Assembly (NCBI RefSeq): GCF_000026545.1
Contig: NC_011601.1
Reading direction: 5' to 3' (one strand)
DNA: 64,000 nucleotides
Source of the DNA: Escherichia coli O127:H6 str. E2348/69
GTDB lineage: Bacteria > Pseudomonadota > Gammaproteobacteria > Enterobacterales > Enterobacteriaceae
The notes below the pieces were generated by a model that saw only the letters and a list, made by a program, of their open reading frames with translations, was not told the origin of the DNA and did no database searches. Positions 1 through 64,000 of this stretch are shown one piece after another. The translations under genes and the position numbers were made by a program. Each line of letters begins with the position of its first letter. Within the stretch, counting starts at the first letter, position 1.

Positions 1-1787
1 TCGGGATTGCGATGGTGCTTTCGGCGGTATTTGTGCCAATGGCCTTCTTCGGCGGCACCACCGGTGCCATCTATCGCCAGTTCTCTATTACCATTGTTGC
101 GGCGATGGTGCTGTCAGTACTGGTAGCGATGATCCTCACTCCGGCTCTGTGTGCCACGCTACTTAAGCCACTGAAAAAAGGTGAGCATCACGGGCAAAAA
201 GGCTTTTTTGCCTGGTTTAACCAGATGTTTAACCGCAACGCCGAACGCTACGAAAAAGGGGTGGCGAAAATTCTCCACCGTAGCCTGCGCTGGATTGTGA
301 TTTATGTCCTGCTGCTTGGCGGCATGGTGTTCCTGTTCCTGCGTTTGCCGACGTCGTTCTTACCGCTGGAAGACCGTGGCATGTTTACTACCTCGGTACA
401 GTTGCCCAGCGGTTCAACCCAGCAACAGACCCTGAAAGTCGTTGAGCAAATCGAGAAATATTACTTCACCCATGAAAAAGACAACATCATGTCGGTGTTT
501 GCCACCGTGGGTTCTGGCCCTGGGGGTAACGGGCAAAACGTGGCGCGAATGTTTATCCGCCTGAAAGACTGGAGCGAACGCGACAGTAAGACCGGCACCT
601 CGTTTGCCATTATCGAGCGTGCAACGAAGGCGTTTAACAAGATTAAAGAAGCTCGCGTTATCGCCAGCAGCCCGCCAGCAATTAGCGGTCTTGGTAGTTC
701 TGCGGGTTTTGATATGGAGTTGCAGGACCACGCTGGAGCGGGTCACGATGCGCTGATGGCAGCACGAAACCAGTTGCTGGCGCTGGCAGCGGAAAACCCG
801 GAGCTAACCCGTGTGCGCCATAACGGCCTCGACGACAGTCCGCAGTTGCAGATTGATATCGACCAGCGTAAAGCTCAGGCGCTGGGCGTTGCTATCGACG
901 ATATTAACGACACACTGCAAACCGCCTGGGGTTCGAGCTATGTGAATGACTTTATGGATCGCGGTCGCGTGAAGAAAGTCTATGTGCAGGCAGCTGCGCC
1001 GTATCGCATGCTGCCAGATGACATCAATCTCTGGTATGTCCGAAATAAAGATGGCGGCATGGTGCCCTTCTCTGCTTTCGCGACCTCACGCTGGGAGACA
1101 GGCTCGCCGCGTCTGGAACGCTATAACGGTTATTCTGCGGTTGAGATTGTTGGGGAAGCCGCACCGGGGGTCAGTACCGGTACGGCGATGGATATTATGG
1201 AATCGTTAGTGAAGCAGCTGCCAAACGGCTTTGGTCTGGAGTGGACGGCGATGTCGTATCAGGAGCGGCTTTCCGGCGCGCAGGCTCCGGCGCTGTACGC
1301 CATTTCCTTGCTGGTGGTATTCCTGTGTCTGGCGGCATTGTATGAAAGCTGGTCGGTGCCGTTCTCGGTAATGCTGGTCGTGCCGCTGGGGGTTATCGGC
1401 GCGCTGCTGGCAACCTGGATGCGCGGGCTGGAAAACGATGTTTACTTCCAGGTGGGTCTGTTAACGGTCATTGGTTTATCGGCGAAAAACGCTATCCTGA
1501 TCGTCGAGTTTGCTAACGAGATGAACCAAAAAGGCCACGACCTGTTTGAAGCGACGCTCCACGCCTGCCGTCAGCGTTTACGCCCGATTCTGATGACCTC
1601 GCTGGCATTTATCTTCGGCGTATTGCCAATGGCAACCAGCACAGGTGCCGGTTCCGGTGGTCTGCATGCGGTGGGTACTGGCGTAATGGGCGGGATGATT
1701 TCGGCCACTATTCTGGCTATTTACTTCGTGCCGCTGTTCTTTGTGCTGGTGCGCCGCCGCTTCCCGCTGAAGCCGCGCCCGGAATAA
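1..1787 (+). CDS. acrD: RND aminoglycoside/multidrug efflux permease AcrD, C-terminal ~591 codons (N-terminus upstream of window)
   Basis: Frame open from window edge to stop at 1785-1787. RND permease TM/porter sequence. K-12-type neighbours ypfM-yffB-dapE follow. Confidence 0.9.
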
Positions 1788-1798
1788 GCAATAAAAAA

Positions 1799-1825
1799 GG
1801 CGACATGCCAATGTGTCGCCCTTTT
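1799..1825. terminator. Bidirectional intrinsic terminator between convergent acrD and ypfM
   Basis: GGCGACA-8nt-TGTCGCC stem flanked by an A-run upstream and a T-run downstream. Confidence 0.75.
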
Positions 1826-1885
1826 CAACTTTCCGATTAAGAACCTGCTCAGCGGGTTCTTGCTGTTTGTACTTTGTCTCAGGAA

Positions 1886-1945
1886 TTACTTACGAAGCAT
1901 AACTTCGATAAAGTCTTTCCAGTTCCCCAGTTCACGTTCAATCAT
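1886..1945 (-). CDS. ypfM: 19-aa small protein YpfM
   Basis: Minus-strand ATG..TAA encodes MIERELGNWKDFIEVMLRK, matching my recollection of K-12 YpfM. Too short for the ORF track. Confidence 0.7.
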   Translation of the reverse strand: MIERELGNWKDFIEVMLRK

Positions 1946-2307
1946 AACAACCTCTCTTATAATTATGGGTATTCTACGGAAACAATATACCGTGGTGAAG
2001 CTAATTTACTCGATTGCTGTGATGACTACCTCCGGGGGACAAACCTTATGTAAATACTATGGTCCTGCGGTGATGATTTGTATGTGATGCACCGCAACAT
2101 TTCGAGATATTCATACGGCATCTAATACTGATTTAATTCTGGTTAAAATACAGACAGATAACAAGATGAATATTCTTAATGTTTACGTTAAAAATGTTTA
2201 ATGTTATTTAATGGTTGTTAATTTGAATACTTCGATAATGTTATATTTCCTGATAATCATTTGCAGGCAAAATGTTTTCACCTTTAAATGAGTATTTATT
2301 CTCATAA

Positions 2308-2682
<375 letters not shown>

Positions 2683-2685
2683 TCT

Positions 2686-3813
2686 ATGTCGTGCCCGGTT
2701 ATTGAGCTGACACAACAGCTTATTCGCCGCCCTTCCCTGAGTCCTGATGACGCAGGATGCCAGGCTTTGTTGATTGAACGTTTGCAGGCGATCGGTTTTA
2801 CCGTTGAACGCATGGACTTTGCCGACACGCAGAATTTTTGGGCATGGCGTGGGCAGGGTGAAACGTTAGCCTTTGCCGGGCATACCGACGTGGTGCCGCC
2901 TGGCGACGCCGACCGTTGGATCAATCCGCCGTTTGAACCCACCATTCGTGATGGCATGTTATTCGGGCGCGGTGCGGCAGATATGAAAGGCTCGCTGGCG
3001 GCGATGGTGGTAGCGGCAGAACGCTTTGTCGCACAACATCCCAACCATACGGGACGACTGGCATTTCTGATCACCTCTGATGAAGAAGCCAGTGCCCACA
3101 ACGGTACGGTAAAAGTCGTCGAAGCGTTAATGGCGCGTAATGAGCGTCTCGATTACTGCCTGGTCGGCGAACCGTCGAGTATCGAAGTGGTTGGTGATGT
3201 GGTGAAAAATGGTCGTCGCGGATCGTTAACCTGTAACCTTACTATTCATGGCGTGCAGGGGCATGTTGCCTACCCACATCTGGCTGACAATCCGGTACAT
3301 CGCGCAGCACCTTTCCTTAATGAATTAGTGGCTATTGAGTGGGATCAGGGCAATGAATTCTTCCCGGCGACCAGTATGCAGATTGCCAATATTCAGGCGG
3401 GAACGGGCAGTAACAACGTTATTCCGGGTGAACTGTTTGTGCAGTTTAACTTCCGCTTCAGCACCGAACTGACTGATGAGATGATCAAAGCGCAGGTACT
3501 TGCCCTGCTTGAAAAACATCAACTGCGCTATACGGTGGATTGGTGGCTTTCCGGGCAGCCATTTTTGACCGCGCGCGGTAAACTGGTGGATGCGGTCGTT
3601 AACGCGGTTGAGCACTATAATGAAATTAAACCGCAGCTACTGACCACAGGCGGAACGTCCGACGGGCGCTTTATTGCCCGCATGGGGGCGCAGGTGGTGG
3701 AACTCGGGCCGGTCAATGCCACGATTCATAAAATTAATGAATGTGTGAACGCTGCCGACCTGCAGCTACTTGCCCGTATGTATCAACGTATCATGGAACA
3801 GCTCGTCGCCTGA
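2686..3813 (+). CDS. dapE: Succinyl-diaminopimelate desuccinylase
   Basis: 375-aa M20 peptidase family ORF ([15 protein letters not shown] motifs). Conserved synteny. Confidence 0.95.
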
Positions 3814-3840
3814 TGAGTGGTTCTGCAAGAGGAAATAAGC

Positions 3841-4041
3841 ATGGACTGGCTGGCTAAATATTGGTGGATTCTGGTGATTGTCTTTTTGGTAGGCGTCCTG
3901 CTGAACGTGATTAAAGATCTCAAGCGCGTCGACCATAAGAAATTTCTCGCCAACAAGCCGGAGCTTCCCCCGCATCGTGATTTCAACGATAAATGGGACG
4001 ATGACGACGACTGGCCGAAAAAGGATCAACCGAAGAAGTAA
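3841..4041 (+). CDS. ypfN: UPF0370 small membrane protein YpfN (66 aa)
   Basis: Internal ATG of track ORF 3817..4041 gives [18 protein letters not shown]... (one TM helix plus acidic tail). Length matches K-12 YpfN. Confidence 0.8.
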
Positions 4042-4047
4042 GCTAAG

Positions 4048-4110
4048 TGGCCGGATAAGGCGTTAACGCCGCATCCGGCCATGATGCCTGATACGGTCTT
4101 ATCAGGCCTA
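4048..4110. repeat. REP/BIME element (two REP units)
   Basis: GCCGGATAAGGCGTTAACGCCGCATCCGGC and GCCTGATACGGTCTTATCAGGCCTAC imperfect palindromes in the ypfN/ypfH convergent intergenic region. Confidence 0.8.
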
Positions 4111-4121
4111 CCCGGCTATTA

Positions 4122-4820
4122 TTACATCATTTCAATCACATCATCATCGCCAGGCTTACCGCCGCTTAGCGCTTCGTCGAAATAATGTTTCGGAATGGTA
4201 TAACGCAAGTGATCCAGGGCTAATTGCATACTGCGATTGTCGATCGCATGGCCTAAATCCTCCACGATATCCAGCGTCACATCGCCACCGGCACTGATTA
4301 ACGCTTCCTGCGCCGCAACCGCATGCGCCAGATCGATAACCGGATCTTCACCGCCATGAATCAAGTGAATTGTTGTGGCTGTAGACGCGGTTTCCGGCAG
4401 GCTCGCGTAGCGTCCGTTGAAGGCAATGACGCGCGAAGCAAGGCCCGGTTCGGCTTTAATGCTCTCCAGCGCCATAATCGCGCCTTGTGAGAAACCGATT
4501 AGCGCCGTGGCATTAGCCCCTACTCCGCTTTGTTTCTGCCAGTAGCGCACCGTCTCAATAAACGTCGGCATGATAGCATCCACACGCGCCTGGCGATTAT
4601 CTTCCGTAATACCCTGCACCGAAAACCACTGACGCCCCGCCGGATTACCGCTCGGCTCCGCGCCACCGACACTCACCACCAGCGCATCAGGAAACAGCGG
4701 CGCAAACCAGCTGCCTATTTCCCCCATTGCCACCGGGTTATCCCCGACACCGTGGAAAAGCAGTAACAACTGTTGTGCTGGTTTATCCGGGCTTTGAACA
4801 ACAAAATGGTCATGTTTCAT
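4122..4820 (-). CDS. ypfH: Esterase/alpha-beta hydrolase YpfH (232 aa)
   Basis: Start taken at MKHDHFVVQ (9th codon of track ORF). Serine hydrolase GFSQG motif. Confidence 0.9.
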   Translation of the reverse strand: MKHDHFVVQSPDKPAQQLLLLFHGVGDNPVAMGEIGSWFAPLFPDALVVSVGGAEPSGNPAGRQWFSVQGITEDNRQARVDAIMPTFIETVRYWQKQSGVGANATALIGFSQGAIMALESIKAEPGLASRVIAFNGRYASLPETASTATTIHLIHGGEDPVIDLAHAVAAQEALISAGGDVTLDIVEDLGHAIDNRSMQLALDHLRYTIPKHYFDEALSGGKPGDDDVIEMM

Positions 4821-4893
4821 GGCGAACTCCTTAACTGATGTCATTAATTTTACGCCGCTGACTCACAATGACCATGGGAGAAAATTGAAGGAG

Positions 4894-6909
4894 TCAGTGA
4901 AAAAATTGCCATTGCGTTATGCGATCGCGCAGACGCTCAGTGCGAACATCATCAAGTGCGAATAGCGCCTGCGCGGCCTCTTCCCGCTGGCGAACCAGTA
5001 ACAGCTTACGGCCTGAAAGTTTAAGTGTGGTACATAACTGCGCGTCACTGGCGTTTTTCTGTAAACGCCCACGCAGCGCCGGTAATGCCAGTTCGCTGGT
5101 TTGTAACAGACGCATTAAGCAACCTAACGACGTTAATAGCGGACGATGAGCGAAAGCAAAACCGGCCAGTTCAAGCCAGTCGTCGTCAGAAAGGACGGCA
5201 TCGTTTAGTGGATCAACAGGAAGCATTTCGCCATTCCACTGCGCGAGAACTTGCGCATCGCGACGTAAACGGTAATGCTCACGTTCAGCCAGCTGTTTAC
5301 CCGCATCACTCATCGGTAACAGCGCCATCGCCGTATAGCAACCGCTGCTGGCTTCACGATGATTACCCATTCGCACCAGCACAAAACCGCAGCGTTGCCA
5401 GAAACGCCATAATTCCCCGGTGTAACCAAAACTCACCGAAAGATAGTCGAGGTCCTGCGTATATTGCAAAGCACCAGCAATAAGTTGCCGCCCTGTGCCT
5501 TCCCGCTGACGCGCCGGATGAACTGCTATCCGGCTGACCCGCCGTCCACGCAATGTCGCTGCCAGTGGATTGCTGCCGTGCGCCGCCAGCGACTGGGCCA
5601 CCAGATTACCCCGTGGACGACGATAACCCGCCCATACCGCCTGACTGAGTTCTTGAGATAATCCACCCTCATCCACCAGCCACAGCGCTCCGGCAATCTC
5701 GTTTTCGCCAGCCGCCTGTAAAAAATGTTGACCTGGTGCATCCATCATGCGGCGTAAATCCAGCGGCGAAGTCCGGTAGTGCGCACCAGACAATAATTGA
5801 TAAACCTTTAACGGCGTTTCTGGCTCGCTTCGCCATAACGTCTGTTCAAATGCGGAAATAACGATATTGCCTTGTGGTGTATGGGTGAAGTTTTCATCGT
5901 CAAACACCAGTGCCTCACTAACCATTTTTTCCAGCGGGCATCCCTGCGCCCAACGGATCGGCTGTTGTAGTTCAAAACGGTGTAAATGCGGAAAGCGAGC
6001 GCAAAATTTCAGCAAAAAACCACGTCCGGTGCCTTCGTAGCCCTGCACCGTAGTGGTTAACAACGTTCGAGGAAAACGCGATACCAGTTGATGCAACAAC
6101 GGCGCAGGTATAGCTGCGGCTTCATCGACCACCAGCCAATCGGCTTGCTCATCGCTGGCTAACAAGGCATCCGGTGCAATAAAGCGAAACTTCTCGCCCG
6201 CAAATTGTGCCAGTACATCCGTTGCCGCTTTTGCGGGCGCGGTGACAATCGCACTGCCCGCAATACGAGAAATGAGTTGCCCTGCCAACGCCGACTTACC
6301 GCGCCCACGCGCAGCAGTTACCGCTGCCACGCCCGGCGGCATGGTCAGTAGCTGCTGTAAGAGTTGCTGTTGTTCTGGTTGTGGTGCGCCGGTAGCGGGG
6401 TGCCAGTCAGTACGGGGAGTAAAATGCGCCAACGAGAACGGCTGGTTTTGCCGCCAGAGGATGGCGTCGTTATTCGCCGTAAGTACACGTTTGAGGTGCA
6501 GGACAAAATGCGGCGTCGCAATAGGGTCAGGGCAATCACTCCAGCGCAGCGAGTCGGCATCAGGTTGGTTTTCCCACTCATCCCATACAGGGAGTAACAA
6601 CACCAGCCAGCTTCCCGCTTTCAACGTTCCGCTAAGTGCCGCAAAGGCAGCGGCATCAAAGCCGTGGCGGGCGTCGAATACCGCATGCCGGAACTCGCGC
6701 CCAAGTAAAGTTTGTAGTGCCGAGGGAGAACAGTGGTTTTCAGCATCTGGCTGCGGCGAAATCCACAGCCAGTCGCCAGGTAAGGCATCACGCAACTTAA
6801 GCGCATGATCAAAACACCAACGCTCTTCCCCGCTCAACACCAGCAAGCGGCGGATCCCTTCACGTTTCATTTGCGCTGTTAATGTGTGAAGCGCAGTCAG
6901 TTCAGCCAT
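4894..6909 (-). CDS. tmcA: tRNA(Met) cytidine acetyltransferase TmcA
   Basis: 671-aa ORF with Walker A (ARGRGKS) helicase-like domain plus C-terminal GNAT domain. K-12 synteny (ypfI). Confidence 0.93.
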   Translation of the reverse strand: MAELTALHTLTAQMKREGIRRLLVLSGEERWCFDHALKLRDALPGDWLWISPQPDAENHCSPSALQTLLGREFRHAVFDARHGFDAAAFAALSGTLKAGSWLVLLLPVWDEWENQPDADSLRWSDCPDPIATPHFVLHLKRVLTANNDAILWRQNQPFSLAHFTPRTDWHPATGAPQPEQQQLLQQLLTMPPGVAAVTAARGRGKSALAGQLISRIAGSAIVTAPAKAATDVLAQFAGEKFRFIAPDALLASDEQADWLVVDEAAAIPAPLLHQLVSRFPRTLLTTTVQGYEGTGRGFLLKFCARFPHLHRFELQQPIRWAQGCPLEKMVSEALVFDDENFTHTPQGNIVISAFEQTLWRSEPETPLKVYQLLSGAHYRTSPLDLRRMMDAPGQHFLQAAGENEIAGALWLVDEGGLSQELSQAVWAGYRRPRGNLVAQSLAAHGSNPLAATLRGRRVSRIAVHPARQREGTGRQLIAGALQYTQDLDYLSVSFGYTGELWRFWQRCGFVLVRMGNHREASSGCYTAMALLPMSDAGKQLAEREHYRLRRDAQVLAQWNGEMLPVDPLNDAVLSDDDWLELAGFAFAHRPLLTSLGCLMRLLQTSELALPALRGRLQKNASDAQLCTTLKLSGRKLLLVRQREEAAQALFALDDVRTERLRDRITQWQFFH

Positions 6910-6923
6910 CCCTGCCCCGGAAG

Positions 6924-7787
6924 TTAAATGCTTTTACCAAAAGTATTGCATTGTGCCGGATCGCCGCTGTCGAAACCACGTTTAAACCAGCTGTAGCGTT
7001 GCTGAGAAGTGCCATGAGTGAAACTGTCTGGTACTACTCGCCCCTGACTTTGCTGTTGTAAACGGTCATCGCCGATGGCCTGCGCCGCGTTCAGCGCCTC
7101 TTCCAGATCGCCAGTTTCCAGAACACCTTGCTGCTGCATACTATGCCCCCATACACCGGCAAAACAGTCGGCCTGGAGTTCCATACGCACAGATAAGCGG
7201 TTTACTTCCGCCTGCGTCGCGTTTTGTTGCAGTTGACGAACTTTCGGCTCGATGCCTAGCAGTTTCTGCACATGATGACCGACTTCATGAGCGATAACGT
7301 ACCCCTGGGCAAAATCGCCATCCGCGCCAAGTTTGTCTTTCATGTCATCATAGAAGGAGAGATCGATATAAACTGTGCCATCCGCCGGGCAATAGAATGG
7401 CCCCATAATGGACTGTCCCGCCCCGCAGCCGGTACGCGTCATTCCACGGTACATGACCAGCTTCGGTTGCTGATAGGTTTTACCCATCTTCTCGAATTGC
7501 TGTCCCCAGGTGTCTTCCGTGGTTGCCAGAATCACCGAGGTGAATTTTGCGGCTTCGTCTTCATTAGGGCTAATTGACCGCGTTGATTGCTGTTGGGAAA
7601 CCGGCTGTCCGGTCATCAACCCGGTTAAATCAACGCCATAGTAGCCTGCAACCAGCACGACTATCAGTAAAATCAGCCCGCCTTTACCGCTTGGCAGGCG
7701 AAAACCGGGACCGCCCATAGACGGACCACCAGAGCTGTTGCGCCTGTCTTCAACATTGTCACTTTCACGTCGCCCTTGCCAACGCAT
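6924..7787 (-). CDS. ypfJ: Putative zinc metalloprotease YpfJ
   Basis: 287-aa ORF with N-terminal TM helix and HEVGHH zinc-binding motif. Confidence 0.9.
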
Positions 7788-7954
7788 AGATACCTCAACA
7801 TTATATTCATTATAGAAATGATCGTAGGTGGTTCAGAGGAAGATTACCACAGGAAAGCGGGATGAAATGGCGGAGGAATGAGCGTTCAATGCACATCTTA
7901 TGAGAGCGGTTGTCTTGCCGTGCCAGCAGCACGGCAAGATGATGAACAGAAAAA

Positions 7955-8668
7955 TCAGTCCAGCTGTACACCCAGGCGGCGGGCAACGGCTTCATAGGCT
8001 TCGATCAGGCCACCGAGGCTCTGTCGGAAACGGTCTTTGTCCATTTTCTCCAGCGTTTCTTTGTCCCACAGGCGGCTGCCGTCCGGGGAGAACTCATCGC
8101 CCAGAACCACTTCGCCTTTGTACAGACCAAACTCCAGCTTGAAGTCGACCAGAATCAGACCTGCATCATCGAACAGTTTTTTCAGCACGTCGTTCGCTTT
8201 GTAGGTCAGCTCTTTCATACGCGCCAGATTCTCTTTGCTCACCCAGCCAAAGGTTTCGCAGTAAGATTCGTTGACCATCGGATCGTGCATGGCGTCGTTT
8301 TTCAGGAACAGATCGAACAGTGGCGGGTTCAGCTCAATACCTTCTTCGATTCCAAGACGTTTCACCAGAGAGCCAGCAGCACGGTTACGCACGACACACT
8401 CAACCGGCACCATATCCAGCTTTTTCACCAGACATTCGGTATCGGAGAGCAGACGCTCCATTTGAGTCGGGATACCCGCTTCAGCCAGTTTGCTCATAAT
8501 GAAGTAGTTGAACTTGTTGTTCACCATACCTTTGCGATCAAACTGCTCAATGCGCGCGCCATCCCCTGCTGACGTATCATTGCGGAATTCGAGCACCAAC
8601 AGGTCCGGGTTTTCCGTGCTGTATACGGTTTTCGCTTTACCACGATACAACTCAGCTTGCTTTTGCAT
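7955..8668 (-). CDS. purC: SAICAR synthetase
   Basis: 237 aa from [18 protein letters not shown] (4th codon of track ORF). PurR box upstream. Confidence 0.96.
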
Positions 8669-8720
8669 CTTTATCACTCCTGGGTGTGAATTAACGTTTT
8701 AAAATCTTTTGCTGTCTGGT

Positions 8721-8770
<50 letters not shown>

Positions 8771-8821
8771 CCGACAAACAAATTTCGTGCGAATTACCGC
8801 TAAAATCGCGTTTTTCTGTCG

Positions 8822-8837
8822 ACGCACACGTTTGCGT
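8822..8837. promoter_or_regulatory. PurR operator (PUR box) of purC
   Basis: ACGCACACGTTTGCGT matches the palindromic PUR box consensus ACGCAAACGTTTGCGT at 15 of 16 positions. Lies upstream of purC. Confidence 0.7.
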
Positions 8838-8880
8838 ATCATATCAGAAAAAAGGGCCGGATGACTCCAGCCCTGTATTT

Positions 8881-9915
8881 TTACTTGCTAAACGCAGCCT
8901 GGAAGACAGCTACCAGCGCGTCGTTCTGACTCTGAGTCAGAGTATGACCTTTCGGATCGATGAACTGTAGGCTGCTGCGGTTATCTAAATCGCCAACCTG
9001 CAGTTTATAGTCACCGGATGCCAGACCTGGATCGCTCGCGCCCAGTTCGTGCCATTCGCTGTCAGACAGCGGCTTATAAGTTACGGCCATGTTGCCCTGC
9101 GAACGGGTGCTGTCGGTCACTTTCATGCCCACTTTTTCCAGCGCAGCTGGCAGACGTTGCCAAACCACATTGAACGGCCCGCGTACGACCAGCATTGGTA
9201 AACCGGTGTCATCAGCTGCACTTTGTACGTCCATAGTGGTGGAGGCACGATTTTGCGCAGCGTTCGCGGCGTCAGTGGCAGATTTATCCAGACCGGCGGA
9301 AATAACGTTCATCATCTCCGTGCTGTAACGCTGCATAGAAGCCGCGTCTGCAACCGGTTTGCCCGCCTGTTCCAGGTTCAGCAGTTTAACCGTAACCGCC
9401 TGCTGATAACCCTGCGGCTTAACAGAGATTTGATAACGACCACGATACTGCTCGTCTTCGTCCAGACGGTTCCATTGTACCCAATCGGTGGTCAGTGTCT
9501 GACCAGCATCATCACGTTGGGTGATGGTGTAGTTTTTCGCCTGCAGCACGCTAACCACCTGCGGCCACAGAGTATTACCACGACCATTTTCCACCAGCAA
9601 TGAAGCGGTATCGCCCGTGAACTGGGTGCGCGCGCCAGAAACCAGTGCCAGCGGCTGGGCTGGTGGACGAATGTCCAGCGCCTTACCGACGGCACCACTA
9701 CCGTTGGTCACCGGGATTGCATAATCGCCGGAGGTCACCGGCAAGATCATTCCAGCCGGGGCATGAAGCTCCGCAAGCGGTGCCGCTTCCAGGTAGGCTT
9801 CATCACCACTGACCTGACGCTTATAGCGTGAGTCAGAACTACAGGCAGCGAGTAATAAAACAAGCGAAACACCCGCAACCTTTGCCAGGCGCGACTTTTG
9901 AACAGAGTAAGCCAT
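8881..9915 (-). CDS. bamC: Outer membrane protein assembly lipoprotein BamC (NlpB)
   Basis: 344 aa from [12 protein letters not shown].. with lipobox LLAAC. Downstream of dapA as in K-12. Confidence 0.95.
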
Positions 9916-9931
9916 CAAATCTCCCTAAACT

Positions 9932-10810
9932 TTACAGCAAACCGGCATGCTTAAGCGCCGCTCTGACCGTCTCACGACCACTGTCGGTGATTGGTGTCAT
10001 TGGCAGGCGCAGCGTATCGGTCGCCACAAGACCCAGTTCCTTACATGCCCATTTCACCGGGATTGGATTGGGTTCGACAAATAGTTTGTTGTGTAATGGC
10101 ATCAGACGCTGATTAATAACGCGTGCCTCGGCAAAATGCCCTTCTGCTGCCAGTTTGCACATCTGGGCCATATCACGCGCTGCGACGTTAGCCGTAACGG
10201 AAATAACCCCATGACCGCCTAATTGCATGAAGTCCAGCGCGCTCGCATCATCGCCGCTCAGCAGAACAAAATCATCTGAAACCAGCTCTTTGATCTGGTT
10301 TACACGCGTTAAGTTCCCTGTTGCCTCTTTGATTCCGATAATATTTTTTACTTTCGCCAGACGGCCCACCGTTTCCGGGAGCAGATCGCAGCCAGTACGG
10401 GACGGCACATTATACAGAATTTGCGGCAGGTCAGTATGTTCAGCGATGGCTTTGAAATGCTGATACAAACCTTCTTGCGACGGACGATTGTAGTAAGGGG
10501 TTACCGTCAGGCAGCCGACGATACCGCTGTCATTGAAGCGCTGCGTCAGGCTAATGGCTTCCGCAGTAGCGTTAGCACCGGTCCCGGCAATCACCGGAAT
10601 GCGCCCGTCAGCCAGCTCCAGCGTCATCATCACCACATCAGCATGTTCGTCATGATTTAAGGTAGCGGACTCGCCAGTGGTGCCAACAGAAACGATCGCC
10701 GAAGTACCGCTGGCGACATGATAATCAATCAGTTTTTTCAAGCTAGCCCGACAGACATTACCTTTTTCATCCATCGGAGTAACAATCGCGACAATACTTC
10801 CCGTGAACAT
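9932..10810 (-). CDS. dapA: 4-hydroxy-tetrahydrodipicolinate synthase
   Basis: 292 aa from [13 protein letters not shown] (7th codon of track ORF). Class I aldolase family. Confidence 0.96.
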
Positions 10811-10955
10811 GGGCCATCCTCTGTGCAAACAAGTGTCTCAATGGTACGTTTGGTATGGCATTAAAAGCAAGCAGACAGAACCGTTCTGATTGTTGTATGC
10901 ATGTTTTTTTTATGCTTTCCTTAAGAACAACTCACCCCTTGAAGGAATAACCAGT

Positions 10956-11528
10956 TTGACACTGTCATCGCAACATTATCTGGTGATCACTGCGTTGGGT
11001 GCCGATCGCCCTGGAATAGTGAACACCATCACCCGTCATGTCAGTAGTTGCGGCTGTAATATTGAAGACAGTCGCCTGGCGATGCTGGGAGAAGAGTTCA
11101 CGTTTATCATGCTGCTTTCCGGTTCATGGAATGCCATTACTCTGATTGAATCAACGTTACCGTTGAAAGGTGCCGAATTGGATCTTTTAATCGTGATGAA
11201 ACGGACAACAGCCCGTCCGCGTCCGCCCATGCCAGCATCGGTCTGGGTTCAGGTCGATGTGGCCGACTCTCCGCATTTGATTGAACGCTTCACAGCACTT
11301 TTCGACGCGCATCATATGAACATTGCGGAGCTGGTGTCGCGCACGCAACCTGCTGAAAATGAACGGGCTGCGCAGTTGCATATTCAGATAACTGCCCACA
11401 GCCCCGCATCTGCGGACGCAGCAAATATTGAGCAAGCGTTCAAAGCCCTATGTACAGAACTCAATGCACAAGGCAGTATTAACGTCGTCAATTATTCCCA
11501 ACATGATGAACAGGATGGAGTTAAGTAA
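10956..11528 (+). CDS. gcvR: Glycine cleavage system transcriptional repressor GcvR (TTG start)
   Basis: 190 codons from TTG at 10956 (LTLSSQHYLVITALGADRPGIV, tandem ACT-like domains). Stop overlaps the bcp start. Confidence 0.88.
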   Translation: MTLSSQHYLVITALGADRPGIVNTITRHVSSCGCNIEDSRLAMLGEEFTFIMLLSGSWNAITLIESTLPLKGAELDLLIVMKRTTARPRPPMPASVWVQVDVADSPHLIERFTALFDAHHMNIAELVSRTQPAENERAAQLHIQITAHSPASADAANIEQAFKALCTELNAQGSINVVNYSQHDEQDGVK

Positions 11529-11998
11529 TGAATCCACTGAAAGCCGGTGATATCGCACCGAAATTTAGCTTGCCGGATCAAGACGGAGAACAAGTTAATT
11601 TGACCGACTTCCAGGGACAGCGTGTTCTGGTTTATTTCTACCCGAAAGCCATGACCCCCGGCTGTACCGTACAGGCCTGCGGCTTACGCGATAACATGGA
11701 TGAGTTGAAAAAAGCGGGCGTTGATGTGCTGGGTATCAGCACCGATAAACCCGAAAAACTCTCCCGTTTTGCGGAAAAAGAGCTGCTTAACTTTACGCTC
11801 CTGTCTGATGAGGACCACCAGGTGTGCGAACAATTCGGCGTCTGGGGTGAAAAGTCCTTCATGGGCAAAACCTACGATGGTATTCATCGCATCAGCTTCC
11901 TGATTGACGCTGATGGCAAAATCGAACATGTCTTTGACGATTTCAAAACCAGCAATCACCACGACGTTGTGCTGAACTGGCTGAAAGAACACGCCTGA
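11528..11998 (+). CDS. bcp: Thiol peroxidase / peroxiredoxin Bcp
   Basis: 156-aa AhpC/TSA family ORF with the peroxidatic Cys motif PGCT. Confidence 0.95.
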   Translation: MNPLKAGDIAPKFSLPDQDGEQVNLTDFQGQRVLVYFYPKAMTPGCTVQACGLRDNMDELKKAGVDVLGISTDKPEKLSRFAEKELLNFTLLSDEDHQVCEQFGVWGEKSFMGKTYDGIHRISFLIDADGKIEHVFDDFKTSNHHDVVLNWLKEHA

Positions 11999-12096
11999 TT
12001 ACTTTGCTCCATTCCGTGCTGGCTGCGCTTGCGGCCAGCACATCTCACATCTTCTCACTGCCCTGCAACACTCGTTTCAAATTTTTTCGCTGAAGG

Positions 12097-13158
12097 TCAG
12101 TCTTGCGCGATTTGCCCATCAGGCCAGGCGTGAATCACGGCTTTGATCAGCGTCGCCAATGGAATAGCGAAGAATACGCCCCAGAATCCCCACAAACCAC
12201 CGAAGATCACCACCGATAAAATAATCACCAGAGGATGCAGGTTAACCGCTTCGGAGAACAACACCGGTACTAACAGGTTGCCGTCCAGCGCCTGAATAAT
12301 CAGATACACCGCGAAACAGCTCCAGAATTCCGTGCCAGCACCAAACTGGAATAGCGCCACGCCAATCACCGGAATGGTCACCACAAATGCGCCAATGTAC
12401 GGAATAAGTACCGAGAAGCCGACCAGCACCGCCAGCAGCAGCGAATAGTTCAGCCCGAAGAGTAAGAACCCCAGCCAGGTGGCGATCCCTACCACGATCA
12501 TCTCCAGCACTTTGCCGCGGATATAGTTGGTGATTTGTTGATTCATCTCCTTCCACACCTGTCCTGCCAGTCCACGGTTGCGCGGCAGCACCCGGCGAAC
12601 GGCGTTCAGCATCTGCTCTTTGTCTTTCAGCAGGAAGAAGACCATCAATGGCACCAGCACCAGATAGACGGCAATGGTCAGCAAACCGACCAACGAGGCG
12701 AGGGAAATTTTCACCACCGAATCGCCCATGGTCAGCATCCGACTGCGCATATTTTCGGCCATTGCATCAATAATGCCCGCATCCATTAACGCCGGATAGC
12801 GGCGCGGCAACGTGGCGGCAAAGTCAGAAAGCTTATTGAGCATCCCCGGCATATCGCGGATTAAGTAGATGCCCTGCTGCCAGGCAATAGGCAGAACCAC
12901 GAACGCCATCAGTAGCAGGATGCCCACAAACAGGATCAGCACGATAGATGTCGCCCAAGGGCGGGAACAGCCAATAGACTGCAGGCGGACAGTCGGCCAT
13001 TCCAGTAAATAGGCCAGAACAATAGCCACCAGCAACGGAGCAAGCAGTCCACTAAAGAAAAAGATAATGCCAAATCCGGCAACTAAAATAACCAGCAAGG
13101 CAATCGCTTCCGGATCGCTAAAACGGCGGCGATACCATTGCATCAACATTTCGAGCAT
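12097..13158 (-). CDS. perM: AI-2E/PerM family permease (YfgO)
   Basis: 353-aa polytopic membrane ORF matching my recollection of K-12 PerM. Confidence 0.9.
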   Translation of the reverse strand: MLEMLMQWYRRRFSDPEAIALLVILVAGFGIIFFFSGLLAPLLVAIVLAYLLEWPTVRLQSIGCSRPWATSIVLILFVGILLLMAFVVLPIAWQQGIYLIRDMPGMLNKLSDFAATLPRRYPALMDAGIIDAMAENMRSRMLTMGDSVVKISLASLVGLLTIAVYLVLVPLMVFFLLKDKEQMLNAVRRVLPRNRGLAGQVWKEMNQQITNYIRGKVLEMIVVGIATWLGFLLFGLNYSLLLAVLVGFSVLIPYIGAFVVTIPVIGVALFQFGAGTEFWSCFAVYLIIQALDGNLLVPVLFSEAVNLHPLVIILSVVIFGGLWGFWGVFFAIPLATLIKAVIHAWPDGQIAQD

Positions 13159-13370
13159 ACAGACCTTCCCTGAACCTCAAGAGCGGGATTGCGATCCGCA
13201 ATTGTATCGAAATGTCACAAAAAAGACTTCGCTTTTTATGACGGATTCAGGAAACTGAAAAGTCATTTGAGTGGGCTAATCTTCGCCGTTACACTCAAAG
13301 GCGGCGCGGTGGGAACGATATTTCACAGTATCGGTCAAATGACTATCTCCAGAAATACAGGATAGAGGTT

Positions 13371-14834
13371 ATGTTCAGGCAGTTGAAAAAAAACCTGGTT
13401 GCAACCCTCATTGCTGCTATGACCATTGGTCAGGTAGCCCCGGCGTTTGCCGACAGCGCAGACACCTTGCCGGATATGGGAACCTCCGCAGGAAGCACAC
13501 TTTCCATTGGTCAGGAAATGCAGATGGGCGACTATTATGTCCGCCAGTTACGCGGCAGCGCGCCGTTAATTAATGATCCGCTGTTAACGCAATACATTAA
13601 TTTGCTAGGAATGCGTCTGGTTTCGCATGCCAATTCGGTTAAGACACCGTTTCATTTCTTTCTGATCAACAACGATGAAATTAACGCCTTTGCTTTCTTT
13701 GGCGGCAACGTGGTGCTGCACTCTGCCCTGTTCCGTTATTCCGATAACGAAAGTCAACTGGCTTCAGTTATGGCGCACGAAATCTCCCACGTCACCCAAC
13801 GTCACCTGGCGCGAGCGATGGAAGATCAGCAGCGCAGCGCGCCGCTGACCTGGGTCGGCGCGTTAGGTTCTATTTTACTGGCGATGGCCAGTCCGCAGGC
13901 GGGGATGGCGGCGCTGACCGGTACACTGGCGGGAACGCGCCAGGGGATGATCAGTTTCACCCAGCAAAATGAACAGGAAGCGGACCGCATTGGTATTCAG
14001 GTGCTGCAACGCTCGGGATTCGATCCGCAGGCGATGCCGACCTTCCTCGAAAAATTACTCGATCAGGCGCGTTACTCTTCGCGCCCACCAGAAATTCTGC
14101 TCACTCACCCACTACCGGAAAGCCGTCTGGCTGATGCCCGTAACCGTGCCAATCAGATGCGCCCGATAGTGGTGCAATCGTCAGAAGATTTCTATCTGGC
14201 AAAAGTGCGCACACTGGGGATGTACAATTCAGGGCGTAACCAACTCACCAGTGATTTGCTGGATGAATGGGCGAAAGGAAACGTTCGTCAGCAACGAGCG
14301 GCGCAATATGGTCGTGCTTTACAGGCGATGGAAGCCAATAAATACGACGAGGCACGTAAAACGCTGCAACCGTTACTGGTGGCAGAACCTGGCAACGCAT
14401 GGTATCTCGATCTGGCTACCGATATTGATCTTGGGCAAAACAAAGCCAATGACGCTATCAATCGCCTGAAAAATGCCCGCGATTTGCGCACCAATCCGGT
14501 GTTGCAGCTCAACCTGGCGAACGCTTATCTGCAAGGGGGGCAACCACAGGAAGCGGCCAATATTCTGAATCGCTACACTTTTAACAATAAAGATGACAGC
14601 AACGGCTGGGATTTACTGGCACAGGCGGAAGCCGCACTAAATAACCGCGATCAGGAACTGGCTGCGCGAGCAGAAGGTTATGCGCTCGCCGGGCGACTCG
14701 ATCAGGCTATTTCCTTGTTGAGTAGCGCCAGTTCGCAGGTGAAATTAGGCAGCCTGCAACAAGCGCGTTACGATGCGCGCATCGACCAGTTGCGCCAGCT
14801 GCAGGAACGCTTTAAGCCTTATACCAAGATGTAA
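13371..14834 (+). CDS. bepA: Periplasmic beta-barrel assembly-enhancing protease BepA (YfgC)
   Basis: 487 aa with signal peptide, M48 HEISH zinc motif and C-terminal TPR region. Confidence 0.95.
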
Positions 14835-14854
14835 TTCGCATTAAAGGAAGAACA

Positions 14855-15214
14855 ATGACCAAACAGGTAAAAATCTACCATAACCCACGCTGTTCAAAGA
14901 GCCGGGAAACGCTGAACCTGCTGAAAGAAAACGGCGTGGAGCCAGAAGTGGTGCTCTACCTTGAGACACCCGCCGATGCGGCAACGCTGCGCGATTTGCT
15001 GAAAATGCTGGGGATGAATAGCGCTCGTGAATTGATGCGCCAAAAAGAGGATCTTTATAAAGAACTGAACCTGGCTGACAGTTCGCTTAGCGAAGAGGTG
15101 CTGATTCAGGCGATGGTAGAGAATCCGAAGCTAATGGAACGCCCGATTGTGGTCGCGAATGGCAAAGCGCGGATTGGTCGTCCACCGGAGCAGGTACTGG
15201 AAATCGTGGGTTAA
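14855..15214 (+). CDS. yfgD: ArsC-family arsenate reductase-like protein YfgD
   Basis: 119-aa ORF with N-terminal HNPRCSKSR motif. Confidence 0.9.
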   Translation: MTKQVKIYHNPRCSKSRETLNLLKENGVEPEVVLYLETPADAATLRDLLKMLGMNSARELMRQKEDLYKELNLADSSLSEEVLIQAMVENPKLMERPIVVANGKARIGRPPEQVLEIVG

Positions 15215-15243
15215 GATGTGCTCCATCGCTAGTTGAAGCACAT

Positions 15244-15337
15244 TGCCGGATGCGACGCTTGCCGCGTCTTATCCGGCCTACGAATACTATGGATTAACTT
15301 CGCGTAGGTCGGATAAGGCGTTCGCGCCGCATCCGAC
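15244..15337. repeat. REP/BIME element (two inverted REP units)
   Basis: TGCCGGATGCGACGCTTGCCGCGTCTTATCCGGCCTAC and GTAGGTCGGATAAGGCGTTCGCGCCGCATCCGAC. Confidence 0.8.
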
Positions 15338-15351
15338 AATAAACACCTTAT

Positions 15352-16053
15352 CTACAACTTCAGAATTTCTTTCACAAACGGAATGGTCAGCTTGCGTTGC
15401 GCGGTAATCGACGCACGATCCAGCTGATCCAGCGTCATAAACAACGTGCGCATTTCTCTGTCGAGCCGCTTCAGCAAGAAACGCCCCACATCTTCCGGCA
15501 GTTCAAAACCACGCAAACGCGCGCGTAACTGTAGCGCCTGCAACTTATCTTCATCAGAAAGTGGCTGCAATTTGTAGATCTGCCCCCAGTCGAGACGCGA
15601 CGCGAGATCCGGTAATCCAAGATTCAACTGCCGCGGTGGACGATCGCCGGTGATCAACAACCGTGTTTTGCCCGATTCCAGAATTCGATTGTAAAGATCG
15701 AAAATCGCCATCTCCCACAACTCATCGCCGGCAATACACTCAATGTTGTCAATACAGACCAGCGACAAATGCTCCATACCGTCGAGCACTTCCGGAACAA
15801 ACCAGGTGCGTTTATCCAGCGGGACATAGCCCACCGCATCGCCACGCTGTGACAATTCCGCGCAAGCCGCGTGCAGCAGATGGCTGCGCCCCGCGCCTTC
15901 GCGTGCCCAGAGATAGATGTAACCGCTATGTTCCTGACGCAGCACGTTTTGCAGCGCGGCCAGTAAAGAGGAGTTATCCCCCGGCCAGAAACTTGCAAAG
16001 GTTTCGTCGTCAGGAAGATAAAGTGGCAAAGAGAGCTGTGCCGGTGTGTTCAG
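15352..16053 (-). CDS. hda: DnaA-inactivating (RIDA) protein Hda, 233 aa from CTG start
   Basis: AAA+ protein with N-terminal clamp-binding QLSLPL. Start set at the CTG giving (M)[10 protein letters not shown], the experimentally revised K-12 start as I recall it. Track ORF extends to 16098. Confidence 0.88.
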
Positions 16054-16147
16054 AGATACCTCAACCAGGATTTCACAAAATCGCGAGAAGTTTACCACAG
16101 AATCCCATGATGTTTGAACCGGGCAGCAACACTGCCCGGTCGGTACA

Positions 16148-17437
16148 TTATTTGTCTGTTATATCCGCGTCTTCTGCGTCCAGCACCACTTCTTCAGGGC
16201 GCAGCATACTAATCAGTTTGAAGATCAAACTTAAGCCGATACCGACGATGGTCGCCAGCGCCATACCTTTCAGCTCCGCCGCGCCAATGTTTACCTTCGC
16301 GCCACTGACGCCGATGATCAAAATAACGGAAGTCAGGATCAGGTTCTGTGCTTTGTTGTAATCCACTTTCGATTCGATCAACACACGAATACCGGAAGCA
16401 CCGATGACACCGTAAAGCAGCAGCGAAACGCCGCCCATCACCGGCAATGGAATCATCTGGATAGCAGCAGCCAGTTTACCGACGCAGGAAAGCAGGATAG
16501 CGAAAATCGCCGCACCGCCGATAACCCAGGTACTGTAAACACGGGTGATCGCCATCACGCCAATGTTTTCCCCGTAGGTGGTGTTTGGTGTGGAACCAAA
16601 GAAACCGGAGATCACGGTCGACAAGCCGTTAGCAAACATCGAACGGTGCAGACCTGGATCGCGCAGCAGATCTTTTTTGACGATATTAGCCGTTACCACC
16701 AGGTGCCCTACGTGTTCGGCAATAACCACTAACGCCGCTGGCAGAATAGTCAGAATGGCAAACCACTCGAAGCGCGGCGTATAGAGGGTTGGCAGCGCAA
16801 ACCAGTGAGCATTAATAATCGGCGTGGTATCGACAATTCCCATTGCGAAAGAGAGCGCGTAGCCCACCAGCACGCCAATTAAAATCGGGATAATTGCCAG
16901 GAAACCACGAAACAGCACGGAACCTAAAACCGTAACCGCCAGCGTGGTAATGGAGATGATGATGGTTTTGGAGTCTGGAGTTTGCCCTTCAGCCGGGAGT
17001 AAACCTGCCATACCGGCAGCTACGCCCGCCAGCTCCAGACCGATGACGGCAACGATTGCGCCCATTGCCGCAGGTGGAAACAGCACGTCCAGCCAGCCGG
17101 TCCCCGCTTTCTTCACGATAAAAGAAACCAGGCAGAACAGCACGCCGCACATAATAAAGCCGCCCAGCGCGACTTCATACCCCAACGGCAACAGTAACAA
17201 TACCGGTGAAATAAAGGCAAAGCTGGAACCAAGATAAGCCGGAATTTTCCCTTTACAGATGAAGAGATACAGCAGTGTTCCTATACCGTTAAATAACAGT
17301 ACAGTCGCCGGGTTAATATGAAATAAGACGGGCACCAGGACGGTTGCACCAAACATGGCGAACAAATGTTGCAAACTAAGCGGGATTGTCTGTAAAAGTG
17401 GCGGTCTTTCACTCACCCCGATAGCACGGCGCGTCAT
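16148..17437 (-). CDS. uraA: Uracil:proton symporter
   Basis: 429 aa from [16 protein letters not shown] (15th codon of track ORF). NCS2 family. Confidence 0.95.
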
Positions 17438-17477
17438 AGTATTATCCTCTGTATTATGTGTTATAGGCGCTTTACTC

Positions 17478-17505
17478 AAAAAAAAGCCGACTCTTAAAGT
17501 CGGCT
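17478..17505 (-). terminator. Intrinsic terminator/attenuator downstream of upp, upstream of uraA
   Basis: Minus strand reads AGCCGACT-TTAAG-AGTCGGCT followed by T8. Confidence 0.75.
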
Positions 17506-17522
17506 TTAATTATTTTTATTCT

Positions 17523-18149
17523 TTATTTCGTACCAAAGATTTTGTCACCGGCATCGCCGAGGCCCGGAATAATGTATCCGTGCTCGTTCAGTCCCTGGTC
17601 AATCGATGCAGTATACAGTTCGACGTCCGGGTGCGCTTTTTCCAGCGCAGCGATACCTTCTGGTGCAGCTACCAGCACCAGAACTTTGATGCTGCTGCAG
17701 CCCGCTTTTTTCAGCAGGTCGATGGTCGCGATAACGGAACCACCGGTTGCCAGCATTGGGTCAACGATCAGCGCCATACGCTCATCGATGTTAGAAACCA
17801 GTTTCTGGAAGTACGGTACCGGCTCCAGCGTTTCTTCATTACGGTACATACCGACGACACTGATGCGCGCACTCGGAACGTTTTCCAGCACACCGTCCAT
17901 CATCCCAAGACCCGCACGCAGAATTGGCACAACGGTAATTTTCTTACCTTTGATCTGGTCGATTTCTACCGGGCCGTTCCAGCCTTCGATAGTGACTTTT
18001 TCCGTTTCGAGGTCGGCGGTCGCTTCGTAAGTCAGCAGGCTACCCACTTCGGAAGCGAGTTCGCGAAAGCGCTTGGTGCTGATATCTTGCTCACGCATCA
18101 GTCCCAGCTTGTGTTTGACGAGTGGGTGTTTGACTTCCACGATCTTCAT
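17523..18149 (-). CDS. upp: Uracil phosphoribosyltransferase
   Basis: 208 aa from [15 protein letters not shown] (10th codon of track ORF). Confidence 0.96.
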
Positions 18150-18393
18150 ACTCTTTCTCCTTTGAGGGGCAGCCACAAAAAAAATCGATGGATTATACCT
18201 CCTTTCTTCAAGGCGGCAATATTATTTTCGTTGACTTTAGTCAAAATGATAACGGTTTGAGATAAAGTTATTTTATATTCAAATGGTTATGGAAGAAGAT
18301 TATTCCATCCGAAAACGATCCTTTGCCCTGGTACAAGTATTCTTTCGCCGCGCGCCTGGGGAAAAGACGTGCAAAAAGGTTGTGTAAAGCAGT

Positions 18394-18409
18394 CTCGCAA
18401 ACGTTTGCT
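18394..18409. promoter_or_regulatory. PurR operator (PUR box) of purMN
   Basis: CGCAAACGTTTGC core palindrome about 65 bp upstream of the purM start. Confidence 0.75.
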
Positions 18410-18455
18410 TTCCCTGTTAGAATTGCGCCGAATTTTATTTTTCTACCGCAAGTAA

Positions 18456-19510
<1,055 letters not shown>

Positions 19511-19511
<1 letters not shown>

Positions 19512-20149
19512 TGAATATTGTGGTGCTTATTTCCGGCAACGGAAGTAATTTGCAGGCAATTATTGACGCCTGCAAAACCAACAAAATTAAAGGCACCGTA
19601 CGGGCAGTTTTCAGCAATAAGGCCGACGCGTTCGGCCTTGAACGAGCCCGCCAGGCGGGTATTGCAACGCATACGCTCATCACCAGCGCGTTTGACAGTC
19701 GTGAAGCCTATGACCGGGAGTTGATTCATGAAATCGACATGTACGCACCCGATGTGGTCGTGCTGGCTGGTTTTATGCGCATTCTCAGCCCGGCGTTTGT
19801 CTCCCACTATGCCGGGCGTTTGCTGAACATTCACCCTTCTCTGCTGCCGAAATATCCCGGATTACACACCCATCGTCAGGCGCTGGAAAATGGCGATGAG
19901 GAGCACGGTACATCGGTGCATTTCGTCACCGATGAACTGGACGGTGGCCCGGTTATTTTACAGGCGAAAGTCCCGGTATTTGCTGGTGATACGGAAGATG
20001 ACATCACCGCCCGCGTGCAAACCCAGGAACACGCTATTTATCCACTGGTGATTAGCTGGTTTGCCGATGGTCGTCTGAAAATGCACGAAAACGCCGCGTG
20101 GCTGGATGGTCAACGTCTGCCGCCGCAGGTCTACGCTGCCGACGAGTAA
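19511..20149 (+). CDS. purN: GAR transformylase
   Basis: 212-aa formyltransferase ORF, translationally coupled to purM. Confidence 0.96.
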
Positions 20150-20320
20150 TGCCCCCGTAGTTAAAGCGCCAGCTCTGCCGCTGGCGTTTTTCAATTCACC
20201 TGTAAATCGCAAGCTCCAGCAGTTTTTTTCCCCCTTTTCTGGCATAGTTGGACATCTGCCAATATTGCTCGCCATAATATCCAGGCAGTGTCCCGTGAAT
20301 AAAACGGAGTAAAAGTGGTA

Positions 20321-23933
<3,613 letters not shown>

Positions 23934-23939
23934 TGCTTT

Positions 23940-23966
23940 GCGGGCCGACGAGAAATGTCGGCCCGC
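23940..23966. terminator. GC-rich hairpin between convergent ppx and pdeF (weak T-tract)
   Basis: GCGGGCCGAC-7nt-GTCGGCCCGC 10-bp stem followed by ATTATT. Confidence 0.5.
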
Positions 23967-23971
23967 ATTAT

Positions 23972-26215
23972 TCAGGCACTTTCGCGAATGGGTTCGATTT
24001 CATTCAGCGTATCAATTAACGGTTGCGGCTTACCAATAAGATAACCCTGCATATAATCGATCCCCAAAGAGAGCACCGCCTCGCGGATCTCTTCGTTTTC
24101 AACGTACTCCGCCACTACCCGCATTTTCTTCATTCGCGCCAGGTGGCAAATCGACGCCACTATCTGATAATCCAGACTATTTGACACAATATTGCGGATA
24201 AAACTGCCGTCAATTTTAAGCAGATCGGCATTCACATTTTTAAGCCGCGCATAGCTGGCGTAGCCGGTGTCGAAATCATCAATCGCAATCTGGCAGCCTA
24301 ATTCCTGAAGATGCTGCAAGGTGATTTGCGCCTGCTTAACATTGGTCAGAGCATTACTTTCGGTGACTTCAAAAATAAGTTGCCACGCTTCAATCTGATA
24401 TTTAGCCAGCAGCTGACTGACTTCAACAGGAAAACGAGCCTGACATACCGAGGTTGGAGACAGATTAATAGCAAAACGGTGAGCGGGCATCTTCGCTCTG
24501 TTTTCAGCCATAAATTGCAGCGTATGCTCAAGGACCCACATGTCGATACTCGACGATAAACCAAATTCGTGCGCGACCGGTAAGAAGCTATCGGGGCTGA
24601 TCAGCTCATCATTCTCACCCTTCATGCGCAGAAGAATTTCATGGTAAACATCACCACGCATACCGGTAATCGGCTGGGCCATCAGGAAAAAATGGTTGTG
24701 TTCCAGCGCCTGCTGTAGTCGATTCATCATCACGACTTTATCTTTCAATTCGCGTTGCAAATACATTGCTCCGCGACGCTGCATATTTTCCGGGGTGTTG
24801 GTCACGATGGAAAGTTCGGCCACCGTATTTAGCTCTCCCAGCAGCAGGTAGATATGATTCACCGGCGAGCGCACATAGCAGTAACTGACGCCAATCTGCG
24901 GTTGCATCGGCATTCCATCCCAAAAGAAACGAAATTGCTTGAGATGGCTATCCAGTGCGGTAATGCGCTCCTGGTGCGATTCTGTATTCAGCCGCAGCGC
25001 GAGATCGTTACCCGAAAGCTGATAAACATCTTCACCCGGTTCCAGCAAGGGTGACAGCCAGTGAGAAAGTTTTTGCTTATATTGAATCCGCAGCATGATG
25101 CCATAATTCTTAACCAGCATTTCCATGCCAGGGATGCGTAAATAACAAAGCGCAGACCAGGGGGCATCACGTAACGCGCGATTCAGGGCGCGAACATTTG
25201 GCAGATGAACCACCGGGTCCACATACGCAAGCCGCTGAATGCGTCTGACTACCGCTCGCTGACGGGTTGCCAGTACAGCCATATAATTGACAATAAAAGA
25301 GAATACCAGATAACTGGAGGAGGTTATGGTCAGCTGCGTGGTATAGCCAGGATAAATGGGAATGTAATTTTGATAGCTGTGGATGCTGATCATCAACACG
25401 ACCGCCCAGAGCAATGAAATCAGCTTATAACCATAGCGCATCGCTCCCCACATCATCAGGGGCAGCAATAATGACAAGGTGTAATTGGTGCTAAAAATCG
25501 TGCTTTTTTCATTTAACGGCATGCATAACAGCAACAATAAAGCACCTAATGCCAGTAGCCAGATTGCGAACTCTTTTTGGGTAACTTTGGCATCAACCTG
25601 CTGTTTTAATTGCGAATAATAGCTACGTAAATAAAACGGATTTCGCACCACCCGAATGATGAAGTAGCACAGCGGGACACCAATCAGATTACCCACCAGC
25701 AAGGCCTGATAATTGATTAAGGTCCCGAGGTTAAAGGGCATGACGCCGACCAGATTTTCTCTGCTCGCCAGTAATCCAACAAACGCAGCAAACTGGAAAA
25801 GTATCAGAAACAGCGTTGCAGGAAACACAATCTGCCAGAATAGTCGCTGGGAAATTAAACGGCTATCACCATGTGAAACGTTGTTACGCCGGGGAGTAAA
25901 AACCCTGTAACCGCCCCAACAGAGAATGATAATGATAATAAAATTAGCCGTTAATGAGAGCGTTTCGTAAAAACCCAGCTCTGCATATTTGCGGACAAAA
26001 ATCCCTAAGGCGATCCCTGGCAATGCCGCCCAGTTGAAAAACATCATCATGCTGATCATCAGTGCCAGTGGCAGATAAAAGAGAAAAACTTCACCGGAAG
26101 AAATATGAGCGAAAGTATTAATGTGGGCGAAAATGGGCAAGATTAAAGAAGGCAGGAACAGCGGAAGCCCCCACCATTTATCACGTATTTTTATATAAGT
26201 TGCATTCAGTTTCAT
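23972..26215 (-). CDS. pdeF: Membrane-bound cyclic-di-GMP phosphodiesterase PdeF (YfgF): MASE1 + degenerate GGDEF + EAL
   Basis: 747-aa ORF with polytopic N-terminus and a C-terminal EAL domain (EVTE ... DDFDTGYAS ... KIDGSF). Confidence 0.9.
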   Translation of the reverse strand: MKLNATYIKIRDKWWGLPLFLPSLILPIFAHINTFAHISSGEVFLFYLPLALMISMMMFFNWAALPGIALGIFVRKYAELGFYETLSLTANFIIIIILCWGGYRVFTPRRNNVSHGDSRLISQRLFWQIVFPATLFLILFQFAAFVGLLASRENLVGVMPFNLGTLINYQALLVGNLIGVPLCYFIIRVVRNPFYLRSYYSQLKQQVDAKVTQKEFAIWLLALGALLLLLCMPLNEKSTIFSTNYTLSLLLPLMMWGAMRYGYKLISLLWAVVLMISIHSYQNYIPIYPGYTTQLTITSSSYLVFSFIVNYMAVLATRQRAVVRRIQRLAYVDPVVHLPNVRALNRALRDAPWSALCYLRIPGMEMLVKNYGIMLRIQYKQKLSHWLSPLLEPGEDVYQLSGNDLALRLNTESHQERITALDSHLKQFRFFWDGMPMQPQIGVSYCYVRSPVNHIYLLLGELNTVAELSIVTNTPENMQRRGAMYLQRELKDKVVMMNRLQQALEHNHFFLMAQPITGMRGDVYHEILLRMKGENDELISPDSFLPVAHEFGLSSSIDMWVLEHTLQFMAENRAKMPAHRFAINLSPTSVCQARFPVEVSQLLAKYQIEAWQLIFEVTESNALTNVKQAQITLQHLQELGCQIAIDDFDTGYASYARLKNVNADLLKIDGSFIRNIVSNSLDYQIVASICHLARMKKMRVVAEYVENEEIREAVLSLGIDYMQGYLIGKPQPLIDTLNEIEPIRESA

Positions 26216-26566
26216 AGATGCTCAGCAGAATCCCCCACATCCTGAAGGAGGTGTATTCAGACAGGCATCCCACCTGACTTCGAATGATGATTATTCATCA
26301 CTATAGAGAGCAATGATTCTAAGTGTCATATGAAAGTTCCAATTGATATATATCAAACAAAATAACCCTGATTAATGAATTATTACGTTTATCATGTTAA
26401 CTCATCATTATTACATCATCATTGTAAATAATTAAATTAACTTCCATAACATTAAAATATGTATCAACTGACGCTTTTTTACATAACGAAGAATTGACCA
26501 TTTTGTCCTGTTGTGCCTTAATGTAAGTACCGTCCACGGCGTGGGACATACTTCAAGGAACCTTTT

Positions 26567-26758
26567 GTGAGTCAGGCAACCAGTATGCGAAAACGACACC
26601 GATTTAACAGTCGCATGACCCGTATCGTACTGCTCATCAGCTTTATCTTCTTCTTTGGCCGTTTTATCTACTCGTCCGTCGGTGCCTGGCAGCACCATCA
26701 GAGCAAAAAAGAAGCTCAGCAATCCACACTCTCCGTCGAATCACCGGTACAACGTTAG
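26567..26758 (+). CDS. yfgG: Small membrane protein YfgG (63 aa, GTG start)
   Basis: Track ORF with one TM helix (IVLLISFIFFFGRFIY). K-12 position between yfgF and yfgH. Confidence 0.75.
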   Translation: MSQATSMRKRHRFNSRMTRIVLLISFIFFFGRFIYSSVGAWQHHQSKKEAQQSTLSVESPVQR

Positions 26759-27068
26759 CGGTTACCTTCTCCACTCTCACAGAACATAACGGCACCTCGC
26801 TGTCGGATGCTTTTGCTCTTTGAGATTATCAAAGCGGCAGATATTCTTTCATCTTAAATTTTACGTCTTTGTTCTGACTGAAGTTCATCCTGTTCGGCTG
26901 CGAAATAAATACATCATTAATACATATGTTGTGATGATGTATTTTTATAAATTATTTCCCACATGAATTTTAATAAATTTAATCTATTCCTTTATACGCA
27001 ATACATTTACTTTCCTCTTTTGATGATCTTAAATGTCTTATTTTTCGTAATGTGTATAACAAGGAATA

Positions 27069-27587
27069 GTGATGAAATTTAAAAAATGTCTTCTGCCTGT
27101 GGCAATGTTAGCGTCATTCACTCTGGCAGGATGCCAGTCAAATGCTGATGATCATGCCGCCGATGTTTATCAAACCGATCAACTGAATACCAAACAAGAA
27201 ACTAAAACCGTTAATATTATTTCCATTCTTCCCGCAAAAGTTGCCGTAGACAACGCCCAAAATAAACGGAACGCACAAGCCTTCGGCGCGCTTATTGGCG
27301 CTGTCGCTGGCGGTGTTATCGGCCACAACGTCGGGTCTGGCAGCAATTCCGGAACGACAGCAGGTGCAGTTGGCGGCGGAGCTGTTGGCGCAGCAGCGGG
27401 TTCTATGGTGAATGATAAAACCTTAGTGGAAGGTGTTTCTTTAACATATAAGGAAGGCACCAAAGTGTATACCTCCACCCAGGTGGGTAAAGAGTGCCAG
27501 TTTACGACAGGTTTAGCCGTTGTTATTACCACGACGTATAACGAAACGCGTATTCAGCCAAATACCAAATGTCCTGAAAAGAGCTAA
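27069..27587 (+). CDS. yfgH: Outer-membrane glycine-zipper lipoprotein YfgH
   Basis: 172 aa with lipobox LAGC and a Gly-rich GxxxG segment. Confidence 0.85.
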   Translation: MMKFKKCLLPVAMLASFTLAGCQSNADDHAADVYQTDQLNTKQETKTVNIISILPAKVAVDNAQNKRNAQAFGALIGAVAGGVIGHNVGSGSNSGTTAGAVGGGAVGAAAGSMVNDKTLVEGVSLTYKEGTKVYTSTQVGKECQFTTGLAVVITTTYNETRIQPNTKCPEKS

Positions 27588-27602
27588 TAATCAGGAGGAG
27601 TC

Positions 27603-28142
27603 ATGAAGAAAGTTTTTCTTTGCGCCATCTTAGCCTCCTTAAGCTATCCGGCTATCGCCTCATCATTGCAGGATCAACTCTCGGCTGTCGCAGAAGCGGA
27701 ACAGCAAGGTAAAAATGAAGAGCAAAGGCAGCATGACGAATGGGTCGCGGAGCGCAACAGGGAAATCCAGCAAGAGAAGCAACGTCGCGCAAACGCCCAG
27801 GCCGCGGCTAATAAAAGAGCGGCAACGGCAGCAGCGAATAAGAAAGCTCGTCAGGATAAACTGGACGCCGAAGCCACTGCGGACAAAAAACGCGATCAAA
27901 GTTATGAAGATGAGCTACGCAGCTTAGAGATTCAGAAACAAAAACTGGCGCTGGCGAAAGAAGAAGCCCGCGTTAAGCGCGAAAACGAATTTATCGATCA
28001 GGAACTGAAGCACAAAGCTGCGCAAACCGATGTGGTGCAATCTGAAGCTGACGCAAACAGGAATATGACTGAAGGCGGTCGCGATCTGATGAAAAGCGTG
28101 GGCAAAGCAGAAGAGAATAAATCAGATAGCTGGTTTAACTAA
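27603..28142 (+). CDS. yfgI: Periplasmic coiled-coil protein YfgI
   Basis: 179 aa with a signal peptide, highly charged and helical. K-12 synteny. Confidence 0.85.
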   Translation: MKKVFLCAILASLSYPAIASSLQDQLSAVAEAEQQGKNEEQRQHDEWVAERNREIQQEKQRRANAQAAANKRAATAAANKKARQDKLDAEATADKKRDQSYEDELRSLEIQKQKLALAKEEARVKRENEFIDQELKHKAAQTDVVQSEADANRNMTEGGRDLMKSVGKAEENKSDSWFN

Positions 28143-28186
28143 ACGATGTTAGTAACTTCAAGTCTATAATTCTTTAGGATAAAAAA

Positions 28187-28210
28187 CCCTCTGTAGTAAC
28201 AGAGGGTTTT
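28187..28210 (+). terminator. Intrinsic terminator of yfgI
   Basis: CCCTCTG-6nt-CAGAGGG stem followed by TTTT. Confidence 0.8.
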
Positions 28211-28234
28211 GTTCATTCATAGTGCAGGGTCAAA

Positions 28235-28249
28235 TCATTCCCACTCAAT
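28235..28249 (-). other. guaA: Detached 3' terminus of guaA (last 4 codons + stop) = prophage/host junction (att core region)
   Basis: TCATTCCCACTCAAT is the reverse complement of ATTGAGTGGGAATGA (..IEWE*), which I recall as the K-12 guaA C-terminus. Sequence turns AT-rich and phage-like immediately after 28249. Confidence 0.6.
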
Positions 28250-28359
28250 TATTTACTAAACTCATAACTAATTGACTGAAAACAACTTTTAAAACAATGA
28301 AATTTTTCATACCGTTTTATATACCGTCACCGGAAATCAGTACCATGAAAAATGCCATG

Positions 28360-28842
28360 TCACCGGGTCAGCGAATCGTACTGCTTTTCACAGACTCGTC
28401 CGGCTTCTGCGGCCCGGTCAGCGTACTCTGCCAGCTGTCGGTTTCGCTCGAGAGATTTGCTGAGCACGTCGGCAAGCAAAACTCCGGTATCTGCGGCTGA
28501 CGCCCCAGTGCCGACAGTGGAGTTATACTGCCTGAGCTGCTCACGGATGGCAACGAGCTGTTGCTGCAACCTGCCAGCGCGAGCGGCAGCATCAAGAGCA
28601 TCATTGCGCGCCTTGTCGATCCTCTGCTGCGCTTCACGTTCATTGGTAGCTTTCTCCTGTTCATCGTGATTACGGGCTTTATCATCAGCCTGTTTCTGGT
28701 CTTCCTGCGCCTGCGCATACCCGGCATAGTACTGGCGGTCACCGTGGACATTCCAGGCAGCCACGCCGCTGATGACAAGAGCAGCAAGCATCGACACTAT
28801 AAGCAACTGTTTCCAGTACGCTTTGATGAATGCCCAGATCAT
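28360..28842 (-). CDS. i-spanin (Rz-like)
   Basis: 160 aa with an N-terminal TM helix and a charged coiled-coil periplasmic domain. Last gene of the lysis cassette, with an embedded lipoprotein ORF. Confidence 0.85.
28368..28604 (-). CDS. o-spanin (Rz1-like), fully embedded in +1 frame of Rz
   Basis: Internal ATG of track ORF 28368..28787 gives [12 protein letters not shown]|CSNSS.. (lipobox). 78 aa, Pro/Ser-rich mature part. Confidence 0.7.
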   Translation of the reverse strand: MMLLMLPLALAGCSNSSLPSVSSSGSITPLSALGRQPQIPEFCLPTCSANLSSETDSWQSTLTGPQKPDESVKSSTIR

Positions 28843-29465
28843 AACAGTGCCTTACGGGCAGCGGCGTAACGTGCTCGCCGGTCGTCGATACCGTTCTGGC
28901 CACCGTTGATAATCTGCGTGACGCGCACCAGGTCTCCCGTGTACTTCATGCAGCCTTTACTGGCGAAAAACCACGCCGCGCTGCGGGCCGCGTATTCATC
29001 CTGCGACAGCAGTTCAGGCTGAGCGACCAGATCAACCTTCAGACCATTACCGCAATCCCGGTAGTTGTTCAGACCAGTGATCTGGATAAGTCCACGACCG
29101 CGATAATTCCATCCATCACCCGGGCCGTTGTTACCCATGCGCTTGCTGTACACCAGATTGGCGATCGCGCGCTGGCGCTCCAGAGGAAGAGACTTCTCAT
29201 ATGTTTTCCTGCCGAGTGCGTTGGCCTGGTCTGGAGTGATGCGCCCGGCACGGATAAACCCAGACAGCCCGTTAACGCTGTAGTTGAAGTTTTCCTGTAA
29301 CCTGGTAAATCCTCCGGACTCATGCCCGACCTGCGCGATAAACATCGCCTGGTCATCTGGCTTGGTAATGCCAAACTCATTCATAGCAGCAGTGATATGT
29401 TGGTACCAGCGTGCGGCCAGTTGCTCAGTGATACCGGCTGCACGCCGGAACTGGTTAATGTCCAT
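28839..29465 (-). CDS. Endolysin, glycoside hydrolase family 19 (chitinase-like) type
   Basis: 208 aa with [10 protein letters not shown] and [12 protein letters not shown] motifs characteristic of GH19 lysins. ATGA overlap with Rz. Confidence 0.85.
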
Positions 29466-29763
29466 GTTGAGACCTCGATATTTTGAATATCTGCACGACG
29501 TTACCGCGCGTCTTCAGGACGGCGGCAAGCATGACAGCATTGATGATGACCTCTGATAAATCAGCGGCCATTGGTGTGTGATACCAGATTGCATATGCGG
29601 CGCGGACGGGGATGCTGGCTGACGCCACGATAAGGAAGTAGGCTATCCACCCACCCCACCGGCGGTGTTGCGATCCATTACGCCGGAAGGTTCCGACGCG
29701 GATTGCTATCGCAGAACAGATAACCGCATTGGCGACGAGTAAAATCAGCTCATGAGTTGTCAT
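29455..29763 (-). CDS. Holin/antiholin-like membrane protein
   Basis: 102 aa with about 3 TM helices, directly upstream of the endolysin. Confidence 0.6.
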
Positions 29764-30163
29764 CGTCTTTTCTCCCCGGGATTAAATCGCGTGGATTGTC
29801 GGAGCGGTGATAGAGCCAGATACCAATACGTACTGCGACGATTGCCGACACGAACGCGCCAGCAGAGAAGACGATCCCTTTCTCAAAAGAGTCCTGCGTG
29901 ATAGTTGGGATCAGGCTTGCTACGCCGATAAGAATTGAGGCAGTTGGTTTGTAGAATAGAAGCCCGCAGAGGAAGCTGAGCATCGACAGGAGAACCCGGC
30001 GGCGAATTGGATACTCAACGGCCGAGGTAATAAATATTACCGCGCCTGATAAAGCACCAAGCGCCACCTCTGGTGGAACTCCTGCGATCACTGCAGCCAG
30101 AGAACCCATACTAAGCCACTGATTTAAAGACTCACTGGTTAGCTGGGCTGACATGGTGACCAC
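29750..30163 (-). CDS. Holin-like membrane protein
   Basis: 137 aa with about 4 TM helices and a charged C-terminal tail. First gene of the lysis cassette. Confidence 0.6.
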   Translation of the reverse strand: MVTMSAQLTSESLNQWLSMGSLAAVIAGVPPEVALGALSGAVIFITSAVEYPIRRRVLLSMLSFLCGLLFYKPTASILIGVASLIPTITQDSFEKGIVFSAGAFVSAIVAVRIGIWLYHRSDNPRDLIPGRKDDDNS

Positions 30164-30214
30164 CGTTTACTGTGCATAAAGACCCCCATTAGTTGGTGAT
30201 CACATCATACACAA

Positions 30215-30232
30215 TAAACCATATATGGTTTA
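30215..30232. promoter_or_regulatory. 18-bp perfect palindrome TAAACCATATATGGTTTA upstream of the lysis cassette
   Basis: Lies 53 bp upstream of the holin ATG in the divergent holin/cargo intergenic region. Related copies at 60350 and 35309. Confidence 0.45.
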
Positions 30233-30350
30233 AATAAACTATGACACTCTTGGCGAGTTTCTACACATTATTTGTGGATAAATCTAACAAAATGAAAAAA
30301 ATGCACAGAAAAGTTATGATTACTACAAGATTGTTTTCGGGTAAATTGGC

Positions 30351-31358
30351 ATGAAAAAAACGATATCAATTTCTTTGTTTATCATCATAGCTTGCACGTT
30401 AGCAGGAACAGCGTCTGAGGATGTTGCAAAAGAAAAACAGTACGTTAGTGTTAATGTCCAGAAAGCAGACATAAAAATTCAGTACAAATATTCACTACTT
30501 GAAGACCGGGTAATTGAGCTTAATAGAACTGGTCTTAACAAAATATTTTCATTTTCAAGGCTTTACAAAAATTTTTCTTGGAAGTATACAGATTTTCCCA
30601 GTGGCAGACTGGATGGGTTAACGACAGTTCAAACATTCGACACGGACATCATTGGACCAATTATGGTCAGCGCAGAAAGTAATGAAGATGGTGATGATCC
30701 AATAGCTGAGTTCACAGGTGGCTGGCATGGGTTTAATGGGAACCAGAGTGGCTCTCCTACAGCCAGGCATGTTTCTCTTCAGGTATGGGTAGATGGGAAG
30801 ATGGTCAATGATACATTTAAGGGGTATACAAATGATTTAGTGATAGAAACCACGTCTAACATACAGGGCTTTAACACCAAAAAGAAAGATGGTTCTGGTA
30901 GAGAGATTATTCAACAGAAAGTAAAAATGAAATTTAATGAAGGACGTGCAGATGTGCATATCAAAATGGTTCCCCTTGAAAAGGTGAGGATACACACTTA
31001 CTACGGACTACAAACTGCACTTTCCCAACTGTATGCTAATAGTTCAATTCGTTATGAATCAGGTGACTCTCAAGAATGGAAAGACACCTCCAGCGGACCA
31101 AATGATAGTGGCCCTAAGGGTAAATATCCAAATGTTTACCGCATGACTGCAAAGAACAAACATAATGATGAAGTTGTGGTATGGTTAGACACTAAATACG
31201 GATTAGGGAAAAGATTAAATGTGAGTGATAAGTATCCTTCTGCTTTCTTTGTTGGATATAAAAGTTACTTCAATTTAATAAATGGTATTCCTTTAATTAT
31301 TTCTACAGGACAATCGGCGGAAGTTCACGGAGGCTTAGAGTGGATAAGATCAAATTAA
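30351..31358 (+). CDS. Cargo lipoprotein of unknown function (335 aa)
   Basis: MKKTISISLFIIIA|C signal/lipobox. Very AT-rich codons. Opposite strand to the phage structural genes. Confidence 0.6.
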   Translation: MKKTISISLFIIIACTLAGTASEDVAKEKQYVSVNVQKADIKIQYKYSLLEDRVIELNRTGLNKIFSFSRLYKNFSWKYTDFPSGRLDGLTTVQTFDTDIIGPIMVSAESNEDGDDPIAEFTGGWHGFNGNQSGSPTARHVSLQVWVDGKMVNDTFKGYTNDLVIETTSNIQGFNTKKKDGSGREIIQQKVKMKFNEGRADVHIKMVPLEKVRIHTYYGLQTALSQLYANSSIRYESGDSQEWKDTSSGPNDSGPKGKYPNVYRMTAKNKHNDEVVVWLDTKYGLGKRLNVSDKYPSAFFVGYKSYFNLINGIPLIISTGQSAEVHGGLEWIRSN

Positions 31359-31451
31359 ACTACAGTGCACTTAATGGAATATAGTTGAACTATTTATAGA
31401 CCAGCCATATCAATTAAATTTTAACAAACTGAGAATTAATAAGATTAAAAT

Positions 31452-32525
31452 ATGATATTGTCATTACAGTATTTAAGAGGGATAGCGGCGATACTGGTAG
31501 TTCTTTACCATTATCGCGGTGAGTTAAATGCATCATATGCACAAAAAGGACTTGGGGATCTTCTTTTTAGCAATGGGTATATAGGTGTAGATTTATTTTT
31601 TATGGTTAGCGGGTTTGTTATCATGCTATCAACAGAAAAAGATAAATCATCTTTATCGTTTGCCATTAAAAGAATCTTTAGGCTATATCCAGTATATATA
31701 GTTTGTCTTATTTTATGCACATATCTCCTATCAAAGCCAATAGATTTAAGCTTCTATAAGTCGTTGTTTTTTATACCATTATACATGAACTCACAAGCGC
31801 CATGGTTTGGGTATTCACTGATATATACTGCATGGACTTTAATGTATGAGATTATATTTTACTTTATTTTTTCATTTTCAATGATGGCATCATGGAGATA
31901 TCGCGGGTTAATTTGCTCGGCTGTTCTTGTGGCGCTACCTTTTTTAATCGGATATTATTATAATAATAGCATTTCATTAAGTGGATATGACGCTGTAATA
32001 GCGCATACAGGTATTTATTTTTTTGACAGCGCTATCCGATTGTTGTCTTCACCTATGTTTATTGAGTTTGCAGTTGGCATATTAATTTATGAAATATACA
32101 AGAGATCACGCAATAGATTTTTTCAGTTAGTATCAACAGGAATGGTAATAATTTCTTTGTCATTGTTTATTCTATATTACATTACTGGTGTAAATGGTGG
32201 GCATGGAATAAATTCAAGCGGTATGTTTGCAGCTTTATTACTATTATCTCTTACAGTTTATGAAAAAAACCATCCAATAAAACCAATTAAATCATTAAAC
32301 TTTTTAGGTGATATTTCATATTCTCTATACCTCCCCCATCCAATAATAATACAATCAATAACAACATTGTTTTTCGTTTCAAGCATATATTCCCCAAATG
32401 GTGGGTTTGGAAATGTTTATATAATGTTGATAATTGCGTTTGCTTTATCTTCCATCCTATTCTATACAGTAGAAAAGCCTTTTGTTAATCTAGGAAGAAA
32501 GATAATTAATAAGATTCGAAGATAG
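31452..32525 (+). CDS. Acyltransferase-3 (OafA/Oac-like) integral membrane O-acyltransferase, probable O-antigen acetylase
   Basis: 357 aa with about 10 TM helices. N-terminal LRGIAAILVVLYH motif typical of the AT3 family. Position next to the tailspike as in serotype-converting phages. Confidence 0.8.
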   Translation: MILSLQYLRGIAAILVVLYHYRGELNASYAQKGLGDLLFSNGYIGVDLFFMVSGFVIMLSTEKDKSSLSFAIKRIFRLYPVYIVCLILCTYLLSKPIDLSFYKSLFFIPLYMNSQAPWFGYSLIYTAWTLMYEIIFYFIFSFSMMASWRYRGLICSAVLVALPFLIGYYYNNSISLSGYDAVIAHTGIYFFDSAIRLLSSPMFIEFAVGILIYEIYKRSRNRFFQLVSTGMVIISLSLFILYYITGVNGGHGINSSGMFAALLLLSLTVYEKNHPIKPIKSLNFLGDISYSLYLPHPIIIQSITTLFFVSSIYSPNGGFGNVYIMLIIAFALSSILFYTVEKPFVNLGRKIINKIRR

Positions 32526-32532
32526 TTTAGCT

Positions 32533-32560
32533 GCGGGGTCAATGCCCCGCTTTTTTATTT
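32533..32560 (+). terminator. Intrinsic terminator of cargo operon (overlaps tailspike stop)
   Basis: GCGGGG-6nt-CCCCGC followed by TTTTTTATTTT. Confidence 0.85.
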
Positions 32561-35242
32561 TATCCTGTAATAAGTAGATCCTACACTAAGGAACTCATAT
32601 ATTCCTTGTGATGACAATGTAGTTATAAGTGTAGGTCCATTATAAATACCGATAGTCTGACCATTGAAATTTACTGATGAAAGATCTAGTAAAACCATGC
32701 TCCTAAGAAGCGTCCCATTCAATATAGTTAGCTCTGGAAGCATTAGAGTTTTACCAGGAGATAAAGTACCGCCAAATTTTATTATATTTCTAGAATCATC
32801 AGGCCATGGTGAAGCCGAGTTAATATCAGGTATTATTAAAATCTTACCTGAGTCACGATAGTCTGATGTAGAATAGAATGTTCCTTTACCTGAAGTATGT
32901 TCGTTATCATAAATGCCAGCAGGGGCATTTGTGAGAACAGGCTGATTAAATCTAGTACCTGCGAATCTTGCAATATCAGGTGCAGAAGTAGACATCGTTA
33001 GTGTTGGTTGCCCATTACCATTAAACCCAATTGCGTTTTCGCCAATACTTGATCTAGAAAATTCATTTACATCAAAGAAACCAATATCAGTGAATCCACC
33101 TTCGCTCACTGATTCATGGCTGTTTCCGGTAAATGAAAAATTAGTAAAACGAGATGAGCATTTAAAAGCCGGTCCTGATTCTGTAGTGTGGTGCCTACCA
33201 AACTTAACACCGGTGAATGTAATGTTATCACCATTTACACAATCCATAACATTGCTGATGTACCCAGAACCTGAGTTCCAACCAATAGAACCGCCTACCC
33301 ATGAAAAACCATCAAACTCCAGAATGTCAAATATTTTACCGCCTGTAAAAGCATAGTGTGTGCAGTTTGATAACATACATGACTTCATTCTTCGGCCACG
33401 AAAACCATACTTAGTACCAAACAGATGGATATTAACAAACTGTCCGCCTTCAATTCCTTGAATGCTGCCGCCACTCAAATCTGTACCGCCTACAAATTCT
33501 TTGGTCCCATCGACTATGATGTCATTCCACAATCCGTAATGACCCAGACCTGAACCTTCTCCGCCTCCATTTCCATCTTTGAATGAGAAAGTTCGATATG
33601 TTTGCAGAACCCATAAGTTGCTTATAGTAGGGTTCTCTATGACATCTAAACTGATGCATGCTGCTGTGCGCGGATAGGTGTCATCTGGTAACTGATGCGC
33701 TCTTGATGTAAATCTGACAACTTTTGTGACGTTCGATATCTCTGACGAAGGGGTTCCATTGCATCCAGTAACTCCGGTTAATGTACAACTCCCATCAGAG
33801 TTATTAACAAGTCCTGTAGCAAAGAAAGCCCCAGAGTTAGTGCTGAATTGACAGAAGTTACTTACTGGAACACCTGCGGTGTTGTTGTCAGTCAAAGGCC
33901 ATGTAATTATATTTCCACCATTAGCCTGAAATGGATTTGATACCAGAGTAATGGTGTTGGATGTTTTGCTTATCACATCTGTATTTTCTGATCCTACATA
34001 TTGTGATAACACCAGGCGGTCTAATGAATAGCAAACATTACCAAACACAATCCCCCTTGAGTTAAGTCCAAACCTTATCTCTGGGACATTCCCCAGAGAG
34101 TTTATTACACCTTCACCTCTTATTCCTATGGATACAGGGATTCCATCAATGGCAAATGGTATTGCAACCTCTGTGATTATGTTTACTTTTGAGTTAGCTG
34201 TAACAATCAACTCTCCGTAGCCAAGACGCACTAACGAGTAAATAGCAAGTTTAATTGCTGGTGAATCATTTGTGATGCCGGGTTTCTCAATGAAATTTTT
34301 TACTTCATTGATTCGGTAGCCATTCAGAAGTCCAACGCATGCCCATTTAGTTGTTTCGACATCCGGAAATTCACCAGACGAGATGGTGTGAGGTAATGCT
34401 CCAGTCCATACGTACCATAGCCCATCAGCATAAAGACAAGCATCATTCTTAGATGAAATGGTTAAACCTGAAGAAAATTCTGCCTTTTTGACAAAAATTG
34501 ATTGTTGGTAGTCGCTATAAACTGTGCCTCCATATGAGCTACCAATTTTTTTATCACCGTTATTTGCCAGCTCAATTAAAACATCTGAAGCAGAACCAGA
34601 TTCAGGTAAAACAGCAATAGGTTTACCGCCAGAATCAAAAGCAAGTATTTTATTTGATCTATCAGCATTTGATGGTATCTGGTCAACATAATCCTCAGGA
34701 ACTCTTAAGGTTCTTTTAAATAGAGAATCTGCATAAGAAATGTTACCTTCAGCAACTCCGTCAACGTAATTTTTTGTAGCTGCATCCTGTGGTCGTGACG
34801 GGTCACGAAGATTTCGTATGTAGTTACCCAAGGCATCATAATAATTTGCAATAAAAGATGGCTTACGTAAAGAAAGGCGCAGCCAACTAATTGCCTGCTG
34901 TATCAGCATGGTCAACTTATCAAAAGCATCCTCATGCACTTCTGCGAAAAACTTACCCTGATTTCTGAGATCAGTTTCCTGGGTAACCGGTAACTCTCTG
35001 GATATCGAAATCTGATAACCATTGGCAAGAGGCGACGATAAAACAACATTCCCGCCAGTATATCCGCCAGCCCCTGTCACCGTGTAATCAGTGTCCAGTG
35101 TTAAGTCAGTGATGTTTTCGCTCAGGTCAACAACCTGCACCACCAGATCAGACTTATGAAAAATTCGGAAGGTATAAGGGAATGATGTCGTGACCCCGTT
35201 ACCTGTGTAGTCATTGTGGTCAACTTCGGTTGAAACCGTCAT
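32555..35242 (-). CDS. Tailspike (conserved N-terminal particle-binding domain + divergent beta-helix-type receptor-binding/depolymerase body)
   Basis: Start set at ATG 35242 (MTVSTEVDHNDYTGNGVTTSFPYTF) behind GGAG. 895 aa. Gly/Asn/Ser/Thr-rich repetitive body. Last structural gene. Confidence 0.85.
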   Translation of the reverse strand: MTVSTEVDHNDYTGNGVTTSFPYTFRIFHKSDLVVQVVDLSENITDLTLDTDYTVTGAGGYTGGNVVLSSPLANGYQISISRELPVTQETDLRNQGKFFAEVHEDAFDKLTMLIQQAISWLRLSLRKPSFIANYYDALGNYIRNLRDPSRPQDAATKNYVDGVAEGNISYADSLFKRTLRVPEDYVDQIPSNADRSNKILAFDSGGKPIAVLPESGSASDVLIELANNGDKKIGSSYGGTVYSDYQQSIFVKKAEFSSGLTISSKNDACLYADGLWYVWTGALPHTISSGEFPDVETTKWACVGLLNGYRINEVKNFIEKPGITNDSPAIKLAIYSLVRLGYGELIVTANSKVNIITEVAIPFAIDGIPVSIGIRGEGVINSLGNVPEIRFGLNSRGIVFGNVCYSLDRLVLSQYVGSENTDVISKTSNTITLVSNPFQANGGNIITWPLTDNNTAGVPVSNFCQFSTNSGAFFATGLVNNSDGSCTLTGVTGCNGTPSSEISNVTKVVRFTSRAHQLPDDTYPRTAACISLDVIENPTISNLWVLQTYRTFSFKDGNGGGEGSGLGHYGLWNDIIVDGTKEFVGGTDLSGGSIQGIEGGQFVNIHLFGTKYGFRGRRMKSCMLSNCTHYAFTGGKIFDILEFDGFSWVGGSIGWNSGSGYISNVMDCVNGDNITFTGVKFGRHHTTESGPAFKCSSRFTNFSFTGNSHESVSEGGFTDIGFFDVNEFSRSSIGENAIGFNGNGQPTLTMSTSAPDIARFAGTRFNQPVLTNAPAGIYDNEHTSGKGTFYSTSDYRDSGKILIIPDINSASPWPDDSRNIIKFGGTLSPGKTLMLPELTILNGTLLRSMVLLDLSSVNFNGQTIGIYNGPTLITTLSSQGIYEFLSVGSTYYRIK

Positions 35243-35308
35243 GTCATTTTCTCCAGATTGCTTTTGCGCCCGGCGCGCATGCACTCTGGATCATTCTATT
35301 ACCCAATA

Positions 35309-35322
35309 AACCTTATATGAAT
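35309..35322. promoter_or_regulatory. Half-conserved copy of the AACC-TATAT-GG motif upstream of tailspike
   Basis: AACCTTATATGAAT lies 67 bp upstream of the tailspike ATG. Compare 30216 and 60350. Confidence 0.3.
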
Positions 35323-35347
35323 CGTTTAGGTATTAATCAGTTGCTTT

Positions 35348-35364
35348 ATTACCTTACAGGTAAT
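35348..35364. promoter_or_regulatory. Repressor operator, perfect ATTACC-TTACA-GGTAAT
   Basis: Exact match to the 17-bp palindrome that clusters at the cro/cI region. Confidence 0.7.
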
Positions 35365-35401
35365 TTACATTTCATGCTGGATAGTCCTGATATCTTCTGC
35401 T

Positions 35402-35421
35402 ACTGTATGTTTTATACAGTG
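35402..35421. promoter_or_regulatory. 7-5-7 palindrome ACTGTAT-GTTTT-ATACAGT (LexA-box-like but with 9-nt CTGT/ACAG spacing)
   Basis: TACTGTATGTTTTATACAGT directly upstream of the 86-aa rightward ORF. Confidence 0.4.
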
Positions 35422-35440
35422 ATTGCATGGAGAAGAAGAG

Positions 35441-35701
35441 ATGCAACGGCAGTATCACCATCCGCTGGAAGAAGGATTTGAGGAAAGAATACACACGCCG
35501 GTAGGCGTTAGATCCCTGGTGGAGGAATCGCACCTGATGAAGTTGCTGCGGGAACTCGATAAAGATGGCTTCAATGTTGATGGGCCACTTGCTGAACTGG
35601 TTGCTCTTGTGAACTACGTCACAAGTTCTCAAATGACCATGCAGGATCTGCAAACTCATCTCGATTACTGTGCGGAACAGTTACGTAAGCAAACCACTTA
35701 A
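35441..35701 (+). CDS. Acidic 86-aa protein of unknown function, opposite strand to structural genes
   Basis: ATG at 35441 behind GGAGAAGAAGAG. Flanked by an operator upstream and hairpin + GTGACATGTCAC downstream. Confidence 0.5.
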   Translation: MQRQYHHPLEEGFEERIHTPVGVRSLVEESHLMKLLRELDKDGFNVDGPLAELVALVNYVTSSQMTMQDLQTHLDYCAEQLRKQTT

Positions 35702-35702
35702 T

Positions 35703-35730
35703 GAAAAATAAAAGGCCGCTATTGCGGCCT
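35703..35730 (-). terminator. Intrinsic terminator ending the ejection-protein operon
   Basis: Minus strand reads AGGCCGC-AATA-GCGGCCT followed by TTTTATTTTTC. Confidence 0.75.
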
Positions 35731-35731
35731 A

Positions 35732-35743
35732 GTGACATGTCAC
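35732..35743. promoter_or_regulatory. Palindrome GTGACATGTCAC (copy 1 of 3)
   Basis: Perfect 12-bp palindrome. The 15-mer GTGACATGTCACACT is identical to the copy at 56018. Confidence 0.5.
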
Positions 35744-35750
35744 ACTCATG

Positions 35751-35891
35751 CTATGACAAACCTATGTACCCTGCTATACCAGATAATATTAAAACAACTG
35801 CGACGGCAAATTCCCCATCTTCAATGATACATTTACGGTTCATTACGACAAGCGCGACAAGTGCCAACACAACAAGAATTATAACAATCAT
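35751..35891 (-). CDS. 46-aa two-helix hydrophobic peptide (unannotated small ORF)
   Basis: MIVIILVVLALVALVVMNRKCIIEDGEFAVAVVLILSGIAGYIGLS. Starts 11 nt after the 824-aa gene stop and is followed by a terminator. Confidence 0.4.
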   Translation of the reverse strand: MIVIILVVLALVALVVMNRKCIIEDGEFAVAVVLILSGIAGYIGLS

Positions 35892-35901
35892 TTTCGCATC
35901 C

Positions 35902-38376
35902 TTATTGCGGAGTAACATCCTGAGGTCGCCACCAGTATGTCTGGTTAAATTCTTTCTTCGAACGCTGCTCCATCTTACGCAGATAGCCAGGGGAAAAATA
36001 TTCTTGCATCTGATTAAAGATCATATGATCAAGCGCAGCCTTCAGGTACCAGATGTTGGCACCAGGTGTCAGACCTTTTCCAAGCTTAACCAGATCACCA
36101 CCAGTTTGCTCGCTCTTACCTTCTACCGCATTCAGTGGAATACCCTGGCCTATTTTGATAACGTCATCGACCAGGCCAGCCACCGGTCCGAGCATTGAAG
36201 CCAGTGCGCCGCTTCCGTACCGGGTGTGATCAGACAACAGGAAATCACCGTACAGGCCAAGACCGCCGCCTTTCAGCAGAGCACCAAGCCAGAATTTAGC
36301 AGCATCTTCACCGACCATATCCCGCGGATTACGGCCTGATGCCATGTCATTTAGTTGCTGAGAAAGCGCGCCAAGTATTGTCGTGCTGGCTATAAACGTC
36401 GCGATATAAGCAGCCCGCCCACCAGCAGAAGGCATACCCATAGCCCGCGACCAGTGGCGCATCACGACAGAGATCGGGAATGACTTGAACAAGAATACGC
36501 TGCGGGTTAATTCACCTTTCCATGTTCCGCGCTGAATACCTGAACCGGTAACCATCTGCTCACGCGCGCCCGGAGTTATCACAGCCATGTCAACTTCTTC
36601 GGTAACCGCTCCGAGTAACTTACGCATTGCTTCAAACTTCACGCGCTCCGGTGATCCGAGGTGCTCTACAGCAGCATCGGGTATACGCATGATGCTTTCC
36701 GGAGTCAGCATCGTATCGTTGCCTTTCCCCCAGTCCTCCTGTTGCGCCAGTTTCCACACGCTCCAGTCGGTATCGGTGATTCCTTTGCTTTTCAGTATGC
36801 GGAAATCGTCATTAGACAGGCTTTTCAGATCCGGCGTTCTGGTGACAACATCACCAAGACTGCCCATCATAGTGACACCGTAGGCACGCTTGTGCGCGTC
36901 TGACCACGCAGTTAATCCACTGGCGCGCATAACCGCAGTTGCAGCCCACCGGGAGACAGACGGTCCCATATTATCCATCGCCCAGCGGTTAACGCTGCCG
37001 AGCAGTGATTCCATAGCCAAGCCAGCACGACGAGCCCTGGCCAATTCAGTGCGATTCGTTGGGTCCATAGCTTCAAGCTGGTTACGGAATAGCTGATTCA
37101 TCGGAAGGTTGGTAACCTTCGCTGACAGGTACATGGTTCCAAGATCAGAGAACGATGACAACAGAGCAGAACCGAGACGACTGGCAACCATCCAGTTGCG
37201 GATGTTATCCGACCAGCGCGCAATATGCGGGTTTGCAACAGGCTGAGTTTTACCAGAAATAAAGTTATACAGGTTCTCAGTATTGTTTGCCTGGCGCTCT
37301 ATACTACCGGTATCCTGCGGGTTAGCCGTAGCTGTCTCTGATTTCGTCTGATCCAGCAGTGAGCGGAACACATGATCCGGGTTTGGTCCGTAGGTTTCCA
37401 CCAGCGCAATGTCTTTACTGATACCTTCCAGGTGCCCTACCATGATTTCCCAGAGTGACCGGTCGCCGTACATCTGCTGGTACTGAAGGTATGAATCAGC
37501 GTCTTTAAAGTGGATTTGGCGTGAGGCGTTGCCACGGTTTGCCCGCGCACCGGAAATACGCATACCGGTATCAGTGAGTTTATTCAGGCCACCTGTGGCA
37601 ATCGTGTTATAGGCTTCACCGAGAAAAGCTGATAACTCAGTATCATTCATCAACTGGCCGTCGGCGCGTGTGTAATATTTGCGATCGAGTTTACCAATCA
37701 CATCACTTACCCACTTATCCTTCGATACCGCCCCAACCTTTTCCATAGAGTGGTGCTGTGGTATACCCCAGTTTTCCAGATATCCGATATCACCACCAGC
37801 ATCATTAAACCTGCGGCGCAGTAGCTCAGTAACTTCGCCCCAGGCTTTAGCCCCTTTCATGGCTTTCGCATTGCCAGTTTTCTGGCCGCGCATCTCAAAC
37901 ACCAGATCACGGACTCCGGCTTCATCTTCAAACAGACCGAAGAAACGAGGATCAACAGCCTCGAATACCTCCTGTAACTGGCTTAATGCGTAATCACGGG
38001 TCGCTTTCGTGCGTGACTCAACAGACAGAAAGTTTGATTTACCGTCAGCGCTGAAGGCGATCGTGCGGTTGAGTGCGCCTAGCTTTCCGTCAGCACCCTG
38101 ATAACTGTTAATGAAGTTGTCCAGGCGCTGACGCGCTGCGATGGTAAGCGCGACACGGCGTTTTTTCAGTGCCACCTCTCGCTGCAACTCTTCAGCCGCC
38201 AGTTGCCCGGCTCGGCGCAGGCGTTCAGCGTCGTTAAGTTGACGCCATGACATCGGATCGTCACGGGCAATAGATCGCATATTGCGGTAAATGCGGTCTT
38301 CGATATTCTGTATTTCTCGGGCTGTAAGAGTGCGCTGTGCTGCCTGTTGCACGGCCTGAATACATTCCTGTCTCAT
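35902..38376 (-). CDS. Ejection/internal core protein (824 aa)
   Basis: Third of three giant genes between the tail tube and the tailspike. Position equals T7 gp16 / epsilon15 core proteins. No enzymatic motif recognised. Confidence 0.6.
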   Translation of the reverse strand: MRQECIQAVQQAAQRTLTAREIQNIEDRIYRNMRSIARDDPMSWRQLNDAERLRRAGQLAAEELQREVALKKRRVALTIAARQRLDNFINSYQGADGKLGALNRTIAFSADGKSNFLSVESRTKATRDYALSQLQEVFEAVDPRFFGLFEDEAGVRDLVFEMRGQKTGNAKAMKGAKAWGEVTELLRRRFNDAGGDIGYLENWGIPQHHSMEKVGAVSKDKWVSDVIGKLDRKYYTRADGQLMNDTELSAFLGEAYNTIATGGLNKLTDTGMRISGARANRGNASRQIHFKDADSYLQYQQMYGDRSLWEIMVGHLEGISKDIALVETYGPNPDHVFRSLLDQTKSETATANPQDTGSIERQANNTENLYNFISGKTQPVANPHIARWSDNIRNWMVASRLGSALLSSFSDLGTMYLSAKVTNLPMNQLFRNQLEAMDPTNRTELARARRAGLAMESLLGSVNRWAMDNMGPSVSRWAATAVMRASGLTAWSDAHKRAYGVTMMGSLGDVVTRTPDLKSLSNDDFRILKSKGITDTDWSVWKLAQQEDWGKGNDTMLTPESIMRIPDAAVEHLGSPERVKFEAMRKLLGAVTEEVDMAVITPGAREQMVTGSGIQRGTWKGELTRSVFLFKSFPISVVMRHWSRAMGMPSAGGRAAYIATFIASTTILGALSQQLNDMASGRNPRDMVGEDAAKFWLGALLKGGGLGLYGDFLLSDHTRYGSGALASMLGPVAGLVDDVIKIGQGIPLNAVEGKSEQTGGDLVKLGKGLTPGANIWYLKAALDHMIFNQMQEYFSPGYLRKMEQRSKKEFNQTYWWRPQDVTPQ

Positions 38377-38380
38377 TCAA

Positions 38381-40183
38381 TTATCCTCTCAAGAAACACG
38401 CTACAGCCACGTCAAAAAGGCTGGAATCCTGTACTGCCTGCTCATTCTCTCTGCTCACTTCGTCCAGCACTTCCCGAGCGCTGCGCGACTGTGGGTTTCC
38501 GTCATCATCGAGAATGGTGATCATCATGTCAGGTGACTCAACAAGCGAGTCTTCAGCGATACGCAGATCCATATCTCCGGCCTGTTCAGCCGTTGGCCTT
38601 TGCTCTGCATGTCGCAATACAGCACCAGGTTCAAAAGGTGCAGCCTCGTCAGGAGTCCGCACTTCTGCTGTTTTATAGAATGACATGGCCTGTGCGTTAA
38701 GATCGCTTTCTGCCTGCTGGCGTCTGGCTAATTCAGCCCGCGCTTCAAAGTTAACCCCTCCCTCAACATTCGCCGCCAGATTATCCTTTGCCGTCTGTAG
38801 TCTGACCGACTCGTCATTGATACGCTGGTCAATATCACGCAGCCTTTCCTGACGCGCTGCACGTGAACGTGATAATTCACGTCCGCTGCCTGAAGGTTGT
38901 TCGTTCAGGACTCCTGAGCGTTCCTGGTTGAGTGTTTCAATGGATCTCTCGATGCCAGCGATATCAGTCTGCAACTGATTAACCTGCTCAACGTCTAAAG
39001 CCTGAGCCGCTTGCTGTTCCAGCGCTCTGGTATCAACAGCTATCTGAGTGCTTCCTTCTTCAGAGCGATACAGGGTTTCATCTATGGCCTGAGAAATAAG
39101 GTTTCTCCTCCCAGGAATATCGCTAAATGATGCTGGTTCGGCAATGCTGGCCACATCAACTGCACGACCCTGGCTTACATCGTTCATTGCTTTCTGTAGC
39201 GCCTGTATATGCGCATCACGTGACAGAACATTAACCGGAACACCAGGAGCAACATCGATCTCAGCGTGATGTGAGGCATTTGCTGCCAGCGCTGCATCCA
39301 CCTCCGCTGGGGAAAATTCAGGAGTTGCAGCGCTCTCACCGCGGGCGTTCAGGAACCTACCTACACCACCAAATGCCACACCAAGAACCGCATCGATGGC
39401 GATAGACTGGCGATCAAACACATCGTACTGAGCCGCCATTTCGTTATAACCACCATCACGCAGCGTCTTTGCAGTCAGCCCACGCTGGGCCATCCCAAAG
39501 GCAATGTTAGTTCCGGCTGCGTATGCGATATCTGGAGCAGCGCGAACAGCAGTAGCTGCAACATTACGCACAGCACTTTCACCTGTCCTCGCTAGTTGTG
39601 CGCCAACACTTTCTGCCAGCGCACCACCAGCGCGCAGACCGAGGCTCATAGGGATCAATGTACCAGCGCCAGCAGTGACACCCTGCACCAGACCAGCTTC
39701 CTGAGCGGTCCTGAAATCTACGCCCTGAGCAGTCAATTTCTCAAACTCAGAGAAGCCCTGCAGTGCAGTGACGGCAGCAGCACCACCGGCTGGACCGGCC
39801 AGCAGCGTACCAACGACAGCCTGCCCGCCCATATCGAACAGACCATTCAGTACCTGACCAGCAGTTCCTGTTGTGGCGGCGTCAGGAGTCAGGCGCTTAA
39901 CTTGCTGCTCTGCGAGTTTTCGCTGTTCGCCGATGTATTCAGCCGATGTATCATTGATGGAAGTGTTTTCGTTAACAAACTTAGCGATGGGTGAAACGAT
40001 CTTATCCATTCCAGCCCAAAGAAGCTGGTCTGGTTTGGCAACCAGTCCAGAGTAAAGGCCCGAAACAGCAGCAGTACCTGAGTTATCGAAGAAACCGACA
40101 TCGGTATTAAACCCTGCTGGGTTAGATGCCGCTTCATCCAGTTGCTGATTCTGGTTAACTGCGTTGAGACCAAAGTAACTCAT
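38381..40183 (-). CDS. Ejection/internal core protein (600 aa), Ala/Gly-rich N-half, coiled-coil C-half
   Basis: Large ORF overlapping the upstream gene stop by 4 nt. Composition typical of internal virion proteins. Confidence 0.6.
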   Translation of the reverse strand: MSYFGLNAVNQNQQLDEAASNPAGFNTDVGFFDNSGTAAVSGLYSGLVAKPDQLLWAGMDKIVSPIAKFVNENTSINDTSAEYIGEQRKLAEQQVKRLTPDAATTGTAGQVLNGLFDMGGQAVVGTLLAGPAGGAAAVTALQGFSEFEKLTAQGVDFRTAQEAGLVQGVTAGAGTLIPMSLGLRAGGALAESVGAQLARTGESAVRNVAATAVRAAPDIAYAAGTNIAFGMAQRGLTAKTLRDGGYNEMAAQYDVFDRQSIAIDAVLGVAFGGVGRFLNARGESAATPEFSPAEVDAALAANASHHAEIDVAPGVPVNVLSRDAHIQALQKAMNDVSQGRAVDVASIAEPASFSDIPGRRNLISQAIDETLYRSEEGSTQIAVDTRALEQQAAQALDVEQVNQLQTDIAGIERSIETLNQERSGVLNEQPSGSGRELSRSRAARQERLRDIDQRINDESVRLQTAKDNLAANVEGGVNFEARAELARRQQAESDLNAQAMSFYKTAEVRTPDEAAPFEPGAVLRHAEQRPTAEQAGDMDLRIAEDSLVESPDMMITILDDDGNPQSRSAREVLDEVSRENEQAVQDSSLFDVAVACFLRG

Positions 40184-42690
40184 TGCGGGATCCCCTCTGA
40201 GAATCTCTGGCGCTGTTGGGTAAGGTCGATGACGACAGGAGTTCCATCATCTTTCAGCAAATACCCAGTGCCGAGTTTCACCAGATACTGGCTATCTCCA
40301 TAGCTTTGCAGACCGTACTGGCCTGGCGGTGCTTTAATTCCTGCGCCAGTCACCTGAGTTTTCCATGCCTGATCAACTTGTTTATCAAATTGTTCGGCAG
40401 ACATCCCCCAAGGCAAAAGAACACTTCCCATGCCGTTATAATCGTGCACGCCACCAGTAGCTACGTTAACAGCCTGCTTCCATGTGTCACTGTCAACTTC
40501 ACCCGAAACCACACCCTTCTTCGCCATCACCCCAGCGTAATAGTCCTTTGCTATCTCATAGGCCATTGATGCACCCTGCGCGTCACCGGCAAACGCATCC
40601 TTCACCATGTCAGAAAACTCTAGTCGCAGATCGTTATCCTTCGGCATTGGTATGCCCTTAGCATCATCAGTTCCTTTACGAGCCGCGGCACCGGACAGGA
40701 TGGTTTGCGCTGCTGTTTCTGGTGATACAGAAACATCAGGGTTAAACCAGTTTTTCTCAGCTACCACTCCTCCTGGCTTATCCATCAGGATCCCAGCTAC
40801 TGCTGCTGATGGCGCATTGGTGCTTATCTGCTGAAGCGCTGACATATATACCTGACCGCCCCCGGTGCTCTGCCGAATGGTGTCGAGATATGCAGTCTGC
40901 TGAGAAACTGGTGCATCGCGGAAGAAAGCCCCGATCTGATTCGCCTCTTCTTTGGAAAAGAACGTCAGCGGCGTACCGTATGACTTAGCCAGATCTACAG
41001 CCTGAGAAGCCCGAAGGGAAATCGTCTGGCCGAAATTGTTCTGGTTGGTCATATCAATAGGCTTTGTTTGACCGGAAGAAAGTGAAAACTGAATTGGGTC
41101 TGCTTTACGTTGCGCAAGAACAGTACTGGCAGCAGAGACAACGGCGTCATAGGTTTGGGCGCGCGCTGCATATCCTTCGCCAGTTTCACCAGTATCTGGC
41201 TTCAGATTTTCTACTGCTGCCTGAATGCTGCTGGTCGGCATGTTGCGAAACGATCCTATGTACTGCCCTGCGATCTGCGTGTTGCGAAACTCGGTATAGC
41301 GTAGATTTCCCTCCCGCACGCCGTAGGCGGCGAGGAAGTCGTTCTGCGTAGGCGCGTTCGGGAAATCAACTCCGCGCATGTATGCCGCGCTGGCATCGCG
41401 TACGCGGCTGTCGATATTGGTGCGGTATTCAGCCTGCTGCTGTTTACGGATCTGGTCAGCCTGGCGAAGGAATGTCGCCTGGGCCTCCGGAGATGCTGCA
41501 TCGAATGCCGCATTGCCGGTATAGCGCTTTGTGCTGGTTGGAAGTTGAGAGAGGCCAATTGCCGCGCTAACACCGGTAGCAAGTTGCTGATCGCTGTACG
41601 GCTGACTGCCGTTCTCATGTTGGATAATGGAGGCACACAAAGCCTTTAGCGTATCAGGGTTTGAGGCATCAAGCGGCTGGTCAGGCGTCACACCGAGTTG
41701 AGCACATACTGCCTGAATATAGGCGTCAGTGTTGTTATTGTCAGACGGCGGTGCCCAGCGATTAATGATGTCGTTTACAGTATCAATACCCTGTCTCTGG
41801 TATGACAGCAGGTTGCGTCCAAGCGCCCGAATGCCGTGTTCTGGCGTTTCGAATTTTGCAAATCGACCATCATCACCGGTCTGGCCCACCCACGGATTGG
41901 TTTTGCTGTATTCGAGGTTTCCTGGGTTGTTGTTGCGAATGCCACGGGCGCTATCACCAGAACCACCTTCTGATACTGCACGGCGGGAACCAGTAACTGT
42001 ATCGCTTAACTCGCCATTGCTCTGGATGAACTCGATCGAATTATTTGCCGACCACTGAGAAAGGGAAGCATCGGCGACCTTCTCTTTGAACTCAATCTTT
42101 TTGGCCTGAATCTGTTCAGAACTCCAGCCATGAGCGGAGCCATAATCTTCGATCTGCTGGAAAGTCTGCTGGTTGTAGAGAACATAATTGGCATTATCAC
42201 CATAGGCGGCAGCAGCCAGTTTTCCGTTGTTCGCCAGAGTCGCCTGGAACTGACCTTCTTCATAGGCATTGAGTTGGCTTATCTCATGCCTGCCAGCCTG
42301 GGTGGTGAACTGAATGCGCTGCTGCTGAGCCTGCTGTATAAATCCAGCCCGGGCACCTTCCGGCAATGTCATCGCGATCTGCTCTGCCTGAGCATCGAAT
42401 TGCTGGGTATAAACCTGCCCCTTGCCAAGAGCGTTCTTACCCTGCATGTTTAGAAGCCCGGTATCCGGGTTGGTTAGCAGATCACTGGAAATCTGGCTGA
42501 GTTGCAATGATGCATCCTGAGCCTGAGCAACATCCGCGCGCTGTTTTGCCTGAGCAAAAACATCAAGTGCTTTACCACCAACCTGCGTCAGGGCATCTCC
42601 GATATTTGGCTGATCGAATGCCTGAAAACCAGGAGACTGAAACCCTCTGCTTTCGACCTGACGACCGGTGACTGTTGGTACTGTTGGCAT
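40180..42690 (-). CDS. Ejection/internal core protein (836 aa) with possible muralytic segment
   Basis: Contains ARGIRNNNPGNLEY...HGIRALGRNLLSY. I recall this motif from phage virion-associated cell-wall-active proteins (uncertain). Confidence 0.55.
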   Translation of the reverse strand: MPTVPTVTGRQVESRGFQSPGFQAFDQPNIGDALTQVGGKALDVFAQAKQRADVAQAQDASLQLSQISSDLLTNPDTGLLNMQGKNALGKGQVYTQQFDAQAEQIAMTLPEGARAGFIQQAQQQRIQFTTQAGRHEISQLNAYEEGQFQATLANNGKLAAAAYGDNANYVLYNQQTFQQIEDYGSAHGWSSEQIQAKKIEFKEKVADASLSQWSANNSIEFIQSNGELSDTVTGSRRAVSEGGSGDSARGIRNNNPGNLEYSKTNPWVGQTGDDGRFAKFETPEHGIRALGRNLLSYQRQGIDTVNDIINRWAPPSDNNNTDAYIQAVCAQLGVTPDQPLDASNPDTLKALCASIIQHENGSQPYSDQQLATGVSAAIGLSQLPTSTKRYTGNAAFDAASPEAQATFLRQADQIRKQQQAEYRTNIDSRVRDASAAYMRGVDFPNAPTQNDFLAAYGVREGNLRYTEFRNTQIAGQYIGSFRNMPTSSIQAAVENLKPDTGETGEGYAARAQTYDAVVSAASTVLAQRKADPIQFSLSSGQTKPIDMTNQNNFGQTISLRASQAVDLAKSYGTPLTFFSKEEANQIGAFFRDAPVSQQTAYLDTIRQSTGGGQVYMSALQQISTNAPSAAVAGILMDKPGGVVAEKNWFNPDVSVSPETAAQTILSGAAARKGTDDAKGIPMPKDNDLRLEFSDMVKDAFAGDAQGASMAYEIAKDYYAGVMAKKGVVSGEVDSDTWKQAVNVATGGVHDYNGMGSVLLPWGMSAEQFDKQVDQAWKTQVTGAGIKAPPGQYGLQSYGDSQYLVKLGTGYLLKDDGTPVVIDLTQQRQRFSEGIPQ

Positions 42691-42702
42691 TTCTATGTCT
42701 CC

Positions 42703-43245
42703 TTATCGACCGGTTGGTGTGCCGATGGCAGCGCTGATCGGTGCCGCTTTGCTTTGAGTGAATGGTGACCACGTTCCGCCGCCCATCTGGTAAGCGCCGT
42801 ATGCCTGAAGTGGAGCAGTCAGCAGTGTGGTAAATGCGCCCATATTCCCCTGCTTGCGTGCTGAGCTGGCCTGAGCTTTGTAGTTTTCAGCCTGAACCTG
42901 AAAGCCATATGCTTCACGCTGAGCGTTATTAACCGTAGTCAGCGCATCAAGCGCGCCAAACTGAGCTGTATCGCCAAAGATATCAAGCGCTCCACCAGTG
43001 GAAAGATCTGCGCCAGTTGCGCCCATGGTTGCCGCCTGGGTGCCAGCAGCCTGGCGGTTACGACGACGAACCTCATCAGCCTGAGCATTACCACGGTTGA
43101 TAGAATCCTGTGCCTGTGCCGTGGCCACTTCTGCATTTTGCTCGGCTACAGCAGACGAATACTTACCTTGCTGGTACTGGTTGTATGCTGAAACGCCACT
43201 TAATGCGACACTGGCGCCAGCGAGAGCGATAGCCGGGCTGCACAT
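42703..43245 (-). CDS. Internal virion protein (180 aa, Ala/Gln/Gly-rich)
   Basis: Position equals T7 gp14. Low-complexity helical sequence. Confidence 0.5.
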   Translation of the reverse strand: MCSPAIALAGASVALSGVSAYNQYQQGKYSSAVAEQNAEVATAQAQDSINRGNAQADEVRRRNRQAAGTQAATMGATGADLSTGGALDIFGDTAQFGALDALTTVNNAQREAYGFQVQAENYKAQASSARKQGNMGAFTTLLTAPLQAYGAYQMGGGTWSPFTQSKAAPISAAIGTPTGR

Positions 43246-43709
43246 TATTTTCTCTCCATGTGGAAACGGTGAAACGGTAGGTTTTTAATGCCGTATGGCT
43301 GAGGTTCATCGATGGTGAATCCCAGCCAGTGAAGCCAGATGCGCGCTGTGTGGTTGCGTGCATCAACATAATTTTCAAGATACGGGTAAACAGTCAGCAT
43401 TGCATTGACCACTTTTCCGCACCGACGCAGGAAAGTACGCTGGTATTTCTCCAGCGCGTCAGTGCCCACCAGCCATGGGATACCACTGCCGCCGATCATC
43501 GATGCCGGTGCTACGCCAAAGACAGTCACTACTTCACCGTTAATCAATCCGGCACAGCAAAATGTTGACGTGCGTAGACCGGTCTCCAGCACGCGGCGCG
43601 GACTCCAACCGTTGGTTGCCAGAAACTCATCGATATCAGCCTGGCGAACAAGCGGAATAATGGCTTCGATATGCTCTGCTGTAGCGGGTACGATCTGAGC
43701 TTTAATCAT
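43245..43709 (-). CDS. Virion assembly/internal protein (154 aa), function unknown
   Basis: Position equals T7 gp13. ATGA-type coupling on both sides. Confidence 0.45.
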   Translation of the reverse strand: MIKAQIVPATAEHIEAIIPLVRQADIDEFLATNGWSPRRVLETGLRTSTFCCAGLINGEVVTVFGVAPASMIGGSGIPWLVGTDALEKYQRTFLRRCGKVVNAMLTVYPYLENYVDARNHTARIWLHWLGFTIDEPQPYGIKNLPFHRFHMERK

Positions 43710-46186
43710 CAGAAGCCTCCGACGGTGAGGCGAGGCAATACAGCAAGAACAGAAAGCGGGAGTGGGTCAAGCTGGCGAACCTTAACGCGTCCGTTTTTAT
43801 CCCAGTTGCTGTCGAGTTTCACTTCAACCTTGCCTGTAGCATCATCAACAGGATCGTCGTAGAACTCAAATTCACGCTGCGGATATTCATACCAGGTTCC
43901 GCCAGGAGTTGTTGCCCAGATTCCACGGCTTGCGTTGACCACCATCGTGACAGTAGGAATGACCTGCTTTTTATCCAGCAGTGTTTCCTGCCCGTTGATG
44001 TTGATATCCAGTGTTTCGAATTCAGCGGTGATAGGCAATCCAATATGCACAACTGCACCTGGTGACTCCAGCGTGACTGAGCCACCAGTGACAACCTTCT
44101 GAGGCTCAACGCTCGCGTCTGAAAGAATGTTGACTGTCTGGCCTTCGAGATGCGACAGTCCGCTGAATGTCTGGCGCGCCATTTGCCAGTTAGTTGTGGC
44201 CACATTGCGAAGCGCAGGTGGCACGTTTCGATTGAATCGGACGGTAACCGCGGTATTGCTGGTTACAGAGATGATATCGCCTCGCAGCTCTTTAGCCACC
44301 GGTTCGTTGGTGTCTGGATCTGTTCCGGTATATGGGAACTGAATCTGAGCGCCTACATCAGTATTAACGAAATACGCACCACCGCTTACTGTAACCGGGT
44401 AATCAACCTGATAGTTCCAGTCACCGGTGCCTCCACTGATGGTCATTGTGCGTGATGATGTATTGCGCCCGTCGTAGCTCAGTCCGCAGTCTACAAAGAA
44501 TGCGTCTTCATCATTGGTGAACAGGCGACTGGAAAGGCGTTCGATGTAACGTACGGTCTGCCCATTGATATTACGGTTAACCACGAAGTAAACAGCATCC
44601 TCGCTGCCTTCACTGATTGAGCATGTGCTTTCGTACTTCCCGGAGCTGGATTGTGGTGCCCATGCGAAAACCTGCTGATCGCGCAGATAGGTGAGCACCA
44701 GCAACTTGCCGTCATCCCGAATGCAGAAAGCGCTGCTGTACGGCACAATGCAGAATGACCAGTCGACAATGCTATGCTTCTGGAACAGGTGGTTTGCCAG
44801 TATGGTCAGGTCAGTTCCCTGATATCCGTCAACGTCGAAAGAGTAGGCCAGATCGCGCACAACGCTGCCTTTCTCCTGGATGAACAACGCGATATTGGCC
44901 ACGGCGATAGGTGGTACGTTACTTGATCCGTTATTCCCCTGAGAGCTGAACGAGAACGCCGATGGCGTGAGGACCTTATTCTGGTCCCCGGATATCGTAT
45001 ATTCCCCGCCAGATGTCAGAGCGACCAGGTTACCAACATCAATAAGGTGACGGATCTCATTCACCTGACGCCCTGCGTAGGTGTAGATGATGCGATCGTC
45101 ATCCTGAATAGGGTTGTTCTTACCGAAGTCTTTATAGTCTCCGGTGCGGCTTGCCCAGATGGTTTGTGGATATGCGGTAGACGCGGCAAAGTACAGGCGC
45201 TGCTGGTAGTAAACAACGGTACTAGGGTAGCCGTTAACGCTGTTCCACGCATATTTCGCCCACTTATAACTGGCGTTAGCGGATCCAACAACCTGAGATG
45301 GAATGAACGAAACCACATCGGCAGTTGCTGTGAGGCCATCGCCAGACACTGCTGTTATTTTTGCAATGCCGAAACCGCTGTGCAGGTACTCCCACTGGAT
45401 CCCGGTATCATCTGATCCGGTACCGCCCCATCCATCCCAAGACATACCTTCAGTGTGAGACGGGCGAAGGGTCCCGGTCTTACCTGCAGTATTCGCGCGG
45501 TAGTAGTTGCTGTCTGCACGACGAACGTCGTTTATTGCTGTGGTTTTACTGGTTTCCCATACTGGGACGGAATCAACCGCGGGCTGCTCGAGATAGAACA
45601 GTTTTCCTACCTGTTCAGCACCGAAGATTGCAGAACTGGCCGTTAGTGTAATTGTTCCGGTGCTGGCGCTGGCGTAGACCTTCACAGTATCGTCAACGTT
45701 GATATCTTCGAACGGCCCGTTTTTGGTGGTGACATCGACGATCTGCCAGTTGTCGTGCGCATAGCGGCGCAGTTCTTTCGGAGGGTATGCGGGATGCACC
45801 AGCGTCAGAACGTCGGCGCTCTGCGTGAATTTAATACGGAAAAGGTCAGTGTCAGCATACGGCATCGCCAGCTCATAAATCACATTGCTGGTCGTCAGAA
45901 CATACTCGCCGTCTTTGATAACGCGCATATAGTTGTGCCCGAACTCCAGAGCATAGGTCTGTACGGTCGAGAACTGGAACGGGATTAACCGGCACTTGCG
46001 ATCAGGGTATTTAGCAGGACCAACAAAGCGCGTACCTGGCCTGTTCTCTACACCGCCATATTGGCGAACAATGAAGTTATCGCACTTGCGCAGTGCCACC
46101 TGATACTTTGACATATCAATGCGGCCATACAGTGACGGACCAATTTCACCACCGGCAAAGCTCGGTTGAATCCAGCTAAAAGCCAT
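43709..46186 (-). CDS. Tail tube/nozzle protein (T7 gp12-like position, 825 aa)
   Basis: Size and order (201-aa then 825-aa genes after the head genes) parallel T7 tail tubular proteins A/B. Confidence 0.65.
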   Translation of the reverse strand: MAFSWIQPSFAGGEIGPSLYGRIDMSKYQVALRKCDNFIVRQYGGVENRPGTRFVGPAKYPDRKCRLIPFQFSTVQTYALEFGHNYMRVIKDGEYVLTTSNVIYELAMPYADTDLFRIKFTQSADVLTLVHPAYPPKELRRYAHDNWQIVDVTTKNGPFEDINVDDTVKVYASASTGTITLTASSAIFGAEQVGKLFYLEQPAVDSVPVWETSKTTAINDVRRADSNYYRANTAGKTGTLRPSHTEGMSWDGWGGTGSDDTGIQWEYLHSGFGIAKITAVSGDGLTATADVVSFIPSQVVGSANASYKWAKYAWNSVNGYPSTVVYYQQRLYFAASTAYPQTIWASRTGDYKDFGKNNPIQDDDRIIYTYAGRQVNEIRHLIDVGNLVALTSGGEYTISGDQNKVLTPSAFSFSSQGNNGSSNVPPIAVANIALFIQEKGSVVRDLAYSFDVDGYQGTDLTILANHLFQKHSIVDWSFCIVPYSSAFCIRDDGKLLVLTYLRDQQVFAWAPQSSSGKYESTCSISEGSEDAVYFVVNRNINGQTVRYIERLSSRLFTNDEDAFFVDCGLSYDGRNTSSRTMTISGGTGDWNYQVDYPVTVSGGAYFVNTDVGAQIQFPYTGTDPDTNEPVAKELRGDIISVTSNTAVTVRFNRNVPPALRNVATTNWQMARQTFSGLSHLEGQTVNILSDASVEPQKVVTGGSVTLESPGAVVHIGLPITAEFETLDININGQETLLDKKQVIPTVTMVVNASRGIWATTPGGTWYEYPQREFEFYDDPVDDATGKVEVKLDSNWDKNGRVKVRQLDPLPLSVLAVLPRLTVGGF

Positions 46187-46791
46187 TATGACAACCTCGC
46201 TGCTGTGAACTCATCTACCGGCGGTTGTGGCTCCTGTGATTCGTTCTGGCTATGTGAGCCAGCGCTCAGGATCACACGGTTGTACATCGTCAGTGCATTG
46301 TTACCGAGATCTGCGCTACCGGTCAGCGCCATATTAATTGCAGCAGCCAGACGCCAGGAAAGCGCCTCCATAAAAATGGCATCATACATATTGACGTCAG
46401 TAACCCGCGCCACGTACTTCAACCACGCTTTCGGCTGATCGGTGTAAATGAGCTTACCTGTCAGTTCCTCATTGGAACCGACAACATATTCAATGCGCTG
46501 CGCAGCGGTAGGATTACGTATGCCGGTCGGCATGATCTCAGTTATACGGACGCAATCAGATGGGTACTGGTAAGCGTACTGCCAGTCAGGAGGCGGGTTA
46601 TTGGTATCAGCCAGCGCCACGCGTTTGGTAGCAAAGTTCCAGTCGAAGTCAGCCAGAGCAGCATCACGACATGCATCAAAATGCAGGGAGCACTGCCCGG
46701 CCTCTTTGCTGGCTTCATTCAGGCTGTTAATGCTACGACTGTTGCCGATATTGCTCAGCGCGCGGTTGCAGATCTCGATAACAGAAGCCAT
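46186..46791 (-). CDS. Tail adaptor/tubular protein A (T7 gp11-like position, 201 aa)
   Basis: Order and size. Coupled to the downstream 825-aa gene. Confidence 0.6.
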   Translation of the reverse strand: MASVIEICNRALSNIGNSRSINSLNEASKEAGQCSLHFDACRDAALADFDWNFATKRVALADTNNPPPDWQYAYQYPSDCVRITEIMPTGIRNPTAAQRIEYVVGSNEELTGKLIYTDQPKAWLKYVARVTDVNMYDAIFMEALSWRLAAAINMALTGSADLGNNALTMYNRVILSAGSHSQNESQEPQPPVDEFTAARLS

Positions 46792-47114
46792 TAATCATCC
46801 TCCCCACCGTAGAGAGTTTGCGCTGCTGACTTCGGTTGCTCGCCTGATACTGGACTGAGCGCCATATCAGTGATCTGCAGACTGGCGTTATGCTGCATTC
46901 CACCTTCCGCTTCGCGGGTAGAAGTTGAGCGAATAGTTGCCTTTGCGGTGATCATTACTTCAGTGCCAGCAGATTGAGGTGCTGCCTTTAGCTTGGCTAA
47001 CGTCTCGTTGTTCAATTCAATGCAAAGGCCCCACGGATAATCATCACGAGTCTGGGTTTTACCCTCCTCATCCTGATAGGTGTCGGTGCCGGTTTTGAGG
47101 TTTACCAGATCCAT
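46791..47114 (-). CDS. Small head/neck protein (107 aa), possibly capsid decoration
   Basis: ATG 47114 behind AGGAG. Sits after a terminator-like hairpin that follows the capsid cluster. Confidence 0.45.
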   Translation of the reverse strand: MDLVNLKTGTDTYQDEEGKTQTRDDYPWGLCIELNNETLAKLKAAPQSAGTEVMITAKATIRSTSTREAEGGMQHNASLQITDMALSPVSGEQPKSAAQTLYGGEDD

Positions 47115-47127
47115 AACGGACTCCTGC

Positions 47128-47149
47128 AATAAAGGGGCCGAAGCCCCTT
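47128..47149 (-). terminator. Hairpin attenuator/terminator after the capsid gene cluster
   Basis: GGGGC-4nt-GCCCC stem extended by A:T pairs, with T-rich tracts on both strands. Confidence 0.6.
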
Positions 47150-47165
47150 GTTTGATTAGCGAGGC

Positions 47166-47546
47166 TTAGACGCCCAGTTCGGCACGCTTTTCGGCGATCT
47201 CTTTTGCCAGAGTTTCAGCCGTTTTATTGCCCGGCTTCTTGCCTAGTAAATCCTCATACTGCTGTCGAAGCAGAGTAAGGTCTTCACTTACCGCGCCAGT
47301 GCCATCAGATTTCACTTCCTCCACTACTTGATGAACCGCAGCTGGAGATGGAACATTGATAACTACAGAAGCCGATCTTCCTTTACGCTTTTCGGCGATC
47401 TCTTTTGCCAATTTCGCCGCATCGTTCAGTGGCTCCAGCGCCGTACCTGGTTCGCCGTCATACTCAACTTCAGAGCCTTCTGGCCAGAGGTTGTTATGAA
47501 TGTGAGATAAACGCAGGACGCGGTATCTTGCTTTTTCACCTGACAT
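47166..47546 (-). CDS. 126-aa head-associated protein with internal LAKEIAEKR duplication
   Basis: Carries a 26-bp perfect direct repeat (47184-47209 and 47385-47410), in frame. Confidence 0.5.
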   Translation of the reverse strand: MSGEKARYRVLRLSHIHNNLWPEGSEVEYDGEPGTALEPLNDAAKLAKEIAEKRKGRSASVVINVPSPAAVHQVVEEVKSDGTGAVSEDLTLLRQQYEDLLGKKPGNKTAETLAKEIAEKRAELGV

Positions 47547-47556
47547 CGCTATCCCC

Positions 47557-47997
47557 TTAGCCAGTCACTTTTGAACGAATCGGGTAGTACGGGCTGTTGT
47601 TATCAACATCCAGGTTAATTCCCGAGGTGAAAGCACCGGCCGTCAGCGGACCAGTACCGACCACATAGTTAACACGCAGATAACGCTGGACACCTGCCGG
47701 AACTTTCGCGGAAAACAGGCGCTTTCCAGCAGTCAACGCCGCTAGCGCCAACGTGCCGCTATCGTACAGCGTGGTCCAGGTGGAGTTATCCGGGCTGGTC
47801 TGCAACTGAACGTTCAGGGTTGCAGCACCTCCTGCGGTTGCAGTGGTATTCACGTTTGCCCAGAACTCCAGCGGGTAACCAACTCCGATATCACGACGGG
47901 TACCGTCAATTGGACCGAGATCGATTACATCAGTAGAAGCTGCGGAAGCCGTAACCGCCTGCGCTTCGGAGAACATCAACAGTTTGTCGAGGATCAT
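47557..47997 (-). CDS. 146-aa beta-rich head protein (possible cement/decoration protein)
   Basis: Immediately downstream of the major capsid gene. Thr/Ala/Gly-rich. Confidence 0.45.
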   Translation of the reverse strand: MILDKLLMFSEAQAVTASAASTDVIDLGPIDGTRRDIGVGYPLEFWANVNTTATAGGAATLNVQLQTSPDNSTWTTLYDSGTLALAALTAGKRLFSAKVPAGVQRYLRVNYVVGTGPLTAGAFTSGINLDVDNNSPYYPIRSKVTG

Positions 47998-48048
47998 TTT
48001 CTTTCTCCATTCATGGGCCGGTTAAGGCCCATCAGTTAATAACAGGCG

Positions 48049-49035
48049 TTAAACAACTCGCGCTTCTGTTTCCAGAATCGCATCGGTTTCACGGATAGGA
48101 ATGCCACGGAAAGTGGTCCACCATTCGCCTTCTGTCTCTTTGACGGACAGAGCCAGAGAAGCTTTATCCAGAGATTGCAGGTCGAGAGCCTGGGCAACGG
48201 TACGGTTCATGTAGAAAGCCGCACGGCCCATCTTCAGGTTAGGAACGCGGTGCAGCGCTTTAACCATCTGCGTGACGATGTTTGCAGCAGAGGCAGGAAC
48301 AGACAGATCGCTTACATCGATGTTGGCGATACGTACTACATAGCGCCAGTCACGAAGAGTCAGGCCGTTATCCCATTTATAATGAGTGCGATAGCCCTGA
48401 TATTGACCACCAGCAGCATCACGCAGAGTCTGCTCACCGAGATCTTGCATTTGCAGACCAGCTTTCTGTCCTTTAGGGAAGATGCCGTGAACGGTGTTTT
48501 CACCCCACACAACCAGCCAGATAGAAGTGTTATCGGTGCCAGTGCCGCCAGCGTCGATAATGTTCTGACCGTTACCTGCTGATTTGCTGGAATAACGAGA
48601 CGCCAGCCCCATAAACTGCTGTGGGTTAACGCTGGTATCACCATAGAACAGGGTCTGAGCCATCTTCTGGTTCATCGCCTCAAGGAATGCCCGGTCTTCA
48701 GACAGGCGGAATTCAGCGGTGTTACCGTTCAGGTCGGCCAGAGACTTATCGATTTCGGCATAGGTTTCCAGCATACCCATGGTATCAGTCACCTGAGCAG
48801 TGGTACTTTTGCTGTTAGGTACGCCATAGTTCAGAAGACGCCACGTCGCATCTGGAAGCCCGGTGCGTACAGTGGTTTTATGACCTGTTGGAGAGTTACT
48901 CTCCATGATCATCATGTCCAGAAGAATTGGGTTGGTCTGGGAAAGCAGCTCGATAATCTTATCGACTTTCCCGTTCGGGTCGATGCGCTTGCCCCAGTCT
49001 GCCAGCGTCAGCGCAGTTAAGCCTTTAACAGCCAT
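48049..49035 (-). CDS. Major capsid protein (HK97-fold type, 328 aa)
   Basis: Size, position after the scaffold, strong RBS and high-expression codon usage. Confidence 0.8.
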   Translation of the reverse strand: MAVKGLTALTLADWGKRIDPNGKVDKIIELLSQTNPILLDMMIMESNSPTGHKTTVRTGLPDATWRLLNYGVPNSKSTTAQVTDTMGMLETYAEIDKSLADLNGNTAEFRLSEDRAFLEAMNQKMAQTLFYGDTSVNPQQFMGLASRYSSKSAGNGQNIIDAGGTGTDNTSIWLVVWGENTVHGIFPKGQKAGLQMQDLGEQTLRDAAGGQYQGYRTHYKWDNGLTLRDWRYVVRIANIDVSDLSVPASAANIVTQMVKALHRVPNLKMGRAAFYMNRTVAQALDLQSLDKASLALSVKETEGEWWTTFRGIPIRETDAILETEARVV

Positions 49036-49049
49036 GGTTATTTCCTCTC

Positions 49050-49760
49050 TTATTTGCCATAGAGCACTTCGGCAGCACTACGCTGACCGCTTTCTTTCCC
49101 GGTTACCATGCCGTCTTCTGACATGGCCTTACCGACTTTTATGAAGGCTTTAACCAGCTCAGGGTGATTACCCAGGCCGGTGCCTTCCAGATATTCTTTC
49201 AGTTCAGGTGTACCGAACTGAGCAAGAGCACGCTGTGCCGCGCTCAGGTTACCGGTGAGATTGTCTCCGCCGATTTCCTTGTCCGCCTTAACGTCAGCAG
49301 CCCACTGTTCGGTGGTTTTCTGCCAGGCTTCCGCCTGCTGCTGCTGGACCATTGGCATAATCTTGGTGCCGTACAGATCGACCATCTTCTGCGCCTGCTC
49401 ATTAGTCAGGTTCAGTTCGCGGGCGATAGGCTCGAACTGATCCAGAGCGGCAGCATCAAGTTCCTGACCTTCAGCTGGTTTGAACTCGTATTTCTCCGGA
49501 GCGCCTTCCGGCTTCTTATCCTTGTCTTCACCAGGCTTTTCCTCTTTTGGCTTATCGCCATCGATAGGCTTGTCGTCCTGAGGCTTGTCGCTTTCAGTGC
49601 CAGGCTGTGACTTATCGCCTTCTGGTTTAGCCGGATCGCCAGCTGGTGCCGGATTATCGCTAGTTGATGCTGCGGGTTCAGATGCAGCAGGAGCTGCGCC
49701 ACCATCAGCAGGTTGCTCATTGCAAAGACGGCGATGCAGCAAACGATCAAATAAATTCAT
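49050..49760 (-). CDS. Scaffolding protein (236 aa)
   Basis: Acidic Pro/Lys/Glu/Asp-rich N-half and a helical C-half, directly upstream of the capsid gene. Confidence 0.7.
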   Translation of the reverse strand: MNLFDRLLHRRLCNEQPADGGAAPAASEPAASTSDNPAPAGDPAKPEGDKSQPGTESDKPQDDKPIDGDKPKEEKPGEDKDKKPEGAPEKYEFKPAEGQELDAAALDQFEPIARELNLTNEQAQKMVDLYGTKIMPMVQQQQAEAWQKTTEQWAADVKADKEIGGDNLTGNLSAAQRALAQFGTPELKEYLEGTGLGNHPELVKAFIKVGKAMSEDGMVTGKESGQRSAAEVLYGK

Positions 49761-49774
49761 ACGTTACCTTCTTG

Positions 49775-50320
49775 TTAATCAATGCTGATGACGCGTTGAA
49801 CCCTGACAGATACAGAGGTCAACGTGATGGTCTGGCCTGATTCATTTGAAAGGCCGACCTGAATTCCGCTGACGGTGAACGGATCAAGTTCATTCATGGT
49901 GAAACTGGCAAGTACATCGTCACGGTTACTGATGCTGGTTCCGTTCACCTTCACGCTTGACTCGGATCCGACGATGTCGCCATTTGGGCGCCTGGTCTGA
50001 ATCATCCATTCCCTTGCCGTTCCTGACGCACCACCAACGGTACCGTTAATACGGGTACTGAAAAGAACCTGGCTCGGCGCTTCCTGAGCAGGGAATATAA
50101 GATTTCCCGAATTGATGCTGAGATTCGCGTTACCGTCAGCAGCTTTAACGATCCCGGAAAGTGAAAAGAAGTTCTGAAAAGCGGCATCAGCCACAACCTG
50201 AGATCCAGTCCAGTTAAATATGTCCATCTGAAATGTCTGCGGCTCTTCATCCACTGCATAAAAGTCTGCAATGGTCGAGTTACCATCGTTTCTCAGCCTG
50301 ATCATGCGTTTACGGATCAT
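49775..50320 (-). CDS. 181-aa beta-rich protein of unknown function in head module
   Basis: Coupled (ATGA) to the upstream 99-aa gene. No recognisable motif. Confidence 0.5.
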   Translation of the reverse strand: MIRKRMIRLRNDGNSTIADFYAVDEEPQTFQMDIFNWTGSQVVADAAFQNFFSLSGIVKAADGNANLSINSGNLIFPAQEAPSQVLFSTRINGTVGGASGTAREWMIQTRRPNGDIVGSESSVKVNGTSISNRDDVLASFTMNELDPFTVSGIQVGLSNESGQTITLTSVSVRVQRVISID

Positions 50321-50616
50321 TTGTCTTTCTCCTGAGACTCAGCGGCCATTTTCAGATACTGTTCAGGACAGTGCGCCATGACGCGCTGAAACAATGCCAG
50401 TGCCAGGTTGCGCTGCCCTTCGTTGAATGCAGTTAAGTGCGAATCACCAGCGAAGCATGGTGAGAACACCTTTCCCCTCTCCAGCATCGACCAGATAACG
50501 CGGCGGCCTTGCTCGCTACCCATAACGAACTTGATGTCGTCGATATCACGCTGAGCCAGAAGTTGCTGTTTGGCGTCAAGCTCTGCTTTGCGTCCTTCGT
50601 CGTCGATATCCATCAT
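50317..50616 (-). CDS. 99-aa protein of unknown function downstream of portal
   Basis: ATGA overlap with the portal stop. Confidence 0.5.
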   Translation of the reverse strand: MMDIDDEGRKAELDAKQQLLAQRDIDDIKFVMGSEQGRRVIWSMLERGKVFSPCFAGDSHLTAFNEGQRNLALALFQRVMAHCPEQYLKMAAESQEKDK

Positions 50617-52283
50617 TGCTGCGGTGCTCCTGCTGCATTAGCGATAGCAGTTAATGCGCTCGGGTCGCTGGTCTGCGTTTCGCTGAGAGTCTTGGCCCCC
50701 TGCGCTGCCGCCTGACCCATAGCCATTGCCTGTGCCGCCTGAGCCTGTTTAGCTCGCTCTTCACGAATACCCTGTACCTGCTCCTGCGGAACGATGACGG
50801 TTGGCGATACGCCTGACATTTCAGAGAACGCGTCGATAGCCTGATCCACATCAAGCTTGTCGAGCGCTTCAGGTTTGAACTGCGCCAGTTGCCCGATAAA
50901 TCCAACTGTCTGCGACAGGCTGGTGAGGCCGATAGATTTCTGAGCCTGAGCCATCACAGAGATGTACTCGATACGCAGCGGCATACCCTGAAGAACGTCA
51001 GGAGGTTCGGGCAACATGTTCTTGCGGGCCATGATTGAGAACACGCGATCGATAAGCGGGTTAAGCGCTTCGTCATTCAGGCGCTCAAGCACCGGGCCAA
51101 GCATCAGCAGTTTCTCTTCCTTCATCTCGATCACCGCTTCCACCGGCATAGATCGGGTGTTGATTTTTTGCAGCATCATGAAGAGGTCAACGAAGTAGGC
51201 GCTGTTGATGGTCTGCCTAGTGTCCTGAATGTCAGCCAGCAGGTCGGCGGTATTCGGGTTTACCAGGTATGCAGGTTTGAAACCATCCTGACCGGTCAAC
51301 ACGTCGAGATATGTCACATCGCCAGGCAACAGGGAAACACGCTGATTCTTGAGCGATGTTGGGGCAACCATCGGCGGGTTAGTGGCTTTATCGATCAGCT
51401 GAGCTTTGCGCTTCTGCTCAACCTGAAGTGCTTTAACCTGACCGAGTGCCAGCATACCAGGGCAAGATGAGGCGTAAACGTCTTCGCCATTCACTTCCCA
51501 GCGCGGCGCCAGAATAGGGAATTCATCAAATCCGGATTCACGCAGCAGCTTGTCGGAGTCGCCGCCAGACTCGAAATAGACAGAGCGGTAAGGCTTGTTC
51601 TTGCTGTCCATCTTCCCGCTGTCGCGGTTGACGTTAGGTGTGATGCAGTGGTTAACCTTCACCCACGTTTCATACGTGCCGTTTTCCCACATGCCTTTTA
51701 CGGATGTGCTGACGTTATCCAGACCGAATTCCTGCACCATCTGGCGCACGGTCATGGAGAACTGGCGAATGCAGGTGTCTACGCTACCGCGCGGACTGTT
51801 AGCCAGGTAGTAACTGCCAATAGGGAAAGGCATTGTGCGGATCACGTCCTGGTCATCTTCCAGAACAGCCATAGCGCCGGTGCCGAAAGTACCCAGACTT
51901 GCGTACATAACAGGCAGTGACTGATACAAATTCGATTTGTTGAACACTTCGTTCATGCGGCGCTGCACGACTTCCAGCCAGATTTTCACCGGGCCATAGT
52001 CCATCATGTCAGGGTCAGGCGTTGCCAGTTTGAACCACGGTCGTGCCGGACTGGTGATGCCTGACATCATGCCGCTGGACAGAATTCGCTGAGCCATTGA
52101 GCCAGTGGGATCAACAATCTTGGTGTTACGGCGATCATCACGGTTTACATCAGATGTCAGAAAGCGGGAGCCACGCGGATTGATGAAGTCACTAAGATCA
52201 CGCCAATGCGATTCGAACGATGTGCGCTCATTCTTCAGCTGTGCGAGCTGCTTCAGCAGGCGCTCTTTTTCGGTTTCCGCCAT
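50613..52283 (-). CDS. Portal protein (556 aa)
   Basis: Size, acidic/Gln-Ala-rich C-terminal tail, and position between the terminase and scaffold genes. Confidence 0.8.
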   Translation of the reverse strand: MAETEKERLLKQLAQLKNERTSFESHWRDLSDFINPRGSRFLTSDVNRDDRRNTKIVDPTGSMAQRILSSGMMSGITSPARPWFKLATPDPDMMDYGPVKIWLEVVQRRMNEVFNKSNLYQSLPVMYASLGTFGTGAMAVLEDDQDVIRTMPFPIGSYYLANSPRGSVDTCIRQFSMTVRQMVQEFGLDNVSTSVKGMWENGTYETWVKVNHCITPNVNRDSGKMDSKNKPYRSVYFESGGDSDKLLRESGFDEFPILAPRWEVNGEDVYASSCPGMLALGQVKALQVEQKRKAQLIDKATNPPMVAPTSLKNQRVSLLPGDVTYLDVLTGQDGFKPAYLVNPNTADLLADIQDTRQTINSAYFVDLFMMLQKINTRSMPVEAVIEMKEEKLLMLGPVLERLNDEALNPLIDRVFSIMARKNMLPEPPDVLQGMPLRIEYISVMAQAQKSIGLTSLSQTVGFIGQLAQFKPEALDKLDVDQAIDAFSEMSGVSPTVIVPQEQVQGIREERAKQAQAAQAMAMGQAAAQGAKTLSETQTSDPSALTAIANAAGAPQQ

Positions 52284-52297
52284 CTCTGCCTACTCCG

Positions 52298-52504
52298 TTA
52301 CTGACCAAGCAGCGTTTTACCGCTGGTGTTTGCGGTTGAAGTGTCACCCTGCGCACCAGTCAGCAGAGTAGAGCTGCGCCCTGCTGCTGCGCGGCGGCGG
52401 CGCTCTTCGTCGTCACGAGAACTGACAACTGCTGCATCCTGCTCCTGTGGCGCAGCCTGTACTTCTGGCGCTGCTGGCACTGATGGCTTGCTGCCGATAC
52501 ACAT
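52298..52504 (-). CDS. 68-aa Pro/Ala/Arg-rich protein preceding portal
   Basis: ATG behind GGAG (8-nt spacing). MCIGSKPSVPAAPEVQAAP... Confidence 0.5.
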   Translation of the reverse strand: MCIGSKPSVPAAPEVQAAPQEQDAAVVSSRDDEERRRRAAAGRSSTLLTGAQGDTSTANTSGKTLLGQ

Positions 52505-52593
52505 AGCAATAGCTCCGTACGCAATTAAATTATTACCAATTTAACCACATATGATTTATTTAGCGTAGGATATTGACACTTATAACATCAGAT

Positions 52594-52610
52594 ATTACCT
52601 TTTAGGTAAT
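52594..52610. promoter_or_regulatory. Repressor operator, perfect ATTACC-TTTTA-GGTAAT, at 5' edge of the RNA island
   Basis: Exact 17-bp operator palindrome. TTGACA at 52573-52578 lies upstream but no good -10 is visible. Confidence 0.7.
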
Positions 52611-52855
52611 TGGTTCGTGTGTTGAATTGATGAATTGCGGAGGTGGTTATGTAACCGCTTGTGCAGTAGCCCGGAGTACCGCAGCAATAAATTGGGCTTA
52701 AAAGTAAAGGCGGTGGATAAGCGGAGCATCATCTCCGCACATAACTAAAAGCGCGCTTCAGTGAATGACCTTTGAGCCTGGTCGTTAAATCCAAACGGTG
52801 GAGTGCGCTTTCAGGTGTGTAGCAGTACGGCATATGGCACATGTGCCGCAGCGGT

Positions 52856-52891
52856 CCGGATGGGTTCCCTTGATGCTACTTCCCCAGCCGG
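52856..52891 (+). repeat. Hairpin 1 presenting loop motif TTCCCTTGATGCT (52865-52877)
   Basis: CCGGATGGG / CCCAGCCGG stem (one mismatch) with an 18-nt loop. Confidence 0.55.
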
Positions 52892-53055
52892 GTAGCCGGA
52901 ATGTGCAAGCCAGTGTTAGGTAAGCACGGACAGACGATTCACCATCGTGGCGATACGGTGTGACACCTCGGAAGAGACGAGGATGCAACGATGATAGCAT
53001 TGGGGTGACCGGTTAATCCCATGACGATAACCGATACAGGCGCAGTGCTCTCTTC

Positions 53056-53169
53056 GTTGTGGTTAGCTCAGATAGGTTAGAGCTCCATCCATGCTTGCCA
53101 TTGCTGCATGGGCGGGGAATGGGTTCCGAAAGGATCGCCGCGCAGGTTCGAATCCTGCACCACAACCCA
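53056..53169 (+). ncRNA. tRNA-like module (114 nt) with encoded CCA; canonical acceptor, D and T arms but no canonical anticodon loop
   Basis: G-1 + TTGTGGT pairs with ACCACAA + C73, then CCA. D arm is GCTC-AGATAGGTTA-GAGC. T arm is GCAGG-TTCGAAT-CCTGC. 57 nt lie between D and T stems, where a class I tRNA has about 23. Confidence 0.6.
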
Positions 53170-53224
53170 ATCACGCCTTAGGACCGTGATGAAGCGCCCA
53201 TAAGAACAATGCTGTGTAGCCTTT

Positions 53225-53259
53225 GGCGGTGGCAGTTTCCCTTGATGCTGACCACCGTC
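53225..53259 (+). repeat. Hairpin 2 presenting loop motif TTCCCTTGATGCT (53237-53249)
   Basis: GGCGGTGG / CCACCGTC stem with a 19-nt loop. Confidence 0.55.
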
Positions 53260-53338
53260 ACTTTTACACCAGAACGCCATTGCGATGACGTTGCGCTGTA
53301 AACCCGTAAGCCATGGAAGGCACCCTTGCTTCCATTTC

Positions 53339-53363
53339 GCCCGGTTCGTCCGGGCATTTTTTT
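53339..53363 (+). terminator. Intrinsic terminator between structured RNA and the 143-aa ORF
   Basis: GCCCGG-TTCGT-CCGGGC followed by A and T7. The RBS of the next ORF starts 1 nt later. Confidence 0.85.
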
Positions 53364-53375
53364 AAGGTGATTAGA

Positions 53376-53807
53376 ATGAGTAAAGACCTGTTCGACATGA
53401 AGCGCCTTCCGGTTGACCGGGTTGCTGCGAGAGTTGTTGGTAAGGGCGTTGATTGGACGCCAAATAAAGTTATTCAAACTGGTGACAGCGATCTTCCGTT
53501 GCCAGTATTTCCTGCATATAACATTAAAAACCCGCAACAACGACGCGAAGTGCAAGCAATGATCGGAAGAAAGAGCGGGAGATTGACAATAATTGGTCTC
53601 GCGGTCACACAGGGAGCAAAAAATAAAGGGGCTCGCTATGTTGCTCGTTGTGTTTGCGGGATTTATACGTATCGCAGAGCAAAAAATTTCAAGAATAATT
53701 CTGATGATTTTGACGGATGCGAGCGCTGCAGAGAACTGTTGTTTCTCAAAAGGGAAGAAGTTAAACGCAGAACGGGAAAATGGGTTGACTGGAAAGAGCT
53801 GATGTAA
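53376..53807 (+). CDS. 143-aa basic zinc-ribbon protein of unknown function
   Basis: ATG 53376 behind AAGGTGA; the track start 53313 lies inside a hairpin. C-terminal GRLTIIG..ARYVARCVCG(23)CERC pattern resembles a widespread uncharacterised phage zinc-ribbon family (recollection). Confidence 0.6.
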   Translation: MSKDLFDMKRLPVDRVAARVVGKGVDWTPNKVIQTGDSDLPLPVFPAYNIKNPQQRREVQAMIGRKSGRLTIIGLAVTQGAKNKGARYVARCVCGIYTYRRAKNFKNNSDDFDGCERCRELLFLKREEVKRRTGKWVDWKELM

Positions 53808-53810
53808 GAC

Positions 53811-53824
53811 TGTGACACGTCACA
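53811..53824. promoter_or_regulatory. Palindrome TGTGACACGTCACA (copy 2 of 3 of GTGACAYGTCAC)
   Basis: Perfect 14-bp palindrome between the 143-aa ORF stop and its terminator. Confidence 0.5.
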
Positions 53825-53827
53825 ACT

Positions 53828-53851
53828 AGCCCGCCGATGCGCGGGCTTTTT
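53828..53851 (+). terminator. Intrinsic terminator of the island (abuts terL stop)
   Basis: AGCCCGC-6nt-GCGGGCT followed by TTTTT on the + strand. No T-tract on the minus strand. Confidence 0.8.
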
Positions 53852-55332
53852 CATGCATAGGGATCGTACTCTGTGAGAGCCTTGCCCTGTTGGCTCTGTT
53901 GCTGCCCATAGTTAAACTGTTTTTTGGTGACCGGCGCGGCATATGTCAGCACGTAGGCGTCGGCATCGTTCGGGGATCTGCCAAGCAACTCTTTGACTTC
54001 TTCCTTGTCCTGCAAAATCTTCCTGCTGTCCTTCAGCCTGACCTTGTACTCCGGCGCACTCAGCTCATCGGCAAGGTTCTGGCTATCCAGTTGCGCCCCA
54101 AGCTTCAGTGCGTCGCGGGCTGATTTGTACATCTCCCCGCGCTTATTGCCCATCTCGGGATCCGCGGTACCGCTTCCGAACTGAATCAGCGTCCAGTTTC
54201 GCCCCCAGTTATCGCCAACTGATTTAAGCCCGGTCCCGTACCCGTAATCGATAAACACAGCATCGGCCTGGTACTGGTCCTCGAAGTCGGCAATTATTTT
54301 GGCAAACAATACGTCGTCAGTGGTGCGTTGCCACTCCCCGAGTTTCTTACAGTGCAGTCCCTGCCGAAGATAGATAACCGCCGGGTCTTTACCCTGGTGA
54401 GACGGGTCGACGCCAAGAACTACAGCAGCGTGCTGAACCTGTGCCGGAGTAATAACCCTGCCAACAGCTGGCTGAGTCAGGCCAGACGGAATGAACTGGT
54501 TTTCAGACGCATCAGGGAAGATCCCGCGCACGCGAACCTTCACGAAGTCGCTGTCTTCGCCGTAGTCGTCCACCCACTTTTGCAGTTGCTGCTTGTTGGT
54601 GCCTTCCACGGTGCGGCTGTCAATCTGCGCGCACTTCCAGCGGTGTTTGTACTTGCGGAAACATTCACGGAAACGCCCGGTGTTACGCGTCGGGTTACCG
54701 AACGCCACCCAGATGATTTCGGTGTCTTCGTCCGTCAGCGCCCCTTCAGCTACCTCCCACACCAGATCGGCAATGTTGGATGCTTCGTCGAATACCACGA
54801 TGATGCGCTTGCGCTCGTTGTGCAGCCCTGCGAACGCCTCGGTGTTGTGTTCAGACCATGGGATTGCGTCAGCGCGCCAGCGTTTATCGTGACCGGGATC
54901 GTTGCTGTACATCGCTGTGGCGGTGCAGGTGAACCACTCTTTCGTAATAGCCAGGTTCGACCATTTGATGATTTCCGGCCATGTCTTGGTACGCAACTGA
55001 TTGTCGGTGTTGGCGGTCACCACCACCTTGCAGTCCTCGCAGGTGGACATGCCCCAGTTAATCAGCATCGAGATGAAAGCAGATTTGCCGATACCATGGC
55101 CGGATGCGCGCGCCAGCATCAAAGGCTGGTGACGCGTCGCTGGGTTCTGGAGGTGATCGCGTATCTCGCGGAAGGCGTCAGCCTGCCACTTTCTGGGACC
55201 TGTGGCGTGCGCCAGCTCTGTGCCATCCTCTCCCCACGGAAACGCGTACAGCGCATAGCCCAGCGGGTCATACGTGAACGAGGCGATATCCTCAACGAGC
55301 TGCTCTTCCGGCGACATGGCTTCGGCTGTCAT
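53851..55332 (-). CDS. Terminase large subunit (493 aa)
   Basis: Walker A-like ARASGHGIGKSAF, Walker B VVFDEAS, and a C-terminal nuclease-like region. Overlaps the terS stop by 4 nt. Confidence 0.88.
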   Translation of the reverse strand: MTAEAMSPEEQLVEDIASFTYDPLGYALYAFPWGEDGTELAHATGPRKWQADAFREIRDHLQNPATRHQPLMLARASGHGIGKSAFISMLINWGMSTCEDCKVVVTANTDNQLRTKTWPEIIKWSNLAITKEWFTCTATAMYSNDPGHDKRWRADAIPWSEHNTEAFAGLHNERKRIIVVFDEASNIADLVWEVAEGALTDEDTEIIWVAFGNPTRNTGRFRECFRKYKHRWKCAQIDSRTVEGTNKQQLQKWVDDYGEDSDFVKVRVRGIFPDASENQFIPSGLTQPAVGRVITPAQVQHAAVVLGVDPSHQGKDPAVIYLRQGLHCKKLGEWQRTTDDVLFAKIIADFEDQYQADAVFIDYGYGTGLKSVGDNWGRNWTLIQFGSGTADPEMGNKRGEMYKSARDALKLGAQLDSQNLADELSAPEYKVRLKDSRKILQDKEEVKELLGRSPNDADAYVLTYAAPVTKKQFNYGQQQSQQGKALTEYDPYA

Positions 55333-55922
55333 TCTTCACCACCAGCCCGCTCTTTCACGCGACGGCGGGCCTTAGCCATGCGGTCGGCAATGGTGACGGT
55401 GCCGGAAACTTCCAGGCGCTCTTTGAACGCATTGACGTCGACGTGCTTACCAATCAGCTCGAGGTTCTTCACCTTGTCAGGCCATTTGATTTTCTTGAGG
55501 ATGGTCTCGATTGATGTCTCATCCATGTTCATGATGGTAGAGGACAGGTCGAAACCACTCAGTGTGGTGCGCCATATCTTCGGCCACTCGCGGATAGGCT
55601 TCAGGGTGCCATCATCGTTCAGGATGTCGATCACATCCATCTGGTCGATTTCCACCAGGCGAAGTAGCACGTAATCAGCACTGACGCGCAAACGCTTGTT
55701 GCGTTCCTCCATCAGCTCGGCGATCCGTTTCTGGATGCGCTCATCACGCATCATGACACTGGCTTTAACCGCTGCCGTATTAGGCGAGAACCCTGCGTTA
55801 ATCGCCGCCTGCGTCTGATTCTCAGGGCATTTGGTATATTCCTGCGCATAAGCCTCCTGCATCGCTGTTAGGGGCTTGTACTGAGTTGATTTTCGTTTTG
55901 GTGCTTTTGGTTCTGCGGGCAT
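55329..55922 (-). CDS. Terminase small subunit (197 aa)
   Basis: Start set at ATG 55922 (MPAEPKAPKRK..). Carries an HTH-like AINAGFSPNTAAVKASVMM segment typical of small terminases. Confidence 0.75.
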   Translation of the reverse strand: MPAEPKAPKRKSTQYKPLTAMQEAYAQEYTKCPENQTQAAINAGFSPNTAAVKASVMMRDERIQKRIAELMEERNKRLRVSADYVLLRLVEIDQMDVIDILNDDGTLKPIREWPKIWRTTLSGFDLSSTIMNMDETSIETILKKIKWPDKVKNLELIGKHVDVNAFKERLEVSGTVTIADRMAKARRRVKERAGGEE

Positions 55923-55941
55923 TGTTACCACCGAAGTAATA

Positions 55942-55958
55942 ATTACCGTTTTGGTAAT
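55942..55958. promoter_or_regulatory. Repressor operator, perfect ATTACC-GTTTT-GGTAAT, 20 bp upstream of terS
   Basis: Exact operator palindrome between the early-operon terminator and terS. Confidence 0.7.
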
Positions 55959-55966
55959 AGTAACAC

Positions 55967-55994
55967 GCAAAACAAAGCCGCCATAGTCGGCGGC
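55967..55994 (-). terminator. Intrinsic terminator separating early genes from the late (terS) operon
   Basis: Minus strand reads GCCGCC-GACTAT-GGCGGC followed by TTTGTTTTG. Confidence 0.75.
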
Positions 55995-56017
55995 CATTGC
56001 AATTTATTGTCGATATC

Positions 56018-56029
56018 GTGACATGTCAC
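56018..56029. promoter_or_regulatory. Palindrome GTGACATGTCAC (copy 3 of 3)
   Basis: Overlaps the stop of the 112-aa gene, upstream of the terS leader. Confidence 0.5.
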
Positions 56030-56364
56030 ACTGATAATTTAGTTTCATGCCAGCCACGAGTTACCCAACATGCCGAATCACCATCGCACGGACACGACTT
56101 AACTGGTAATACATCGCCGCATTTTACGCAGCGGTTAGCACTGATTGACTTGATACGAACACGAACGCGGGCATTATCCTGACGGATAAGCAACGCGATG
56201 TACTCGCTCATATCATACGGCGCACGACCAGGGCGACGGGCGGCGCAGTTACGCGCCAGCATTTCCATTTCCTGCTCGTCGAGTTGCAATTCCATCTTGC
56301 GGTTACCGGCTTCAGCCAGACGGGCACGCTGCGCGGCTTTGCGTTCTGCTGTGGATTTAGCCAC
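56026..56364 (-). CDS. 112-aa putative DNA-binding protein (RHH-like N-terminus, Cys-rich C-terminus), GTG start
   Basis: MAKSTAERKAAQRARLAEAG..MELQLDEQEMEMLA resembles ribbon-helix-helix regulators. The C-terminus has CVKCG..CPCDGDSAC. Last early gene before terS. Confidence 0.5.
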   Translation of the reverse strand: MAKSTAERKAAQRARLAEAGNRKMELQLDEQEMEMLARNCAARRPGRAPYDMSEYIALLIRQDNARVRVRIKSISANRCVKCGDVLPVKSCPCDGDSACWVTRGWHETKLSV

Positions 56365-56479
56365 GGATAGCGCTCCATGCCAGATTAATTAATGATTCCC
56401 AGGCGATGTAAACCCTGATTCCTGCAGCCACGCCAAACCCGATTATCATGGAGTAAAGCAGAGCGTCGCACTTGGACAT
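56357..56479 (-). CDS. 40-aa hydrophobic peptide (unannotated small ORF)
   Basis: MSKCDALLYSMIIGFGVAAGIRVYIAWESLINLAWSAIRG. ATGA overlap with the upstream stop and GTGGCTAA overlap with the downstream start. Confidence 0.4.
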   Translation of the reverse strand: MSKCDALLYSMIIGFGVAAGIRVYIAWESLINLAWSAIRG

Positions 56480-56901
56480 CACTTCACCTCCTGCTGTGGT
56501 GCTGCTGCTAAATGCTCGACACCTTTAGCCCAAATAGCTTTGATGGTCGTCCATGTGACAGGAACGGTGATTTCAATTCTTCCGCTGCCGTCGCAGGTTT
56601 CGCAATCATCATCACCAAAACACTCTGGGCAGTTTATAAATTTCGTTTCTGAAAACTCACCGGACAACACACCCTTTGCGCCGTTCTCAGCGGTTAGCTT
56701 CTTCGGCACTAGTACGTAACCATCCGGAGATACCGGAGAGTTGCCAGCCTGAAGCATGGCTGCGCGGAGTTGTTGTAGTTCGGCCAGCGCTAGCATTACA
56801 TCATCAATGACAGGCAACTCCATTTCATACAATTCAAGAGAATCCCTAGCCACACGGATAAGTACGCTCAGACGCTCGTCTGTTAGGTTGTTATTGGTCA
56901 T
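56479..56901 (-). CDS. 140-aa early protein with DnaJ-type CxxCxGxG zinc-finger-like motif
   Basis: CPECFGDDDCETCDGSGRI. N-terminus MTNNNLTDERL is paralogous to the next gene upstream. Confidence 0.55.
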   Translation of the reverse strand: MTNNNLTDERLSVLIRVARDSLELYEMELPVIDDVMLALAELQQLRAAMLQAGNSPVSPDGYVLVPKKLTAENGAKGVLSGEFSETKFINCPECFGDDDCETCDGSGRIEITVPVTWTTIKAIWAKGVEHLAAAPQQEVK

Positions 56902-57194
56902 TTTTCATCTCCTTTAAGCATGGCGGCGCGGCAGTCACATTCGATGAGTATCGGCTCTCCCCATGGCTGAACGCCGCCACTATCAGCCATTCCGGTGTCG
57001 TTACATTTAGGACAAGGTACTGGCTCCGCACTAAACGATGCAATCACTCCATCAATCACCTTCACAGCATCAGCCATTGCGTAGCCGAGATTGCCTCCGT
57101 CACTTTGTGCTGCTGCTTTGCTGAGTATTTCGCTTATCTGGTGCAGGCGATCGAGTGATACAGGACCGTTCGCCGGGTGGTTGTTAGTTGTCAT
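56898..57194 (-). CDS. 98-aa early protein, paralogue of the 140-aa protein
   Basis: MTTNNHP..LDRLHQISEIL and CPKCNDTGM..CDC motifs. Confidence 0.55.
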   Translation of the reverse strand: MTTNNHPANGPVSLDRLHQISEILSKAAAQSDGGNLGYAMADAVKVIDGVIASFSAEPVPCPKCNDTGMADSGGVQPWGEPILIECDCRAAMLKGDEK

Positions 57195-57204
57195 GGGTTA
57201 GTCC

Positions 57205-57411
57205 TCAGTTGTAACCAATCGGATTAACTGCAACCAGAACGCCGTCTGCGAACAGGTCTTTAATAATGTGCTCACACGGCTCGCCTGTTTCGTACTCTTC
57301 AACCAGGTACGTGTCGCCATCTTCATTGAGATAAACAGGAAAGATGGAACCATTGATAAAGTAGGTGCCGTTGTTATCAAGAATCTTTGCTTCTGCAATT
57401 TGTGTTTTCAT
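57205..57411 (-). CDS. 68-aa early protein of unknown function
   Basis: ATG 57411 behind GGGAGG (MKTQIAEAKILDNNG..). The track start 57438 would overlap the upstream gene. Confidence 0.5.
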   Translation of the reverse strand: MKTQIAEAKILDNNGTYFINGSIFPVYLNEDGDTYLVEEYETGEPCEHIIKDLFADGVLVAVNPIGYN

Positions 57412-57413
57412 TG

Positions 57414-57665
57414 TTAGTCCTCCCACTCTGTATCCCATTCAACCCAAGCGCCTTCACCATCAGCCTCGATAACACCCTGATTGCCACACTGCGGACACTT
57501 AACCAGGTCACCGCCGTAAAGGTATGTCCCTGCCAATGAGCGACTGATAACTTCAATCCCCTTGCTGCACTGGCAGTGTTCGCACGAATTAAGCCAGTCA
57601 ACGCGATATAACACTGGCTCCCACAACATGGTTTTGCTCTCACTTTGGAACAGCAATCTGCTCAT
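57414..57665 (-). CDS. 83-aa zinc-ribbon early protein
   Basis: CEHCQC(23)CPQCG four-Cys pattern. Confidence 0.5.
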   Translation of the reverse strand: MSRLLFQSESKTMLWEPVLYRVDWLNSCEHCQCSKGIEVISRSLAGTYLYGGDLVKCPQCGNQGVIEADGEGAWVEWDTEWED

Positions 57666-57964
57666 ATCTCCCCCTTCACGCCAATGCCAGCGGCGCTTTC
57701 TAACAAGTCGTCAGCGGCCTGAATATCAGCGCCATCCAGCGATGCGCCATCAGCCGCAGCACGGAAACAGGTTTTGACAAATTCCTTCAGCCCCGCATTC
57801 TCCGCAGCCAGAGCATTACTACGAGCAAGTTGCACATCCAACTGCGTTGCCAGATCGCTAATCAGTTGTGCCACGTCTCGCACATCGACGGCGCCGCATG
57901 ATGCCTTCAGCTCTGCGGACTGATCATGTCCGCGCTTTACCAGATCACTCACTTTGCATTCCAT
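57662..57964 (-). CDS. 100-aa acidic helical early protein
   Basis: ATGA overlap with the downstream gene. Confidence 0.45.
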   Translation of the reverse strand: MECKVSDLVKRGHDQSAELKASCGAVDVRDVAQLISDLATQLDVQLARSNALAAENAGLKEFVKTCFRAAADGASLDGADIQAADDLLESAAGIGVKGEI

Positions 57965-58025
57965 CTTTACCCCCGCTTACCCGTATAAGTTATTGATTAC
58001 GTTGATATCCAAAAGGATCATCGTT

Positions 58026-58367
58026 TCAGAACGTTTCGCAGTTCCAGCCACCACCTTTGCTTTTCGGTATTGGCTTTAGCGCTCTAAACGTGAATGGGTA
58101 CATGTCTGCGGCTACCTTGATTTTCACCCTGGCGTCATCAGTCCAGAACCCTTTCACCTCGTGCAATTCCATCTCTCCGGTGGTTAGCATCACCGCGAAG
58201 TCCGGCGTGTAGAACGTGTTATCAGCCAGCCTCAGCTTGATGCCCTCAAATTTGTACCAGGCTACGACAGTGCCGGTTATGCGCTTTAGGTGTGCCGCAT
58301 AAGCCTCTTCCGTCTTGTTCATCTGGCCTGTCTTGAGCCTTCCGAGCGCCTGCAACTGCCTTTTCAT
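58026..58367 (-). CDS. PD-(D/E)XK-type small nuclease (DUF1064-like, possible Holliday junction resolvase)
   Basis: 113 aa with YTPDF..ELHEVKG (D..E.K) motif. Position after the replication genes. Confidence 0.55.
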   Translation of the reverse strand: MKRQLQALGRLKTGQMNKTEEAYAAHLKRITGTVVAWYKFEGIKLRLADNTFYTPDFAVMLTTGEMELHEVKGFWTDDARVKIKVAADMYPFTFRALKPIPKSKGGGWNCETF

Positions 58368-58431
58368 GATTTACCTCTCAGGTAATTTAAAACCACAAAC
58401 GAGTTAATTTCAATAGCAATGCGCATATTTT

Positions 58432-58448
58432 ATTACCTTTTTGGTAAT
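58432..58448. promoter_or_regulatory. Repressor operator, perfect ATTACC-TTTTT-GGTAAT, inside the early operon
   Basis: Lies between the P-like gene stop (58485) and the nuclease gene start (58367). Confidence 0.7.
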
Positions 58449-58484
58449 TCACCAGATGTAAAAAAATGCGCTACTGCGCCGGTA

Positions 58485-59270
58485 TTACTTGATGAGTCCC
58501 GCTGCCTTCCCTCGTCTGTATTCCTCCATAAGCCACTGTGCCGGTGTTATCCCTCCCAGGGTGGCTGCGTTCGGCATGCATCCGAAACTTCGCCCTGGTG
58601 GATGATAGGCGTTACCTGAGCCTGTTGGTGGTGTGCTCATTGGTTCTGGCTTGGCCTGTATGCTGAGTATTGGATCTGGAATCTGGTGACCGGATGCCAC
58701 TTTTGCCGACCATTCATCCAGCAGCTTTCGCGCATGCTTCTCGACTTCAGCCTCACTCAGTTGTCGCTGATACATCGCCCTGCGGGTATCACACACAATC
58801 CAGTACATGACCGGGTGGCGCCACGGGAATCTCTCGGGTCCACCAGGCTGGAGGCTTTTCTCTTTGGCGTAACGGTGAAACTCACCCATCACGTCTTCGA
58901 TGCTGATTCCCAGCACCATCTTGCTGTCTTTGCACCACTTGATGAATTGCCCAGGCGAAGGCCAGAACGGTGATTCACTGGCGCGGGCATGGCGCATTCC
59001 TGCCGATACCTGCTCACGGGTACGAACACCACCTTCAGCGAATGCAGCGATCCACTGCTGTTTTGCCGCTGTCTCCTGTGCCGGAGTCTTCAGGTTGGTC
59101 TGTTCTGCTGCCGGGAATAGCTGCTTAAGCTGTTTAAACAGGGCATCCACAAGTCGCTCTGCCGTAATGTTCACAACGTTGTCGCTACCTGCATACTGAC
59201 GGTCTGATCCGGTTAATTGGGCCATAGCCTCAGCGTCTCGGTTCTGGATGGCGGTAAATACGTTATTCAC
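58485..59270 (-). CDS. Lambda P-like replicative helicase loader (GTG start)
   Basis: Central ..QQWIAAFAEGGVRTREQVSAGMRHARASESPFWPSPGQFIKWC aligns by eye with lambda P ..RRQWVLAFRENGITTMEQVNAGMRVARRQNRPFLPSPGQFVAWC. GTGA overlap with the O-like stop behind GGAGG. Confidence 0.8.
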   Translation of the reverse strand: MNNVFTAIQNRDAEAMAQLTGSDRQYAGSDNVVNITAERLVDALFKQLKQLFPAAEQTNLKTPAQETAAKQQWIAAFAEGGVRTREQVSAGMRHARASESPFWPSPGQFIKWCKDSKMVLGISIEDVMGEFHRYAKEKSLQPGGPERFPWRHPVMYWIVCDTRRAMYQRQLSEAEVEKHARKLLDEWSAKVASGHQIPDPILSIQAKPEPMSTPPTGSGNAYHPPGRSFGCMPNAATLGGITPAQWLMEEYRRGKAAGLIK

Positions 59271-60073
59271 AGGAAATCCTCCCACGCCTCTGGACTGTTC
59301 CAGTGCGGTACGTTGTTTTCAGGTGAGGTCAGTTTGTTCTGTCTGCTGATCTGCAGACGTCTGGCAAGTTTTTGCTCCCATTGCGCATGGTGGAAAGCCT
59401 TACCCTCGGCCATCCAGTAAACCCTGAACTCTGCAAGCTCCTGCGGTGTTGGCTGGCAATCCAGGTTAATACCCTGCAGAGATGACACCCGGAGAAAATC
59501 ATCCGATGGTGACCAGAGCTCATGCATGACAAATTTCCCGAATTGCCCAAGTCCACCAGGAGGGACAAAGTTGTTAATTACGGCGTTGTTGGCGTCAGGT
59601 TCAGGCGGTACTAAACCACCAGTTTTATCGCCCCTCTCCTTCTCTTGGTTATATGACTGGTTAACTGATAGGTTCTGCATCCCGTTTTTGGGATCATTCA
59701 ACTTCCCGTTTTTGGGATCATTCAACTTCCCGTTTTTGGGTATACTCCCAATTTTGGTAACATTACCGTTTTTGGGTATACTCCCAATTTTGGTAACATT
59801 ACCGTTTTTGGGTATGTTTAAAGAGAAAACCCGGACCCTTCTTGTTGCCCCTTTTCTTTCTCCTGTATCTGAAATTAACCCCATACCGATGAGCGAAATC
59901 AGCCCTGCCTGAACCGTTTTTTTATTCAGGCTTGTGTCGGTAACCAGGCGTTCGATGCTTGGATAACACAGGTTATATTCATCGGCTCGATCAGCCATCG
60001 AGAGCAGGATGAGTTTCAGTGATGAGCTGCCCGGATTTGTTTTCCATGCCCACTCTGTTGCGTGTCTGCTCAT
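59267..60073 (-). CDS. Replication initiator (O-like; N-terminal winged-HTH, internal iteron-encoded repeats, DnaT-like C-terminus)
   Basis: 268 aa. The peptide repeats PKNGNVTKIGSI x2 and PKNGKLND x2 are encoded by the ori iterons. Sits upstream of the P-like gene. Confidence 0.75.
   Translation of the reverse strand: MSRHATEWAWKTNPGSSSLKLILLSMADRADEYNLCYPSIERLVTDTSLNKKTVQAGLISLIGMGLISDTGERKGATRRVRVFSLNIPKNGNVTKIGSIPKNGNVTKIGSIPKNGKLNDPKNGKLNDPKNGMQNLSVNQSYNQEKERGDKTGGLVPPEPDANNAVINNFVPPGGLGQFGKFVMHELWSPSDDFLRVSSLQGINLDCQPTPQELAEFRVYWMAEGKAFHHAQWEQKLARRLQISRQNKLTSPENNVPHWNSPEAWEDFL
59681..59813. repeat. Origin of replication iterons inside the O-like gene
   Basis: CCCGTTTTTGGG(A/T) at 59681, 59705 and 59729 (24-bp period). 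Then CCCAATTTTGGTA / ACCGTTTTTGGGT alternating at 59747, 59765, 59783 and 59801 (18-bp period). Confidence 0.75.
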
Positions 60074-60088
60074 GGTAAATACCTGTCG

Positions 60089-60289
60089 TCAGCTTGAATG
60101 TTGCAGGCTGGCTTCGGCCATGAGCTGCTTTATTTCTGCCTGGCGGCGCAGGCTTGTGTTGATGGCGCACGTAACGCAGTGCCCGTTATAAACATAACGT
60201 TCACTGTCATGACCATGCTTACACTGCTTGCCGGTGTAATAACGCTTAAGACCTGCCTTTGCAGCGTCAATACGAGTAATAATCTCCAT
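60089..60289 (-). CDS. 66-aa zinc-ribbon protein (CxH..CxxC), possible regulator
   Basis: YYTGKQCKHGHDSERYVYNGHCVTC pattern seen in small phage regulators. Lies between the cro-like and O-like genes. Confidence 0.5.
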   Translation of the reverse strand: MEIITRIDAAKAGLKRYYTGKQCKHGHDSERYVYNGHCVTCAINTSLRRQAEIKQLMAEASLQHSS

Positions 60290-60349
60290 TGCACAACCTC
60301 ATTACCGTTTACTATTACGATGATTTTGATGCAGGAAGAAAAAAAGATC

Positions 60350-60364
60350 AACCGTATATGGTTT
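60350..60364. promoter_or_regulatory. AACCGTATATGGTTT motif, 61 bp upstream of the zinc-ribbon gene
   Basis: One mismatch from the palindrome at 30216. Confidence 0.4.
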
Positions 60365-60367
60365 TTT

Positions 60368-60384
60368 ATTACCAGAAAGGTGTT
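60368..60384. promoter_or_regulatory. Degenerate operator ATTACC-AGAAA-GGTGTT
   Basis: Left half perfect; right half matches 4 of 6. Confidence 0.4.
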
Positions 60385-60436
60385 TTATGCAGGAAGGAGC
60401 CGCCATGGTATGACGGCATTGATGGGTTCAGAGGGA

Positions 60437-60670
60437 TTATCGGTCGTAGAAGAAGAGCACTAATTCAGGTTTAGACTTTGTCCATTCGCGGGAGCGACAC
60501 GCTTTAAAAAGACCTTCCATCAGACGCTTACCCGGCATCTTACGGCGACCGGTCAGGTGCGTCTGGATGTAATGACTGGTGGTACCGGCTTCAACTGCAA
60601 ATGCTTCACGCTCATCAGGAGACAGCCCCAGCCAGTGCTTTTTGAAATCAAATTTTTTTTCGTCACTCAT
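60437..60670 (-). CDS. Cro-like HTH regulator (77 aa)
   Basis: First leftward gene from the operator cluster. HTH segment FAVEAGTTSHYIQTHLTG. Confidence 0.65.
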   Translation of the reverse strand: MSDEKKFDFKKHWLGLSPDEREAFAVEAGTTSHYIQTHLTGRRKMPGKRLMEGLFKACRSREWTKSKPELVLFFYDR

Positions 60671-60708
60671 ATTTTGCTTATCTCAGCCTGTCTATTCATA
60701 TCTGAATT

Positions 60709-60772
60709 ATTACCTTTCTGGTGAAAAAATCAATGATTATTACCATTATGGTAACTTTACCTTTATGGTAAT
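60709..60772. promoter_or_regulatory. Right operator cluster (three sites) with divergent cro and cI promoters
   Basis: ATTACC-TTTCT-GGTGAA (60709-25), ATTACC-ATTAT-GGTAAC (60739-55), TTTACC-TTTAT-GGTAAT (60756-72). Leftward promoter candidate: -35 TTGATT (60728-33), -10 AATAAT (60706-11), 16-nt spacer. Confidence 0.7.
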
Positions 60773-60825
60773 ATTCATTTAAATTTAGAAGGTTAGGTAA
60801 TAATAAATGGGCAAATACAATAGCT

Positions 60826-61422
60826 ATGAAAAGTATTTATGACATAAGACGCAAAAACCTTAACGAAATCATTCGCCGGGATTTCGATGACACCCAGTTA
60901 CGCTTTGCAGAACGGGTGAAGCGTTCGCAGAACCTGGTCAACAGGTGGTGTACTGGTATCAAAAATATCGGACCTAATGCCGCGCGTATCATCGAAGAAG
61001 CAGCCCGCAAAGAAAAGTTCTGGCTTGATGTCGATCACGAACTGGACGCAGTACAGGATGATATCTTTATTCCGGCCACTGAAGATGGAGAATGGACTGT
61101 AGAGAAGCAGGCCGCCGCCACGCTCAATGCCTGGATGAGAAAGAACAGTGAAATGACATCCGAAAAGAAAGTTGCTGTTGCAGCTGGCATTGGACCTGCC
61201 ACCGTTAACCGCATCATGAAAGCGGAAGTCAGCACAACCATCGGCGTTCTTTCCTCCCTGGCGCGCGCGTTCGGGCATGAAGCATACGAGATGATTATTC
61301 CCGTCGGCTCACCTGGTGTTATCGACTATGACCACCGGATGTATGCAGCCCTGCCACAGGAAGAGAAAAACAAGATCACCTCATTCATCAACTTCGTGTT
61401 TGAGCAGAACAAAAGCAAGTAA
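60826..61422 (+). CDS. Prophage maintenance repressor (CI-like) with two HTH_3/XRE-type domains and no S24 peptidase domain
   Basis: 198 aa. HTH 1 is TQLRFAERVKRSQNLVNRWCTG. HTH 2 is SEKKVAVAAGIGPATVNRIMKAE. Divergent from cro across the operators. No Ala-Gly/Ser-Lys autocleavage module. Confidence 0.7.
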   Translation: MKSIYDIRRKNLNEIIRRDFDDTQLRFAERVKRSQNLVNRWCTGIKNIGPNAARIIEEAARKEKFWLDVDHELDAVQDDIFIPATEDGEWTVEKQAAATLNAWMRKNSEMTSEKKVAVAAGIGPATVNRIMKAEVSTTIGVLSSLARAFGHEAYEMIIPVGSPGVIDYDHRMYAALPQEEKNKITSFINFVFEQNKSK

Positions 61423-61479
61423 TCCCCCGCCATTCTGACGCTTTACCTGCCCAATGGCGGTAGGCTCACGCCTCACTCA

Positions 61480-61634
61480 ATTACCAAAATGGTAATTTTT
61501 TCTCGTCATACCTATTGACACAATCACTTTTTGATCTGATTATTACCTAAAAGGTAATACAAGAGCGCATTGCTCAGGCAGAAACCACCACTTCGTGGCT
61601 TTCCTGTATCTACTAGTATTACCAAAATGGTAAT
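61480..61634. promoter_or_regulatory. Left operator cluster (three perfect sites) with rightward PL-like promoter
   Basis: ATTACC-AAAAT-GGTAAT (61480-96), ATTACC-TAAAA-GGTAAT (61542-58), ATTACC-AAAAT-GGTAAT (61618-34). -35 TTGACA at 61515-20, -10 GATTAT at 61538-43. Confidence 0.7.
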
Positions 61635-61646
61635 AGCGAGGTTTGT

Positions 61647-61796
61647 ATGCAGTGGAAAATCATCAACGGTTGGTACTGCGTTACAGCTTGCGGGCTGATG
61701 AGCTGGAAGTTCCGCACGCTGGGTGAAGCAATGAACTGGGTATTCGTCAGCAAGCTGGCGGTAAAAACAGAAATGGATATGGGGGTGAGCAAGTGA
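61647..61796 (+). CDS. 49-aa first gene of the PL-like operon (unannotated small ORF)
   Basis: ATG behind GAGG. MQWKIINGWYCVTACGLMSWKFRTLGEAMNWVFVSKLAVKTEMDMGVSK. GTGA overlap with the next gene. Confidence 0.4.
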   Translation: MQWKIINGWYCVTACGLMSWKFRTLGEAMNWVFVSKLAVKTEMDMGVSK

Positions 61797-62752
61797 GCGA
61801 ATTAGCAATTATCGAAATTGCGCCGGACATGGCGCCAAGTATTTACGTAGAAAACGGTCTGGAAAAGTTCCTCGAACAGATCCGCGAAAGCGTTAAGGAA
61901 GTTCCTGACCTGAGTACTGCCAAAGGTCGTGCCCGCATTGCATCTCTGGCAGCACAGGTTTCTCGCAGTAAAACAGCAGTTGAAAAGCCTGGCCGCGATT
62001 ACCTTCGTCATCTGAAAGAAGCCGTCAAACCTGCTGAGGCTGAACTTCGTCGATTTGTATCAGCTTGCGATGAGATGCGCGATGAAGTTCGCCGCCCGCT
62101 TACCGAATGGGAAGCAGAACAAGAACGCATCAAGGCAGAAGAAGCCATGAACGCGATGCACGTCGAAGCGCTGGAGATGAACATTAAGTTCGACCAGGAG
62201 CTGGCGGCCAAGTTCGAAGCAGATCACGAAATGGCATTGCTGATGAATGACGCATTCGACCGCGAAGCGAAGGCGAAAGCAGAAGAAGCAGAACGCCAGC
62301 GCATTGCTCATGAAGAAGAGTTGAAGCGCCAGTCAGAAGAAAAGGCCAAGCGTGAAGCTGAAGAGAAAATCGAACGCGAACGCGCTGAATCTGCACGTCG
62401 CGAGGCTGAATTAAAGTTCAAGGCTGAGCAAGCAGAGCGTGACCGTATTGCCGCAGAGCAAAAAGCTGAAGCAGAGAAGAAGGAAGCCGCTGATCGTGCC
62501 GAGCGCGAAAAGCAGGAAGCTATCGCAGCCGAACAACGCAAAGCCGAAGCAAAAGATGCTGCTCGCCTGGCTGAAGAGAAGCGAATCGCTGATGAAGCTG
62601 CAGCGCGCGCCGCTGATGTAGAGCATCGTCGCGCTATTAATGCCTCTGCTGTTCAGGCTCTGATCGAGCAGGGCATTCCAGAAGACTGGGCCAAAGCCTG
62701 CGTAGTCGCTATCGCTCGCGGGAAAGTTCCGGCAACAACCATCAACTACTGA
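61793..62752 (+). CDS. 319-aa protein with long Glu/Ala/Lys/Arg coiled coil (recombination-module accessory, function unknown)
   Basis: GTG start. Low-complexity AEEKAKREAEEKIERERAE.. central region explains the many antisense ORFs in the track. Confidence 0.6.
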   Translation: MSELAIIEIAPDMAPSIYVENGLEKFLEQIRESVKEVPDLSTAKGRARIASLAAQVSRSKTAVEKPGRDYLRHLKEAVKPAEAELRRFVSACDEMRDEVRRPLTEWEAEQERIKAEEAMNAMHVEALEMNIKFDQELAAKFEADHEMALLMNDAFDREAKAKAEEAERQRIAHEEELKRQSEEKAKREAEEKIERERAESARREAELKFKAEQAERDRIAAEQKAEAEKKEAADRAEREKQEAIAAEQRKAEAKDAARLAEEKRIADEAAARAADVEHRRAINASAVQALIEQGIPEDWAKACVVAIARGKVPATTINY

Positions 62753-62753
62753 G

Positions 62754-63062
62754 GTGGCTATGCACATTCAGCAATTCAATAACCTGAAAAAAATAGCCGC
62801 TCAGTTCAGCAGCGACTACCAGCTGTCATCAGAACTGTATGACCGCCACGTTGAGCTGATCGAAGCAGTCGCTGGTTGCGAAATGGAAGAGTCATTCAAA
62901 CGCGCCATTCTCCGTGCCGGTGTTCGCTATGAAGTTCTGGAGGCGGCATTTGAAAGTGATGATTTCGAAGAGCTGATGTCGTCATTCAAACGTGAATTGA
63001 CTGGCGTCATCGCACGTCTTGACCTTGCTGACCAGATCGACAGCAAAAGGAATGCAGCATGA
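62754..63062 (+). CDS. 102-aa acidic protein of unknown function
   Basis: Tightly packed between the coiled-coil gene and the exonuclease gene. Confidence 0.5.
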   Translation: MAMHIQQFNNLKKIAAQFSSDYQLSSELYDRHVELIEAVAGCEMEESFKRAILRAGVRYEVLEAAFESDDFEELMSSFKRELTGVIARLDLADQIDSKRNAA

Positions 63063-63880
63063 ATACCGGTATCTATTTCGACATCAGCAATGAGGACTAC
63101 CACGACGGTGACGGAGTGAGTAAGTCACAACTGGATATGGTAGCCAAGAACCCTGCCCTTCTGAAATGGGTCAAGGCAGCGCCGGAAGATGAAGAGAAAA
63201 AATCGGCACTGGACATGGGTACCGCCCTGCACTGCCTGCTACTGGAGCCGAAGGAATTCGATAAGCGTTTCATCGTGGCGCCACAGTTCAACCGCCGCAC
63301 AAATCAGGGAAAAGCAGACGAAGAAGCATTCCTGAAAGACGTTGCCGACATGGGTATGACGGTGATGGATGCCGAGCAGGGCCGGAAGCTGAAACTGATG
63401 CGCGACAGCGCAATGGCTCACCCGGCGGCGCGCTGGATGCTGGAAGCGCCAGGACACTGTGAAGCATCGATGTACTGGAATGACGAAGATACTGGCGAAC
63501 TGTGCCGAATCCGTCCGGATAAATGGCTGAACGAGCACAACGTGATCGTCGATGTGAAAAAGGTTGCAGACATGGATCGCTTTGCCCGTCACATCGAGGA
63601 ATTCCGCTACCACGTCCAGGACGCCATGTACCGCGAAGGCGCACTGAAAGTAACCGGGCAGCCACACGGATTCTTCTTTCTGGCTGTGAGCGAAACCATC
63701 GACTGCGGTCGATACCCTGTCCGCGTGTTCGAGCTGGATGCGCCAGATGTTGACGCCGGGCATCAGTTATTCCGCCGGGATCTGAACACCTATCACGAAT
63801 GCCGCATCAGCGATGAATGGGGCGGCGTGGAAATTATTAAACGCCCTGAATGGGCACGAAAACAGGATATGTACGTATGA
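63059..63880 (+). CDS. PD-(D/E)XK recombination exonuclease (RecE C-terminal domain-like)
   Basis: 273 aa. N-terminal GIYFDISNEDYH..GVSKSQL and D..DVKK motifs typical of this family. Followed by a RecT-like gene. Confidence 0.7.
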   Translation: MNTGIYFDISNEDYHDGDGVSKSQLDMVAKNPALLKWVKAAPEDEEKKSALDMGTALHCLLLEPKEFDKRFIVAPQFNRRTNQGKADEEAFLKDVADMGMTVMDAEQGRKLKLMRDSAMAHPAARWMLEAPGHCEASMYWNDEDTGELCRIRPDKWLNEHNVIVDVKKVADMDRFARHIEEFRYHVQDAMYREGALKVTGQPHGFFFLAVSETIDCGRYPVRVFELDAPDVDAGHQLFRRDLNTYHECRISDEWGGVEIIKRPEWARKQDMYV

Positions 63881-64000
63881 GCAACGATATCGCAATCACA
63901 TCACAGCCAGGCGCTACCGTAGGGACAGCGGCTGCAATATTCAGTCCTGAGGGTATGGACCGCCTGGTACGTTTCGCAACCCTGATGGCAGACAGTAAAG
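63877..64000 (+). CDS. RecT-like single-strand annealing protein, N-terminal 41 codons (truncated by window end)
   Basis: ATGA overlap with the exonuclease stop. ..MDRLVRFATLMADSK resembles the N-terminal FAELMA motif of phage RecT proteins (recollection). Confidence 0.45.
   Translation, partial: MSNDIAITSQPGATVGTAAAIFSPEGMDRLVRFATLMADSK

Follow-up and report, generated by a model that had tools for sequence, protein, structure and literature searches.

MALAT1/mascRNA, the P1/P7 C4 RNA precursor and the phi80 M3 RNA are tRNA-like processing signals or phage RNase P substrates, in which an acceptor/T fold within a longer transcript defines RNA ends and does not serve decoding. The tRNA-like domain of tmRNA and the Y RNA YrlA mimic the acceptor and T arms without an anticodon, and GOLLD and ROOL are large structured non-coding phage RNAs with adjacent or embedded tRNAs. 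In the engineered tRNA scaffold of Ponchon and Dardel, the acceptor, D and T arms are kept, a payload hairpin replaces the anticodon stem-loop and the embedded RNA is protected; such scaffolds are recognized by cellular factors of E. coli and yield stable recombinant RNA (PMC3753655). The dicBF operon of the K-12 prophage Qin, which is under phage-repressor control, carries a helix-closed cassette directly upstream of DicF, behind a long hairpin with an RNase III site. RNase III generates the 5' end of a 190-nt DicF species that is detectable in vivo and in which cassette and DicF remain linked up to cleavage by RNase E (PMC10448788).

Here, we describe an element in an epsilon15-like prophage of E. 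coli E2348/69, at positions 53056 to 53169 (+ strand) of the window, i.e., the whole 64,000-nt stretch of contig NC_011601.1 that was analyzed. Like MALAT1/mascRNA, C4 and M3, it places an acceptor/T fold in a longer transcript, and it has no sequence relation to them. It shares acceptor/T-arm mimicry without an anticodon with tmRNA and YrlA but is contiguous within 114 nt, has a real D arm and lacks a tag-peptide reading frame; Rfam gave no YrlA or tmRNA match. GOLLD and ROOL differ from the surrounding RNA in host range and architecture, and their covariance models gave no Rfam match at the gathering score or at E up to 10. In contrast to the engineered scaffold, the module, known here from its sequence, is natural and phage-encoded, carries two putative payload hairpins and an 8-bp acceptor, and is part of a long multi-module transcript. 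Literature searches on a tRNA-like element at DicF loci or in epsilon15/phiV10 gave nothing relevant.

Structure of the tRNA-like module

The stretch from 53056 to 53169 folds into an 8-bp acceptor helix, a canonical D arm, a perfect T arm and two extra hairpins:

53056–53063 (+): acceptor 5' strand GTTGTGGT, G-1 plus positions 1–7, invariant in 12 alleles
53066–53083 (+): D arm, GCTC-AGATAGGTTA-GAGC, stems at 53066–53069 and 53080–53083, with A14, G18G19 and A21 in the loop
53085–53115 (+): putative payload hairpin A in place of the anticodon arm, CCATGC/GCATGG stem at 53089–53094 and 53106–53111, extendable to 10 bp
53095–53105 (+): 11-nt apical loop of hairpin A, UUGCCAUUGCU, which can fold as GC-CAUU-GC
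53112–53141 (+): putative payload hairpin B, an extra arm, GCGG...CCGC around GTTCC-GAAA-GGATC, GNRA loop at 53128–53131
53142–53158 (+): T arm, GCAGG-TTCGAAT-CCTGC, as read in the sequence
53159–53166 (+): acceptor 3' strand ACCACAAC, ACCACAA then C73, pairing with GTTGTGGT
53167–53169 (+): CCA, part of the scaffold linker CCCAATCACG

The 7-bp acceptor, U8, canonical D arm, perfect T arm and encoded CCA given in the initial annotation were confirmed directly in the sequence. The acceptor helix consists of 7 bp (TTGTGGT/ACCACAA) and the additional pair G-1:C73, and positions 8 and 9 read TA. With its 7-bp stem, discriminator and 3' CCA, the window allele has the acceptor end of a canonical tRNA, although the CCA is not kept among alleles. 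U8, A14, G18G19 and T54–A58 are present, invariant in 12 alleles and aligned by the Rfam tRNA model (RF00005), as is the D arm. The acceptor and T stems (8 + 5 bp) form a coaxial minihelix of the expected 12–13 bp with a T-loop/D-loop elbow, and its canonical loops are conserved. These features bear out the proposal that the module is tRNA-like but does not decode, with the acceptor/T minihelix and the D/T elbow retained.

A 5-bp anticodon stem with a 7-nt loop (U33, anticodon, R37) is absent; instead, there is a 6–10-bp stem with an 11-nt loop, followed by the second hairpin. The 11-nt loop of the CCATGC/GCATGG hairpin reads TTGCCATTGCT and probably folds, according to modeling, into GC-CAUU-GC. 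The two hairpins lie in the 58 nt between D stem and T stem; their presence had been described correctly, whereas the length had been miscounted as 57 nt. RNAfold returned the five-arm fold as the minimum free energy structure (-47 kcal/mol, z = -3.06), with 1 of 200 shuffled sequences equally good. Short ORFs overlap the module on both strands. A coding role was rejected, as the 1–3-nt D-loop indels among alleles would shift any reading frame.

None of the programs made a standard tRNA call for the module, in line with the earlier statement that no 7-nt anticodon loop can be drawn. ARAGORN made no call in its default and tmRNA modes. In intron mode it reported a "tRNA-Cys(gca) + 14-nt intron", which we consider artificial, as it clashes with the PGAP annotation ("pseudogenic tRNA-Gly" at 53057–53169) and covariation favors a different fold. 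In a search restricted to 136 nt, RF00005 matched with 35.8 bits (E = 1.7e-6; gathering score 29); the alignment spans the acceptor, D and T arms and skips the rest, a 41-nt insert replacing the 13-nt anticodon region. At the gathering score Rfam gave no tRNA match over the whole window, and at E up to 10 the match was missed on 1.4 kb too, in both cases probably an effect of the speed filters and not absence of the element. Features of tmRNA, whose tRNA-like domain is built from distant 5' and 3' ends around a tag reading frame and pseudoknots, were not matched either (ARAGORN tmRNA mode, Rfam tmRNA families): the fold is contiguous, and pair 3–70 is G-C, not G-U.

Conservation and covariation among alleles

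Twelve distinct alleles were collected from prophages and metagenomes. The set is small, its members are close relatives (mean column identity 94%), and the covariation statistics therefore rest on few divergent alleles (L134, L161, L168 and L171). Compensatory change was found in 7–8 pairs, compared to about 1.8 in shuffles, of which 0 of 500 reached the observed value; slid controls gave 0–2 pairs. The tRNA top half is invariant, including U8, A14, G15, G18G19, A21, C48 and the T loop. The D stem does not vary at all, and the D loop differs in length by 1–3 nt with GG..TTA kept. Both extra hairpins and their conserved apical loops (UUGCCAUUGCU and GNRA) are kept in all 12 alleles. In hairpin A, 4–6 pairs show compensatory change, and loop changes are confined to the inner tetraloop. 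The loop-closing pair of hairpin B changes from C-G to A-U in three alleles, its loop reads GAAA or GAGA in 12 of 12, and in L134 and L161 its stem is a 6-bp AGTTCA/TGGACT or AGTTCA/TGAACT. The T arm contains one covarying pair (A-U, C-G or G-C) and a loop reading TTCGAAT or TTCAAAT. Identity between alleles amounts to 88–95% in the module and 54–85% in the flanks. The 3' CCA is absent in 4 of the 12 alleles (CAA in two, AAC in one, AG in one).

The 12 alleles keep both hairpins, with 7–8 compensatory pairs and conserved loops; judging from this sequence comparison, the module is very probably not a decayed tRNA. The inserted arms of the homologs are conserved with covariation and do not show the random decay that the initial annotation had considered.

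The module was found in 10 of 5,426 complete E. coli genomes and occurs in at least two different phage contexts. In L161, it is present without the hairpin that elsewhere occupies the position of DicF and lies about 50 nt from a terminator. A 16-mer scan of metagenomes returned mostly chance matches and recovered about 15 real alleles. In GTDB species genomes, a 19-mer scan gave 15 matches, each in unrelated and probably coding sequence (about four chance matches expected, by estimate), and GenBank phages and PLSDB plasmids contained no match.

Interchangeable cassettes in a modular phage RNA

The module sits inside a modular non-coding RNA of about 790 nt and is followed by a conserved hairpin (53170–53190), which agrees with the initial view that it is embedded in a larger RNA. 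The surrounding parts are:

52571–52610 (+): early promoter and operator, inferred; TTGACA at 52573–52578, palindrome ATTACCTTTTAGGTAAT at 52594–52610
52632–52745 (+): optional 5' module; GGAGGTGGTTATGTAA at 52639–52654 is Shine-Dalgarno-like, then ATG-TAA within a hairpin
52748–52819 (+): long hairpin H1, AAAGCGCGC...GTCGTTAAAT...GAGTGCGCTTTCAGGTGTG
52827–52982 (+): "core" RNA motif, ...GGCACAUG...GGUAGCCGGAAUGUGCAAG...CCUCGGAAGAGACGAGG, widespread
52985–53059 (+): hairpin H2, GCAACGATGATAGCATT...CAGTGCTCTCTTCGTTG, its 3' base overlapping the acceptor 5' strand
53170–53190 (+): conserved hairpin, ATCACG-CCTTAGGAC-CGTGAT, found 3' of most cassette types
53225–53270 (+): DicF-position hairpin, GGCGGTGG...CCACCGTC, then CACTTTTAC, in the same place as DicF after the Qin cassette
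53276–53335 (+): two more hairpins before the terminator, conserved in locus alignments
53339–53363 (+): intrinsic terminator GCCCGGTTCGTCCGGGC then T7, conserved across loci, directly followed by the ribosome-binding site of the next gene
53376–53807 (+): variable downstream gene (moron), a PGAP CDS without assigned function

The promoter/operator region is conserved in all epsilon15-type loci, and the GenBank record of epsilon15 annotates repressor and IHF sites here. A simple sigma-70 consensus scan called no promoter at 52571–52610, and the early promoter is therefore graded as putative. The optional 5' module is present in the window, L002, L005, L006, L008 and L134 and missing in L003, L004, L135 and L168. 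H1 is homologous to the Qin hairpin in which the RNase III-made 5' end of the 190-nt DicF species has been mapped to the 3' strand. The core motif matches no Rfam family, and 9 of its 27 predicted pairs covary (43 sequences). A core 19-mer was found in at least 120 IMG/VR contigs, and the motif also occurs in the P1 ban operon and, in mEp390, directly after the repressor gene. An HK022 put-like antiterminator was considered and rejected: the comparison, which covered sequence similarity only, found none with the core profile, and the one shared 15-mer was a chance match inside the nun coding sequence. The stem of H2 covaries between loci (54–60% identity), with unrelated loops. In the window allele, forming the acceptor helix costs 1.4 kcal/mol relative to a competing fold in which GTTG pairs with an upstream CAAC.

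We also rejected a kissing interaction between the module loop (UGCCAU) and a core hairpin loop (AUGGCA), since L161 has the module without the core, the loop change in L164 is not cleanly compensated and the core loop has a universal internal partner (GCACAU/AUGUGC). Sites complementary to the 11-nt loop with up to one mismatch numbered 4 in the window, including its own minus-strand site, vs. 2.4 by chance, which is not significant. Downstream of the terminator, the product of the 53376–53807 gene matches phrog_18493 (unknown function) and, weakly, an HNH endonuclease family, with no Pfam match; relatives carry different genes at this position. No tRNA- or defense-related function was found among the upstream and downstream neighbor genes.

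Comparison of sister phages revealed that the acceptor helix has a wider use. The scaffold helix (C)GTTGTGG...CCACAAC(C), whose outer pair is formed by G-1 and C73, is also found closing unrelated cassettes that are not tRNA-like; L022 and L047 show the covarying form GTTGCGG/CCGCAAC. As judged from these alignments, GTTGTGG/CCACAAC closes several cassettes that can replace one another, the module being one of them. Most relatives carry non-tRNA cassettes in its slot, so the array can work without a tRNA shape. Non-tRNA cassettes are likewise followed by the linker CCCAATCACG, from which the CCA derives. L096 contains a second, independent tRNA-like cassette with a 64-nt insert, and L083, L246, L258 and L283 carry recombinant alleles. 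Matches to the Rfam C4 family in L016 and L020 lie outside the arrays. Epsilon15, a viable phage, has lost the whole middle of the RNA.

The initial annotation had read G-1:C73 as the hallmark of tRNA-His and had listed the encoded CCA among the tRNA features. The pair is present and invariant in 12 alleles but lacks specificity for the module, since non-tRNA cassettes in the scaffold helix are bordered by this G and C as well. With G-1:C73 belonging to the scaffold helix, and the CCA to a linker and absent in 4 of 12 alleles, neither is a dependable mark of tRNA-His identity. There is also no GUG anticodon: an anticodon loop is lacking, and the apical loop contains no GTG. For a further suggestion, that the module is an attachment target for a satellite element, no sign was found; relatives have further RNA cassettes downstream and no integrated elements.

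A true tRNA occupies the slot in some relatives. Uetakeviruses of the SPN1S/phiV10 type encode there a canonical 77-nt tRNA-Arg (UCU anticodon, acceptor GTGGCAT/ATGCCAC) that shares the D stem, the T arm and the downstream linker and hairpin with the module; the T arm of the phage SPN9TCW tRNA-Arg(UCU) is identical. Compared to this tRNA, the acceptor register of the window module is shifted outward into the scaffold helix, and the anticodon/variable region is replaced. With a true tRNA-Arg in the same slot of sister phages, a tRNA-processing site is therefore the ancestral or an alternative state there.

The locus also shows the dicBF-type arrangement, a long hairpin and then a cassette closed by GTTGTGG...C(C/T)(A/G)CAAC, with RNase III cleavage documented only for Qin. 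By sequence, the counterpart of the Qin cassette is the type B cassette of L020, located in the helix slot that the window module fills. By arithmetic, the 190-nt DicF species starts within the 3' strand of the preceding long hairpin, about 5 nt upstream of GGTTGTGG. Since this RNase III-made, detectable species includes the Qin cassette, a cassette of the family is part of a stable processed RNA. The two loci differ in that the Qin cassette has a different fold that is not tRNA-like, the window RNA has an extra core module absent from Qin, and the DicF match in the window is not significant (RF00039, 53211–53260, 16.1 bits, E = 2, vs. a gathering score of 48 and 76.7 bits for K-12 DicF). By its sequence architecture, the RNA is a member of the modular early non-coding RNAs of temperate enterobacterial phages, a family that has long hairpins between its modules and includes the DicF precursor.

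Possible functions of the module

As the tRNA top half is kept and two hairpins replace the anticodon arm, the module probably uses the tRNA shape for processing and stability and not for decoding. We propose, with about even confidence, that it is a conserved, non-decoding, tRNA-derived domain, i.e., a natural tRNA scaffold that would be excised and stabilized by the tRNA-maturation enzymes and would carry two payload hairpins; the mechanism is inferred. An RNase III cut in the long hairpin just upstream may free GTTGTGG from its upstream partner and let the acceptor helix form. The tRNA shape would then recruit the maturation enzymes of the host. On the 5' side, RNase P could cut so that an 8-bp stem is left, as in tRNA-His; on the 3' side, RNase E and exonucleases, or RNase BN and the CCA-adding enzyme, could act. 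Precise excision would thereby let the module accumulate as a stable, roughly 114-nt RNA, the natural counterpart of the engineered "tRNA scaffold", and cutting at these sites would also detach the upstream core RNA from the DicF-position hairpin further downstream. The two payload loops would be the putative working surfaces. Against the proposal speak the missing CCA in 4 of 12 alleles, the competing GTTG/CAAC fold of the window allele, the non-tRNA cassettes of most relatives, the consensus scan that called no promoter and the search of the window that gave no significant target site for the 11-nt loop, together with the small set of alleles.

The fold could instead act in cis, as a stable, end-closed cap that protects the attached DicF-position RNA or times its release by RNase E, the tRNA shape being an accident of ancestry. 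That the acceptor helix is the scaffold helix, that many unrelated folds fill the slot and that the non-tRNA cassette of Qin is separated from DicF only when RNase E cuts the 190-nt species (PMC10448788) all speak for such a role, which we nevertheless regard as unlikely, because the strict D- and T-loop tertiary nucleotides and the conserved apical loops exceed what stability needs and L161 has the module about 50 nt from a terminator with no DicF-position hairpin. An extension of the scaffold proposal, in which tRNA-shaped cassettes are trans-acting effectors (decoys, sponges or loop-mediated regulators) exchanged by recombination as an RNA-level accessory-gene system, appears rather unlikely; in that reading, cassette arrays would lie in repressor-controlled early transcripts of temperate enterobacterial phages, separated by RNase III hairpins, and decoys or sponges would target a tRNA-recognizing factor of the host or a rival phage. 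It is decidedly doubtful that the module serves in phage conflict as a decoy or sponge, binding a tRNA-recognizing protein of the host or a rival phage (for instance an acceptor-end-modifying toxin, a tRNA nuclease or a modification enzyme) or, via its loops, an RNA. The high cassette diversity at one fixed slot of an RNA that is otherwise conserved and the recombinant alleles resemble diversifying exchange, and both the tRNA-shape nucleotides and the loops are conserved; however, the neighbor genes have no link to tRNA biology or defense, known anticodon nucleases require the anticodon loop that the module lacks, and few complete E. coli genomes carry it (10 of 5,426).

The remaining explanations take the tRNA resemblance more literally. 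G-1:C73 is the main determinant for HisRS in E. coli, and minihelices bearing it can be charged. The window allele, which has both this pair and a CCA, might be charged by HisRS in the manner of viral tRNA-like structures once processed to an 8-bp acceptor, and act in that form, which we judge very unlikely given that pair and CCA belong to a scaffold helix and linker common to non-tRNA cassettes, that 4 of 12 alleles lack the CCA and that the GUG anticodon is missing; such a charged RNA would also have no known use. The PGAP label implies a functionless, decaying tRNA pseudogene, as might the missing anticodon loop and the viability of epsilon15 despite the loss of the whole RNA middle. This reading is already disfavored and highly improbable, as pairs in both inserted hairpins and in the T stem have changed in a compensatory manner, loop sequences are conserved, and the module, found in two or more distinct phage contexts, is better conserved than its flanks. 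A decoding tRNA whose anticodon arm is unusual, through either an expanded loop or a small intron, would account for the 35.8-bit Rfam match and for the anticodons named by ARAGORN in intron mode and by PGAP. These calls conflict (Cys with a 14-nt intron vs. Gly), the Rfam alignment skips the whole anticodon region, the 11-nt loop probably folds, as modeled, into GC-CAUU-GC, and the acceptor mismatches the identities of Gly and Cys. Known introns in bacterial tRNAs belong to group I and are hundreds of nucleotides long. We consider a decoding function extremely improbable.

If the proposed scaffold function is true, the module would be a natural instance of the tRNA-scaffold principle that biotechnologists invented independently: the phage would retain the part of the tRNA seen by the maturation and protection machinery and exchange the decoding part for hairpins. 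More generally, "pseudogenic tRNA" annotations in prophages can conceal selected, structured RNAs. The module offers testable substrates for the interplay of RNase III, RNase P and RNase E in the biogenesis of prophage RNAs. Further, the comparison ties the DicF locus to a wider, undescribed modular family of phage RNAs, which spans the P1 ban operon, lambdoid early left operons and epsilon15-like phages and whose interchangeable cassettes include true tRNAs.

Position, fold and conservation of the module

The tRNA-shaped module (window 53056-53169, plus strand) lies in an epsilon15-like (Uetakevirus) prophage, in a gap of some 870 nt that holds no credible gene; identity of the 1.1 kb around it to the E. 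coli E2348/69 (O127:H6) chromosome is 100%. The surrounding features are as follows.

52298-52504, minus strand: gp3-like small gene adjoining the portal gene; one border of the gap
53057-53169: "pseudogenic tRNA-Gly" (NCBI PGAP annotation)
53339-53363, plus strand: intrinsic terminator
53376-53807, plus strand: small gene preceding the large terminase gene; other border of the gap

The gene 3' of the terminator (window 53376-53807; same position in loci L002-L008 and L135-L283) differs among otherwise similar prophages, and its ribosome binding site directly abuts the terminator T-run in every such prophage compared. The gene in the window matches phrog_18493, a group of unknown function, and weakly resembles HNH endonucleases.

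All stems and loops proposed in the initial annotation are present in the sequence at the coordinates given, but the D and T stems are separated by 58 nt rather than the 57 nt claimed. The five-arm fold is the minimum-energy structure of the module (RNAfold, z = -3.06). ARAGORN called neither a tRNA nor a tmRNA in default and tmRNA modes, and Rfam gave no match over the whole window or over a 1.4-kb stretch. When the search was restricted to 136 nt with lax filters, the Rfam tRNA model scored 35.8 bits (gathering score 29), its alignment confined to the acceptor, D and T arms, with 41 nt skipped in place of the 13-nt anticodon region. With introns allowed, ARAGORN reported a "tRNA-Cys(gca) with a 14-nt intron", while PGAP chose Gly. 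Such disagreement or silence among tools is expected if a real anticodon arm is absent.

The exact module is rare: 10 of the 5,426 complete E. coli genomes have it, and it has no match in GenBank phages or PLSDB plasmids. Pattern scans of IMG/VR and metagenomes added further copies, giving 12 distinct alleles of the module alone (15 distinct sequences with the 12-nt 3' flank), in which standard pairs make up 93.8% of cells. Compensatory double changes were found in 7-8 pairs, compared to about 1.8 in column shuffles (none of 500 as high) and 0-2 when the partner was slid by 1-3 columns; the alleles are few and close (mean column identity 94%), and this signal comes mainly from four divergent ones. 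The hairpin replacing the anticodon arm accounts for 4-6 of these pairs, its CCATGC/GCATGG core varying to CAATGC/GCATTG, CCATTC/GAATGG and TCATGA/TCATGA. Its 11-nt apical loop UUGCCAUUGCU, for which a GC-CAUU-GC fold is possible, is kept, with changes only in the inner four bases. The second hairpin has a GNRA loop in every allele (GAAA or GAGA), its closing pair changing from C-G to A-U, and one T-stem pair varies (A-U, C-G or G-C). Invariant in all 12 alleles are the acceptor, the D stem, U8, A14, G15, G18G19, A21, C48 and T54-A58. Identity between alleles is 88-95% in the module and 54-85% in the flanks. Short overlapping reading frames at the module were ruled out by D-loop indels of 1-3 nt among the alleles.

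The most divergent allele (L161, IMG/VR 3300034682_000410, approximately 2000-2950) lies in a different phage context: two long (H-type) hairpins precede it, a terminator follows at about 50 nt and the core module is absent, so the cassette moves from one RNA array to another.

A shared slot in a modular RNA

The module occupies a slot in a non-coding RNA of about 790 nt, the scaffold, after a core (52827-52982) and a long hairpin, H2. By alignment, phages of the SPN1S/SPN9TCW- and phiV10-type carry a canonical 77-nt tRNA-Arg(UCU) at this position, which shares its T arm (GCAGGTTCGAATCCTGC) and D stem with the module base for base; in PAT1, Tyrion and other prophages the slot is filled by unrelated inserts. 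A closing helix, (C)GTTGTGG(TG)...(CA)CCACAAC(C), is common to all inserts other than tRNA-Arg and covaries to GTTGCGGTG/CACCGCAAC in two loci (L022, L047); most of these inserts have one and the same linker plus hairpin, CCCAATCACG...CGTGAT, after them. Because this helix is shared, the "acceptor stem" and "G-1:C73" of the module are scaffold helix. The G-1:C73 pair and encoded CCA noted initially do exist, but the weight put on them as marks of tRNA-His finds no support: the G and C also flank non-tRNA cassettes, and the CCA is scaffold linker that is missing in 4 of the 12 alleles. From these comparisons, the module looks like a tRNA-Arg derivative, in which the acceptor register has slid out by three pairs, into the scaffold helix, and 58 nt have taken the place of the 23-nt anticodon and variable region.

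At least 120 IMG/VR contigs have the 19-nt core signature GGTAGCCGGAATGTGCAAG (window 52891-52909). In phage P1 the core lies between the genes trnI and ban (L129 2412-2603) of the C1-controlled ban operon, which has a further two tRNAs and a "dicF-like region" in its annotation; in mEp390 the core lies directly 3' of the repressor gene (L130 2498-2664). It matched no Rfam family, and 9 of its 27 pairs show compensatory change (RNAalifold, 43 diverse sequences). RNAalifold also predicts an invariant long-range GCACAU/AUGUGC pairing, which competes with a local hairpin.

Cassette after the core at 120 loci, among the matches listed
tRNA-Arg(UCU): 25 loci
Qin-type: 23 loci
Two hairpins with complementary loops: 21 loci
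Fourth type: 4 loci
Hybrid: 1 locus
Second tRNA-like cassette (L096): 1 locus
No cassette recognised: 40 loci
Flank too short for classification: 5 loci

The two-hairpin type, the commonest non-tRNA cassette among those compared, has the hairpins GCGCA-GGCUGAU-GCGC and CCGG-AGAUCAGCA-CCGG beside the closing helix (L016, L021, L023, L034, L057, L060, L071, L073, L083, L085, L101). Its loops covary, from GCUGAU/AUCAGC to GCUAAU/AUUAGC in L083 and ACUGA/UCAGU in L101, and could be a kissing pair replacing the D-loop/T-loop contact of a tRNA. The second tRNA-like cassette, that of L096 (minus strand, approximately 1073-1205; single occurrence), is independent of the module; it reaches 43.9 bits against the Rfam tRNA model, and its centre holds an insert of 64 nt. 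Within 150 nt upstream of it, before its long hairpin, stands a lone T-arm-like hairpin with ACACAAC (GCAGGTTCAATCCCTGCACACAAC) that may be what is left of the 3' part of a further tRNA-derived cassette. Outside the cassette arrays, the Rfam families C4 antisense RNA and isrK are adjacent at L020 5052-5240 and L016 2538-2726; C4 is the P1/P7 immunity RNA and is matured by RNase P.

The entire middle part of the RNA is missing from epsilon15, whose sequence is consistent with deletion between two copies of a 13-nt direct repeat, TTCCCTTGATGCT (window 52865-52877 and 53237-53249). The deletion takes out most of the core, H2, the cassette and half of the hairpin at the DicF position. As epsilon15 grows with it, the middle of the RNA is dispensable for growth of this phage. 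At the 5' side, window 52639-52654 (GGAGGTGGTTATGTAA) has a start codon and, right behind it, a stop codon after a Shine-Dalgarno-like sequence, within a small palindromic hairpin of a 5' module that is optional and present in some alleles only.

Long hairpins and the DicF locus

The Qin prophage sequence directly upstream of dicF in E. coli K-12 is homologous to the cassette arrays. Its order is long hairpin (CCATAAC..AAAGCGCA...GTGCGCTTCCGGTTGTGG), helix-closed cassette and DicF, and the cassette is of the same type as the one in IMG/VR locus L020. RNase III cleavage yields a 190-nt DicF species and RNase E a 53-nt DicF (PMC10448788). Counting 190 nt back from the annotated DicF 3' end puts the RNase III end in the 3' strand of the long hairpin, about 5 nt ahead of GGTTGTGG. 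This end precedes the Qin cassette, so that at least one member of the cassette family forms, in vivo, the 5' domain of an RNA that is processed and stable. The hairpin at the DicF position of the window (53225-53259) shows weak likeness to DicF (16 bits, E = 2); by sequence homology of its frame, though with no significant DicF match, the module belongs to the DicF-locus RNA family.

H2 (52985-53059), directly 5' of the module, is the equivalent of the Qin long hairpin, with a 3' base, CGTTG, that shares nucleotides with the acceptor 5' strand. The extended H2 hairpin (-75.2) and the acceptor-formed fold (-73.8) differ by 1.4 kcal/mol, and the upstream partner strand is longer in other alleles (CCATAAC or CACAAC). 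GTTGTGG has two alternative partners (window 52985-53063; L005, L023, Qin locus L132 approximately 4173-4258), namely the upstream CACAAC-type strand at the long hairpin base and the downstream CCACAAC closing the cassette; in multi-unit arrays the upstream partner is the 3' strand of the preceding cassette. These alternatives look like processing-linked refolding and suggest that an RNase III cut in H2 would free GTTGTGG for cassette closure. The 3' strands of the long hairpins (window 53046-53055; L005, L023, L161, L164) read (A)GTGCTCTTTCC or CGCTCTTTTTGA and resemble the Nus antitermination boxA TGCTCTTT, which may be coincidence since the strand is base-paired and covaries.

A putative natural tRNA scaffold

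The module joins the conserved top half of a tRNA to two hairpins, likewise conserved, that are not anticodon arms, in a slot common to a real tRNA and other folds. Engineered tRNA scaffolds, designed for recognition by E. coli cellular factors, retain the acceptor, D and T arms, carry a payload hairpin instead of the anticodon arm and yield stable recombinant RNA (PMC3753655). The module has the same design, and by this analogy may work like a tRNA scaffold or tRNA-like processing signal. The tRNA shape would recruit RNase P and the 3' maturation enzymes, the RNase P cut would leave an 8-bp stem as with tRNA-His, and the module would then be precisely excised and stable, its two loops being the functional surfaces. 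We give this natural-scaffold reading as a whole roughly an even chance.

A purely cis-acting stabilising cap is an unlikely alternative explanation of the same structure, and a decoy or sponge is less probable still. A histidine-charged tRNA-like structure, proposed from G-1:C73, is very improbable. With no GUG anticodon the module is not a tRNA-His, and tmRNA and GOLLD/ROOL (no Rfam match) and put (no sequence similarity) were rejected as well. Equally improbable is a functionless pseudogene: decay with random insertions had been raised initially, but across the 12 alleles the inserted hairpins covary and the loops are kept, and the module is under selection, not decaying. An odd decoding tRNA can practically be discounted, as the anticodon arm was looked for and is not there.

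Within the literature searched, we found no paper describing tRNA-like cassettes or the cassette array. Among tRNA-like structures the module is rare and its function putative, but it points to a widespread and so far undescribed system of modular phage RNAs.
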